Shown piece after piece: positions 1 through 64,000 of a stretch of DNA of 64,000 nt. The position numbers and the translations under genes were made by a program. The notes below the pieces were generated by a model. The model ran no database searches. It was given only the letters and a program-made list of their open reading frames with translations, and had not been told where the DNA came from. This stretch comes from Cyanophora paradoxa CCMP329 (taxonomy: Eukaryota; Plantae; Glaucophyta), in NCBI GenBank assembly GCA_004431415.1, contig QPMI01000515.1:186001-250000 (forward strand), read 5' to 3'. Every line of letters starts with the position of its first letter. Within the stretch, counting starts at the first letter, position 1.

Positions 1-107
1 ATAACTTGCGAACACGGAACTTCGTTCTCTCGGTGAGGGTCAATCATTGAATAAGGAAAAACAGGAAGAAAAGACGAGAAGAAAAAGCTTAAGGTTCAAC
101 GGTTGTC

Positions 108-137
108 TTTTTTTGGTGAATTACCGGCCACAGTCTC
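108..137 (-). mobile_element. Extremely 5'-truncated poly(A)-tailed retroposon insertion with 12-bp target-site duplication
   Basis: TCAACGGTTGTC at 96-107 and 138-149 flanks T7-GGTGAATTACCGGCCACAGTCTC. The same poly(T)-GGTGAATTACCGGCCACAGTCTCT occurs at 4177-4208. Confidence 0.7.
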
Positions 138-599
138 TCAACGGTTGTCAATGGGAACATTGGGAAGAAGACATGTACAAGGCCTATACTATGATAGGGC
201 GCTATATATACTGTAGCCTGTAGGAGGCAGAAAATTGCCGAGACGAAAAATTGCCGTAAACAAGATCCGTGCTCCTGCGGAGCACTAAGTACGGCGAAGC
301 CTCGCGGACGCCCTCGCGGCTGTCACAGTAGGCGGGCAGCTGCAGCCCCGCCCAGTTGCATGGCCGGGCTTCAAAAGTTTCGCCGGCTTGGCACTGGGGC
401 AATGGGCTGGCCCGCTATAGCCAGCTCGAGGGAGAGCTCGCTGGCCAGGGAGCAATGTAATGAGGAGAGCGAATATATAATGAACTAGGGGAGGAGTTGA
501 ACCGGTAACTCTTGCTTTTAACTGGTGGAGCAGATTGATAGGAGATTTATTTAATATTAATGTATTGTTGGGGGGGAGGCCCGGGAGGGGCGAGGTTCT

Positions 600-1340
600 C
601 GCGGCCAGGCGCATGCACAGAGCTTGCGAATCGCTTAAACACAATCTCGAATGCATATAGCATCGATGTGCGGGGCTGCGGAGGCGAGGGCGCGCGGAAA
701 GACGTGCAGGTCCATGCAGGATCGAATTTTCGGGGTCGGCTGAATTCTCGCGCCCTGTCGCGCCCTTGGGGCTTGCATTACGCTTTGAAAAGCTCTCAAA
801 TGAATATTATAGCGATGCCCATGCATGAGGACGCGAGGGCGCGCGGAACGCGGTTCAGTTCCCTCAAGGATCGAATTTTCGGGTCGGCTGGGTCCCCGCG
901 GCCCGGCGCATCTGCAAAGCGCGCGGAACGCTTGATCTACATCTCAAATGCTTATGCTATTGTTCCGCGCATGCGCCGTGGCGTGGGCGCGCGGAAAGAT
1001 GTCCAGGCGTGTGCAGGATCGAATTTTTGCCGTCGGCTGGGTTCTCGTGCTCTTTCGCGTCTTCAAAGCTTGTGGAAAACTTTGATAAAATCTCAAATGA
1101 ATATTGCGACGATGCGCATGCGCGAGAATGCGAGGGCGCGCGGAAAGATGTTCAGGTCTGTCAAGGATCGAATTTTCGGGGTCGGCTGGGTGCTCGTGAC
1201 CTGGTGCATTTAGACACCGTGCGGAAGTCTTTCTCTACATCTTAAATGGTTATGCTATCGTTCCGCGCATGCGCCGCGGCGTGGGCGCGCGGAAAGATGT
1301 CCGGGTCTGTCCAGGATCGGATTTTTGCTGTCCGGTACCT
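600..1340. repeat. ~149-bp degenerate tandem repeat array (about 5 monomers, alternating A/B types)
   Basis: GCGCGCGGAA...GGATCGAATTTT recurs at about 689, 840, 988, 1136 and 1287. Alternate monomers are more alike (~298-bp higher-order unit). Confidence 0.85.
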
Positions 1341-2139
1341 TCCTGCGCTGCTCCGGGTTCGAAAAGCGGATTTCGGGGGTGCGCGGGCCCTGGTATGTCT
1401 ATGCGCGCCAGTACGCATCGATTGCGCGCGTCGCGGGACCGGCCGGAACCGGCCGGATCAAATTTTCGGCCGACTCTTCGCACTGGAGCGTCGACGGCGC
1501 CCAAAATCGAGCTTGCGGCGATGCGCTCGCCCTCGCGCGTCATTCTGTATCGTTCTGGGCGTCCCTGGCGCGATTTCGTCGCGGGACCGGGCGGGACCGG
1601 GTCCCACCTTCGGACTCGGACTGCATTTGTCGGAGGTTAAGTACCGGAATTGATCCAGAGGGAAATTCGATTTTCGCGGATGCCTACGGGGGAGCGGTCG
1701 TCTTTGGGCAGCCACGACGCTAAAAATGGATCTAGAGAGGTCTGTGGGGGTTCGTGTGGGTGTGTGACTAGCAGCAATCGCGTCCGTGTCGAGGCAGAAT
1801 TATTAATTCTGCCTCGAGGGAGTGCGACACGGGAATTATTTAGCAGGGGGGATCTTGAGTGGAAAAAAAGGTTAAAAAAGGAATTTAGATCGTCGGTTTT
1901 TGGGTTTGAGACAAGATCCGTGCTCCTGCGGAGCACTAAGTACGGCGAAGCCTCGCGGACGCCCTCGCGGCTGTCACAGTAGGCCTATATATAGGGCACT
2001 GGCCAGCGGCCTGGCCGATCGCGAACAGCTTTCTGGCTAGAAGCTGGCTGGCTGACGGCCAGTCCAGCTAACGCTGGTCGGCTAGAGGAGATTAATTATA
2101 TAATATTGTTGGGAAGGAGGCCCGGCAGGGGCGAGGTTC

Positions 2140-2880
2140 TCGCGGCCAGGCGCATGCACAGAGCTTGCGAATCGCTTAAAAAGAATCTCGAACGCATATA
2201 GCATCGATGTGCAGGTCTGCGGAGGCGAGGGCGCGCGGAAAGATGTGCAGGCGTGGCCAGGATCGAAGTTTTGCGTCGGCTGGATTGCCGCCGTCCGCAG
2301 AGCTCGCGCAAAGCTTTACAAAGAGCTCAAATGAATACTGTAGCAATGCCCATGCGTGAGCATGCGAGGGCGTGCATGCGGAAAGCTGTGCGCGCAGGTC
2401 CGTGCAAGATCGAACTTTCGGGGTTGGCTGGGTTCTCGCGGCCCGGCGCATCTGTAAAGCATGCGGAAGGCTTTGTCTACATCTCACATGCATATGCTAT
2501 TGTCCCGCGCATGTGCCGCGGCGTGGGCGCGCAGAAAGATGTCCGGGTCCGTGCAGGATCGAATTTTTGCCGTCGGCTGGGTTCTCGTGGTCTTCGGCGT
2601 GTTCGAAGCTTGTCGAAGGCTTTGATAAAATCTCAAATGAATATTGTAGCGATGCGCATGCGCGAGGATGCGAGGGCGCGCGGAAAGATGTGCAGGTCTG
2701 TAGAGGATCGAATTTTCGGGGTGGGCTGGGTCCCCGCGGCCCGCGCATACGCAAAGCGTGCGGAATGCTTTGTCTACATCTCGAATGCTTATGTTATTGC
2801 TCCGCGCATGCGCCGCAGCGTGGGCGCGCGGAAAGATGTCCGGGCCCGTGCAGGATCCGGATCGAATTTTTGCCATCGGG
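2140..2880. repeat. Second copy of the ~149-bp tandem repeat array
   Basis: The same motif recurs at about 2230, 2378, 2527, 2676 and 2825. Confidence 0.85.
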
Positions 2881-4176
2881 TACCTTCCTGCACTGTTCGG
2901 CCTCCGAAAAGCGGATTTCTGGAGTACGCAGACCTTGCTATGTCTATGCGCGCCAGTACGCATCGATTGCGCGCGTCGCGGGACCGGGCGGAACCGGCCG
3001 GATCAAATTTTCGGCCAAGTCTTCGCACTGGAGCGTCGACGGCGCCCGAAATCGAGCTTGCGGCGATGCGCTCGCCCTCGCGCGTCACTCCGTATCGTTC
3101 TGGGGCGTCCCTGGCGCGATTTCGTCGCGGACCGGGCGGGACCGGGTCCCACCTTCTGACTCGGACTGCGTTTGTCGGAGGTTAAGTACCGGAATTGATC
3201 CAGAGGGAAATTCGATATTCGCGGACGCCCACGGGGGAGCGGTCGTCTTAGGGAAGCCAGGACGCTAAAAATGGATCTAGAGAGGTCTGTGGGGTTCGGG
3301 TGGCTGTGTGACTAGCGGCAATCGCGTCCGTGTCGAGGCAGAATTAATAATTCTGCCTCGAGGGAGTGCGACACGGAAATTATTTAGCAGGGGGGATCTC
3401 GAGTGGAAAACGTCGCGGGACCGGGCGGGACCGGGTCCCACCTTCTGACTCGGACTGCGTTTGTCGGAGGTTAAGTACCGGAATTGATCCAGAGGGAAAT
3501 TCGATATTCGCGGGACGCCCACGGGGGAGCGGTCGTCTTAGGGAAGCCAGGACGCTAAAAATGGATCTAGAGAGGTCTGTGGGGGTTCGGGTGGCTGTGT
3601 GACTAGCGGCAATCGCGTCCGTGTCGAGGCAGAATTAATAATTCTGCCTCGAGGGAGTGCGACACGGAAATTATTTAGCAGGGGGGATCTCGAGTGGAAA
3701 AAAAGGTTAAAAAAGGAATTTAGATCGTCGGTTTTTGGGTTTGAGAAAGAGGCTTCGCGAGGTCTGTGGGGGTTCTTCGCGAGGTCTGTGGGGGTTCGGG
3801 TGGCTGTGTGACTAGCGGCAATCGCGTCCGTGTCGAGGCAGAATTAATAATTCTGCCTCGAGGGAGTGCGACACGGAAATTATTTAGCAGGGGGGATCTC
3901 GAGTGGAAAAAAAGGTTAAAAAAGGAATTTAGATCGTCGGTTTTTGGGTTTGAGAAAGAGGCTTCGCCTGAAGAGGCTTCGCCTGATTGCCGAGACGCCG
4001 AATTCGGCAATTCAACGACTCGGCAATGTTGCTGCAGCTGGGCCGGGGGTAGAAATTGTCTTAAGCCGCGCCATATATATATATAGAGCGCAGAAATCTG
4101 GATTCGGCAATTAAATTTATCGACTCGATCGGCAATTCCGGTTTAATTTTGGGCGAATTCGGCAATTTTTCGCCTC

Positions 4177-5166
4177 TTTTTTTTGGTGAATTACCGGCCA
4201 CAGTCTCTAGACACCAGCACTGCGGGGGCTGCCCAGGGGGCATAAAGACAAAAAAGCAAAATAACTAAGACAAGAGCACGAAGAAAGATAAGACAAAGAG
4301 CCAAAATCGACAATAAAAAAGGAAAGACACAGAGCTCGAGACAGATCGATAGCGAGAAGAGACGATAAATCGAGCAGATCTAGGGACAGAGGATAACTGA
4401 CACGAAGAAAAGCCAGAGCTAGAGATACCATCAATATCAGAAGGAATTACATCACTAAGAAGCGGGGACAAAATTGAGAAAGATAAATAACAGGAAGAAG
4501 ACAAGTAAGAGGAACAACAAGACGACATGGAGGCGGAGGCGAAGCAGGACGATGCGAAAGGGCAGAGCTACGGCACGAGGTCGAGGAGGACACAGGAGGC
4601 GGAGCAGGCGGATCAAGAGCAGGCAAAAGGACAGTCAAAGGAATCACTAAAGCCGGCCGGGGTCGAGGCGGGCAATCGATATCGAACTGCAAACGACGGC
4701 GAACAACAGGTCGAGCACGAGGACTATAGCTAGTATTGAAACTAACTCTAGCATCAACACTACGATCAGAATCCGAACCAGACCGAACTAAACTAGAAGA
4801 CGAAGAAGTACGCCGGCGCCGGCGGGATACGATCGCGACCAGCGAAGCAGAAGACGAAGGCAAAGGCGGCAGTCCGGTATCAAGAACAAAGGCCGGAGGG
4901 TCCGGCCCGGCAAACCGCCGGGGGGAAGTAGAAGGAGCCGCAGGCTCGGCAAGCCGGCGACGGGTACGACCACGAGTCCGGGAGGAGATCGGGGAAGCCG
5001 GTCCCGGAGCTGAGGGCCCAGGAGCAGAGCCAGGAGAAGGTAAGCCCGGCGAGAAATCTGACCCGGAGCCGGAACCCAGCGAACGACGACGACGAAGAGG
5101 CCCCCGAGGAGCCACGACGGGGGAGCTACCGAGCAAAGTACTGACAGCCGGCGCCGAACACGGCAT
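4177..5166 (-). mobile_element. 3' part of a probable non-LTR retroelement: Ser/Pro/Arg-rich ORF remnant (4447-5166), pyrimidine-rich 3' UTR and poly(A)
   Basis: The 3' terminus is identical to the TSD-flanked piece at 108-137, and there is strong strand skew. No RT motif is visible and the 5' boundary is uncertain. Confidence 0.45.
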
Positions 5167-6036
5167 TGCCGTGGCGATAATTAAATTGCCGAATCCAGAT
5201 TAATATTTCCGCTCTATATGGCGCCATACAAAAGCGGCCGATTAGCCCTACCCCCTCAGAGTTGCCGTGGCTTAAAATTGCCGAATTCGGCCTCTCTGCA
5301 TTGAGTCTGCAATATACGGCAATTTAAAACATCGGCTAAAAAAGCATTCCTACAGTACGTCGGGGCCCGGCCCGCGGCGGCGGCCCGGGGCCCGGGCGGG
5401 GCCGGGCCCGGCCCCCGGCCCGGCGGGGCCCGCGGGCCGCGGGCCGCGGCTCGGGGCCCTGGGCCGCCGGGCCCGGGCCCCGGGCCGTGCGCATGCATAT
5501 GCCGCCGCGCCGGCGCCGGCGCCGGGGCCGGCCGGGCCGGCGGCCGGCGGGGCGCCGCCGCGCCGGTGGCCAACTGCCGCAGTGCATGCACAGCTGTTTG
5601 TCATTCGCAGACTAAAATAGAATCGCAGTGATTCACTGCATGGCATACGCGCACTGTCACAGACTCAGTGACTCTGAGACTCACAGTGTACATGTGCGGG
5701 TCAGTGCGAATTCGACTTGGTTGCCAAGTTGCCAACTTCAAGGCTTCAAAGGCTTGCCAAATTAAAGTTGCAAGCCTTTTGAAGTTGCAGTGCATATATA
5801 TATACGCTGCATACCCGGTGACCATACTATGCATAGCCTAGTATACGTAGTAGTACGGTAGTACAGTAGTAACAGTATACGTACCGTAGTACTAGTACTG
5901 GTACTATACTGCTGTAGCTGCAGACGTCGACTGCAGTAGGCAGTCGCCGAGTCAGCGTCGTCGATCCCTCACTGGACCCTCAGCCGTGCGGCAGGAGCCG
6001 CAGGACTCAGCGTTAGCCCCGGGAGTTAACGTTCGA

Positions 6037-9000
6037 ATGTCGTGCAAACATTGCAGGGTCCAGCGGGCCCTGCGGTCCCTGCCTGCTCTGCCCGCTTGGG
6101 CTTTGGCAGTATGCATCTTGGCGACTGCGCATGCATCGCTCTCTTATTCCGCCAGCCTGCCGGCCAGCCCGGACTCGCTTCCGGTGGGAGGAACGGCCTA
6201 CTGCCTTGGCAACAACATCACGGCTGCGGACGGCAGCTACGGCAACGTGGAGAGCCTCCTCGCATCGCTTGTACATGGTGCGCGTGCTCATATTCAAACA
6301 ACGTGAAGACGCTAACTTGGTGCATGTGCTGACGCGCGCGTTGCGGTCAGGCCAGGGGAGTTCGGCCAAGTTTTTCAGCATCAAGTCGCTGCACCATGCG
6401 CCTGATGGTGATCATGAGCTGCTCGTGTCCGATGCGAAATTGCAAACGGCGCTCAGTTTGTTTGGTCGCTTAAGCTTGTGATCAGGAACTCTGTACGTCG
6501 GGGAGCCTTTTGTCCTCCGCGCAGTGGATGCGACGTGCACAAGCAAGACGGTGGTCGGGAGTCAGTCGAGGCTCAGTGCGTCAGTGCGTTCACGCAACCG
6601 CGCTTCTGTGAATTGACTTGCTCGGTGCGACGTTAACCCAGCCGAACTGCAAGCAACGCTTTCTAAAACCGGCGACATCGTTGGCAACGGAAACATTGTC
6701 AATGCTACCGCGGCGCTTCCAATTCTTCAGGAGTTGAACAGCACAATGCCAGGCATCGGGGCCAGCATGCCGGCGGCGGAAGTGCAACCATAGTGCGTAG
6801 GATTTGAGTGACTGTTTGTTCTAATCCGGGATCCACGTCCATCGACCGAGAGTGCAGCGGAATCACTGGTGTTGCCAGCTCTGCTGCCGAGCCAGGAAAG
6901 GTTTTCTTCACGTCGTCTGGTATTCTTCAAGCTGTTCCTCCAACCATCGCGATGTACGACAACGCGACCGGACTGGTCACCACCATCTACCGCGGTGCGT
7001 CTGCGAGGGACCAGTTGCTAGGAACCAAAACCGACCACTGCGGCAGACGAAGGATATTACATCCACTTGCTGTCGAAAGCCATCAGCAGCTTCCGCGGCG
7101 ACTTCTCCATCAATGGGGACATGCCATTGAACCTCGTCTACTCTGCGCCGTACCTCTACTATTCAACCGTTCGCTTTGAACTTAACATCACGAACGTCTG
7201 CTGGACCACCAATAATGAAAGCAACCCGTGTCCCGATAGTTCTTCTTCAAGCTCAAGGCGTCGCGCGCTCCAGAATAATCAATTTCAAGGCCTAAACCTG
7301 GAGAAACTTCTGGCAGATCTCAAACTGGACATGCACATGCTTGCGGCCGCGGCCAAAGGCAACTTCAAGCTCGGACAGAAGCCCAATCGGCACTTGTTGG
7401 CGGGTGGAGGCCTAGGCGGCTCAGGGAACAAATTTCTTCGCGTGCTACGCATCCGCGCCGATGGTACGGCCGCGATCCACATTCTCTTCTCCTTCGTTAT
7501 TTGTTCGTGTGATGATTCGCTGACAGGCACCCAGTCGAATCCAGAGGTTGTACACACAGTGGAAGACAGTTCGAACGTGGCTGCCGAGCTGTTCTCCGCA
7601 GCGTTTCCAATGCCCATGGCAATCAACGACGAGGAAGGCGGCGGGAAAACACTCTATTTCAGCTTTGTGGGCACCGCAATCTACAAGGCATGCATACTAT
7701 GATATGTCCATCTATATGTCCGTCGCGGGCTTGCAAGACTCGTGCTTGACGAAGTTGGCAGCTCTCGATCGACGCGCAGGGGGCCGTTTCGGGTTCTGCT
7801 CAAATATTCTCTTCTGCTTTCCTAGGCCCGTCCGGCGCAAACATCGTCACCGGCCTGGAGGTCCTCAAAAGCCCCTACGGTTCGGACCTTAGCGCTCGCA
7901 GCATGCGCTCAGCCTCGATGTGGCACGGCGCTAACATCAGACAGATTCTTCCTATTGGCGGCTTCTCGTGGCGGAGGTGCGCAACAACACGATCTTCGCC
8001 CTCGACCCGCAGGGGTCGTTCGTGTCCGCTGAGGCGATCGTCGGGCCGCCGAGGTACGCACACGCATGTACTAGTACTGTACATGTGGCACGGCTGACGT
8101 TTTTGGCAACTGCTGTACATTAATCACCTTCACTGCGCTGCGCAGCCCCGTTCCGTTCGACAAGACGATGATCTTGGCTCCTGCATCCGGACTCACGCGC
8201 GCTGCTGGGGCGAGTTATCCCGCCGTCTACGCCGCGTGGTCTGGCAATACTATCGGCTTTCTGGACGGCATGACCGGTATGCAGTAGTGCGCAGCAGCCG
8301 CATTAATATATATTCTTCGGTCTATTCTCACGCGGCTTGCACTGCAGCCTCCGTTGTTATGGCCCACCGCGCAAACTATAATATCACTATCCCCACGCCC
8401 TCGCCCAGCCCTTCACCGAGCCCGTCACCGTCGCCCAGCGCTAGCCCGTCGCCGTCGCCCAGCGCTAGCTATAGCCCGTCGACGTCCCCGTCACGTGAGC
8501 GCTTTTGCAGCTATCAGCTCTTGCTCGCGCTAATGTATATGCGCACTTGAAAGCCTCCCTTTCGCCGTCGTCCAGCCCTTCGCCATCGCCTCCCCCATCT
8601 GCCTTCGTGCGCAACCACTTGATAGCAAACCCACTCGTCCGGCGAGGCTGAGCTGGCACCGCTCGCAGCCAGAGCCCCTCAAGATCGTCAAAATCTCTCT
8701 CGTCATCAATGGCAAGGCCTTGACCTTCGACGTGAACGCAACCTGGACCCTGCGGTCCGACGGCAGCTACTACATCGACGTCATCTCGCCGAAGTTCACC
8801 GCGCCGACGGTGCGCCTGATTCCAACTTAACTCGAGACGTTATCTGACGCAGGCTTCGCATCTCGCAGATCGGGTCATCCGACTACGTCTCGTGCGCAGC
8901 CTTAAAGCTTGCTTTTGTTGCACCGGCATATCCGATCGTCTATCTCGCAGCATCTTTGGCTCCAATTTCCCCCTCGTGGACATCATCGTGAAGATCAAGG

Positions 9001-9463
9001 ACCCGCAGACCGGTCAGGAGGTCCCATCCCCCGATGCCAAAGTCGTCTCCTCGGCGGAGATCCGCTTCAAGATCCCGGCCATGGTCCGCCGCCAGCGCTC
9101 GCTGCTCTTTGTCGCCGGCAAGGCGTACAGCCTCGTCCTCGCCCCCGCGCCGGGCCCAGGCAACGCTTTCGCGCCGTTCGAGCTCGGAAACGTGAGCTTT
9201 CTGCAGCACACTGCTCTTAATTCTACAAATAAGGCTCTGGCTCAAATACTTCCGCAGGCGTTCGCGTGGTTTGCGCCTTCTTCTTCCTACGTTGCATCAA
9301 TGCCGTATTTGAGTGCTGCGGTGCGTTTCGGATCATCGGATATTCTATAGCTAGCTGCGCGACCGCCTCAAATGACGATCAGTCGATCGCGCAGCTTCAG
9401 ACCGCCGCGATTTCGCGTGTAGGACTGTTGGTCGCGACGCTGATTCTGGCGCTTCTCCTGTAA
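6037..9463 (+). CDS. Multi-exon secreted/cell-surface glycoprotein with Ser-Pro repeats, beta-rich (IPT/TIG-like) region and C-terminal hydrophobic tail (GPI/TM)
   Basis: Signal-like ALPAWALAVCILATAHA; (SP)n tract at ~8393-8490 and ~8565-8600; many N-x-S/T sites; KVVSSAEIRFKIP; ends AAISRVGLLVATLILALLL-stop at 9463. Short GT-AG introns with CTGAC/CTAAC branch sites (e.g. 6278-6350). Confidence 0.75.
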
Positions 9464-9993
9464 CGGCAGACGAATTGGATTTGGCACCTATAAAGGCTTC
9501 GACTTCTTTTCGCATTTCGCATTTCGGTTTCGCATTTCACAGCAGAATAAAACTGCCGCTGATGTATCTGAATAAACTCCTAGCCTTTTTCCTCCTGTCC
9601 CTGCCGCACTCAAGCCACATGCAATATGCCCTTCCGAATGTATCTGGGGTATTCGAGCTCGAGCCTGCTACAAAAAAGCCCATGCCACTCCACTCTGGCC
9701 GTGGCCCATCGATAATGGATTTCTGCCCTGCTTTCTCATCCCGGCCGGGATCGAGCGCCTCTCCGTCCTGACGAAAGCAGTCGGCGGGTTCAAGGACGCA
9801 ATTCTGGTACCCCTTTTTCCCTCGCCAATGCTTTCCGTACCCCGCGGACGGGAAGCAAGAGAGAGGAAGCAACATTTCGACGGGAAGTAAGAGAGGGGAG
9901 AAGCATGACGGCTTCAAAATCCCCTCGCTTGCGATTACACTATGATATCTAACGGTTCAACTTTCAGTTCAGCTGTTGCAACTGCCTACAAGG

Positions 9994-10758
9994 CTAGACC
10001 CTGCGTCGCCCGGACGGCCGCGCGCGGCCGGCCGCGCGCGGCGCCGCGGGCCTAGGGGGCTGGGCGGGGCCGGGGGGCGGAGGACGGAGGCCTGCGAAGG
10101 GGATCAGATCTGGAGATCGAGCGAGGGACCGAGGCGAAGAGTGGGAGCGCGCACCGCCCGAGAGGCGAAGGTCCAGCCTCCGCGGGCACCGCCACGGGGC
10201 CCGGAGGCGGCGCGGCTGCCCCGGGGCGCCTCGACGGGAGAGCCGCGCGCGCTGCGCGGGCGCCGTCAGAGAGGGGCCGAGTGACTCGGCGCAGGCGCAC
10301 CCGCCTGGCGCCTCCGGGCGGATCGGAGGGCCTCCTCCTCGTCCTCCTCCTCCGTCCACGGCCGCCGCCGCTGCCTCGGCGGCGGCCGCTGCGCCGGAGC
10401 AGCCGCCGGCGCCGCCGCCGCCTCCACGGTTGTTGCAGCCGCCGCCGGGGCCTGCAGAGGCGCCGGCCCCGCCGCCAGCGGGCCGCGCTCGCGCCCCACG
10501 ATCGCCGCGAGGCGGGCCGCGAGGGCCGCCGGCCGCAGGCCCTCCTCCAGATCGCTCCCGTACCCCTCGCGCCCCTCCTCCTCGTCCGAAGCCTCCCCCT
10601 CTAGATCTGGTCCCGCTCGGGTGCGTCGGGGGTACGCGTTTGGCTAGGGTGCGGGCGTGCGGGGCTACGCGCACCGTCCCCATCCGGAGCACCGTCGACG
10701 CCATAGGACTCGCACAGAGCCTTTCGCCGCAGCCGTTCAGCGTCAGCCGGGGGGGGGA

Positions 10759-10789
<31 letters not shown>

Positions 10790-13281
10790 AGCCCGGCCGC
10801 CCGCCTCACCTTCCGTTCGGCCCGCAGCGCTCGCAGGGAGTCCCTCAGTACCCCCTCCCGAGCCGCGTCGCGCGTACCCCCCAGCTCCCGCAGCCGCGCG
10901 TCGATCAGCACCCCGTAGAACCCGACCTGGCGTACCCCCCTGCGTCGGAGCGGGGATGGAAGGGGCGGGGGGTACGCGGACCGCGGCGTGGGCGAGCTGT
11001 TGGGCCTCGTCGGGCGCTGGAGCCCCCTCCGCGAGGGCGCGCAGGACGCCGATCGCCCCGCGGACGCGCCGCTCGTGCTCCTCAGCGCTGAGTGATCCCG
11101 AGACCCGAAGGCACTCGGCTGCGCAGAGTCAGACCGGATGGCGAGCCAAGCGAGCGAGCGGGAGGAGGGGAGAACCCGCCTCCGAGCACGCGGGCGCTGG
11201 CTGCGAGGGCGGCGGCGCCGCGCCACGCGCCCCCGCCGGCCTCGCGCCGGCCGACGGCGCCCGCTATCTTTGCCGCCCGCTCCGCAAAGCCCGCGGCCCG
11301 CGCCGCCTCGGGGCCCGAGCCGCGGCCCCCGCGGAACAGCGCCTGCGCCATCAGAAAGGCCGCCTCTGCGTACTCGAACCTGCGGCCGGCTGCGGGTCAG
11401 CCCGGGCGGCCGGCCGCGGCGGGCTCCTAGGAGTGCTGGCGCCCGCACCGCCGCACGAGGGACGGCTCGCGCGCCGCCTCCTCCAGCGCGGCGGACAGGA
11501 CCCGCTCGGCCTCCCTGTACCCCACTCAGGGGGGTACGCCTCCCTTGGGCCCGGGCGGGGGGTACCGGTGGTCCCGGAGGGCGAGGGCGTGGCGGGCGTA
11601 CGCGACTCCCGCCGCGAGGCGCGCCGGCGGCCCCGTCGCCTCCGCGAGCTGCGCGGCGGGTCGGGCCGGGCCGGTCGGGCAGGTCGGGCCGGTCGGGGGC
11701 GGCGGGGCGCTGACTTCGCTGCGGAGCCGCAGGGCCCGCTCGGCCTGATCTCGCCCCGCCTCGGCCCGGGCGTGCCCGCGCCTGTCGCCGGAGCGCGCGT
11801 GCAGCTCCGCTTCCGCCCTGCCGCGCGCCGGCGGCGTGGGTCTCGGCGGGGGCGGCCGCGGCGGGCGGGGCGGGGCGGCCGGGGCGGGGCGGGGGGAGGG
11901 GGGGTACCGGAAAGCGTCCCGCGCTTCGGCGTACTCCCGCAGCAGGAGGAGCAGACCGCCCTGCGCCTTCGGCGGTCAAAGGCCCAAGGGGTGGAGCGGA
12001 AGGGGGGTACGCGCCTCGACGGAGCAGGCCCTACCCAGGAGCGACTGGGCCTCCTCGGGGGGGTACGGCGGGTCCGGGGCGCGCTCCAGAGCGGCCAGCT
12101 CGTCGCGGACGGCGCGCAGGGGTACCAGCGCCTCCCGCGCGGCGCGGGCCGGGCCGTCCCCCGCCGGGAGCCCCCCTCGAGCCCGCCTGCCGGCCGGTCA
12201 GACTCGATCCGAAGGGGCGGCGCGGGCGGCGCGGCGCGGCGCACACGCGTACTCCCGAGCGAGCGCCGCGCGGTCGAGGGCGGCGCGGTGCGCGCGCAAG
12301 CGGCGCTCGCCGTCATCCTGGACCCCCTGCACCTGCGCATGCCCCAGGGCGGCGGCGTCGGCGGCGGCAGGGCGGGGCGGGGCGGGCGGGGCGGGGGCGG
12401 GGGCGCACCAGGCGTTCCCTGCCCTCCAGGACGCCCCCGGCGAGCCGGAGGAGTTCCGGTGCGAGCTCGTCGCGCGGGGCGCCGGCGTGGAGGCGCCGGC
12501 TGCGGTCGGGCCCGCAAAGAGCCTGCGCGCGCCGCGCCCCGGGGCAGGCCCGCAGTGAGCGAACGAGCGTCGCGAGCCCGGCCCCGCCGCGCTCGACGCG
12601 GCCGGAGGCCTAGGCTTAGGGCGCCCGGCCGCACGCACCGCAGCGCGGAGAGCCAGCCGAGGAGGAAGAGGCAGAGGCGGTGGAGCGCGTACTCGACGAG
12701 GCCGCGCGCCTCCGCCCCGCGCGCCTCGTCGGCCGCCGCGACCGCCGCCCACCCGAGCGCCAGCGCCCGCCCGCAGTCGACGTCCCGCCGCGCCGCCGCC
12801 TTCGCGCCCCCCGCGAGCTCATCCATCGCGTCGCACCTGCGCGGGCGCGCGCCGCCGGTCAGCTCCGGCGAGGCGTGCGCGAGCGCGCGGCTCGGCGGCG
12901 ACGCGCACAGACAGCACACGCGCATGTCCCGGTCTCCCGCGGCCTTGTACTGCTGCGCGGCGCGCCTGTAGAGGCGGGCGGACTGCCTGCATGCCCGCGA
13001 TCCCATTCGAATCTCAGAGCGCCAGGGCGCACTGCAGCAGCTGGGCTGAGCGGCCGCGTAGCGCACCTGTGCATCTCGCTCTCTGAAGCTTCCCTCGCGC
13101 TCTCTACGATCTCCTGGGCTTCGCTGAGGGATCTGGCTCTCGCTCCGGTGCTCGAAGGGCCCGATCGCCTCGCCCGCTCCTCCTCGGCGCCGAGGAAGTT
13201 CCTGCTTGCGACTGGGCGCTTTGCAACGGCGCCCGCCTGCGGCACGCGGCCCGAGTCGACGCGTTCTCCCGCCCCGCGCAT
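9994..13281 (-). CDS. Multi-exon hypothetical alpha-helical protein
   Basis: Coherent exon peptides (SARLYRRAAQQYKAAGDRDM; GLVEYALHRLCLFLLGWLSAL; VGFYGVLIDARLRELGG) separated by C-rich introns. No family recognised; both ends are approximate. Confidence 0.5.
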
Positions 13282-13614
13282 GCGCCGGGCCGAGTTCGCG
13301 CCACCTAGATCAGCGCCGCCTAGATCAGGACCGCCGATCAGGGTCGCGCGTAGCGCTTGCTGCGCTTCGCTCGACGCACCCGGCCGCGGGGCCCATTCCA
13401 GCTGCGCCGGCGTTCGAATTCCGAGGTTCTCGGGGTACCGATATCACCCGGTGGGGGGAGAAGAAATCAAGCCGGCCAGCTGCGGCGTGCGCGCATCGCC
13501 GGCCCGCCGCCGTCGAGTTGCAGGCCAGGTTCGTCGATGTGGCGACATGCTTCGAATTCAAGATCTCGCGCGCGCGGCGCTGCCTGATTTCGAATTTTAA
13601 AAGTTTCGCGCAGA

Positions 13615-16600
13615 ATGGATCCGGAGCTCGAGGAGAAGAAAGCGCGAAGGAAGAACAAGAATGCGAAGGATCCGGAGGAGCCGGGGAAGGAGCGCGTGAG
13701 CCGGAAGAGCTCGAGAGGCTCGGGCGTCGATTTCCGCCTCGTCTCAGAGCCCGCCCCGCTGGAGGTTTCTCTTTCTCGCGCAATTCGTCGTTCGACGAGC
13801 TCGAGGATGGAGCCCGCGGCCGTTTTCGTGCAGGAGCCCGCGACTGCAGCCCGTCGCAAGCCGGGCGCAGATTTTGCAGCGCGCCCTGGCAAGAATTGCG
13901 GCTCTGCAGGTGCTGCTGTTCATTTCGCGACCCACCTTCGTTCATCATCGCTCTAACACTGCTAATCGCAGATCTAGATTCCATCGAGACCTCGAGCCCG
14001 CAATTGCGAACGAGTACGCGCGGCAAAGCTCGGCGCTCGACGGAGCACGGAGAAGCGCTTCTCGCAGGCCACGTCCAGCCGCAGCTGCAGCCGCAGCCGC
14101 AGCCGCAGCGGCGGCCTTCTACAGCGAAGCCGCCTCTGGCTTTCGGCTGCCGCGTCGACGTCCCGAGCTCCCGGCAGAGCTCAGGCGCGTCGACAACCCA
14201 GATGCATGCGCAGCTGCAACCGTTGACGTCGTCCCCGTTCGCTTCGCCTCGAGCAGCTTCATCGATATCGGCGCCGATGCGGAGGGCTTGGCTCGATTCC
14301 GAGAGGTCGCCACTGAGCCCGGATCCGGAGCCAGCGCTTGGCTGTAGCGGCGGCTCCCGCCGGCAGCGGAGCGGCCGGTCGCGATCGCGATCGCGAGGCG
14401 AACTGGCCGCGGCCGCGGCCGATCACGATCACGATATCTGTCGCGAAGAGCTGCTTCTTTCGCAGATCGCCGAACTGCGCGAAAGCAACGAGGTAATCAA
14501 ACGCAGTTGTACTGCAGACGATCGACTCAAATGTTTGATTTACACGCTGCCCAATTTCGCAGAGCATGGCGAAAACGCTGGAGAGCGCTGTCAAGGTGCG
14601 GGATTAATTTTCGCACACATTAATATTGCCCCTCTATGTACCCTTCAATAATAACGCGCGCGCCAACTCTTAATTCTCGGCTGCAAAACAAGGACGCGGA
14701 GCAGGCTCGCAAGGTGCGAAAACAGACGAGAATCGAAATCGCGACGCGACGTCGACCCATCGTCGATCTCCTGGAGCTCCGGATCCAACTCACGCACATT
14801 TCTGATGACCGACGCAACGCCCCGAAACTCGCGCAGGACGCGGAGGGGTCGGAGCAGCTCGTGCAGTACGCGTTCAAGACGGAGGAGCGCCGAATCGGGC
14901 AGCGCGTTCAAGAGGCCCTCGCCGTCGCCCGGCTGCAGCTGCAGGTCCGTGTTCTTTAATTTTCAGGATATACATCGATCCCAGATCGATCGCGTCCTAT
15001 AGCTACATATTCAATCAAAATTAATATTCGCGCCCGTCGTCTTCAAGTACATCTAGCTTAGTAGTGGCCATGGCCAGGGGCGCTGTGTAGAGATAACGAT
15101 AACTGGATCTCCGGAATAATTCTCACGGCTTCTTCCTGATTCTAGCAATTCTTCGAATTCATATCACGGCTCACTCTTGATCAGAGTGGGAACGTGGGCG
15201 CTGCAGCTGGCGCCGGCGCGCCGAATTCGAAGCCTCCCGCATCCCCTTCGCGATCGATTACGGCCCTCCAGATCCGCATGCACGAGCTCGCTTCTCCGGG
15301 GGCGCACGAGGCGGATCCGGATTCGGAGCGGCAGCGCACGGCGCGGTGGGCGGCGGGGCTCCGCGCCGCCATGCGCCAGCGCGAGCTCGAGGAGACGGGG
15401 GCGGACGTAGGCGTACGCGTGGGCGATCGCGAGCCCGATCGCGATCGCGAGGTGCGCGTTTCTTCGCGGCTGTTAAGTATAATGGCCTCTAAAATCTAGA
15501 TGCTCGTGAGGCAAGCTTAAGCTTTAAGTCGACGTCATGTGAGATGACCTCGCTATCGATGGGGGCGACTCATGCGCGTGACATGCGCTATCGAATTGAT
15601 CTGCAGGGCGCCGGGTTTACATTCGAATTCAGATTAAAAAGTATTCGAATTCCGAGACGCTGCGACCGCAGATGCAGCCGATCGCCCGAGCGCGAGAGAG
15701 CACTAGAACTGTCGATCGCGACGTCGACGTACGCGTGGACTCCGTGCAGCTCGCGATCGCGAAAATCGAGGCACGCGATTATATCTCTCTCTGATTCTCG
15801 TTCGCGCTTGCAATTGCCAATAATAATCCGTGCAGCTCGCCCGGAAGCCCAACATCGAATCCGTCGAGGGCGAAGTTGTCTTCGGCGGCGAGCGCGCGCC
15901 AGGAACCCCCGCGAAAGTCGAGGCAAGCGGTTGCCTCTCGGATTCTATCCGAAAACCACTGCGCGTTCGGGCTCTGAGTCCGGATGCCTTGGTGCATGCG
16001 CAGGAATCTCCGATCGATATCGATATCGCGAAACTTGCTCCCACGTATGCAGCAGCAGCCGCAATGCAAATTTCGCGTCTTCGGTTCCCTCTTGACGCAT
16101 GGCCATCGATCCGAGCACAGATCCATCGGCCCGCGCTCGAGTTTACGGGAGCTCGCCAATTCGGATTCGTTCCTGCATGCGAACGCCGGCGCCTCAAGCG
16201 CGGAACTAGACATCAAGGCCTATGCAGAGGTCTTCGAATTCGACATTATATATTAATATTGCGGCGCATTTAATTCCTTTCGTGACTGGAAGGCGAGCTC
16301 ACTTCAAACTCAGAATCAGGCGCAGTTGCGCAACCTGCAAGAGATCGTGCGCATCCGCGCCTGCTCTATTCAAAATTTAAAGCTGCGATTGTGATTGAAA
16401 ATGCGAATTTCGCGTACGCGCACTTCTACCGTACAAATTAGAACGACGCGCGCGCGCGCGCGCGCGCAGGCCTTTCTCCGGCAAATGGCGCACTCTTCGA
16501 CGCCCGCATGCGCAGCTGCAGCCGTCCTCCCGCGCCACACCGCGGACGTCAGGGCCCGGGCCCCTCCCCTCTCTGCCGTGCACTTCGAAGCCGCCGCTGC

Positions 16601-16799
16601 CTCCCCGCTGCCTCCCCGGCCCCCGCGGGCGGCGCCGGCGCCGGCCCCAAATGCGCCATCCACCAGCAACGCGTACGTATGCGCTACAACAGCCGCAGCA
16701 GATCCCTGTGCGTTTATATATACAGCATACAATTATATTGCAACGTCGACGTTAACGCCAACGCCACCGCAGCCAGCAGCCTCGGCACCGGAATCATGA
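13615..16799 (+). CDS. Multi-exon hypothetical protein, low complexity with short coiled-coil segments
   Basis: MDPELEEKKARRK start; in-frame splicing into DLDSIETSSPQ; EELLLSQIAELRESNE; EERRIGQRVQEALAVARLQLQ. 3' end uncertain. Confidence 0.45.
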
Positions 16800-18041
16800 T
16801 CAGCAGCCATGGCCAGCTGCCGGCGCCGCTGCCGCACGCGCAGCATGCGCAGCAGGCCCCCGGCTCGCCCCTCCTCTCCGGTTTCGTGCGGCTGGGCGTC
16901 GAGTTCGCGACGCTCTGCTGCGCCCATCAGCCGACCCCGGTGCACCCCCTCGAATTCCCCTCTCCGCGGCCGCGTGCGGCCGGCGCTAGCCATATTATAT
17001 ATCGATATACAGCTTCGAATGATAAAAACCATATATGCCTTTCCAATGCCTTTGTTTCTTCTCGAACTGAACCTGGAAAGTCTAGCATCGATATCTAAGC
17101 TATTGTTTCGAAAACGCGCGTTTCAAATTAGGATATTAATATTTTGCGCTTATTAATATTCGGTATGCATGCGCAGATGGTTGCTATGCGCCGCCGCGAA
17201 TTCGAATCAGGTCCCGAGCTCGAGGGCGACCCGATCTGACCGACAAATTTCACGTAAGGAATTTTGAGCTCACGCAAGGAATTCGAAGGCGACTCTTGAT
17301 CATGAACTGTAAATCCGGATCCTTTCGCTGCAGGTCGCGCAGCGCACGTCAATTGCAAGTGCTCGTCATGATCATGCATGCGCAGCTTCGATTTCGGCGC
17401 CGGCCGGTTCTCGCAATTACTATTGCGACCGCGGACCGTCGGACGTCGACGGCACACAGTGCACGTTGGCTCTAGATCTTCCACATGCACGTGCTCTTTC
17501 TGCAGCCGGATCCGGGGGTCGAGTTGTCGACGCCGACGTCTCCTTATGGCACTCGATAATACTCCAGATATGGATCTAGATCTAGAGTAGCGCTAGCAAC
17601 CTTGAACAATCGCGAACCGAAATTCAAAAACTGCCAAGCGTAATTAATTGAGCGGTCATGTCATCATCTAAATCTAAATCTAGAGCGATCGCGATCAGAT
17701 GAGATAGCGTAGCTTCATTGCTGCCATTCTGCACTGGAGCGGTTGATTATAATATTCACAGTACCGGTGTTTATAATTTTATACCCTCTAGCAAGCCCTT
17801 CCTTCCCCATCTTTACCCCCTCCAACGGCATTATGATCATGAGCTCTAGATCTGTCGCTCGCAATTGTTCATGTTTGGTGATTGTCTAAATCTGAAGCAC
17901 GGATGCGTGATTGCAACCCGCGGTCGGCCGCTGATCTAAGAACAAACAGATCTAGATATGTATTCGCTGAAGATAAAAGGCTCGGTCAGCCCCCTGCATG
18001 CGCATGAGCTCCACGTTGCACCTACCGTAGTACTGGCCGCG

Positions 18042-18767
18042 CTACGGCATCGAATTCGGGCAATCGGCCTTGCCCGTGGCAGCCTGTCGCGCTAAAGGAG
18101 CGTCATGATCAGCTTTAAAGAAAAGGGTGCGGTTTCGAATCCACCTTGTGGTCGACTCGGCGAAAAGAGCGCCTTCGGGGAAGGCGACAGTGTAACCCGG
18201 ACTCTGGATGTACATGTTCCACATGGCGTACCGTAGTACACAACGCCGTCCTTGCTGTTGCCCGCCATCCCGCTGCTGCGCGCGGCATCAACTTTCGGAC
18301 AGAGATCTAGACCGCAGACTGGCACGAGCGCGGACCGGGCCGGGGCCGAATGAAGCCGGGCGCGGTATCGGGCAGCAGGCGAATGGTCTCGTCCGGGAGG
18401 CGGTTACCATTGCTGCGGACACGGTGAAACCAGCTGAGTCTCTTTGAATCAGCTACAAAGGGGCGCGTATGCGCAAACCTGTCGCCGAGAGTAGTAGGCG
18501 ACGATGGCAGTCAACTCCTCGGGGGGGACGGCGGCGCCGAAGGGCTGCGAATTCGAATATAGCCTCCAGAAGCTGTTTTCGTGCAGCCGGCGCCGTCACG
18601 CACAATAAGATCATTAAACTTGAACTCATGAACCTCATTAAGACCTCATGAACTTGCAATTGCTGACAACGACGACGGCGGATGACGGCGAGGCCCTTGT
18701 AGAATTCTCCGAGCATTTGCTCGTTCCGAGCGGCGAAGAATGTGATGGGCTCCTCCGTATTTTTCAT
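18042..18767 (-). CDS. Probable exons of a hypothetical gene or pseudogene
   Basis: Protein-like segments MKNTEEPITFFAARNEQMLGEFYKGL and MWNMYIQSPGYTVAFPEGALF. The full structure could not be resolved. Confidence 0.25.
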
Positions 18768-19571
18768 GATCAGGTCGATCTGATCGGACAGTATGAGGAT
18801 TTATACGTTAATGGAAGTGGATGAGTAATTATATATATAATTATGCCTTGACGATCTTAGCGGAAGAAATCGTAGGTCCGCCTCCCGGTTTAATCGCATC
18901 AAACTGCGCAGAACCTCACATCAGACTCTGAGACGACTACTCCCTACAATCGCGAGAGGGGAGACTTCTCTTCTCGTCAAGCGACGTTCAACGGTTCGAT
19001 TACTTTCAGTCCGAGTACGTATATACTGCATCGATTCCCGGTGGTCTTCCATCCCTTAACTTAAACAAGCGCGTCTCCGTGGTTCGAATGACCGACACGC
19101 TTCGAATTCTTCAGGTTTTTGTGAATTCCAGATTGCAGTCCATTCCTTTTTTCACGCTCGCCCGCTTGTTCGCAGCCGCTCTCAGTCGCTTTCTTGCAAT
19201 TGGACAACGGAAACGTGGCGCTCGTCACCTACGTGGCCCGCGGCCGCCGGGCAATAACAGCCCGTTCTTCCCCCCGAGCCTAGGCCTGCAGCAGAACGGC
19301 CCAGCGTTTAAAATTTGATTTCGATCAATATCAAGCGTACATCGCGAAGCTCCCTCGGTAAGTCTCTATCATCGTTTTGTAATTGTCCGGATTCGGTTTC
19401 TGAGACAGCCGTGCGCACGCCTCAGGTATACGTCTTTCGAGCCCGACGCGTGCACGTGGTAAACCGAACGCAAGTGGGGCATGGAAGGCAGGGGTATACG
19501 TATTTGTCAGTGTAGTGGGTGCACGTGGAGAGGGTCGGGAGGGGTGGGGGGGGAGGGGGGGGGGAGGGCGG

Positions 19572-19792
19572 GGCTCGCTGGTTTGGTTGTCCCGCCTCGC
19601 TCGCCCCTGGTTTTGTAGTGGGTGGAGAGGATCGGGAAGGGGTGGGGGGGGGAGGGGGGGGGGAGGGTGAGGGAGGGGGGGGGCAGGGGGGGGGGCAGGG
19701 GGGGGGAGGGCGGGTCTCGCTGGTTTGGTTGTCCCGCCTCGCTCGCCCCCTGGTTTTGTTGTCCGCCCGTTGGTATGGTTGTCCCGCCTCCC
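19572..19792. repeat. Short dispersed direct repeats separated by G-tracts
   Basis: CTCGCTGGTTTGGTTGTCCCGCCTCGCTCGCCCC at ~19574 and ~19716, with a partial third copy at ~19777. Confidence 0.7.
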
Positions 19793-19869
19793 GAGAACCG
19801 CCTCCTCGAGTAGCCTTCCGCCCTGCGCCGTCTGTCCGCGATGCGAGCCTGTCCGCGGGGGAGGCGGAT

Positions 19870-20169
19870 CGGAGCTGCACGCGCGCACGGGCGACGGGCG
19901 CGGGCGCGCCCGGGCCGAGGCGGGGCGAGATCGGGCCGAGCGGGCCCTGCGGCTCCGCAGCGAAGTCAGCGCCCCGCCGCCCCTGCCGCGCCCGCCCGCG
20001 CCCGACCGACCCAACCGGCTCGGCTTGGGCGGTGCGTTCGCCAGCACTTCTAGGAGCCCGCCGCGGCCGGCCGCCCGGGCCGACCCGCCGGCCGCAGGTT
20101 CGAGTACGCGGAGGTGGCCTTTCTGATGGCGCAGGCGCTGCTCCGCGGGGCCCGGGGGCCGCGGCTCGG
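19870..20169 (+). pseudogene. Inverted, diverged fragment of the 9994-13281 gene
   Basis: 19870-19977 is the reverse complement of ~11701-11809, and ~20043-20169 of ~11316-11437. It includes exon and intron sequence and lacks the intervening exon. Confidence 0.75.
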
Positions 20170-20989
20170 CGCGGGCCCCGAACATTAATTCAAAGAGCCA
20201 AATTAAAACCGACAACGTCAACAGGAAAAGAGCTCTAGATCTCGAGAGATACATGTACGTACAGACCAGGCCGGGGCGGACAGACCGCCGCGGTGGGGGC
20301 CCATCATGCTCATTGGCCGCGGCGGGGGGGAGGCGGTCGTCAGGAGGCTGGAAGCCTCCCCCTCCTCCCCCCGCGGGGGACGCGCCACTGGAACCTCCCC
20401 CCCCGGCCCGCCGACCGCGGCCGCCCGACCCGGTCCTCCCCCGCCCTCCCTCACCGCCCCACGCCCGCCCGTTCAGTACCCCTCTGCTCCCTCCCTTCCA
20501 GCCCAACGCCTTCCCGATCCTCTGAGCCCGGCGGCTCTACCAGCTGCAGGCCCGCTCCCGGACGAGCGCCCCCACCCCCGAGCCCGCCGCGCCGGTGACA
20601 CGGCGGGCCGTACTTTATATTAGCGTGTACAGAGTGGCTTAGTTTACAGCGCGCCTTCCCGGAGGCCATAACTTGCTAGGAATAGTCACAGCTGCAGTCT
20701 TCTCGTCATCCGCTTCTACTTGCAATTGTTAGACTTTGCTATCCGGATCCCCTCGTCCTTGGGTAGGCATTCCCTCCTCGCGCAGGACCTCCCCTGTACT
20801 GCAGCACTAGACCTAGCCCCGGCCATATATATATATATACGCCTTCTATAGCTAGCTGATCCTAGCTCTGCTGTTAGCTCCGGAGTCCGGATGTAGTACG
20901 CGTGAGCCTCCGTCTCGCTCGATCGTCGCGATCGTCTAGATCTTCGTCTAGATCTGTTCATGTTGGTCACCGGGTGCTGCTGCCTCGTC

Positions 20990-21660
20990 TTTTGTCCCTG
21001 CAGCTGTGTCGACGTCTGCTAATTTTAGTGACTTATTAGCAGAACTCTAGCAGAACTCTAGACCTGGCCCAGTGCGTGTCGTCTCTTGCAATTGTCCCTG
21101 TGTCGACGTCTGCTAATTTTAGTGCGACTGCGAAAAAAAATTGAACTCTAGACCTGGGTCTTCCGAGTTCGACTGAAGTTCCTCGTGCTCGTTCTCCCGG
21201 AGTCCTTATTTCCTGCGCATGCGTCCCCGTGCTCCTCGTCGTTCTAGTACTAGTGTGACTGCTAGCGCTGCGTCGACGTCCTTGAGCTCTTCTCCTCGTG
21301 GCCATGGTCGTTCTCCTTAAGCTTATCCTTCAAGGCTTTGCGTTAACGTTCTTATTATTACGATCGTGTCCCTTATAATTATCTTGATCCCTCTTGATTA
21401 TGTGTTTTGTAACTGTCTGCTGCGACTACGTCTTCTAGTTCTGCTGTTAGCTCTATCTTGTCGTCTTCGTCTAGATCTTCGTCTTCGACTGTAGTTCCTC
21501 GTGCTCGTTCTCCTTATTCGCTGCGTCCCCGTGCTCCTCGTACCCGATCGTCGTTCTAGTGTGACTAGTACTTCGAATTCTGCGTCGACGTCCTTGAGCT
21601 CTTCTACTCCTTCTCCTCGTGCTCGTTCTCCTTATCTTTTGCGTTCTTCTAGATCTGATC
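20990..21660. repeat. Pyrimidine-skewed degenerate direct repeats (probable TE 3' region, interrupted by the LTR element and resuming at 26594)
   Basis: TGTGTCGACGTCTGCTAATTTTAGTG occurs twice. GTTCCTCGTGCTCGTTCTCC and CTGCGTCGACGTCCTTGAGCTCTTCT repeat about 315 bp apart. ATCGTGTCCCTT at ~21363 recurs at 26589. Confidence 0.55.
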
Positions 21661-21662
21661 GT

Positions 21663-21967
21663 TGTCGACGTCGCATGCATGATTATCGTGCATGCGGAGC
21701 TAGATAGTGCAGCCTTCGTGCTGCTAGTTGCTAGTGCAGCCTACGTGCTGCTAGGGCCGACGTCGGCGTCAGTACGCCTCGGCCACCGCTTATTATAGCT
21801 ACTACGGGTACGCCGGGCCTGTCCGGGTACAGATCACTCATAGGGATACACTGTTCTAGGGAATACTACAGAGCGATAGCGATCCCTCGCGATCCCAAGC
21901 GCCCCGCCGAGCCCAGGGTCGGCAGGTCGCATCCCCGCGTGCTTGCACACTAATCCCGCACGCGACA
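21663..21967 (+). repeat. 5' LTR (305 bp)
   Basis: Matches the 3' LTR by eye except for a 6-bp ACGTCG insertion near the start. Confidence 0.93.
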
Positions 21968-21986
21968 GGCGCCCCCTGCCGGGAAT
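21968..21986 (+). promoter_or_regulatory. Primer-binding site (complement of a tRNA 3' end, Asp-like)
   Basis: GGCGCCCCCTGCCGGGAAT directly follows the LTR. Its reverse complement ATTCCCGGCAGGGGGCGCC resembles a T-arm plus acceptor strand and CC(A), one base longer than canonical. Confidence 0.65.
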
Positions 21987-22438
21987 AAAATCTTGAAGGG
22001 TCAAGGTCCGATCGCTGCGCCCCCGGCCTCGCCGTGCGTGCGCCGCGTCGCCAGTAGTGCGTAGTGTGTGTCTGCATCAGCCCACAGTACGCGCGAGCTC
22101 AGACTCAAGCGGAAAAGTGGGAGCCGCGGTCGGTCCGGAACTGCCACCGGATCGGTCCTGCGCGCTGCATCCGAGTTCGGTCCGGAACTGCCAACGGATC
22201 GTTCTCGTGCCTGATCGCTCGCCGGCCTCGCGCCGAGCCGCCGAAGTTCCCCCGCAAGGGCAACTTTGAGCAATCGCCGATCCTAAGCCCGAGGGCCTGG
22301 GTTGAGCACCGGTGTGTTGCATAAGCAGCATATCGTCGCCTGTGAAGTCGGAATCTCGCGGTTCGCGCGAGATCCGGCATCAAAAGAGCTTCGCGCTCAA
22401 ATTTGATCTGTATTGAAAGTGGTCTTGGAGTGCCCGCC

Positions 22439-23977
22439 ATGTCGCGGCTCCCAATGACTGTCACTGCGAGCATGCGCGAGTACATGATCGCCTCCAATGC
22501 GATCGCTCCGGACCCTGGCATGTCCGTCCAGCAGCTCACTGCTGATCATGAGGCGCCGGCACGCGACGAGAAAGGGCACCTTATTGTGTCCCTGCTTCCT
22601 GCGCGGCCCACGCTGCAGGAAGTGGACGCTTGGCTCGGCCAGATTGGCAACAGTGCGTCTCAGACGACGAAGTATGCCACCGAGCCCGAGCCGGGACCCC
22701 AGGGCCCGAACTTCGCTAAGGTTGAGGCCCTCGCGGGCCACATGCTTAGCAACATGAGCCGCGGGCCGATCTCCGACCTGATCGTGCGCCGCCGCGGGCA
22801 CCTTGACTCGCTCAAGGCTACGCTCGCGGAGAAGAGCGCCCGTGTAGCCGTGCTGGAAGCCCTCGATGCGGAGGCGCGCACGAACGAGACCGACGGTGAA
22901 CTGCTCCTCCTGAAGGACACGATCCGCCGCGTCGAGGCGGAGTACAACGCCGGCCGGGACACGTACATGCGTGCGCCAGGCCTCAAGGCTTTCATTCTGG
23001 CGGCCGCCGCGAAGGGCCTGCCGTTTGAGTCTGAGAAGGCGATCCTGGCCCCGTTCACCGGCGAGGACCCGCTGACGTGGCTCAACTGGATCAATCCGTA
23101 CCTCTGGCACACGTTGCCGCAGGGGAAGACGTACGCGGAGCACCTGCTCCACGTGCTCGAGAACGCTCTCGTGCGGCGTAAGACGGGCAACGACCCGCAG
23201 TACCGGAACTTCGATGTCCGGTCCTCAACAGCGGCTGAGCGCAATCAGTACACGATGGAGCGCTTCCGCGACGAGCTGCAGGCTCAGATCGCACGCCAGG
23301 GCGCCGCCCTCACGCCCCTTGGGGTTGAAGACGTGCTTGAGCGCATCTGCGAGCGGCACGGGCGCTATGACATCAGCCTGCAGGTGCCCGCGGCCCGTGG
23401 CCCGGAGCCCGAGGCGAAGCGCGCCAGGGGAGCCTCCGGCTATAAAGCCCCCTCATATGCTGATGACGGGGACGCTGTGCCAGTCAAGGCATTGGAGCCC
23501 GCCGCTGGAGCTGTCCCTCGGCCTGCCTCTCGGCCGGCAGCTGAGCGCCGGACTGGGCCCCTTGTCTCTGCACATGGGTCCTCATGGGCCGTGCAGTCCC
23601 ACTCGCCAGACGCCCTTGCTGCTGTGATGCAGCGCATGGCCGAGCTTGGGTACCCTCAGTACCCTCCCTCTGAGTGCTGGAACTGCGCTGGCGACCCTAG
23701 CGTCCCAGCATCGAAGCGCCTTCACTGGGCTTTCATTTGCCCAAAGCGCCCCCCGCACGCTCCCCGCAACCGTTGGGTGCGGAATAGCAGGGCAGATGCT
23801 GCGGCTGACTCATACGATGATGCGTATGAGTACGAAGATGGGGAAGATTATGTAGATGAGAGCGAGGTCTGCGGTCGCTGCGGCGAAACCGGGCACCACC
23901 ACAGTGCCTGCCAGGACCCGCCGACTCGTGCTAAGGGCAAGGCCCCCACGGCCCTGCCTGCCCCTGCGGCCGAGTAA
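22439..23977 (+). CDS. gag: Retrotransposon Gag-like protein with two zinc knuckles
   Basis: Intronless ~510-aa ORF inside the LTRs. CGRCGETGHHHSAC is a CX2CX4HX4C knuckle; CWNC...HWAFIC is an extended knuckle. Confidence 0.85.
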   Translation: MSRLPMTVTASMREYMIASNAIAPDPGMSVQQLTADHEAPARDEKGHLIVSLLPARPTLQEVDAWLGQIGNSASQTTKYATEPEPGPQGPNFAKVEALAGHMLSNMSRGPISDLIVRRRGHLDSLKATLAEKSARVAVLEALDAEARTNETDGELLLLKDTIRRVEAEYNAGRDTYMRAPGLKAFILAAAAKGLPFESEKAILAPFTGEDPLTWLNWINPYLWHTLPQGKTYAEHLLHVLENALVRRKTGNDPQYRNFDVRSSTAAERNQYTMERFRDELQAQIARQGAALTPLGVEDVLERICERHGRYDISLQVPAARGPEPEAKRARGASGYKAPSYADDGDAVPVKALEPAAGAVPRPASRPAAERRTGPLVSAHGSSWAVQSHSPDALAAVMQRMAELGYPQYPPSECWNCAGDPSVPASKRLHWAFICPKRPPHAPRNRWVRNSRADAAADSYDDAYEYEDGEDYVDESEVCGRCGETGHHHSACQDPPTRAKGKAPTALPAPAAE

Positions 23978-26270
23978 AAATGTGCGTTGGGCCTGGCCGG
24001 CTTGGGCAGCCGCCAGAGCAAGGCCCTGCAAATTTTCGCGAAGCTCCGCGAAAGTTTTTGCCAGCCCCCGCGGCCGGCCTTCGGCGCAAGCCTGGACGTG
24101 CCGGCGCGTCGCTGAGATATAGCATGCGCAGCCAGTATACCTGCCTCGAGCGGGCTGTACATTTGTGCATTTGTACATATATATAATTCTTGACGCCGGG
24201 GACGACGTCTTCCGAGAAGAGGAGTGGGCAGACGAGCCGTGAGCTCGCCCTTCCTGAAGCCCGACCTGGGCCGCTGGTACCCTTGCGGCGGGTACAGCGC
24301 TTTCCGAGAGGAGGAGTCCCTCCTCCTGCTTGCAATTACGGGTGGGTCCCGGTGCGCACCTCGCGCAGCTGCTGTGCGCACGCACACGAGGAGCCCCTCG
24401 TAATTTTTGTAAATATTTGTAAATACTTGCATCCGGTTCGCCCTCCGCGCGAAACCGAGAGTCGCGTACCCCTCCGGGCGGGTACAAGTCTTCCGAGAGG
24501 AGGAGTCCCTCCTCTCGCGAGAAGCGAGCCCCAGAGGACGCCGAAAAGAGCGGCTTGCCGCCCCGAAGCGCACCTGCGCACACGCACATGTACACCCCGC
24601 CGTGCGCATGTAGCTCGGCTGCTGCCCCGGGTGTCTGTCTTCCGAGGGGAGGAGTCCCACCTGCGGACCCCTCCTTTAACGCCCTGATTGGCCTCAGAGC
24701 CGTCGGCTGCGTTCTTGCACGCCCCCTCGGGTGAGCTGCAGCCGCAGCTGGGCGTGAGTGGGAGGCCAGTAGCCCCGCTGCACGCCAGGCTAGCGCCGAA
24801 CGCACAGAGCCCCCAGCCGCTGAGCGCACCGGACATCACGGCGTGCGCTGCTGAGCTTGGGCGTGGGGTCGGAGGCCTGCCCTCAGAAAGCCCCATGGCC
24901 CGCCAGGCCTGCGAACCTTGATCGCAGCCTGCGCCTGCGCAATATCTGAAGCCCCCGCGAGGTTCCGGACCTGCGATTGGGAGCTGATCGCGAGCATGAA
25001 GAGCGAGCGGCCCCGTAGCCCTTGCGACGCGAGATGTGATCCTCGCGCGGAACCCTGCGCCCAGGATGCACTCTCAAGGAAAGCTCAACGCCTGAGGCGA
25101 GATGCTTGGCCCGGCCGAGTGCCTGGCAGCGCGTTGCGAGCTTGACAGGCGGCCCCTGTGCCCCTGCAAAACTCGTGAGCTTCCGAGCTCCGAAGAAGGG
25201 CGAGCCTGAGGTCACCGCGTGCCCAAGAGCTCGAGCCCTAAAGTGAAGTCCTGGCGTGTCCCCGAGGCGGCCAGGCGGCTGGCACTGGCTCTAAGCTGTG
25301 CCCAGTGGCGGCTTCATCGCGAGCCTAAGTCCTGTTGGCGCCTGCCAAGCCGGTCCATAGGGCGGCTGGGCGGTCGGCTGGCTACAACGCCAAGCGCGAC
25401 GACGGGGGTACCATCCCTCTGCATGAGAATCCACGTCGGGGACGCCTGACGCTGGCTCTTCTCCCATAGGCATACGGCACGGTGTTGGGCAGGCTGCTCA
25501 GCGTCCGTGCATGGGCGTTTGCAGTAGTTCTGTGGGCGTATCCGGGTCTAGTTCCGGCTCTACACCCGTTGACACGGCACCCGCCCGTCAACCCGACGAG
25601 TTAGACCGCGCCGCACTTGCCGCGAGAGCCTAAGGGGCGCTCGCCTAGGCGTGGTCACGAGTACCAGCGTCTAGGTCACCCGCGCTAGCTTGCGTGGGGG
25701 GCGCTCTGGAGAGGGTCGCTGCGCCGCCTCGCGCGCCATGGCCCTGCGTCGCTGTTCGCAAGCATTGAATCGCTTTGCGACGTGCTCTCGCTGCGCAACG
25801 CGTGGCTCATGGGCGAAAGCCTGCTGCGGAAAGACATCCAATGCACCAGAATCCCCTCGTCCCCTTGGGCCGCCGGCCTGAAGCTTGACCTTGGCCCTCT
25901 GGGCCGGAGATGGACAATTATTTGCGGCACTGCGGCATACTGCCGCCACCCCCTCTTGACACGGTTTTACATTTAGAAATTGAGAATCGATTTATATATA
26001 ATTAGCTCTTGGTTTCGATTTATAAATTAGAGAGTTGATGGTTTTACGATGTACATAGCCCATACTGGCTAGAGGTCTTCTTCAATTCCCGGCAGTAGCC
26101 GGCCACTCGTCTATTTTCAATTCCCGGCAGTCGAGCTGCCGGAGTGCGCGAAATTCGCGATTCTGTAAGTATGGCTTTCAGTCTTTTATTCCCGGCAGTC
26201 CCCTGCCGCGAAACTTTGTAAATATGCTTGCTTGTAGATATTTCCGTGGTACTTAGACCACGCGGACGTG

Positions 26271-26289
26271 GTCTTCCGAGTGGAGGAGT
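26271..26289 (+). promoter_or_regulatory. Polypurine-tract region
   Basis: GTCTTCCGAGTGGAGGAGT abuts the 3' LTR. Confidence 0.7.
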
Positions 26290-26588
26290 TGTCGCATGCA
26301 TGATTATCGTGCATGCGGAGCTAGATAGTGCAGCCTTCGTGCTGCTAGTTGCTAGTGCAGCCTACGTGCTGCTAGGGCCGACGTCGGCGTCAGTACGCCT
26401 CGGCCACCGCTTATTATAGCTACTACGGGTACGCCGGGCCTGTCCGGGTACAGATCACTCATAGGGATACACTGTTCTAGGGAATACTACAGAGCGATAG
26501 CGATCCCTCGCGATCCCAAGCGCCCCGCCGAGCCCAGGGTCGGCAGGTCGCATCCCCGCGTGCTTGCACACTAATCCCGCACGCGACA
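26290..26588 (+). repeat. 3' LTR (299 bp)
   Basis: Direct repeat of 21663-21967, followed by the TSD. Confidence 0.93.
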
Positions 26589-27734
26589 ATCGTGTCCCTT
26601 CTCGTGATCCCTCTATTTTGTGCTACTTTACTGTATCTTTGATTTGTGATTGCTTTGTTGTCCGATCCTTAATATCACTACCTACGGGGGGTTCGCCCCA
26701 CCGTATACGTACGCGTAGTCTCTCAAAAAAAGCTAAATCTTTAAATTTGATTTGCGAACCGAAATTGCGATTACTTTGTTATCTTTTAACAAGCGAGTCC
26801 CTGCGGAGCAGGAGTGGCCTTGTTTGTAACTTAGTAATATTACTATAGCTATATACTGTAGCTACCTACGGCCCCGGAGGCTACGGGGGGCTCGGCGCGG
26901 CTCGCCCCACGTGCACCGTAGTCTCTAAAAAACAATCGGATAAGTCACAAAAAGTCTGGTAGGATTTAGATATATATATGTAGATCGATATGTACATGTA
27001 GAATCATTGTAGATGGGATAGGATCATATTACTATGATATTAGGATGGCGTTTCAAAGCCGCGTTTGTCACGCCGTCACGGAGGTAATGGGAGGTTACCG
27101 CCTAAGGCGGCCTAACTTGCCGGACGGTCACGTGAACGGGGCCACGGGCCCACGCCGCCCGGCCGTGGGCCCGTGACCGTCACGGCGTCGGAGTCGGTCG
27201 GACTCATCAGTGACGCCGCGGCGCGCGCCGCGGCCCGGCGGGCCGCGCGGCCCCATGACCACGATCGCGACTCCTCGACGAGCCTGACATCAATGTCCGA
27301 TCGCGACTCCTCAGGGCCTCGACGAGCCTCTGGAGTCCCGGGTCCGCGTGACATCAATGTCCGAGTCAGTCCGACGTCGACCGTCCGACCACAGCCTCAG
27401 CTGCCTCACAGCCTGAGAGTCACAGCTCAGCTGCAGGCTCACAGAGTCACAGTCACTCACAGACTCACGTGCACACTGCAGCTGCACAGGCTCAGAGTCA
27501 GCACAGCATGATGACGTCGACTCGCCGACTCGACGCCGAGTCGGTGTCACGTGCACTCGGTGAGTCCGCAATGACTCCGCATGCGCAGTGCGCACGCCGT
27601 CCAACGTTAACGGTCCAAGTTCCAACTTCCAACCGTTGAACTTGCGGCAATTGCACAGTTTAAATTTGCACTGTCACAGTGTGTGCTGCAGTGTGCAACG
27701 GCCATGCGAGTCGATGCGACTCATGACTCATGAG

Positions 27735-28272
27735 TAGGGCTGGGCCGGTGGCGGCCGGTGGCAGTGGCAACCTCCCACCGACCGACCGGGTGGAAAATCT
27801 GGCCCACCGCCATACAACGCCCGGTACCATACAAATTAAAATTCTAGGGGGGTAGGCTCGCAAAAATGTCATATTCTCGCGCGCGAAAGTTTCATATTCC
27901 GTACTCACCCAGCAAAGTGCTGCTTAGTTCATCTTCCTCCGCTCCTGCCTTGCAATCGTGAATGACGTCGGAGCCCAAGGAAGCTGACGTCGACGCCATC
28001 GATATCGATATCCCGTACCCCGCCTGAGCACCAACCACCCCGGCCTCCCCCACAACTGGCTTGAACCCGCCCCAAAGCACTCGCTTTATAATAATTTAGA
28101 TAGTAGGCGCGTAGCGCCTTGAAGCTGTGCAGAATTTAGCGTATTTCCTGTCAATTTTCACGCACTGTAGCACGTACCCCCACCTCCACCGACCGCCACC
28201 GGTGGGTAACAGTCAGCGGGCCCACCGACTGTGCCCACCGGTGGGGGAAAACTCGGACTGTGCCCAGCCCTA
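27735..28272. mobile_element. hAT-type MITE
   Basis: TIRs TAGGGCTGGG / CCCAGCCCTA; 8-bp TSD CTCATGAG (27727-27734, 28273-28280); subterminal CCACCG/CGGTGG motifs; non-coding. Confidence 0.85.
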
Positions 28273-29338
28273 CTCATGAGTCATGAGTCATGATCATGGC
28301 CGGGCATCATGGCATGCGGGCCGATGATGCGGCGCGGCGGTCACCGGCGTCGGTCCGGCGATCGCGAGCCTCGGAGATTCGCGACTCACCGGAGTCCGAC
28401 GGTCACCGCCGAGTCACCGGCGAGTCGGCGGCGACTCACCGTACCGCATCACGGTCCGCATGATCGACCGTTGCAATTGGACGGCGTGAGCCGCGTGACT
28501 CCGCGTGAGCCCGCGGAGCCGCGCGCCGCTCAGTGGCGCTCACTGCGGGCAGTCTGCGGCGCTCGATCCGGCGATCGCGACTCGCGAGCTCAGCGCGCGG
28601 CCGCGGGCCCGGCCGGGCGGCCCAGCGGCCCCGGCCCGGCGCCGGGCTGGCCGGGCGGGCCTCGCCGGCGACTCGCGATCGGCGGGGAGTCACTGAGTCG
28701 CCGCGCGCGCATGCAGGCCCATTGCAGGGCCGGCGCATGCGCAGCAGCGCAGGCCCGCATGCGCAGCGCGATCATCCGGCCGATCGAATCGGCGATCCTG
28801 ACCGCAGCAGGCTGAGCAGTGAGCACTGCCAGCAGCACAGAGTGCCACAGACCGCCGCGGCGCTGCGGCGTCCGACGGTCACGGCCGCGGTCGCCGACTG
28901 TTGCCAAGTTGTTTGCCCACCCGTCGCGATCGTGATAGACGTCGATATCGATGTTCTAGACGAATGACGAGAATTAGCTTGAATTTACCTAAGAAATTAC
29001 GCAAAAAGGACATATAGAATGATATAGTACGATATAGATCTAGACGAGCTAGCGATCGACGTTAAAGTTAGACGACTACCCTCCCTCGTTTATCCGGCGG
29101 CTTCCGGCCTATCTTTGTGGTCGGCGACTCGGCGCTGGTCGCCAGCTGCGCGTCGCCTACTTTACTAAGTTAGCTTACAGAAGTTATGTGCATATGCATG
29201 TATATATGCTTTCAAACTTTTGAAAGTTTCGGGGCCGGCGCCCAGCCGGCGCCTACCGGTAGCCGGCGAGTAGCCGCCTGAGCGCTAGCCTATAGCTAGT
29301 AGCCTAGTACTACTACTGTACTAGGCCCTAGTAGGCTA

Positions 29339-29615
29339 CCGTGTAAGACTTATATATATACCGCGCTGACTTAACTACCGCGCTGCCAAATTACCGGCGA
29401 TTTACCGCGCTCAAAATTTTTAGAACGCAGTAATTTGCTAGCGCAGTATATATTACCCCATTTGCTAACAAATAATACATTTTCGAAGATGATGGAAAGC
29501 TCAAAAAAAAAATGGAAAGCGGTAATTTGGTAGCGCGGTAAAGCGCAAATCGGGCCCAAAGTTTTGGAACGCGCTAATATTATAATTTGTGACGCGGTAT
29601 TTAAGTCTTACACGG
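29339..29615. mobile_element. TA-target MITE (Tc1/mariner-type)
   Basis: TA|CCGTGTAAGACTTA ... TAAGTCTTACACGG|TA, with internal TACCGCG/CGCGGTA repeats. Confidence 0.85.
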
Positions 29616-30320
29616 TAGCATAGACTCGGACTCCCGGGTCCGAGACTCCGAGTCCCCGATCGCCGAGTCGGACTCCCCGTCCGACAGTCACGGCGTCGCG
29701 GCCGCGGCCGCTAATTATAAGTGAGAAAACTACATATATTTGATAATATATATATTTGCGCAATATGAAGAATTCATTTATTCATCATTAATTAGCCGCA
29801 TGCGCGCAGATATATACTATGAGATGTATTATGTATATATTTACAAATTACATTGGACTGTTGAAAAGTACGTATACCGCGCTGTATATAGCTACCGTAT
29901 AATTATATACTTAACTTAGTAAGCTTAGCGTTGCATATGAACTGCTTCAGTAAGAATCATTATATATACGTAACCGCCAGTTGCACTGTACGCAACTTGC
30001 ACACTGTGATTTAGTGCTAAAGGTTTTTAGGCGATCTATAATATTTTGTTTTCAAATATTTCCAGCGCCTGTATATATGCATGGCCGGAAAAGCCGAGAA
30101 TTCTTAGAGGTAGTCCCGTCTCTTTCAAGTTTCGAGCCGGGCCCGGCGCGGGGCCCTGCGAAGACGTCGACGTCGACTGACCTAGGCCTAGGCTACTAAA
30201 AATTTACGTTACGTACCAGCTGCGCGCTAAACGTCCCGTCTCCGCCACTCCGCCGGCGCCAATCCGCCAAAGCCAGCTACCGGTGTAGATCTGGAAAAGC
30301 CCTGCGAAGAGTCGCCGAAA

Positions 30321-30366
30321 ACGTATACGTACGTATACGTATACGTATACGCGTACGTACGTATAC
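30321..30366. repeat. Palindromic TACGTA/TACG microsatellite upstream of the homeobox gene (copy at ~37770-37815)
   Basis: ACGTATACGTACGTATACGTATACGTATACGCGTACGTACGTATAC. Confidence 0.8.
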
Positions 30367-30819
30367 TAAATTTTTGCCAGCTGCTTAAATTATATTTTAA
30401 GCCAGCTTGTGGCACTTTAATTAATTTTGGTGAAGTAATAATTATTTTCCTGTGTTGAATTAACCATTTCAGTAACGTGCACTGAGCTGCGCCGCTGCTA
30501 GCGCTGCGGCCCTGAATGCGGGCAACTGATGCAGACCTGCCTCGGGGCTAGTTCGCAACGGACGGGCTGCAGAGGAGGTGGCTGCTGCGAGCGAGCAGCG
30601 AGGAGGAGCGGCGCGAGGAAGCTTCCAGGTGCGCGAGCGCGCCGGCCTGCTAGTGACGCGGAAGAGCTCTATCCAGCAAGACGGCCCCCCCCCCGGTGCC
30701 GGCGCAGCGAAGGCCCGACCAACCGGCGACCACCGCTGAGTCGGCGCGTTTTGCGCAGAGGTGTCTGGCGTGTCTTGGTCTTGCTCGTCTCTGTTCGTCT
30801 CTGTTCGTTCGCTGTGGAG

Positions 30820-32939
30820 ATGGTCGCTTCAGTGGATTCCGTACTGGGCAGTCCCGTTCTGCACTCGGCGCCCTTGCCCTCCAACACGCCGTTGAACAGG
30901 GTTAGTGGGCCCTTCTGCATGTTCTCGTTGCCGGCGACCGTTGCCCGCGGCCCGCCGATGTCGGATTCTGACTGGAACAATGCAGCATACTTTTGGGCTC
31001 TGCAATCGAATCGCCGACGAGGAGTCCTCTCTGGTGCCGCAAGAGAATCTTATGATCATTCTCGACCTCGGTCAGGCGCACACCAAAGCCTGCGTCGCGA
31101 CGCAGTGCTCGCCGGCATGTTCGTACCGGGGCAGCGAAGGAAGCATGAGCAGCAGCAGCTCGTTCTGTGAAGCGCCGTCTCCCCCGTCGTCCTTCGGCGA
31201 ATCCCTCGGCTCGCCAAGCGGCAACGCGGGTATTACGGAAGACCTGACTGTCCTCGACATCAGCGTTGAGGACAGTCTCCTGTACGAGACTCTGGCCAGC
31301 GATGCAGATTTAGAGCAGCCTGCAGCGTCTCCGCGTCCCTCCGGCTTCAGCGAGCGCCCGTTCCCGGCGAAAGTCGACGACGGAACTCTCTTTGCGCCCG
31401 CGCGCTCCGCCGAACCGGCCTCGCCTGCATTTCATGGTGTCCGCTTTTCGTTTAGCGTTGCTTCCGGCGGATCTGACGCTCCTCGCAGCCGCCGTTGTTA
31501 TCGAGGATCCTCTGGATCTGGTTCTTGGGGACGAGCCGCTGCTGGATCGCAAGCTCCCGCTCGAATCCACCATTTTCAGGACAGAGAGCGCTCATGACGA
31601 GTTCACGTCGGACGATCTCTTTGGTCGCGCCGCCAAGCGCCCCCGGACGGTTCGATCGACCCGCCTCCGCGCCTGTTTCATCGCACAGCTCTAAAGCCCG
31701 TAGCAGGAGCACGCGGAGTCGGTCGAGATGACTTTCCTCGAGTGCGAGATGGACACCGGCACGGTCAAGGGCGAGCCGTCCGAGTGCGGCGGCGAGTCGA
31801 TCTGCGGCTCGCCGGAGGCGGATAGCATGTTTCTCGAGACATCCGACTGCGACACGCAGGAGCAGCTGCAGGCTCTCAGCTCGGAGATCTCGATGATGGA
31901 CGACTCTGCCCGCCGCCTCATCGCGCAGGCCCTCTACAGGCTCTCGGCCGCGGCCGCGCCCGATCAGAACGACCCTGTAGCGTCCCTCGAGCCTCTGTTC
32001 CCGCGCTCCGTCGCCGTTGCCGTCGCCGCGGCCGCGTCTAATGCCAGCGGGCTCCTGGTGACGGGATCCGGCCGGAAGCGGCGCGTCGCCGCTGCGACGC
32101 CGGTGGAGCAGCGCGCGATGGACGCCGTCGCTGAGGCGCACCGCCGCTCGGACCGCGCCGTCGCGCGCATCACTTTCCTCGTCGATTTCGACCCGGAGTC
32201 GTTCGCCGTGGACGCCTCTCCCGCCCCCGCGCCGACCTCCGCCCCCGCCCCGCCCGCCCCGTCCGCCTCCATGGCGTGCCCCGGGCCCGCCAAGCCCCCT
32301 GTCCCCGGCCAGCCCACCCCGCCCCGGGTTCGCGCGCCTTCCCCCCCCCCCCCCCGGCCCCCCCCGGCCCCGCCCCCGCCCCCGCCCCGCAGACTTGGAC
32401 TCTCTGTCTGACCGACCGACTGCCGTACCCGCTGCAGAAGCGCGTCTTCTTCACCGAGGACCAGGTCCGCAAGCTGAACACGTACTACGAGAACCTGGCG
32501 GGCAACAAGTGTACCCCGATGGAGATCGCCTCCATCGCCTCCGACGTCGGCTTGACCGAGCACCAGGTACCCCCCTTTCTTTTCTTTCTTTCTTTCTGCC
32601 CTTCTCCCCTTCTCTTATCGGTCCTCTTATGTTACGCCCGCGCAGGTTCGGATCTACTTCCAGAACAAGCGCGCGCGCACCCGGAAGCCCTCCTCGTCCT
32701 CCGGCGGATCGGGCTGCAAGACGCCCCTGAGCTCGCCCCCGGCGCGCGCCATGCAGCCGCCGGTCTCGTTCCTTCCCCCGTCCACTCCGGCCAGCGCCGC
32801 CCAGAGCCCGGCGGCGTCGCCTATCGCGAGCCCCCTGCCCCCGCGGGCCGCGCCCTCCCCGGCCTGCAGCCCGCAGCTGCCCCCGGCGGCCGCCGTCCGC
32901 ACCAGCAGCACTCTCACTATCCGGCTTCCCGTCGCTTAG
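30820..32939 (+). CDS. Homeodomain transcription factor with upstream LNK-like motifs (copy 1, apparently intact)
   Basis: Spliced KRVFFTEDQVRKLNTYYENLAGNKCTPMEIASIASDVGLTEHQ|VRIYFQNKRAR with intron 32567-32646. First intron ~30901-30985 splices in frame. Stop TAG at 32937-32939. Confidence 0.88.
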
Positions 32940-34094
32940 TAGCCGTTTCCGGCCTACGACGACAATGTCGCTTAGTAGCCGTTCCGGCCTGCGACGACAA
33001 TTTTGAACCTTTCCATGTCATATTTTCCTCTTCGCAGATCGCATGTAACTCACATAATCTTATCTTTCCATTTAGCTCCATACCGTTCAATTATCCTCTT
33101 GGTTCCGTGGCGACGAGGGCCTTTGGGCCCGTGTCGCGTGTAAGTAAGAGAGGGACAGTCACAGTTCGGGCGAGGCCCGGCGTCAGGCCTGCCAGCCTGT
33201 TTTTTCGCCGCGCCTCGGTCCAATGATGATGTATCTTGAAGATAGTTCCTTTTAGTATCTCTGAAACGATAGCAGGGTTTTTATATTGGCTCTTCCTGCT
33301 GTTTCATTTCTGTTCAGTTTATCTATTTAGTCTTTCTCGAAAGGCACAATCACTTGACGCACTGCTGTCAGGAGCTTCTCGTAAGGAGCTCCGCAGCCTC
33401 ATAATCGCGCTGCTAGGGCCTAGGGAGTTAACCCTCCATGTGTACGTGGTAGGGTGGAATCCACACAGTCTTAGTTGTAGCGGCCTCCCCGCTTCGTTGG
33501 ATGCACAATCGTTGCATAGCCCAGATGTATATGTATGAATTCAGTCCCTAGTACTGCTCCTGCCTGCTAATTGACGCTGGCCCAACTACCCCATGGCCAT
33601 CCGGGAATCCGGATCTTCTCACGGCGCCGGCAATGCCCTTATAATTACGCCTCAAGCTCGCGCCGCCATATGCATATATATACTATAGTAGCTATGGGCC
33701 CGGGCGAGTAGCTCAGCGGCTTGCGCTAGCTGGGACGTCGACGTCGACAGCAGCTAGCGCTGCAGTGCACGCGCGTATGCGCATGCATATGCAGGCGGCC
33801 CCGCGGCCGTGCCACGGTGCGATCGCAACGCATATGACTTCTTTTATATAGCTACGCATGCAATTTGCACATAACACGTAAACGCGCGCGACACGAGTCG
33901 ACGTCGGTGGGCGGACAGGGCGGGCATGTACAGGGGCGAGCCCTGCTTGCTCCCAACGCGCGGCGGGGCTTGGAAGAATAAGGTAGTAATAGCTGTTTAC
34001 CAGTCGAACGACTGGGGACGCGGGTCGTGATCGCGGGTCGCCCCCCGCCTCCCCTCCGGTCCGAGAGGCATACACACATACGTATAGAGGCCGG

Positions 34095-37000
34095 CTACTT
34101 TGCGGCACCCAAAGAGGACTCGGCGAGGCGGCGCACGAGCTTTTCCAGGCCGTCCAGGCGAGAGCTCTGCTTGAAGACCTGTGGGGAAGGAGGTCGGATC
34201 GAATCTAGGAGAAGGGGCGCGTGGGGGGGTACAGGGACGCGCCTCGTTGGTGATCTTGTCGATTGAGTCGCCGGAGCCGCCGCCGCCGCCGCCGCTCTCC
34301 GCCACGCGCCGCGCCTCCGACGCCGCGTGCTCCACCTCGTCCATGCGCTCCGCCATCCCCGTCAGCGCCTCCTGCGCCCAGAAAAGAGAACGAAGTCCGC
34401 CTTAGCGAAAAGGAGGCCTTGAGCAGCGCGCGCGCCCCGGCCCGGCCCGGCCCGGCTCGCCTTCAGCTCCGAGATCGATTGCCGTACCCCCCGCGACTCC
34501 GCCGCGATCGTCTCGACGACGCCCTTGACCTGTACCCCCCTCCCCGCTCAGAGACGCGACGGAAGCCTGTACCCCCACCAACCCGACCCGGCGGACCTTC
34601 TGCTCGAACGCGGTGGTACCCGTCACGACGCGCTCGATCGCCTCGCGCGTGGCCGTCTCCAGCCGCTCTATGCGTGCCATGAAATCCTTCATCTCCTCCC
34701 GCGTCTTCCCCACCTGGGGGATACGGCGTTAGGAACGAGGGGGAAGGAATTGGGAGGGGGTACGAGGCGGGCGAACCTTCTCCATCTCGCGCTTGAGGCG
34801 CTGCAGGAACTTGCCCGCGAGCTGCTCGGCGGCCTGCCGGTTTCGGCCCTCCCACTTCTCCAGCTCGCCCTGCGTAGCACTTCGTATTAGTGAATTCGCA
34901 CACACCGAGACAATACGGCTAATGATAGAACTGAGGAGTCCGTAAAGTGTCAAGTCGAAAGATGAGCCTACTGGTTACGCCGGGTAGGGAACCTATCAGC
35001 CATCGGACAGGGTGGAGCTAGTCAAGGAGACGTAAACGAAAGCAAAGCTAACCCAGAGCAGAGAGCTACTACCTATACATCTAGCCTAGCTTAGGACTAG
35101 GCTACCGAGAGGACTACCCAGGGTCTACGAGAGGGAGGTAAATTAAAACACTACTACTGCTAGTGCTGCCTGCCTAGGGACCGTCGGGACGTCCGGAGCT
35201 CGCGGGCTGTTCTACTGTACGGTAGGAAAGCCAGGACGGACCCGCGGTCTAATCTGCCTACTCTCGACGCGGCCGCGACTACAGCTAGCGCGGCGGGCTC
35301 CGCGTCGAGGGGGCCGCTCGCCCGAAGCGCGGGTGGAAGCACGTCGGCGTAGAGGGCCGAGGGGAATGAGGCGAGGGGGACGTTGCGGGAAGAAGTGGGG
35401 CGGGACGGAGAAGGTCGGCGCCGGCCGTGGCGGGGAGGGGGAGGGTCGGATTTCTCGGTCAGCAGGGCTTCCAGCCTCGAACCAGCCGCCGCACCCCCGC
35501 CGCGGGCAATTGCGAGCCCCCTCCGCGGCGGTCCTTCAACCCACGGTCCTGGCACGATGGCCGGGGTATCTGGTGGGTGCAACGACCAGCCGAAGCCTTC
35601 CGCCAAGCCTTCCGATCCATCGTTCCCTCCCTGTCGAGGCGCGAGGAGCGCGGGCGAGGTCGTGAATGGGAGGCAGGGCCAAGAGAGCGAGCGGGAGGGC
35701 AGAGCGGGAGAGGGAGGCAAGGCAGGCGCTCGCTTGGCGGGGCCCAGCGAGTCGGTCGGGGCGGCTATATCTAGTGTGTGCGAGGCTAAGAGTAGATCAG
35801 GTAAGTTTCTCGAGGACTAGGTATGGTGAAGTAGTAGGTAGGTGGTGTCGAGAGTCTCCTCCCGACGTAGCCCCCCCCCCCCCCCCCCCCCCCTTTCGCG
35901 CGGCTCGGGGTACCGTTTAGAGCGGGCTAGGATGTGACTCCCAAGGGCGTACCTTGACGCAATCGTAGAGCTCTTGGGCGCGGAGCGCCGCCTTCCAGCC
36001 CGCGTACTCCGGTGGGCAGTCTGCGTTCCGAGCGGCGTTGAGTAGATTGTGAAGGCGAATCGGCCCGTCGCAGGCGGCGCAGACTTCCTTACAGGTCCGG
36101 GGGCCGCGGGCCCGCTCTTGTGGGGGTACGGCACCTGGATGTCGACGGGTACGAGCTGCACGTCGCCAGCCTCGGTGGCCGTGCCGTCGCCCACCTCGCT
36201 CCCGAACACGATCTTCTCCATGCTCTCCATTTGCTGTCGTACCCCGGGATGAGCGTTGGGGGGGGGGGGGGGGGCGGAAGGGGACGTAGAAGGCTCACCG
36301 CGAGGACCGCCCCGGCGGGCCCGGGGCGCCCTGGGCACGGAGGCCCCTCGGCCGGCGCGGCCGGCGCGGCGGCGGCAGCGGCGGCCGGCGGCGGTGGCGG
36401 CGCGGCCGCGAGCCTCGCGAGCGCATCGTCCAGCCTGGCCTGAAGCGAAGCAACGGCCGCCTCGGCCGCCGCCAGACGCCGCCTGTCCTCCTCCGACATG
36501 CCGGCGGAGGCGGGGCGGAGGAGGGGAGGAGGGGCCGGGCCGGCGGCGCGTGCCGCTCGACGGCCGCCGCGATGCGCGCCTCGAGGGCTGGCGCCTCCAG
36601 TCCGGCCTCCGCCATCGCCCGGGCGACCGCGGCCGCCACACGCGCCTCCACCGCCGCAGCCTGGTCCGCCGCCGCCGCCGCCTCTTCCGCCGGCCTCGCC
36701 TGCGGAGGCGGCGCGGCAGTCGCCGCGCCGGCGCTCGCCAGCTGGTCCGCCTGACCCTTCAGCTCCTTGGCCTAGCTCCGGATCAGCGAAGAACGAAGCG
36801 GGCGAAGCAAGCAAGCGAGCGAGCTATCTTTAGACTCACCTGCTTGCGGACGTCCTCGAGGGTCCTGTTCACGAGCTCGAGCTGCTGCGCCTGCTGCTGC
36901 CGGTTGCTCTCCAGCCGCGCCTCCACCTGGCGGCGGAGAATTAGAATAATTAGATCTCCTCCGAAACATTAGATCCCCCCCCCCCCCCCCCCCCCCCCCA

Positions 37001-37239
37001 ACTTTCTGCCCTCTACCCCCCCCCCGTACCTTGACCCAGCGGCTCTCGTCCTCGGAGGCGAGCCGCTCGAGCTGGCCGACGAGGCGGGAGACCTCCTCCT
37101 GCACCTTCTTCGCCACCGTCTGCGTGCCAGGCCGGGGAGGAGTCAGAGAGGGACCGCGCCGTGTTCTTCTTCTCGGGCGGGGGGCGGAGACGATGCGGCC
37201 ATCGCAGCATCGCTGCGTGTCCGTAGATAGATAGATAGA
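34095..37239 (-). pseudogene. 5'-truncated duplicate of the coiled-coil gene, also interrupted by an insertion
   Basis: Matches 41538-43478 but lacks all exons upstream of the duplication breakpoint. Confidence 0.8.
34884..36117 (-). mobile_element. 1234-bp insertion unique to copy 1, replacing 24 bp of intron
   Basis: Copy 2 reads GCACTTC-AGGCTCGGATGGGGGTACCGAATG-TTGTGGGGG, and in copy 1 the middle part is replaced. No TSD or TIR. Pro-rich ORF remnant at 35160-35720. Confidence 0.6.
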
Positions 37240-40200
37240 ATTAGCCGCATGCGCGCAGATATATACTATGAGATGTATTATGTATATATTTACAAATTAC
37301 ATTGGACTGTTGAAAAGTACGTATACCGCGCTGTATATAGCTACCGTATAATTATATACTTAACTTAGTAAGCTTAGCGTTGCATATGAACTGCTTCAGT
37401 AAGAATCATTATATATACGTAACCGCCAGTTGCACTGTACGCAACTTGCACACTGTGATTTAGTGCTAAAGGTTTTTAGGCGATCTATAATATTTTGTTT
37501 TCAAATATTTCCAGCGCCTGTATATATGCATGGCCGGAAAAGCCGAGAATTCTTAGAGGTAGTCCCGTCTCTTTCAAGTTTCGAGCCGGGCCCGGCGCGG
37601 GGCCCTGCGAAGACGTCGACGTCGACTGACCTAGGCCTAGGCTACTAAAAATTTACGTTACGTACCAGCTGCGCGCTAAACGTCCCGTCTCCGCCACTCC
37701 GCCGGCGCCAATCCGCCAAAGCCAGCTACCGGTGTAGATCTGGAAAAGCCCTGCGAAGAGTCGCCGAAAACGTATACGTACGTATACGTATACGTATACG
37801 CGTACGTACGTATACTAAATTTTTGCCAGCTGCTTAAATTATATTTTAAGCCAGCTTGTGGCACTTTAATTAATTTTGGTGAAGTAATAATTATTTTCCT
37901 GTGTTGAATTAACCATTTCCAGTAACGTGCACTGAGCTGCGCCGCTGCTAGCGCTGCGGCCCTGAATGCGGGCAACTGATGCAGACCTGCCTCGGGGCTA
38001 GTTCGCAACGGACGGGCTGCAGAGGAGGTGGCTGCTGCGAGCGAGCAGCGAGGAGGAGCGGCGCGAGGAAGCTTCCAGGTGCGCGAGCGCGCCGGCCTGC
38101 TAGTGACGCGGAAGAGCTCTATCCAGCAAGACGGCCCCCCCCCCCGGTGCCGGCGCAGCGAAGGCCCGACCAACCGGCGACCACCGCTGAGTCGGCGCGT
38201 TTTGCGCAGAGGTGTCTGGCGTGTCTTGGTCTTGCTCGTCTCTGTTCGTCTCTGTTCGTTCGCTGTGGAGATGGTCGCTTCAGTGGATTCCGTACTGGGC
38301 AGTCCCGTTCTGCACTCGGCGCCCTTGCCCTCCAACACGCCGTTGAACAGGGTTAGTGGGCCCTTCTGCATGTTCTCGTTGCCGGCGACCGTTGCCCGCG
38401 GCCCGCCGATGTCGGATTCTGACTGGAACAATGCAGCATACTTTTGGGCTCTGCAATCGAATCGCCGACGAGGAGTCCTCTCTGGTGCCGCAAGAGAATC
38501 TTATGATCATTCTCGACCTCGGTCAGGCGCACACCAAAGCCTGCGTCGCGACGCAGTGCTCGCCGGCATGTTCGTACCGGGCAGCGAAGGAAGCATGAGC
38601 AGCAGCAGCTCGTTCTGTGAAGCGCCGTCTCCCCCGTCGTCCTTCGGCGAATCCCTCGGCTCGCCAAGCGGCAACGCGGGTATTACGGAAGACCTGACTG
38701 TCCTCGACATCAGCGTTGAGGACAGTCTCCTGTACGAGACTCTGGCCAGCGATGCAGATTTAGAGCAGCCTGCAGCGTCTCCGCGTCCCTCCGGCTTCAG
38801 CGAGCGCCCGTTCCCGGCGAAAGTCGACGACGGAACTCTCTTTGCGCCCGCGCGCTCCGCCGAACCGGCCTCGCCTGCATTTCATGGTGTCCGCTTTTCG
38901 TTTAGCGTTGCTTCCGGCGGATCTGACGCTCCTCGCAGCCGCCGTTGTTATCGAGGATCCTCTGGATCTGGTTCTTGGGGACGAGCCGCTGCTGGATCGC
39001 AAGCTCCCGCTCGAATCCACCATTTTCAGGACAGAGAGCGCTCATGACGAGTTCACGTCGGACGATCTCTTTGGTCGCGCCGCCAAGCGCCCCCGGACGG
39101 TTCGATCGACCCGCCTCCGCGCCTGTTTCATCGCACAGCTCTAAAGCCCGTAGCAGGAGCACGCGGAGTCGGTCGAGATGACTTTCCTCGAGTGCGAGAT
39201 GGACACCGGCACGGTCAAGGGCGAGCCGTCCGAGTGCGGCGGCGAGTCGATCTGCGGCTCGCCGGAGGCGGATAGCATGTTTCTCGAGACATCCGACTGC
39301 GACACGCAGGAGCAGCTGCAGGCTCTCAGCTCGGAGATCTCGATGATGGACGACTCTGCCCGCCGCCTCATCGCGCAGGCCCTCTACAGGCTCTCGGCCG
39401 CGGCCGCGCCCGATCAGAACGACCCTGTAGCGTCCCTCGAGCCTCTGTTCCCGCGCTCCGTCGCCGTTGCCGTCGCCGCGGCCGCGTCTAATGCCAGCGG
39501 GCTCCTGGTGACGGGATCCGGCCGGAAGCGGCGCGTCGCCGCTGCGACGCCGGTGGAGCAGCGCGCGATGGACGCCGTCGCTGAGGCGCACCGCCGCTCG
39601 GACCGCGCCGTCGCGCGCATCACTTTCCTCGTCGATTTCGACCCGGAGTCGTTCGCCGTGGACGCCTCTCCCGCCCCCGCGCCGACCTCCGCCCCCGCCC
39701 CGCCCGCCCCGTCCGCCTCCATGGCGTGCCCCGGGCCCGCCAAGCCCCCTGTCCCCGGCCAGCCCACCCCGCCCCGGGTTCGCGCGCCTTCCCCCCCCCC
39801 CCCCGGCCCCCCCGGCCCCGCCCCGCCCCGCCCCGCAGACTTGGACTCTCTGTCTGACCGACCGACTGCCGTACCCGCTGCAGAAGCGCGTCTTCTTCAC
39901 CGAGGACCAGGTCCGCAAGCTGAACACGTACTACGAGAACCTGGCGGGCAACAAGTGTACCCCGATGGAGATCGCCTCCATCGCCTCCGACGTCGGCTTG
40001 ACCGAGCACCAGGTACCCCCCTTTCTTTTCTTTCTTTCTTTCTGCCCTTCTCCCCTTCTCTTATCGGTCCTCTTATGTTACGCCCGCGCAGGTTCGGATC
40101 TACTTCCAGAACAAGCGCGCGCGCACCCGGAAGCCCTCCTCGTCCTCCGGCGGATCGGGCTGCAAGACGCCCCTGAGCTCGCCCCCGGCGCGCGCCATGC

Positions 40201-43200
40201 AGCCGCCGGTCTCGTTCCTTCCCCCGTCCACTCCGGCCAGCGCCGCCCAGAGCCCGGCGGCGTCGCCTATCGCGAGCCCCTGCCCCCGCGGGCCGCGCCC
40301 TCCCGGCCTGCAGCCCGCAGCTGCCCCCGGCGGCCGCCGTCCGCACCAGCAGCACTCTCACTATCCGGCTTCCCGTCGCTTAGTAGCCGTTTCCGGCCTA
40401 CGACGACAATGTCGCTTAGTAGCCGTTCCGGCCTGCGACGACAATTTTGAACCTTTCCATGTCATATTTTCCTCTTCGCAGATCGCATATAACTCACATA
40501 ATCTTATCTTTCCATTTAGCTCCATACCGTTCAATTATCCTCTTGGTTCCGTGGCGACGAGGGCCTTTGGGCCCGTGTCGCGTGTAAGTAAGAGAGGGAC
40601 AGTCACAGTTCGGGCGAGGCCCGGCGTCAGGCCTGCCAGCCTGTTTTTTCGCCGCGCCTCGGTCCAATGATGATGTATCTTGAAGATAGTTCCTTTTAGT
40701 ATCTCTGAAACGATAGCAGGTTTTTATATTGGCTCTTCCTGCTGTTTCATTTCTGTTCAGTTTATCTATTTAGTCTTTCTCGAAAGGCACAATCACTTGA
40801 CGCACTGCTGTCAGGAGCTTCTCGTAAGGAGCTCCGCAGCCTCATAATCGCGCTGCTAGGGCCTAGGGAGTTAACCCTCCATGTGTACGTGGTAGGGTGG
40901 AATCCACACAGTCTTAGTTGTAGCGGCCTCCCCGCTTCGTTGGATGCACAATCGTTGCATAGCCCAGATGTATATGTATGAATTCAGTCCCTAGTACTGC
41001 TCCTGCCTGCTAATTGACGCTGGCCCAACTACCCCATGGCCATCCGGGAATCCGGATCTTCTCACGGCGCCGGCAATGCCCTTATAATTACGCCTCAAGC
41101 TCGCGCCGCCATATGCATATATATACTATAGTAGCTATGGGCCCGGGCGAGTAGCTCAGCGGCTTGCGCTAGCTGGGACGTCGACGTCGACAGCAGCTAG
41201 CGCTGCAGTGCACGCGCGTATGCGCATGCATATGCAGGCGGCCCCGCGGCCGTGCCACGGTGCGATCGCAACGCATATGACTTCTTTTATATAGCTACGC
41301 ATGCAATTTGCACATAACACGTAAACGCGCGCGACACGAGTCGACGTCGGTGGGCGGACAGGGCGGGCATGTACAGGGGCGAGCCCTGCTTGCTCCCAAC
41401 GCGCGGCGGGGCTTGGAAGAATAAGGTAGTAATAGCTGTTTACCAGTCGAACGACTGGGGACGCGGGTCGTGATCGCGGGTCGCCCCCCGCCTCCCCTCC
41501 GGTCCGAGAGGCATACATACATACGTATAGAGGCCGGCTACTTTGCGGCACCCAAAGAGGACTCGGCGAGGCGGCGCACGAGCTTTTCCAGGCCGTCCAG
41601 GCGAGAGCTCTGCTTGAAGACCTGTGGGGAAGGAGGTCGGATCGAATCTAGGAGAAGGGGCGCGTGGGGGGGTACAGGGACGCGCCTCGTTGGTGATCTT
41701 GTCGATTGAGTCGCCGGAGCCGCCGCCGCCGCCGCCGCTCTCCGCCACGCGCCGCGCCTCCGACGCCGCGTGCTCCACCTCGTCCATGCGCTCCGCCATC
41801 CCCGTCAGCGCCTCCTGCGCCCAGAAAAGAGAACGAAGTCCGCCTTAGCGAAAAGGAGGCCTTGAGCAGCGCGCGCGCCCCGGCCCGGCCCGGCCCGGCT
41901 CGCCTTCAGCTCCGAGATCGATTGCCGTACCCCCGCGACTCCGCCGCGATCGTCTCGACGACGCCCTTGACCTGTACCCCCCTCCCCGCTCAGAGACGCG
42001 ACGGAAGCCTGTACCCCCACCAACCCGACCCGGCGGACCTTCTGCTCGAACGCGGTGGTACCCGTCACGACGCGCTCGATCGCCTCGCGCGTGGCCGTCT
42101 CCAGCCGCTCTATGCGTGCCATGAAATCCTTCATCTCCTCCCGCGTCTTCCCACCTGGGGGATACGGCGTTAGGAACGAGGGGGAAGGAATTGGGAGGGG
42201 GTACGAGGCGGGCGAACCTTCTCCATCTCGCGCTTGAGGCGCTGCAGGAACTTGCCCGCGAGCTGCTCGGCGGCCTGCCGGTTTCGGCCCTCCCACTTCT
42301 CCAGCTCGCCCTGCGTAGCACTTCAGGCTCGGATGGGGGTACCGAATGTTGTGGGGGTACGGCACCTGGATGTCGACGGGTACGAGCTGCACGTCGCCAG
42401 CCTCGGTGGCCGTGCCGTCGCCCACCTCGCTCCCGAACACGATCTTCTCCATGCTCTCCATTTGCTGTCGTACCCCGGGATGAGCGTTGGGGGGGGGGGG
42501 GGGGGGCGGAAGGGGGACGTAGAAGGCTCACCGCGAGGACCGCCCCGGCGGGCCCGGGGGCGCCCTGGGGCACGGAGGGCCCTCGGCCGGCGCGGCCGGC
42601 GCGGCGGCGGCAGCGGCGGCCGGCGGCGGTGGCGGCGCGGCCGCGAGCCTCGCGAGCGCATCGTCCAGCCTGGCCTGAAGCGAAGCAACGGCCGCCTCGG
42701 CCGCCGCCAGACGCCGCCTGTCCTCCTCCGACATGCCGGCGGGAGGCGGGGGCGGAGGAGGGGAGGAGGGGCCGGGGCCGGCGGCGCGTGCCGCTCGACG
42801 GCCGCCGCGATGCGCGCCTCGAGGGCTGGCGCCTCCAGTCCGGCCTCCGCCATCGCCCGGGCGACCGCGGCCGCCACACGCGCCTCCACCGCCGCAGCCT
42901 GGTCCGCCGCCGCCGCCGCCTCTTCCGCCGGCCTCGCCTGCGGAGGCGGCGCGGCAGTCGCCGCGCCGGCGCTCGCCAGCTGGTCCGCCTGACCCTTCAG
43001 CTCCTTGGCCTAGCTCCGGATCAGCGAAGAACGAAGCGGGCGAAGCAAGCAAGCGAGCGAGCTATCTTTAGACTCACCTGCTTGCGGACGTCCTCGAGGG
43101 TCCTGTTCACGAGCTCGAGCTGCTGCGCCTGCTGCTGCCGGTTGCTCTCCAGCCGCGCCTCCACCTGGCGGCGGAGAATTAGAATAATTAGATCTCCTCC

Positions 43201-43478
43201 GAAACATTAGATCCCCCCCCCCCCCCCCCCCCCCCCCCAACTTTCTGCCCTCTACCCCCCCCCCGTACCTTGACCCAGCGGCTCTCGTCCTCGGAGGCGA
43301 GCCGCTCGAGCTGGCCGACGAGGCGGGAGACCTCCTCCTGCACCTTCTTCGCCACCGTCTGCGTGCCAGGCCGGGGAGGAGTCAGAGAGGGACCGCGCCG
43401 TGTTCTTCTTCTCGGGCGGGGGGCGGAGACGATGCGGCCATCGCAGCATCGCTGCGTGTCCGTAGATAGATAGATAGA
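37240..43478. repeat. Tandem segmental duplication, copy 2 (6.24 kb)
   Basis: Near-identical to copy 1; differences are mostly single-base homopolymer indels. Confidence 0.95.
38271..40383 (+). CDS. Homeodomain/LNK-like gene copy 2 (apparent frameshifts in homopolymers; pseudogene or consensus error)
   Basis: Same sequence as copy 1, except GGG instead of GGGG at ~38579 and missing C bases at ~40277-40304. Confidence 0.75.
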
Positions 43479-45864
43479 TAGATCTATGCGCAGGCGTGGC
43501 GGCGCCAGGAGTCGGGGAGGAGTCTGGAGAACGGCGGCGGCGTCTCTCCCCCTCGGGCGGCGTCCCGCCATGAAATCGCTAGAGAGGGGTACAGGCGCAC
43601 GCGGTCGGCGGTCTCCTCGACGAGGCGGCGGACGCGCTCCTCCTCGCCGCCGCTCTTCAGCGCCGCCACTGTACCCTCCAGCCCCGCCAGCCGCAACCGC
43701 GCGTCCTCCAGCGACGCTGCGAAAGAAGGAATCGGATCGCGGAGAGATCGGATCGGATGGATCGCGTGCGCCAAGCGAACGAACGAACCGCTGTCGCGGC
43801 CGCCGCCGAGCGTGGCGACGGCGGCGCGCGCCTCGGCCGCCTCGCGCAGCGCCGCCGCCGCGTCCTCTTTCGCGATCGACGCGTCGTGCCGCGCGTCTGC
43901 CGCCGCACGCTCCGCCACGCCCTTCGCCTGCGCGCGGGTTCAAATCCGGATCGGATCAAATCCGGATCAAATCTCTCGCTCGCTCGCCTGCTCGACGTGC
44001 GACCGGGCGGCTGACTCGGCCGACCTTAGCTGCTCCTGGAGGGTCTCCAGCGCCTTCAGAGCCGCCGAACTCTTCGCCTCCGCCTCCGCCAGGCCCCGCC
44101 GCGTCTCCCCGGACTGCGGCGGGCGCGGCCCGGCCCGGTTCGGCCTCGATTCGAATTCGAGAGCGGGGAGCGCGCGCGCGCCTGCCGAGTCAGCTCCGCC
44201 AGCTCCGCGGCGTGCGTCGCCGTGAAGGAGACCGCGGCCGCGTCTGCTTCGTCCTTCGTCTGCTCGTTCGAGTTCGAATGAGAGAGCGGCGCGCGCGGGC
44301 GGGGCGGGGCGGCGCGGCGCGGCGCGGGACGCGCGCCTTCCGCAGCTCGATCTGGTTGCGGAGGAGCTCCGCGAGCGCTTTTCCGTGCGTGTTGCACGTG
44401 TCCTGCGATAGGATCGAGCGAGATCAAATTCGAGATTTAATCCGTGCGCCGGCGATCCGTGCGCCGGCGGGAGTACCTGGATGCGGCCGATCTGCTGGCC
44501 GAGCTCGGACATCACCTGAGGCGGCCCCACCGTCTCAGACGAAGAAAAACCCTCTTGTTCCTCTTAGTTATATAGAAAGGGGTTCTATCTCACCTCGCGC
44601 CTGACGTCCACGGCGATGTCCTTGGACCACGCGTCGGCCGGCGATCCCGGGGCCGATGCGGCCGCCCCGGAAACCACAGCCGAGTTCAGCCGCTTCGTGA
44701 GCTGCGGGAGGGGCGGCGGTGAGCGACGAGAGGGAACGGGGGCGGGCCGGTGGGCGAGGGAGATGTGGTGCAAGAGGAACTAGACGCGCTAGACGCGCTC
44801 TCTTGGGCCCGGGTGCGATCTATCCGAACGAGGCGAGAACGCGCCCGCCCGCCCGCCCGGCCGCGCGCACGCACCCCCTCGAGCTGCCCCTGGACGCTCT
44901 GAAACCGAACCTCCCAGTCCCCTGCCAGACGCTCGGCGATCTGGAGGAGAGTAGTGAGACTTCGTAAGAGGAACGAAAGCTCTCCTTTACTCAAGCACGC
45001 ACCGCGCTGGTGTACGATACCGAGTCGTCCCCAGCTGGGCTGCCGGCGGCCCTCCGAGCGACCGCCACCTCCTGCGGGCCGCTCGGAAAAGGAGCCAAAA
45101 GGAAGGGAAATGAGAGGGGATGACCGTCAGGCGCTGCTCGAGGCGCTCGACCTTGGACGTCAGCGCGTCCAGACCCTCCATTAGGCCGCTGTTCGCTTTC
45201 TGCGGGGCGGTGGGCGGGGAAGCGCAGACCGGAACGCAGGGGCAGGCGGGCGAGCGTATCGTACCGAGAGACGGCCCAGGAAATCGTTCATCCCGGGGCT
45301 GGGAGGCACGGCGCCGTGCGCCGGCGAGGAGGCTGCGGGCGTGTTGAGAAAAGTCGAGCGCGCTGCTGAGCGCGGATTAGAGGCGCGTACCGCCGAATGG
45401 AAGAGAAGTGCTGACGCTGCCCGCGGAGAGCGGACGCCCGCCGGGCTGCCCAGGGAGTTGCTGGCCGTTCTGGTTGATGCCGAGCGCCGCGGCGAGAGTG
45501 ACCTGAGAAGGCGCGGGCGGGGCGTCAGCTCCACGCAGCTAAGAGCCCGAAGACAAGGGCACCAGGAGCGACATCATGTCCTCCACGCGCCGGATGCCCG
45601 AGTTCAGCCTGTCGGCGATCTCCTTGTCCTTCTTCTTGAAGCGCTGCAACCGCGGAGGCGCTTGAAGACTGCGCAAACGCTCGTGATTGGGTCGGCGCAC
45701 CTCGTACAAGGCTCGGAAGACCTCGGGTGTCAGCCGCGTCACCCCGAGCGCGGCCTCGATGTCGGCGGCCTGCGCCCAAGTGAGCGGCGAGCGGGGGCGG
45801 GCGCAGCAGCGCGCAGAGACTGGCAGACCAGCTGCTTGTCGCTCATGGACGTAGACATCCCCAT
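41538..45864 (-). CDS. Large multi-exon coiled-coil protein of unknown function
   Basis: Heptad-rich exons (RLQRFKKKDKEIADRLNSGIRRVEDMM; MEGLDALTSKVERLEQRLT; EEMKDFMARIERLETATREAIERVV). Last exon VFKQSSRLDGLEKLVRRLAESSLGAAK-stop. Start ATG is one of 45864, 45858 or 45846. Confidence 0.72.
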
Positions 45865-46326
45865 AGGGCCCGCTCGTGGCGGGCTTGGACTGTGGGCCGG
45901 GCCCTGCGAAGTGTCACGGACGCTCGGAGCCCCCCAGCCGCTGGCGCGCACGTGGGGCTTGGAGCTTATGATATGAGGCAGGCTGCGGTCCAGCAGGCTG
46001 CGGTCCAGCACATCGCCGCTCGAGCCCCGCTGCATGCCGAGCCCGCCGCCAATTCGATCCAGAAGGATCCGGGGTCTAGGCTCCGGCGTACTACCGGATG
46101 ACCGGCTGGGTGATGCCCCCGGAATGAGAAGAAGGACGGGGGCCGGCGCCAGCTCGAAACAGCGAAGTCAAAGTTAGCGAAGTTCCTCGGGTACAGCCAA
46201 CTTGAGCAAGGTCGGAGGGTCCGAGCACCTTTCGCTGCCAGTCGCGCACAGCACCAGCATCTTCAGCAAAAGCACCAACAGCGATTGTGCAGCGCATGAG
46301 CAGGTAAGGAGCGGAGGACCGGCGCT

Positions 46327-49300
46327 ATGGAGGGCCCGAGCGGAGGGGCCGGGGCATCGCCCGCCGGCGTGCGGCTGCCCGTAGCAGCGGGAGAACTGCA
46401 AGTACCTGGAGCAGGGGCCGCCAGCCAACCGAGCACGCGCGGAGAAACAGCAAGGCAGCCGGACCTAGCTAACTTCTTCTCTGTGGTCGCCTTTGCTGCA
46501 GAACAGTTTCCCGAGGGCGAGGACGACAATGGTGCGCCTCTGCGCCCCGCTCTCCCCGCTTGTCCGCTGCGGACACACGGACACAGCGTGTCTGACTCTG
46601 CCTGGCCGCAGAGGAGGAGGTGCGGCAGAATCGTGTGCTCGAGTGGGCGCAGTACCAGCCTGCAGGTGTGCCTTCTGCTTGCTCCCTGCACCCGCTGCGG
46701 CCCCGCGTCCGCTGCTGACCAACCCCGCCTGACAGACTTGGAGATTCCGAGCTTCGTGGACTTCGCATCCACGCGGCCCAACACGACGCGGACGACCGCA
46801 ACGGCTCTGGATGCGGAAGGGAACCACCTTCCGCCCCAGACCCCGAAGACCACGCGCAAGCTCCGGGGCAAGGTCCGTCCGCGCCGCGCCGCGCCGCGCC
46901 GCGCCGCCTGTGTGCGCGCTCGTCCTGACGCGCACTACGCAGCTCGAGGAACTGACCTCCTCGGTCCGCTCAGCGATCGACGCGCGCGCGCTCGCGCGCC
47001 CGGCGCTGAGCTGAGCGCCGCGCTGCAGGTCGCTCGGGCCGGAGAGGACATCGAGCGGCTCGCGCAGAACTTCTACGGCGACGGTGCGTCGGGCCGCCCG
47101 CCCCGCGCCGTCGCTCCGGCGCCCCTCTCGAAGGGCGCTCACGGGCGGATACAGGGTACGACGTGGACGAGCATGTGAAGAGGCAGCGGGCCGCGGGGGC
47201 GGCGGCCGGCGTCGGCGTCGGCGGTGCGTGCGGGGGCGCCCCGCCCCCGGCGCGGCGCGCGGCGCGCCGACGCGGCCCCCGCAGGCGGCGCGCCGAAGCC
47301 CCCCGAAGCGGGCTCATATGAGGAGGACGATGAGAGCTCCCTCCCCTCCCGCGACAGCTCATATGACGAATCCGACGACGAGGATCTGGGTGCGCCGTAC
47401 CCTCCCCTCCCAAGTGGGGCCTTGTCGTACCCCCTGACGCCTTCGCCCCCGAAGACCCCGAGCCGGGCATGCCGATTCGGGACCGTTACGTCCCCATCTT
47501 CCCCACCCTTACCGAAACCGCGAGCCCGAAAGCCGACGTGAATCTCAAGTACGCGTACCCCTCCTCCCCGCATTGCGCGTACCCCTCGACTCACCTGCCC
47601 GCGCCTCTTCCGCAGGCGCTCGAGCCTGGCGCCGGGGGTCGTGACCGAGGAGGGGGTGGCGGACGAGATCGCGGGGTACGTGGAGGCCGTCGCGGACCTG
47701 GGTTCGAATCCCTGCGCCTTGTCCTTCCGTGGAGCTCCTCCTCTAACGCCGGCGGGGCGGCGGCAGGCTTCCCGCACGACCAGGTCACCCTGGCCAAGCA
47801 GCGGGTCATGAAGGGCGTCCGCGACGCCATTGCTTCCCGCGCCGAGCGTGCGCCCCGCCCGCCCCGCCCCGCCCCGCCCCCTCCCGCCCTCCCGGGCCGG
47901 ACCGCCGACGCGCCCGCAGACATGGACCCGCTTAGCGCGGTCTTCGACCACTACGAGCGCACCTTTGAGGCGGCGACTCTCTGGAGGGACCTGATGCTCC
48001 AGTGGCAGCGCCGCGGCTTCCTGGGCCGCTTCGTCGTCGGCATTTTCGCTTTCCTGGATTTCGTCTGCATGAACGCCTTCTCGTACACGTACAACTTCGT
48101 CGTCTCCGCCATCCTGGGCGTCGTTGAGCGGTGGTACAAGAACACCAGGAAGGTCCCGCCCTGCTTTGTCTGCACGGAGGAGGACCACACGGTCGTCAAG
48201 ATCAACCGTGCGCGCGCGCGCTCACGCACCGCCTCGCTTTGCGCCGCGCGGCCTTGACCGTAGACGGCCGGCGCGCAGACTGCGTGGACGGGAGCTGCAT
48301 GTGCGGGCTCTTCCAAGTCTCCATCGAGCTCTACCTCTACGAGCTCATCTACATCGCCGCCGCCAACTTCCGCATGCCCGCGTTCCTCGCCTACCTCTAC
48401 CACACTTCCCACAAGGCGAGCCGACCGTCCTCTACTCCGGATCCGCTCGGCCGTCTTCTTACGGGCCCCCTGCTTCGTTCGTTCGCTCGCAGCTGCTTCG
48501 GGAGGACCCGGGGGCTTGGGGCGAGTCGATGGTGGACATGAGCGGGGCGACGACGTCCCGCTTCAACGGCGCCTTCACCGCGCGGAGCGGGGCCGCGACC
48601 ACGCGGTTCGGCGGGGCGCCGACGAACACGGGCGCCATGACCGCGCGCACCGTCCAGGTCCGAGTGCTCCTTCCCGTCCCGTCCTTTCTTTCCGTTCTTC
48701 TCTTAATGGCGTCGCGCAGGTGCTGCAGGACCTTAAGGAGGCGGCGCTGACGCCCGGCAACTACGTGGAGCAGGAGATCCGCTTCTGGCACGCGGTGATG
48801 CTTGAGTCCAAGAAGATGCGCGAGGCCAAGGCATCCCAGCAGGACTACATCACGTACGCCGGTGCGGAAGCCGCTCCCACGAAGCCGCGATGGCTTCGTC
48901 CTCTTTCGGAGTGTTCTATCTCACTCCCCGACAGACCTCAACGAGCTGTACAGCTGCCCGAGCGTCGTGTGGGGCGACGGCGACTGCGAGAAGTTCGCGT
49001 GGACGCGCCTCAAGGCCGAGGCGCTGAAGTACAAGAAGAAGATCAAGCTGGAGACGGGCCAGCACCAGTACATCGCGCTGAAGACGCACGGCGAGCGCTC
49101 GCGGGACCAGTGGTTCATCCCGGGCCTCTGGTCCATCCTCTACAACGTTTTCCCCTGCATCCACACCGGTGCGCCACCACCGCCGCCGCCGCCGCGCAAC
49201 GCGTCGTCAACGGCCACGGCCGCGGATCGCGTCGCGCGACTCGACGCGACGGCTGAGACGTCGCTCGCGCATTTCCAGGCATCCTGACCCTCATTCTGCA

Positions 49301-52300
49301 CATCATCTACACGTTCCAGCTGGACTGGTGGCTGGTGGCCGTGGCGCACGCCGTCTGCCTGGGCGTCAAGGTCGGACCCGCGTCTCGTCTTCGCCGTCGA
49401 TCTCTGTTTGAATCCTCTGAGCGTTGTCCTCCGCGCGCAGTTTCTGGGGTGGCTCGTCTTCCAGCCCCCGCTTGGGAACCTCAAGTGGACCGTTCTACGA
49501 ATGGACTCCAAGGTCCGAATGGACTCCTCCGATCGGCCCCGCGCCCGATCCGTCCTGTCTCCCTCAGCACCCGTCCCGCCCCGCCCAGATCCGATCGCTG
49601 GACGGAGAAACCGCCCGCCGCGTCTTCGTCCGCACGGTGCGCCCCGCGCCGCTCGCTGCGCGCCGCCGCCGTCGGGCGGGCGGACGTGACGACGTTGACC
49701 GAGCCCGCCCCGTCAGATGGCGTGGGCCGTCGCGACCGGCACGGCCGTCATCATGGACCAGTACCTCATCTTCGACCGTGTCAAGGTTCGCTCGTTTGCC
49801 TAGCGTTCGTTCGTTCGCTCGAACGCGCGCGCGTCTGACCGGCCCGGCCCGCCCCGCCTCGCAGATGTCGACGCTGTTCCAGATCGGGTGCGCGGAGCCG
49901 TACGGCAACACCATCGACGTGCTCCCGAACCTGGTGCGCGAGGGCGCGGCATTCCTGGCGCCGGCGCTGACTCCGGCCGCTCGCGCGCTTCGTTTGCTTC
50001 GTTCGCAGTGCCCGGACGTGCTCGAGAACTCGGTTGTGAAGGAGCTCGACGCGGCGTTCAAGGCCCGAGACGTGGCGGAGGTGCGCGAGCGCGCCCCGAT
50101 CGGATCGAACCCGAGCGGGCCCGCCGCTCGCTTAACTTGGCGCAGCCCAACTCGCGGGCGTACGAGGCGGCGGTGGCCGACGTGATCCGGCTCCTCCAGT
50201 TCGTGCAGCCGCAGCTCTACTGCCCCTTCAACGACATCAACTGCCCCGTCGTCGGCCTCTTCCAAGTCTGCCAGGTCCGCTTCCCTCTTCCTTTGTATTT
50301 TTGAACGGGATTGGGCGTGCTATTTATAGATTATAACCTTCCCGGCAGGTGTGGAAGGGCGAGCCGAGCCGGCGGTACCTCCTGACCCTCTTCAACGACC
50401 TCTGCATCACCGTCAACGGGTTCAACTCCGAGAAAGTCCCGTTGCTGGCCGCTTTCCTGACCTTGTGCGCTACGCCTACGCCTTCTTCTCTCTTCCTCCC
50501 TTGCCTCTGCTGATGAGCGCCGGCGCGGGCGCCGCAGCGTCTGGCTCCCCGAGCTCATCCGCTTCACGGTCTCCTCGATGGCCGTCTACAATTTCGTGAT
50601 CAACATGCTCTCCTGGCTCTACGGCGCCATCGAGGGCTACTCGTCGCTCACATCGTACACGGACGCCCGCCGCTACTTTCTCCTCGCCAAGCAGCGCTTC
50701 AAGGACCGGCTCTGCCCTGAGTACCGATGGGAGAAGAACCCGGCCAACGGCCGCCCCGAGCGCGTCGTCCTCCTCGACCGCGACAAGGAGGCGTACTGGC
50801 GCCGGGTGCGCGCTTCCCTTCCGCCCCGCCCCGTTCTTCTCATGCCAAGCTGATTCTTCCTGTCGATCGTCCACAGTCGTGGGACCTGTTCGTCGACAAC
50901 CTGCAGCAGCGAATGCTGCTGACTGAGAAGGAGGCCGGAAAGCTGAAGCCGTGGCGCTACAAGAAGGGCATAGGCGTCGACGAGATGCCCGAGGAGGCGC
51001 CGGCCAGCGGCGAGGCCGTCCGCCGCATCTGCTCGTACCTCTCGGGCCTGCGGATGGACCTGCCCCGCGTCTGCCCCTTCGAGCGGCAGAAGTCGCTCAC
51101 GGTCCTCATCCCCGCCGGCGAGGAGTTCGTTATGTACCAGACGAGGGACCTGCTGCAGGCCGACTCGTCGGGCATCTCCTGCCTTGAGCACATCGTCCAC
51201 AAGCGGCCCATCGAGTGGAAGGCCTTCCTGAAGGACAAGGCCGCCACCGCCGTGACGGCCGAGCACCGCCTCATCCTCAAGCAGCTCGGCGAGGTGCTGG
51301 ACTCGAACCTGCAGGGCGACCTGCTCGTTCTCTGGGAGCGCGTCCCGCAGCCGATCCGCGAGAACATCCGGCTGTGGGCGTCGCTGCAGTACCAGCCGGT
51401 CGCGCGCACCGTCTACGGCGTGATGACGTACATCGAGGCGTACGGCGTCATGTGCTCGGCGCAGCACCCGACGTGGGACGAGGCGGACGTGGACGCGGTG
51501 GTCTCCTCCAAGCTGCAGATCATCCTCGCGTACCAGAACTTCCAGTCGGCGAAGGAGTCCCACTACAAGTTCGAGGCCGCCAAGCAGTCCGGCACCATCG
51601 AAGACCTCGAGGAGCACGGTACTAAGATACTTTGTAGAAGAACACAGCTTGGTTTCCTCACCATGTTATCGCGCCGCGGCAGAGCTGGTGCGCCTTGAGG
51701 AGATGTCGCAGAAGTACAAGGACCTCTGCTTCATGATGACCGAGTTCCCCGCCCTCCGCATCGTCTTCATCGAGAAGAAGGTCCGTTTTTGACGCAGTTG
51801 TTTACGTCTTAGTGGTTTTAACGTTCCGCTAGGGCAACACCTTCTGGTCGGTGATGATCGGGCACAAGAGCTGCCTGGGCGACGACGGCGAAATCGTGGC
51901 GCCCAAGACGCCGCGGGCCGGCGCCGGGGGCAAGAAGAAGTCGCTCTTCTCCTCCAACCGAGACGAGGAGGACGCCTTCCCCGACATCGTCGAGCTCGGC
52001 CGCCTCAAGGTGCTTCAATGTTTCTTTCTTCTTATACGTCCTCCGTCATAAACAGCAAATGATGTCTGACGCCGGTTTTCGGTCCCGCGCGGCAGCTGCC
52101 CGGGGAGGTGCTGCTGATGTACCCGAAGGGCGAGAACCAGAACCACACGCTCTCGTTCTGCATGGACCAGGTCATCCAGACGCTCGACTCGAACCAGGAC
52201 TGGTACGTCGAGGAGTCCTTCAAGACCCCCGCCGCCCTCCAGCACTTCAACGACCCCCGCTGCCGGGTGCGACGGCGCCGAACGCCGTCGATCTCGACGC

Positions 52301-55300
52301 TTCTTTCGCCGTTCTTGACGCGTTTCTCGGCGTCAGATGATCGGTTTCCCGGAGTTCGTCTTCACAGAGTCGTGGAACATCGTGGGGATCATGTCGGGCC
52401 TGCAGGAGCGCATGTTCAACACGCTCACGCAGCGCGGCTATGCCTTCCTCGACATCCGCAACCACTACGGCCACCCCGACTTCCACGACGCGTACTTCAT
52501 CCGCCAGTTCGGCGGCCTCTCCCACACGCACTACGTGTCCGAGGACATCTTCCAGGGCTACAACGTCAACCTGCACGGCCAGCGGATCGTGCAGGTCGAC
52601 TTCATGGAGGGCGGCAAGGCCCGCGACTGCTCCATGCTCGCCACGACCAAGTTCCAGAGCAAGATCTCGCAGGGCGCGGCGCAGATGGGCCTCTCGCGCG
52701 AGTACGCGTACATGCTCAACGCCCGCAACATCGGGCCCATCAAGCGCAGCCTGCTCTACAACACGACGATCGGCCCGTTCCTCGGGTCGGGCCTCGTCGT
52801 CAAGCTGGCCGTCTTCGCCCTTTCGCTCTGCCACTTCGGCATGTGGCTCATGCGCGAGCACGTGACGGAGGCAGACGTTGCCGTCTTCCTCCCCTTCCCG
52901 TGGACGTGGCAGCTCGGCTGGTTCCTCCAGATGGGCCTCGTCGAGCTCCCGCCCTTCTTCCTCGAGATGATCCAGCAGCGGGGCTTCTTCAGGGGCATCT
53001 GGGAGGGCGTCAACTCGCTCGTCCCGCTCGGCTTCTACTCGGTCTTCCACCACATCACGAAGGCGTCGGGCTTCCTCGCCGGCCTCAAGTCCAACGCGGC
53101 GTACATCCCCTCCGGCCGCGGCTTCGGCCTCACCCACGAGAACCTCAACACCCTCGTGCGTCGTCGCCCTCGCTTTTCTCTCTCTTCTTCGCTCACTCTT
53201 CTTCTTCCTCTCAGCTTGACGCCTTTTGGGACTCGCACTTCCGCTACGCCTTCCTCCTCTTCGCCTTCACGTTCATCTCCTCCGTCAACGAGAACCCCGA
53301 CGCCGCCCTCCGGTGCCGCCCTTCCTCCCCAGAGCTTAGGGGTTCTTTGGCGCCGGGGAGCTGAGGCCCGCCGTAATCTTAATCTTAAGCTTAAGCTTAG
53401 CCGCCCGCCCTCAGTCTTGAGCTTGAGCCTGGGCCTGACGTCCGCCGCCTCGTCCGCAGCGGGGGCCTCCTGGGCGCCTTCTTCGTGTTCGCCTCGTGCT
53501 TCATCGTGGTCTTCCTCTTCAACCCGGGCTGCTTCCCCTTCGGCGGCTTCTCCATCACCAACGTCCGCGCCATGCACCGCGTCGACATGAAGTCCTTCTT
53601 CGAGAACAAGGTCCTTACTTCCCTTCTTTTCTTGGGATCTTTAGGTCTTGTAGCCTTTAATTTAACTATGATAAGCGTTTTCTGAGGACAAGGTCCGCCG
53701 CCGCCGTCCAACCTTTCTCTCCTTTGTTCCTTGATCTTTTTAGATCTTGTAGCCGTCAGCCAACTAATAGGCTTTCCTCCACCGTTAGGCCCACCCCATT
53801 TCGGCCCGCCCACTCAGCCGTTAGTCAGCTATAATAAGCTTTCCTACTTTCCTACTGCGCGTTTCCACCGGGTCTCGCTCGCCGCTCACCTCGGGTCTCC
53901 CCTCCCCCGCCGCGCGGCAGCTGGTGCCGCCGGCGTTCAAGTTCACGCGGGCGTACATGGGCGCGCACATCACCGCCTGGTCCTCCTTCGTCTTCAACCT
54001 CTCCCGCGTCCTCCACGGTGAGCGAGCGAATAGTAGAAAAGAACCGCTTACATAGAACGGTCATAGTGAATATATAAAAAGAATGGATCATAGTGATATA
54101 GTATATAAAAGAATGGATCATAGTGATTAACTGTTAAAGAACCTCTCCCGCGTCCTCCACGGTGAACTCCGCCGTCGAAAGACACGCTAGAGATTCGCGC
54201 ATCAAAGCACAAGAAGACTCGCATTACGCACGAGCGACTTACATGACACCGCCTCCCTCCCTCCCTCCCCCGCAGTTCTCTTCTTCTACGTGGACAAGTC
54301 GCTGCGGATCATCGTCGGGGCGGCCGCCGCCTTCGTGCAGCGCCTACTCTCCGAGATCTTCCACCTCGTCCTCCTCTACCATCCCACCGGTGCGCTTCCG
54401 CGCCGCGCCAAAAGAAAGCGAGAGCATAGGAGACGCCCGTTCCCGCGGCCTCTTCGGGCCTTCGGCTAGAAAGACTACACGGCTAGAAAGACTACGGCAG
54501 TTAGTTAGTTGGTTAGTTGGATAGGTTCGGGGGTTCCTCGCTCGCTCACGCCGGTCGCTCACGTCGGTCGCTCACGCTAGCTATCTAGCTAGCGCCCCCG
54601 CGACGCCACGCCCGCGAGGGACCTAGATCCCTCGCTTCCATCCAAGGGCTTCTTCCTCGGTCCATCCATCCCGCGGCTTGGGGGTTACTATCGCTAGACG
54701 GTCCACTTCGTCAGTCAGTTAGTTAGTTCGGCGAGTTGGCGACCGCGCGCGCGACGGGCTTCGGCGTCGGTCGCTCACTTCTTCCCACACGAGAAACGCC
54801 CGCCCGTTCCCACGGCCTCTTAAGCTTTTGGCCCTCGAATCCGGCTAGAAAGCGATCGAGCGATCGGCTTCTTCGTCTCTCACGTCGGTCGCTTCGCAGG
54901 CCCCGGGTCGACGGCGTACGTGGTCGCCGAGATGGGCTTCCCCAAGATGTGCGAGCGCACCGGCTCCCTCATGAAGGACCTCGCCCACATCAAGGACGAG
55001 ATGGGCAAGGTGCTGAAGCGAAGCGCGAAGCGCGAAGCGATAGATGCCTGTGTTAACCAGAAACGCGGCCTATGAACTTTACCTAAATAGCTATAAACAA
55101 GGACGAGATTGCGGGCGTCGTTCCCCGAGGCCCCCCATCTCTGACGCTGACACCCGCACCCGCGCGCACCCGCAGCTGACGGCCTACTCGACGATGGACA
55201 TCCGCGTCGACAACATCGAGCGCAAGCTGACGCGCGTCGAGCGGGTCGTGCAGGTGAGAAGAGAGCAATCCACCCGCCTTGTGCTCCGACCTGAACTCAG

Positions 55301-57428
55301 CGCAGGGCCTGGAGGGCCTGTCCAAGAGCCCGAGCCTGCGGACCTCGCTGGGCGCGAGAAAGGCCAGCCGCGCCACCATCGCCTCGGTCCGTGCCTGCCC
55401 GTCTTCTTCTCTCTGTCCGGGACGGCTGCCTGGCTGGCTGGCTACCTGGCTGGCTGGCTGGCTGGCTAGAGGAGGGGGCGCCTCCCGCCTTCCTTCCTTT
55501 CGCCTTCCACTGCGTTTCTTCTTTCTCACCCACGAACTCGTCAGGCCTCGGCGGTGTCGCTGCTCTCGATGCCGGCCTCGCACTCGAACGGGCGCGCGGG
55601 GCCGGGGGCCTGGGAGCGCTTCAAGAGGGACCGAAAGGCATCCGGGGGCAGCGGCGTCTGGGAGGAGCTGCCGCCGTCGGCCGCGTCGGCGATGTCGGCC
55701 GCGTCGGCGGCGCCGCCGCCCAAGCGCCCCTTGTCGCTCCGGTTCGGGGACGAGGAGGAGCGCGGCAGGGGCGAGCCCTCTGGCGGGGCCGGAGGCCTCC
55801 GCAGCAAGTCGACGCCGGAGCTGGCGCTCGGGGCCGGGGCGGGGGCGGGTGCGGGCCACGATAGTTTCGGCCCCCTGCTCCACCGCATCGCCGAGAGCGA
55901 GCACGGCGGCGGCGGCGGCAGCGACGCGCCGGTCCGCTCCTTCATTTATACTAACGAACTTCTTACTAATCTTATAACTTCTAACTTCAAAACAGGTTGG
56001 CGACCGCGACCACGACCACGTCGCGGCATCCTTCGACGACTTCCTCAAGAACCTGCGGGCCCGGCGGGCGCGGAGCCAGCCGCTGGAGGCCCTCCGCTCC
56101 TCGAGCAACAGCCTCTCGCTGGACGCGGCCGCGTCGCCCCGGTCGCGGGCGCGGGCGCGCTGGCGCATGCTGGCCGTGGCCGTCGCCGGGCACACGCACG
56201 ACGCCCAGGTGCCTTCCTTCGCCCCTCGCCTCGCCCCTCGCCCTCGCCTCGCCCGCGCCGGCTTTGTTAGTGCCCGTCCTCTCTTGCGAGCCTCGTCTGA
56301 CGCGCGCCCCGCCCCGCCCCGCCCCGCCCCGCCCCGCCTCGTCGCAGCTGGGCCTGCGCCGCCGCCGCAAGTTCTCCTTCGCGGACATCGCAAAGGTCCG
56401 CTCGGATCAGATTTGATCCGCTCAGATCTGATCTGATCTGATCTGATCCGATCCGATCTGATCCGTCCCGTCTATGACAGGCGGTGGTCATGAAGAAGAA
56501 CTTTGCGAAGCGGTCGGCCGGCCGCTCCCTCGCCGCCGATACCGCCAAGGTCCGCTCAGATCAGATCTGATCTGATCTGATCTGGACCGATCTGATCTGA
56601 CTTCGGGCGTAGGACGCCGGCGCCCGCAACCGCGCCAAGGACGCCGCCCGCGGCATGATCAAGCGCCAGATCCGCTCCCAGGTCCGCTCAGACGCTCAGA
56701 TCTGATCTGATCTGATCTGATCTGATCTGATCTGAGCGTACTTCTTCCCCGTCGTACAGGCGCGCCAGATCCGCGCGGGGCAGACGCTCAACGCGACGGC
56801 CGTCGATCGCGACGGCGGCGCGAGCGAGACGCACTCGGTCCGGTCCATCGGCATCCGCTCGGACGGCGCGGCGCTGGCCGCAACCCGCGAGCGGGAGCGC
56901 GAGCGGGAGCGCGAGCGTGAGAGCGGCGGCGCCGGCGCCGGGGCTGGCATGGGAACCCTCTCCACCCATGGCCTGGGCCTCCCCTCGACGTCCTTCTCCG
57001 CCTCTTCAATCGGCCCGGCGCCGCCGGAGGGCCCCACCGGCGGCCGCCTCTCGGTCAACGCGGGGCGCTCGGGCCGCAGCGGCGCCTCCCGCGCCTCTCG
57101 CTCCTCCTCGTTCCTCGGTACCCTCGGCGCGCTCTTCGGGAGGGGTACAGGCGCAGGCGAGGCGAGCGACGCCGCGGCGGCGGCTGCGGCCGCCGCCTCG
57201 GCCACAGTGGCCGCCCTCCCGCCGCGGCCGCCTGCCAGCATCACCTTCGGGCGCCGCGCCGAGCCCGCCGCCGCCCCCGCCGCTTCCGCCGCCGGCGCCG
57301 CCACGACTCAAGACGTGCTCTCAGATTCTGGCGCCGGCGCCACTGCGGCGCCGGCGGCCGGGGAGGGCGCCCGCTCTTCCACCGGGAGCGCCAGCAACGG
57401 GCCCCGGGACGCCGCCTCCCTCCTGTAA
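46327..57428 (+). CDS. 1,3-beta-glucan synthase (GT48; callose synthase/FKS family), multi-exon
   Basis: Family motifs in order: KSLTVLIP, LWASLQYQPVARTVYGVMTY, KGENQNH, TLDSNQDWYVEESFK, GFPEFVFT, RNHYGHPDF, SEDIFQGYN, GKARD, SKISQG, YIPSGRGF. Multiple TM exons. Start codon uncertain. Confidence 0.93.
56396..56760 (+). repeat. (GATCT)n microsatellite in three consecutive introns
   Basis: Introns starting at ~56396, ~56550 and ~56682 all begin GTCCGCTC(A/G)GA and contain GATCT repeats. Confidence 0.85.
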
Positions 57429-57925
57429 ACTCCCAAGACATATTGATGATTGCATCGCAGCTGCAGTTCCCTATTTATGTCTCTCCATGTTAGCCAGCCA
57501 CAGGCAGCGATCTAGGCTAGTCAGCCGGCTGCAGTTAGGCGAGTCAGCTAGATAGCGTGAGCCAACCAGGACAGTCAGCCAAGGTAGGCACGCTGCACAG
57601 CCCTTTAGCTTACGCGTCGTACTACGTTTCTCTGCATCCAGTTTCCCTTTTCGCCAGTTTCATGTTCTGTACATTCTCGAGCTCTCTCGTTTTTAAGTAA
57701 GGCGCCGATAATTGAATTTCAAACTGTACTTCAGAAATACGATGCCATCTACGAGCTTGCCGAGAGCTAGTCTGGGCTCTTACATGCGATGCTTCATTTA
57801 TACTGCAGAATCCAAAAGACGGATGACATAAAAGACGCGATCGATATCGATATCCTTACATCCTTACATTTCGCGATCGATATCGATATCGATCCCCCAG
57901 ACCGCGGGGGGGTGCAGCCTCCAGG

Positions 57926-60900
57926 CTACAGGGAGGGCCCGTTGCGGAGGATGTGCCTCATGAACTTGATGAAGCGCGCCTGCGTGCGGGGTCGGCGTCA
58001 GCCTCAGCCTCAGCCTTCTCCTCAGATGCGGGGCCCCTTCTTGAACAGCGAGCGGAGCCCGGCCCTCCCTCCCTTCCGCGTTCTATCGAGCCCGAGAGGT
58101 AGCCCTCTAATCCCTCGGGCTCCCGTCTACCCCCGGCGCCTCGTTCGTCCGCCCCCGCACTCGCCTGGTACTGCTTCGGGGGTACCGCCGAGATCGTCCC
58201 CTCGTCCGCCACGAACCCCTGCGGACGGCCGGCCCTCAGGCGGGGTACAGGATTGACGGAAAAAAGGAGCGGAGGGGGGTACCTTGAAGAAGTTCTCGAG
58301 GTCCTTGGCGAAGGACCACTCGGTGAGGTAGTCTGCGGGCGGGCGGGCGTCGTCACACACGCACCCGAAAAGAACAACAACAACAACAACAGCAATCACT
58401 GTTCTAAAACTTTCCAAGTGTCTCTCTTTCGTTCTCTCCTGTTTATGTTTATCTGTTAACGTGTTCTTCCTCACCGATGAGGCCGATGTAGTAGGCCGTG
58501 GAGCGGTCCGAGGAGACGATGGTGCCCGGGGTGAGCACCGTCCCCTCCCGCACCTTGTGCACGCCCTGCGGTGAGGGGGGGGGGGGGGCAGGGCCGCCGC
58601 GGCGTGAGACGCCTGGCGGGGTACAGGACGGAAGATGGACGGGGAGATTAGGGGGTGCTGTGAAACGAGGAGTGCTACAAAAACATCCTATAAAACATTC
58701 TTCTCAGAGGGCGCCAAACGCCCCGGGGCGACTCGGCATTCGAGCTCGAAAGCACTCATTCGGGGCGGGCGGGCCGGACGACGAGGGGGTAGATAGATAT
58801 GATAGATAATAGAAGAAGATACTATGACAGATAAAAGATCGCGAGGGGCCATAATGCTATGATGTTTAATGCGGCGGGCGCACGACAAGGAGGGGGTAGT
58901 CCATAAGGTCGAAGGCGGAAAAGGAAAGACGAAATTCGAAGGCTTAAAGATCCTAAGAAAGAAAGAACGAAATTCTATCGCCAAAGATCCTAAGAAAGAA
59001 AGAAGAGCGGAACTCTAAGATATCCCAAGGGGCCAAGGGGCGGGAAGCTTAAGCTTAAGGGGGCGGGCGGGGCGGACGACGAGGAGGGAGTAGTCCATGA
59101 GGTCGAAGGCGGCGAGTAGGGCGCTGTCCCGCTCCAGCATCACGAGGAGCTTCTCCGCCGCGGCGCCCACGTCGAACGGCTGCGGGAAGCGAGGGGAGAG
59201 GGGTGAGGCAGGCGAGGGAGGGGGCGGCGAGAAGAGCGGGCGATGCAGCGGATTTCTTCCGACGAAAAGGTGCTGGCGGCGGCTCCGGGCTCCTACTACT
59301 ACCGCTTCTCCTAGGACCGGACTGCAGCCCTACTCTCCCGGGCTACTGCTGCTACTAGTAGCACTCCTAGAGCCTAGAGCCTGCGGGGGGCGGGTGGGGG
59401 CGCCTGGGCTGCTGCTGCTCGGCGAGGCGAGGCGAGGCGGACCTTCTTGACGTTGAGGTCCTTGTGGATGAAGGCGTCCTCCGCCGCCAGCCGCTCGTGC
59501 GTCGACCCCTAAGGGGGGGGGGGGGGGGGGGGGGGGGGGGGTGAGAGTGGGGAGGGCGGGGGAGGGGGAGCGAGGGGCCCGTCTAGCCGACGGGCGGGGC
59601 GGAGGGCGGGGGAAGGGCGGAGGGACGTCCCCCCGTCTAGCCGTCTAGCCGTCCGGGGACGGGCATCTAGTCGTCTGACTCTCTGCGGGCGGGAGGCTGG
59701 GGGGGCAGGGGGCCCGCGCGTGCCTTGAGGTCGTAAAGGCGCTGGAGCTCGTTGGGCGTGTCCAGCACGTTCGCCACCTGCGAGGAGAGGCGCGCGTGAG
59801 GCGCGGGCGGAGGAGGAGTGGACCGGTTCGCGTTCTTGGGGGGCGGGGGCGCGGGGGGGTACAGGCGCACGACGACGAAGGGGATGCCGTTGATCTTGTG
59901 CAGGCCGTAGATCTGGGGGGACAGGGGGCGCGCATCAGCGTCGGCGAGGGCGCCCCCTCTGTTCGCGCGGAGGAGGCGACGGGGGAAGCGAGCCCGGGGT
60001 ACCCTCCTTTCTATTCTGGGGCGCCAGAGGGCGCCCCCTCCGTCCGCTCGCGCGGAGGGGAGCGAGTCGGGGGGCGAGTCCCCTCCTATTCGAGTACCCT
60101 CTTTTCCTATTCTAGGGCCGGCGGGGCAGGGCGGGGCGGGGCGGGCGCGCATCAGCGTCGGCGGGGGCGGGGGCGTCCCGAGGCAAGAGAGTCAGGGGCA
60201 CCCTCCTCTCTAGTCTAGGGCGGGGCGGGGCGGGGCGGGACGGGGCGGGGCGGGGGCACCCGCATGAGCATGGTCTCGCGCCCGTGCTTCTCGATGTGCC
60301 CGTACAGCGCCGGCAGCAGCTGCGCGGAAGGGGGAGCGTCAGGGAGGAGGGGGGGAAGGAAGCGGGATGGGTACGGGGCGGGCATGCCTTGAGGAGGGGC
60401 TTGAACTCGCGCATGGGGATCGTCTTCGCCATGTACTGCGCGGGGCGGGCAAGCCGCTCAGCCCGGCGGGGCCGGCCCTGGCCGGCGGCGAAGGGGGAGA
60501 AAGGGGGGGGGGGGTACCGCACCCGGCCGTCCGGGGTGTGGAAGAAGAGGGAGCCGGACTTGCCCGCCGACACCTGCCGGCCAACCGTCCGTCCGTGAGA
60601 CGGGCGGCGCGGGGGGCGCCAGGCCAGGTTCGCTTGCTCGCTCGCTCGCGAGGGGCCCCTCGAGCAGCCGACCGGCCCCCACTCCCCGCCCCCCCAGCGA
60701 AGAAGCTGGCGGCGTGCCCTCCCCCAGCACCACCGCCGAGGGAGGCCCCGCCCACCCCCGCCCAGCCCCATCGGATCGGACCTGGGCGGTGAGGGAGGCG
60801 AGGTCGCCGAGCAGCAGCCGCGCGAAGAGCTGCCCCCGGAGGCTTAGTCCGAGGAGAGGGGGGGGGAGGTGGGGGGAAGGGGGAGGGGAGGGGCCGGGAC

Positions 60901-63094
60901 CTGGGCGGGCCCGATGGACTCGAGGTAGGCGTCCTCCTCCACCCCGTCCATCCCCCGCAGCGCCCGGAACACCTCCGGCGCTGCCCGCGCGGGACGCCAA
61001 GGTGAGAAGGGCAGCGGAGAGAACTAGCATCTATCTTCGTGCTCCCGGCTTTCTTTCTCGGTGAGAATCGAGCAGCCCGGAGCAGCCTTGGTTTCCTAGC
61101 CACTTCTAGAATCTTGAAATCTCTAGTTTGGGAGGGACGTGGGGAGGGAGGGAGGGGGCGGCACCGTAGTCCTCGAACTTGTAGGCGCTGCCAGCCTGCA
61201 CCAGCTCGTTGCTCTGGGTGAGGTACGCGGTTAGGAGGAGGGGGAAGGGTAGGGGAAGCGAGGGGAACGGAAGGCCAAGGGGGCGGGTACCGGGATCTCG
61301 AACTCGTTGACGTACGTGAAGGACTCCTGGATGTACGGGTATGGGAAGAAGGCCGGGGGTGGGGAAGAAGCGAAAGGGGGGGTACGGAGCCGCGCACGGG
61401 GGAGGGCTTGAAGGGCTTCGGCAAGCTATCCCACCGCTCGTGGGCCGCCTCTCCCGCCGCCCGCTGCGCGAACGAAGGTGGAAAGGGAGGGGGGTACCGC
61501 GCCTCAGCGTTCCGAGCGAGGATTCCGCGGGGAGGGGAGGGGTACCGCACCATGCCGATCATCATGGAGACGACGAGGGCCCACTCCTTCTGGCCCCAGC
61601 TCACCGGCAGCTCCTTGCCTGTCCGGATTCGCGCAGGCGCCCGTTGAGAGACGGGAGGAGGAGGAGGAGGGAAGGGGGGTACGCCGCACTGTGTCCCTTG
61701 CGCTGGTTGAATCGCGCGTCGGAGCGGCGGTTGCTGCCCATCCCCAGGAGGGCCTGGCGCCCCAAAAGTCAATCTCAAATTCAAATCATGGTGGGGGGGG
61801 AGAGACGGGCTCACTTGAGCTTCGTGGTCCGAGGCCAGCCCCTCGCAGAACTCGTTCTTGTCGATGAGCCCGTCCCGGTTCCGGTCCCTGCGCGGCGGCC
61901 CCCGCCGGATTCGAACCGGAGACCACAGGGCGGATGGGAGGAAGAGAGGGTACAGTGCGCACAGCTTCGCGAAGAGCCGGTTGCTGATCTCGATGATGTC
62001 GGGCCGGACCTGCGTTGGGGGGGGGGGGGGGGGGGGGGGGGGTGAGCCGGACGGGGGAAGGGGGGTACGGGAGCACTGAGAGAGCGCGGCGCGCCTTGCG
62101 CTTGCGGGGGTCCACGAGAGCCAACGTGTCGATCACGGATCCCAGCATGGCCTGCATCTGATCCCCGTACCCCGGCTCGGATCTTGGGGGGGGGTTAGCG
62201 GGGTACGGGCAGGGGCACCTCGGTCTTCGCCACGAACTTGTCTGCGTGGAGGAGAGGGGAGGGGCGATGCGTCATGGGAGGGGTACGGGGCGGAACAGAC
62301 AGGAGGCATCGTACCCTGGTCGTGGTCGAACATGCGGAAGGCGAAGCCCTGGGGGGTAGCAGGAGTTCAGTTCGGGGAGGGAGGGAAAGAGGAGCAGCCG
62401 GGATTCGAACCAGCTTCGTGCGGAGGTCCCCGCGAGAGAGGACGCCAAGAGCGCCGATGAACTCGGGGATGGAGATGCGCCCGTCGCCGTCGAAGTCGAA
62501 CGCCTGCGGCGAAAGAAAGGGCATCGGGGCGGGGCGGGGCGGGGCGGGGAGGGCGGGGGGAGGAAGCGGGCGGAAAGGGCCCCGGCGCGCCTTGAAGAGG
62601 GAGCGGCCAAGAACATTCGATCCGAAGTGCTTCACGAACTCCTCTGCGGGGCGCGCCGGGCGTCCGTTGGGCGGGGCGGGGCGGGGCGGGAACGAGGCGA
62701 GGCGAGGCGGGGCGGGGCGCTGGCCGCCAAGACGCGGGGCGAAGCGAACCGGGGACGAGGACGCCGTCGTTGTCGCTGTCGAGCGCCTTGAAGCGCCTGC
62801 CGCGACCGCTTAGTTCGAGGCGATGCCAGGCGGCCGAGGCGCGGCCGACGGCTGACGGGACGGGGCGCGGCGGGGCTGTCGCACCGACTCAATTCCTCCA
62901 GCTGTGCGGCGCTAAGGTCCGCGGCCTTGAGCTGCGAACGAGTCTGAGCGGCCAGCGCGGCAGCTGACGTGGTCAAGGGCGAAGCGCACCGCGGCACGCG
63001 GGCTCATCGAGGAGATGAGCTCGGCATACGCCGCGGGCTTCGCGGGCCCTTCCTCGCGCACATCCGTCGCGGGCGTGGATTCCGAAGCGCCCAT
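57926..63094 (-). CDS. Phosphatidylinositol-4-phosphate 5-kinase with N-terminal myristoylation motif and EF-hand (NCS/calcineurin-B-like) domain
   Basis: MGASES (MGxxxS). EF-hands ALDSDNDGV, AFDFDGDGRISIPEFIGAL, MFDHDQ and DRNRDGLIDKNEF. Kinase motifs YKFEDY, SAGKSGSLFFHTPDG, YMAKTI, LYDLKGSTHER, MDYS, YIGLI, TISAVPPKQYQARFIKFM. Confidence 0.92.
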
Positions 63095-63287
63095 CTGCTC
63101 GCCGTGTGCTGCTCGCTATACCGCTCTACCGGCTAGGTTCGGCCCAGCGTGCTATATGCTGCGTCCCGAGCAGTTCGAAATCGCCGCCGCCGCAGGAACA
63201 CGAAACTTCGGTTAGCTGCACGCCGTACCCCGCAGCCCCAAAGTTTTGCCGTGCGGCCCACACCTAAGCTTTGGAGCGCGCGCGGCA
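63095..63287. promoter_or_regulatory. Compact bidirectional promoter region
   Basis: Only 193 bp separate the divergent ATGs of the PIP5K and SRAP genes. Inferred from geometry only. Confidence 0.5.
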
Positions 63288-64000
63288 ATGTGCGGCCGGG
63301 CGGCGCTAGGTCTTGCACCCGACGAGCTCCAGTCCGCGACGAAGGCGCGCGGATGGGTCGGGCGGGACAAGTACCGACCGAAGTACAACGTCAGCCCGTG
63401 CCTGAGGCGCGTACGCGACCACCGCGGCTGACACTGAGCCCCGGCAGGTCGCGCCGACCAGCTTCAATCCCGTGCTGCGGGCGGCGAGCGCGCGGCAGCG
63501 CGGCGGAGCCAAGGACGACGGCATCGCGCCGGCTTCGAAGGCCGCCGACGACGGAATAGTCGACGTTGACCTGGAGGCGGAACTCGAGACGACGGCGGCG
63601 GCGGCGGCGGCGGAGCTCGAGGCGGAGGGAGACGAGCTCGAGAAGAGGCCCGTGCGCGTGCTGCACCAGGTCGGCGCGTTCGGAGGCTAAGCGTGCGCGC
63701 TTTCGGGTGCTGACACGCACTTTAGATGAAGTGGGGTCTCGGTTCGCGCTTCCGCCGCCGCGGATCCAGAGCGCGCGCGTGCTCACTCGGGGCGCTCGCT
63801 GGCCGCGGTCGCAGTCGCATCGTACGAGAAAGAGATGCGGAAGGACATTTCCACGATCAACGCGCGGGGCGAGTCGGTGCACTCGGCGCCCCGCCCCTCT
63901 CGCAGGCTCCAGATTTGATCGCCGCCTCAGCTCGAGAGCAGCGGGATGTGGCGCCGCCTGCTGGCTCGCCGCCGCGCCGTTTACTTCTGCGAGGGATTCT
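63288..64000 (+). CDS. HMCES: SRAP-domain abasic-site processing protein (HMCES/YedK family), 3' end outside window
   Basis: MCGR N-terminus with catalytic Cys2; YRPKYNVSP; MKWGL; TINARGES; MWRRLLARRRAVYFCEGF. Confidence 0.92.

Follow-up and report, generated by a model that had tools for sequence, protein, structure and literature searches.

A spliced homeodomain gene and its tandem copy

The window analyzed here, a stretch of 64,000 nt from Cyanophora paradoxa CCMP329 (contig QPMI01000515.1), contains a seven-exon gene on its + strand, inside which the segment 31850-32680 falls (all positions are window coordinates; Table 1). The public model of this gene, copy A, is P0001, a protein of 554 aa (EP00741_Cyanophora_paradoxa_P016955, tig00020944_g16376.t1; EukProt EP00741). 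Three studies contribute RNA-type contigs (runs X1, X4, and X5), and those of each run give one spliced record on the window. These contigs omit six segments, five of them bounded by GT..AG and the sixth at 32327-32436; around the motif exon, single records of all three runs join the raw segments 31706-32326, 32437-32563, and 32643 onward. The introns are present in contigs of the DNA-type run X15. Exon borders are given as the contig cuts shifted onto GT..AG. All exons are spanned by single RNA-type contigs, with GT..AG introns and zero mismatches.

Since the spliced contigs of X1, X4, and X5 join exons 5, 6, and 7, a single transcript carries both the motif region and the homeodomain in a single reading frame, as the first-pass annotation of this DNA had supposed. 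That annotation had also started an intron at ~32186, after the motif exon, and here it was mistaken: The actual intron, 32328-32437, begins about 140 nt later, and the Pro-rich stretch 32187-32327 is therefore a coding linker.

Table 1. Features of the homeodomain gene, its second copy, and the conserved blocks (window coordinates)
Feature	Position	Strand	Basis
Exon 1 (5′ UTR, no ATG)	30581..30628	+	X4 record 12; GT..AG joint 30625->30756, cut +3
Exon 2, first ATG of the transcript at 30820 (MVASVDSVLG...)	30759..30900	+	RNA contigs; N-terminus agrees with P0001
Exon 3, acidic/Ser-rich N-terminal region	30986..31436	+	RNA contigs
Exon 4, acidic/hydrophobic, basic KRPR cluster at end	31489..31649	+	RNA contigs
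Exon 5, conserved TVKGEPSE block, then R1-like and R2-like helices separated by a linker and followed by a Pro-rich linker	31707..32327	+	RNA contigs, translation
Exon 6, homeodomain helices 1-2	32438..32566	+	RNA contigs, Pfam
Exon 7, homeodomain helix 3, Ser/Pro/Ala-rich tail, TAG stop 32937-32939, 3′ UTR	32646..33557	+	RNA contigs
R1-like amphipathic helix, part matching LNK R1, P0001 260-292, QLQALSSEISMMDDSARRLIAQALYRLSAAAAP	31863..31961	+	hhalign, HMM, AF2
R2-like conserved block, RRSDRAVARITFLVD	32142..32186	+	Conserved in P0001, P0003, P0004
Homeodomain, P0001 414-471, introns 32328-32437 and 32567-32645 within	32325..32687	+	Pfam PF00046
Gene copy B, public model P0006 (g16379)	38031..41000	+	tblastn/blastn; within duplicate 37239-42324
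R1-like block: P0001 ISMMDDSARRLIAQALYRLSAAA; P0003 IEQLDDASKRCIMDCLFRLAATA; P0004 IGKLDAAAAAVFREAFYRMAAAS			Family alignment
R2-like block: P0001 SDRAVARITFLVD; P0003 EDVLVLRMMFLPD; P0004 MDRLVLRLAYLVD			Family alignment

Counted exon by exon, the RNA-supported protein has 27 + 204 + 207 + 43 + 97 = 578 codons. P0001 is shorter because it removes 31034-31105 as an intron, a 72-nt GT..AG segment (24 aa, VPQENLMIILDLGQAHTKACVATQ) that is kept in the RNA-type contigs of three runs. The 578-aa protein was kept as separate exon translations, with P0001 (554 aa) as the stand-in for the whole protein. The N-terminal half of the protein is acidic, and two basic clusters, KRPR and GRKRR, occur in the chain; the acidic/hydrophobic N-terminal region looks like an activation region.

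The gene lies in a 5.1-kb tandem duplicate: Within the window, blastn and tblastn find 29790-34883 repeated at 37239-42324 with 99.7% identity, and each unit carries the whole gene, so that the window holds two near-identical tandem copies. The public model of copy B, P0006, is 95% identical to P0001 and falls in the same cluster. Twelve of the 14 differences between the copies are 1-base homopolymer indels, three of which lie in coding exons of copy B; the indels include 31128 (exon 3) and 32831/32857 (exon 7), which would shift the frame of this copy. Short-read contigs, from RNA and DNA alike, match copy A at the indel sites. Because the contigs side with copy A there, the frame defects of copy B may be assembly errors in a gene that is itself intact.

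The homeodomain and the motif blocks upstream of it

The translation of exon 5 includes QEQLQALSSEISMMDDSARRLIAQALYRLSAAA (nucleotides about 31857-31955) and, 61 residues downstream in the same exon, HRRSDRAVARITF (about 32139-32177). The two peptide strings singled out in the first-pass annotation are therefore both found where they were reported, upstream of a homeodomain that occupies the next two exons. On P0001 this domain scores 47.1 bits with Pfam PF00046, whose cut-off is 22.9 (E = 2.2e-12), and exon 6 by itself is recognized as a homeodomain at E = 4e-5.

The homeodomain is of the Q50 type, with the recognition helix VRIYFQNKRAR, and satisfies the helix 3 signature F-Q-N-(K/R)-R (YFQNKRAR). 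It shares with Engrailed (PDB 3zob, 1hdd), a Q50 non-TALE protein, the three-helix fold and the pattern LTE.Q(V/I)(R/K)I(Y/W)FQNKRA(R/K). It differs from Engrailed in its length of 62 residues: The alignment with Engrailed-2 (3zob; E = 1.7e-7) shows a two-residue insertion in the loop between helices 1 and 2, together with Tyr in place of Trp48. Membership of the TALE superclass was considered and rejected, since the insertion comprises two residues and not three and since Homeobox_KN gives E = 0.21, under its cut-off. No class-specific companion motifs of known plant or animal homeobox classes were seen in the algal protein.

The upstream motif region has no match in Pfam, either by exon or in P0001, and none in a sequence search of the PDB. 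Genuine LNK ORFs equally match no Pfam family, so the Pfam blank on the algal region is uninformative about LNK. In the AlphaFold models (mean pLDDT 53 and 64), which consist of isolated helices, the algal and the LNK regions show the same order of a long helix, a disordered linker, and a shorter helix. The algal R1-like helix is predicted at pLDDT 75-83 and the R2-like helix at 54-62. Hydrophobic residues recur in R1 with a spacing of 3-4, regularly across about 40 residues. Some 125 residues, disordered and Pro-rich linkers among them, separate the R1-like helix from the homeodomain that follows.

Relatives of the algal protein

A search with the homeodomain retrieved a Cyanophora paralog, P0004 (428 aa), and an MMETSP transcript of IMG sample 3300017104, P0003 (348 aa), that also exists in a longer form, P0005 (562 aa). 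The GC3 of the P0003 transcript is 42%, against 90% in the window gene, which places P0003/P0005 in another species. Outside the homeodomain, the main conserved blocks in the alignment of P0001, P0003, and P0004 are the R1-like and R2-like motifs (Table 1), and the architecture of R1-like block, R2-like block, and homeodomain is present in the paralog and in the other-species transcript (P0003/P0005) as well as in the window protein.

Searches with the upstream region found no further relatives. Apart from the query protein, the sole hit of an exhaustive database-wide phmmer search with 170 aa of this region was a bacterial beta-repeat surface protein of 4,922 aa, which we rejected as a relative: The match is a chance alignment of 26% identity, multiplied by eight beta repeats. 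Word-index searches with the exon-5 ORF and with R1 alone gave no relatives, an outcome explained by the length filter and by the lack of shared 5-mers.

A further conserved block lies upstream of R1 and reads TVKGEPSE in P0001 (228-235, window 31767-31790) and TVKAEPSE in P0003 (17-24). It fits the psi-K-x-E sumoylation consensus, with acidic residues after it; the Lys is absent in the paralog P0004.

LNK proteins and the reference set

Within the circadian clock of plants, LNK proteins act as core morning co-activators, and to our knowledge they have no recognized domain. Homologs occur throughout land plants, and the R1 and R2 regions are required for binding to RVE4/8 and MYB3; a role in contacting RNA polymerase II and FACT has also been reported for them (PMC6356500). 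The LNK1 interface consists of segments 475-519, in R1 (a helix of about 45 residues), and 544-564, in R2 (NPIDRSIAxLLFH), and the RVE side of it is the LCL domain (PMC10120023). In the literature consulted, reports of LNKs are confined to land plants (PMC6356500, PMC10853006). A BLASTp search of a red alga gave no LNK, and knowledge of green algae is sparse (PMC10853006); an inventory of the land-plant clock is without any mention of LNK (PMC5638080). We found no paper dedicated to LNK in algae.

As a reference, LNK genes were pulled from JGI metagenome contigs with a degenerate DNA pattern that encodes LDxx[ST]KxCIxDxL[FY]RLA. All 35 loci matching this pattern (L001-L035) are plant LNK genes or transcripts; the set is narrow, covering two dicot types and grasses, and was selected by a pattern that itself requires consensus residues. 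R1 and R2 lie within one ORF in 11 transcript contigs. The ORF of one locus, L002, measures 616 aa when counted from the first Met and places R1 at 494-518 and R2 at 552, in agreement with the published interface segments of LNK1. In the ESM atlas, the third match of a query with the C-terminus of L002 bears the name "Protein LNK3."

The JGI metagenome and metatranscriptome contigs were found to be rich in LNK genes of plant hosts. Genomic LNK loci have an intron directly before the QLD of R1. This intron position is not common to the Cyanophora gene, where R1 and R2 lie in one exon.

Similarity between the algal R1-like helix and LNK R1

Comparison of the algal R1-R2 alignment (A4) with the LNK C-terminal alignment (A3) by hhalign gave a match of 93.8% probability (P = 1.7e-7) over 33 columns, which correspond to the R1 helix. 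The real alignment scored 47.5, compared with a maximum of 22.5 among 240 column-shuffled versions of A4 (mean 11.1, SD 2.3) and 10.7 for the reversed alignment. The best P-value among the 240 shuffles was 0.0056, which indicates that the P-values are calibrated. A profile match to LNK, which the first-pass annotation had called for, is therefore present, significant, and above its shuffle null in the R1 helix. Full-length alignments returned the R1 helix again (P = 1.1e-5), and the comparison of full-length algal and LNK profiles revealed no shared region besides R1.

The strength of the match varies among the algal family members. With the LNK HMM, P0003 scores 20.8 bits, a value matched by none of 20,000 composition-matched shuffles; P0004 scores 6.3 bits (matched by two of 20,000) and the window protein P0001 6.1 bits (65 of 20,000). 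The HMM aligns R1 in one register across all three sequences, and among the 1,407 ORFs of the window it ranks the two exon-5 copies first and second, at E-values of 2-4. By these sequence scores, the window protein alone is a weak LNK resemblance and the least LNK-like member of its family, and significance is reached only at the level of the family. P0003 and dicot LNK R1 have 14 of 24 core residues in common, among them the invariant EQLD, K, CI, D, and L.RLA.

The reverse search gives a clear separation. When an HMM built from the three algal sequences was run against 4,206 natural ORFs from plant loci, the top 35 were the 35 LNK R1 ORFs, with scores of 12-21 bits, and the next ORF scored 7.2. 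In the ESM atlas feature search, the Cyanophora region and a true LNK region have the identical two nearest clusters among 7.7 million, both of Streptophyta (114 aa with 93 members, and 244 aa with 369 members); the scores are 0.83 and 0.79 for the algal region, below the reliability mark of the tool, and 0.88 for both clusters with the LNK region. The algal R1-like helix is significantly similar to the LNK R1 region, and this similarity points to a relationship between the two. The significant match covers one helix of about 33 residues.

The R2-like block holds a collinear position in the same register as LNK R2 (PIDRSIAxLLF), and a relaxed alignment runs on through it, DR over DR. Taken alone, R2 reaches P = 0.053 in hhalign, and an R2-only HMM does no better than shuffles. 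The spacing between R1 and R2 is 58-76 residues in the algal proteins versus 46 in LNK. The block resembles LNK R2 in sequence, without significance when taken alone.

Comparison with known architectures

Like LNK proteins, the algal protein has an R1-type helix in the same hydrophobic register, whose core in the closest algal member is (I/M)EQLD..(S/T)K.CI.D.L(F/Y)RLA..A; a second short helix downstream, D(R).(V/I)(A/L).(L/M).(F/Y); a disordered linker between the two; and an acidic Ser-rich stretch ahead of R1. It departs from them in running on into a homeodomain, whereas LNK proteins are without a DNA-binding domain, work solely via partners bound to DNA, and end about 55 residues past R2, and its N-terminal two thirds show no similarity to them.

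The combination of a homeodomain and a helical partner or dimerization module in one chain is known from HD-ZIP and other plant homeobox classes. In HD-ZIP proteins, however, the zipper comes directly after the homeodomain, while the algal helices precede the homeodomain, from which a Pro-rich linker separates them, and are LNK-like, not a leucine zipper; the algal tail at the place of the zipper is Ser/Pro/Ala-rich.

The first-pass annotation had proposed an LNK-type module attached to a DNA-binding domain. Of this, the R1 helix and the overall architecture are supported; for R2 taken alone, hhalign gives P = 0.053. It had also called the architecture unfamiliar from the literature, and we likewise found no report in which a DNA-binding domain and an LNK-like module are combined. 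What is new here is the combination of known parts, an LNK R1-type helix and a homeodomain, in one protein outside land plants.

Interpretation

We consider it probable that the locus encodes an expressed nuclear homeodomain factor that has an LNK R1-related helix and an R2-like helix built in as a putative dock for a partner. Of the readings that we weighed against this one, the first is convergence or chance, in which R1 is a generic amphipathic helix of a lineage-specific homeobox family and has neither common origin nor common partner with LNK. Such a reading draws on the confinement of significance to one short helix, R2 failing alone, and on the 6 bits that the window protein by itself obtains from the LNK HMM; the chance match of a bacterial beta-repeat protein to the same stretch shows how easily weak look-alikes arise, and the atlas scores of 0.79-0.83 fall under the reliability mark. 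It has more difficulty with P0003, a sequence on which the first-pass annotation had not drawn, which has 14 of the 24 LNK R1 core residues and whose score no shuffle approaches, and with the reverse search, which cleanly parts LNK from 4,171 other natural ORFs. Chance would also have to account for the same two atlas clusters being reached from algal and LNK queries, and for another conserved helix downstream, whose order and register are the same in both. On this evidence we regard convergence as rather unlikely.

Many homeodomain factors bind DNA as dimers, and this general knowledge, together with the regular 3-4 hydrophobic spacing of R1 over about 40 residues and its prediction as one long helix, could be taken to mean that R1 is a self-association or coiled-coil element that dimerizes the homeodomain protein in the manner of an HD-ZIP zipper and is no co-activator dock. 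A homodimer prediction for the R1-R2 region scored 0.29 against a mark of 0.32, which weighs on neither side. A zipper would be expected to abut the homeodomain, yet roughly 125 residues, with disordered and Pro-rich linkers, stand between this helix and the domain downstream; moreover, the equivalent helix of LNK binds another protein (PMC10120023). Self-association thus appears distinctly improbable as the role of the helix. An artifact of annotation or assembly, with two neighboring genes or a transposon-borne fragment misread as one protein, can be assigned a very small probability indeed. The location of the gene in a 99.7% tandem duplicate with homopolymer indels typical of long-read assemblies and the disagreement between P0001 and the RNA in exon 3 would fit such an error, but in three studies single RNA-type contigs run through every exon without a mismatch, the introns being GT..AG, and the same architecture recurs in a paralog and in an other-species transcript of very different codon GC.

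If the locus does encode a homeodomain factor with a built-in LNK-type dock, the homeodomain would tether the protein to TAAT-type sites and the R1 and R2 helices would dock a partner, by analogy with plant LNK, where R1 and R2 bind the LCL helix of RVE/CCA1-type Myb factors; the dock could bridge to a Myb protein or to the transcription machinery. DNA binding and LNK-type docking, which land plants split between Myb and LNK, would on the same analogy be joined in one chain. The sequence comparisons suggest that the LNK R1-type module predates land plants and can be carried by a protein that itself binds DNA. A more far-reaching scenario is that the docking module (R1 and R2) came from the Archaeplastida ancestor and was from the outset, or at least early on, part of a homeodomain factor, that land-plant LNKs, having lost or never gained the DNA-binding domain, turned into free co-activators of RVE Myb proteins, and that the Cyanophora protein pairs with a SHAQKYF-type Myb for light- or clock-phased transcription; as a whole we hold this scenario to be unlikely.

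An R1-type helix in glaucophyte homeodomain proteins would move the origin of the module back to early Archaeplastida. The algal protein would then be a natural case of an LNK module on a DNA-binding protein and a simple system for R1/R2 partners. Because a combined algal-plus-plant profile can be built, seeking LNK relatives among green and red algae is now tractable.

Other features of the window

Between 10000 and 14000, the G+C content is 73-80% and both strands hold long, overlapping ORFs of 480-670 aa; two + strand ORFs, 10956-12968 and 13206-14648, were scanned and have no Pfam match. A short TACG/TATACG microsatellite occupies 30320-30365, where many X15 DNA contigs break or branch and the depth spikes to 140.

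Two TAATTA palindromes lie in an AT-rich island at 30418-30444 (37867-37893 in copy B), 140-165 nt before the point where transcription begins. Judged by their sequence, they are candidate homeodomain sites that could allow autoregulation. The window as a whole has 19 TAATTA occurrences versus three expected, a count inflated by AT-rich intergenic islands.

The ORF at 52337-53587 matches 1,3-beta-glucan (callose) synthase (PF02364, E = 3.7e-35) and probably belongs to Cpa|evm.model.tig00020944.35, a gene annotated under callose metabolism that is listed as rhythmic in the Cyanophora diel data (P = 0.0012, phase 19; PMC6374488).
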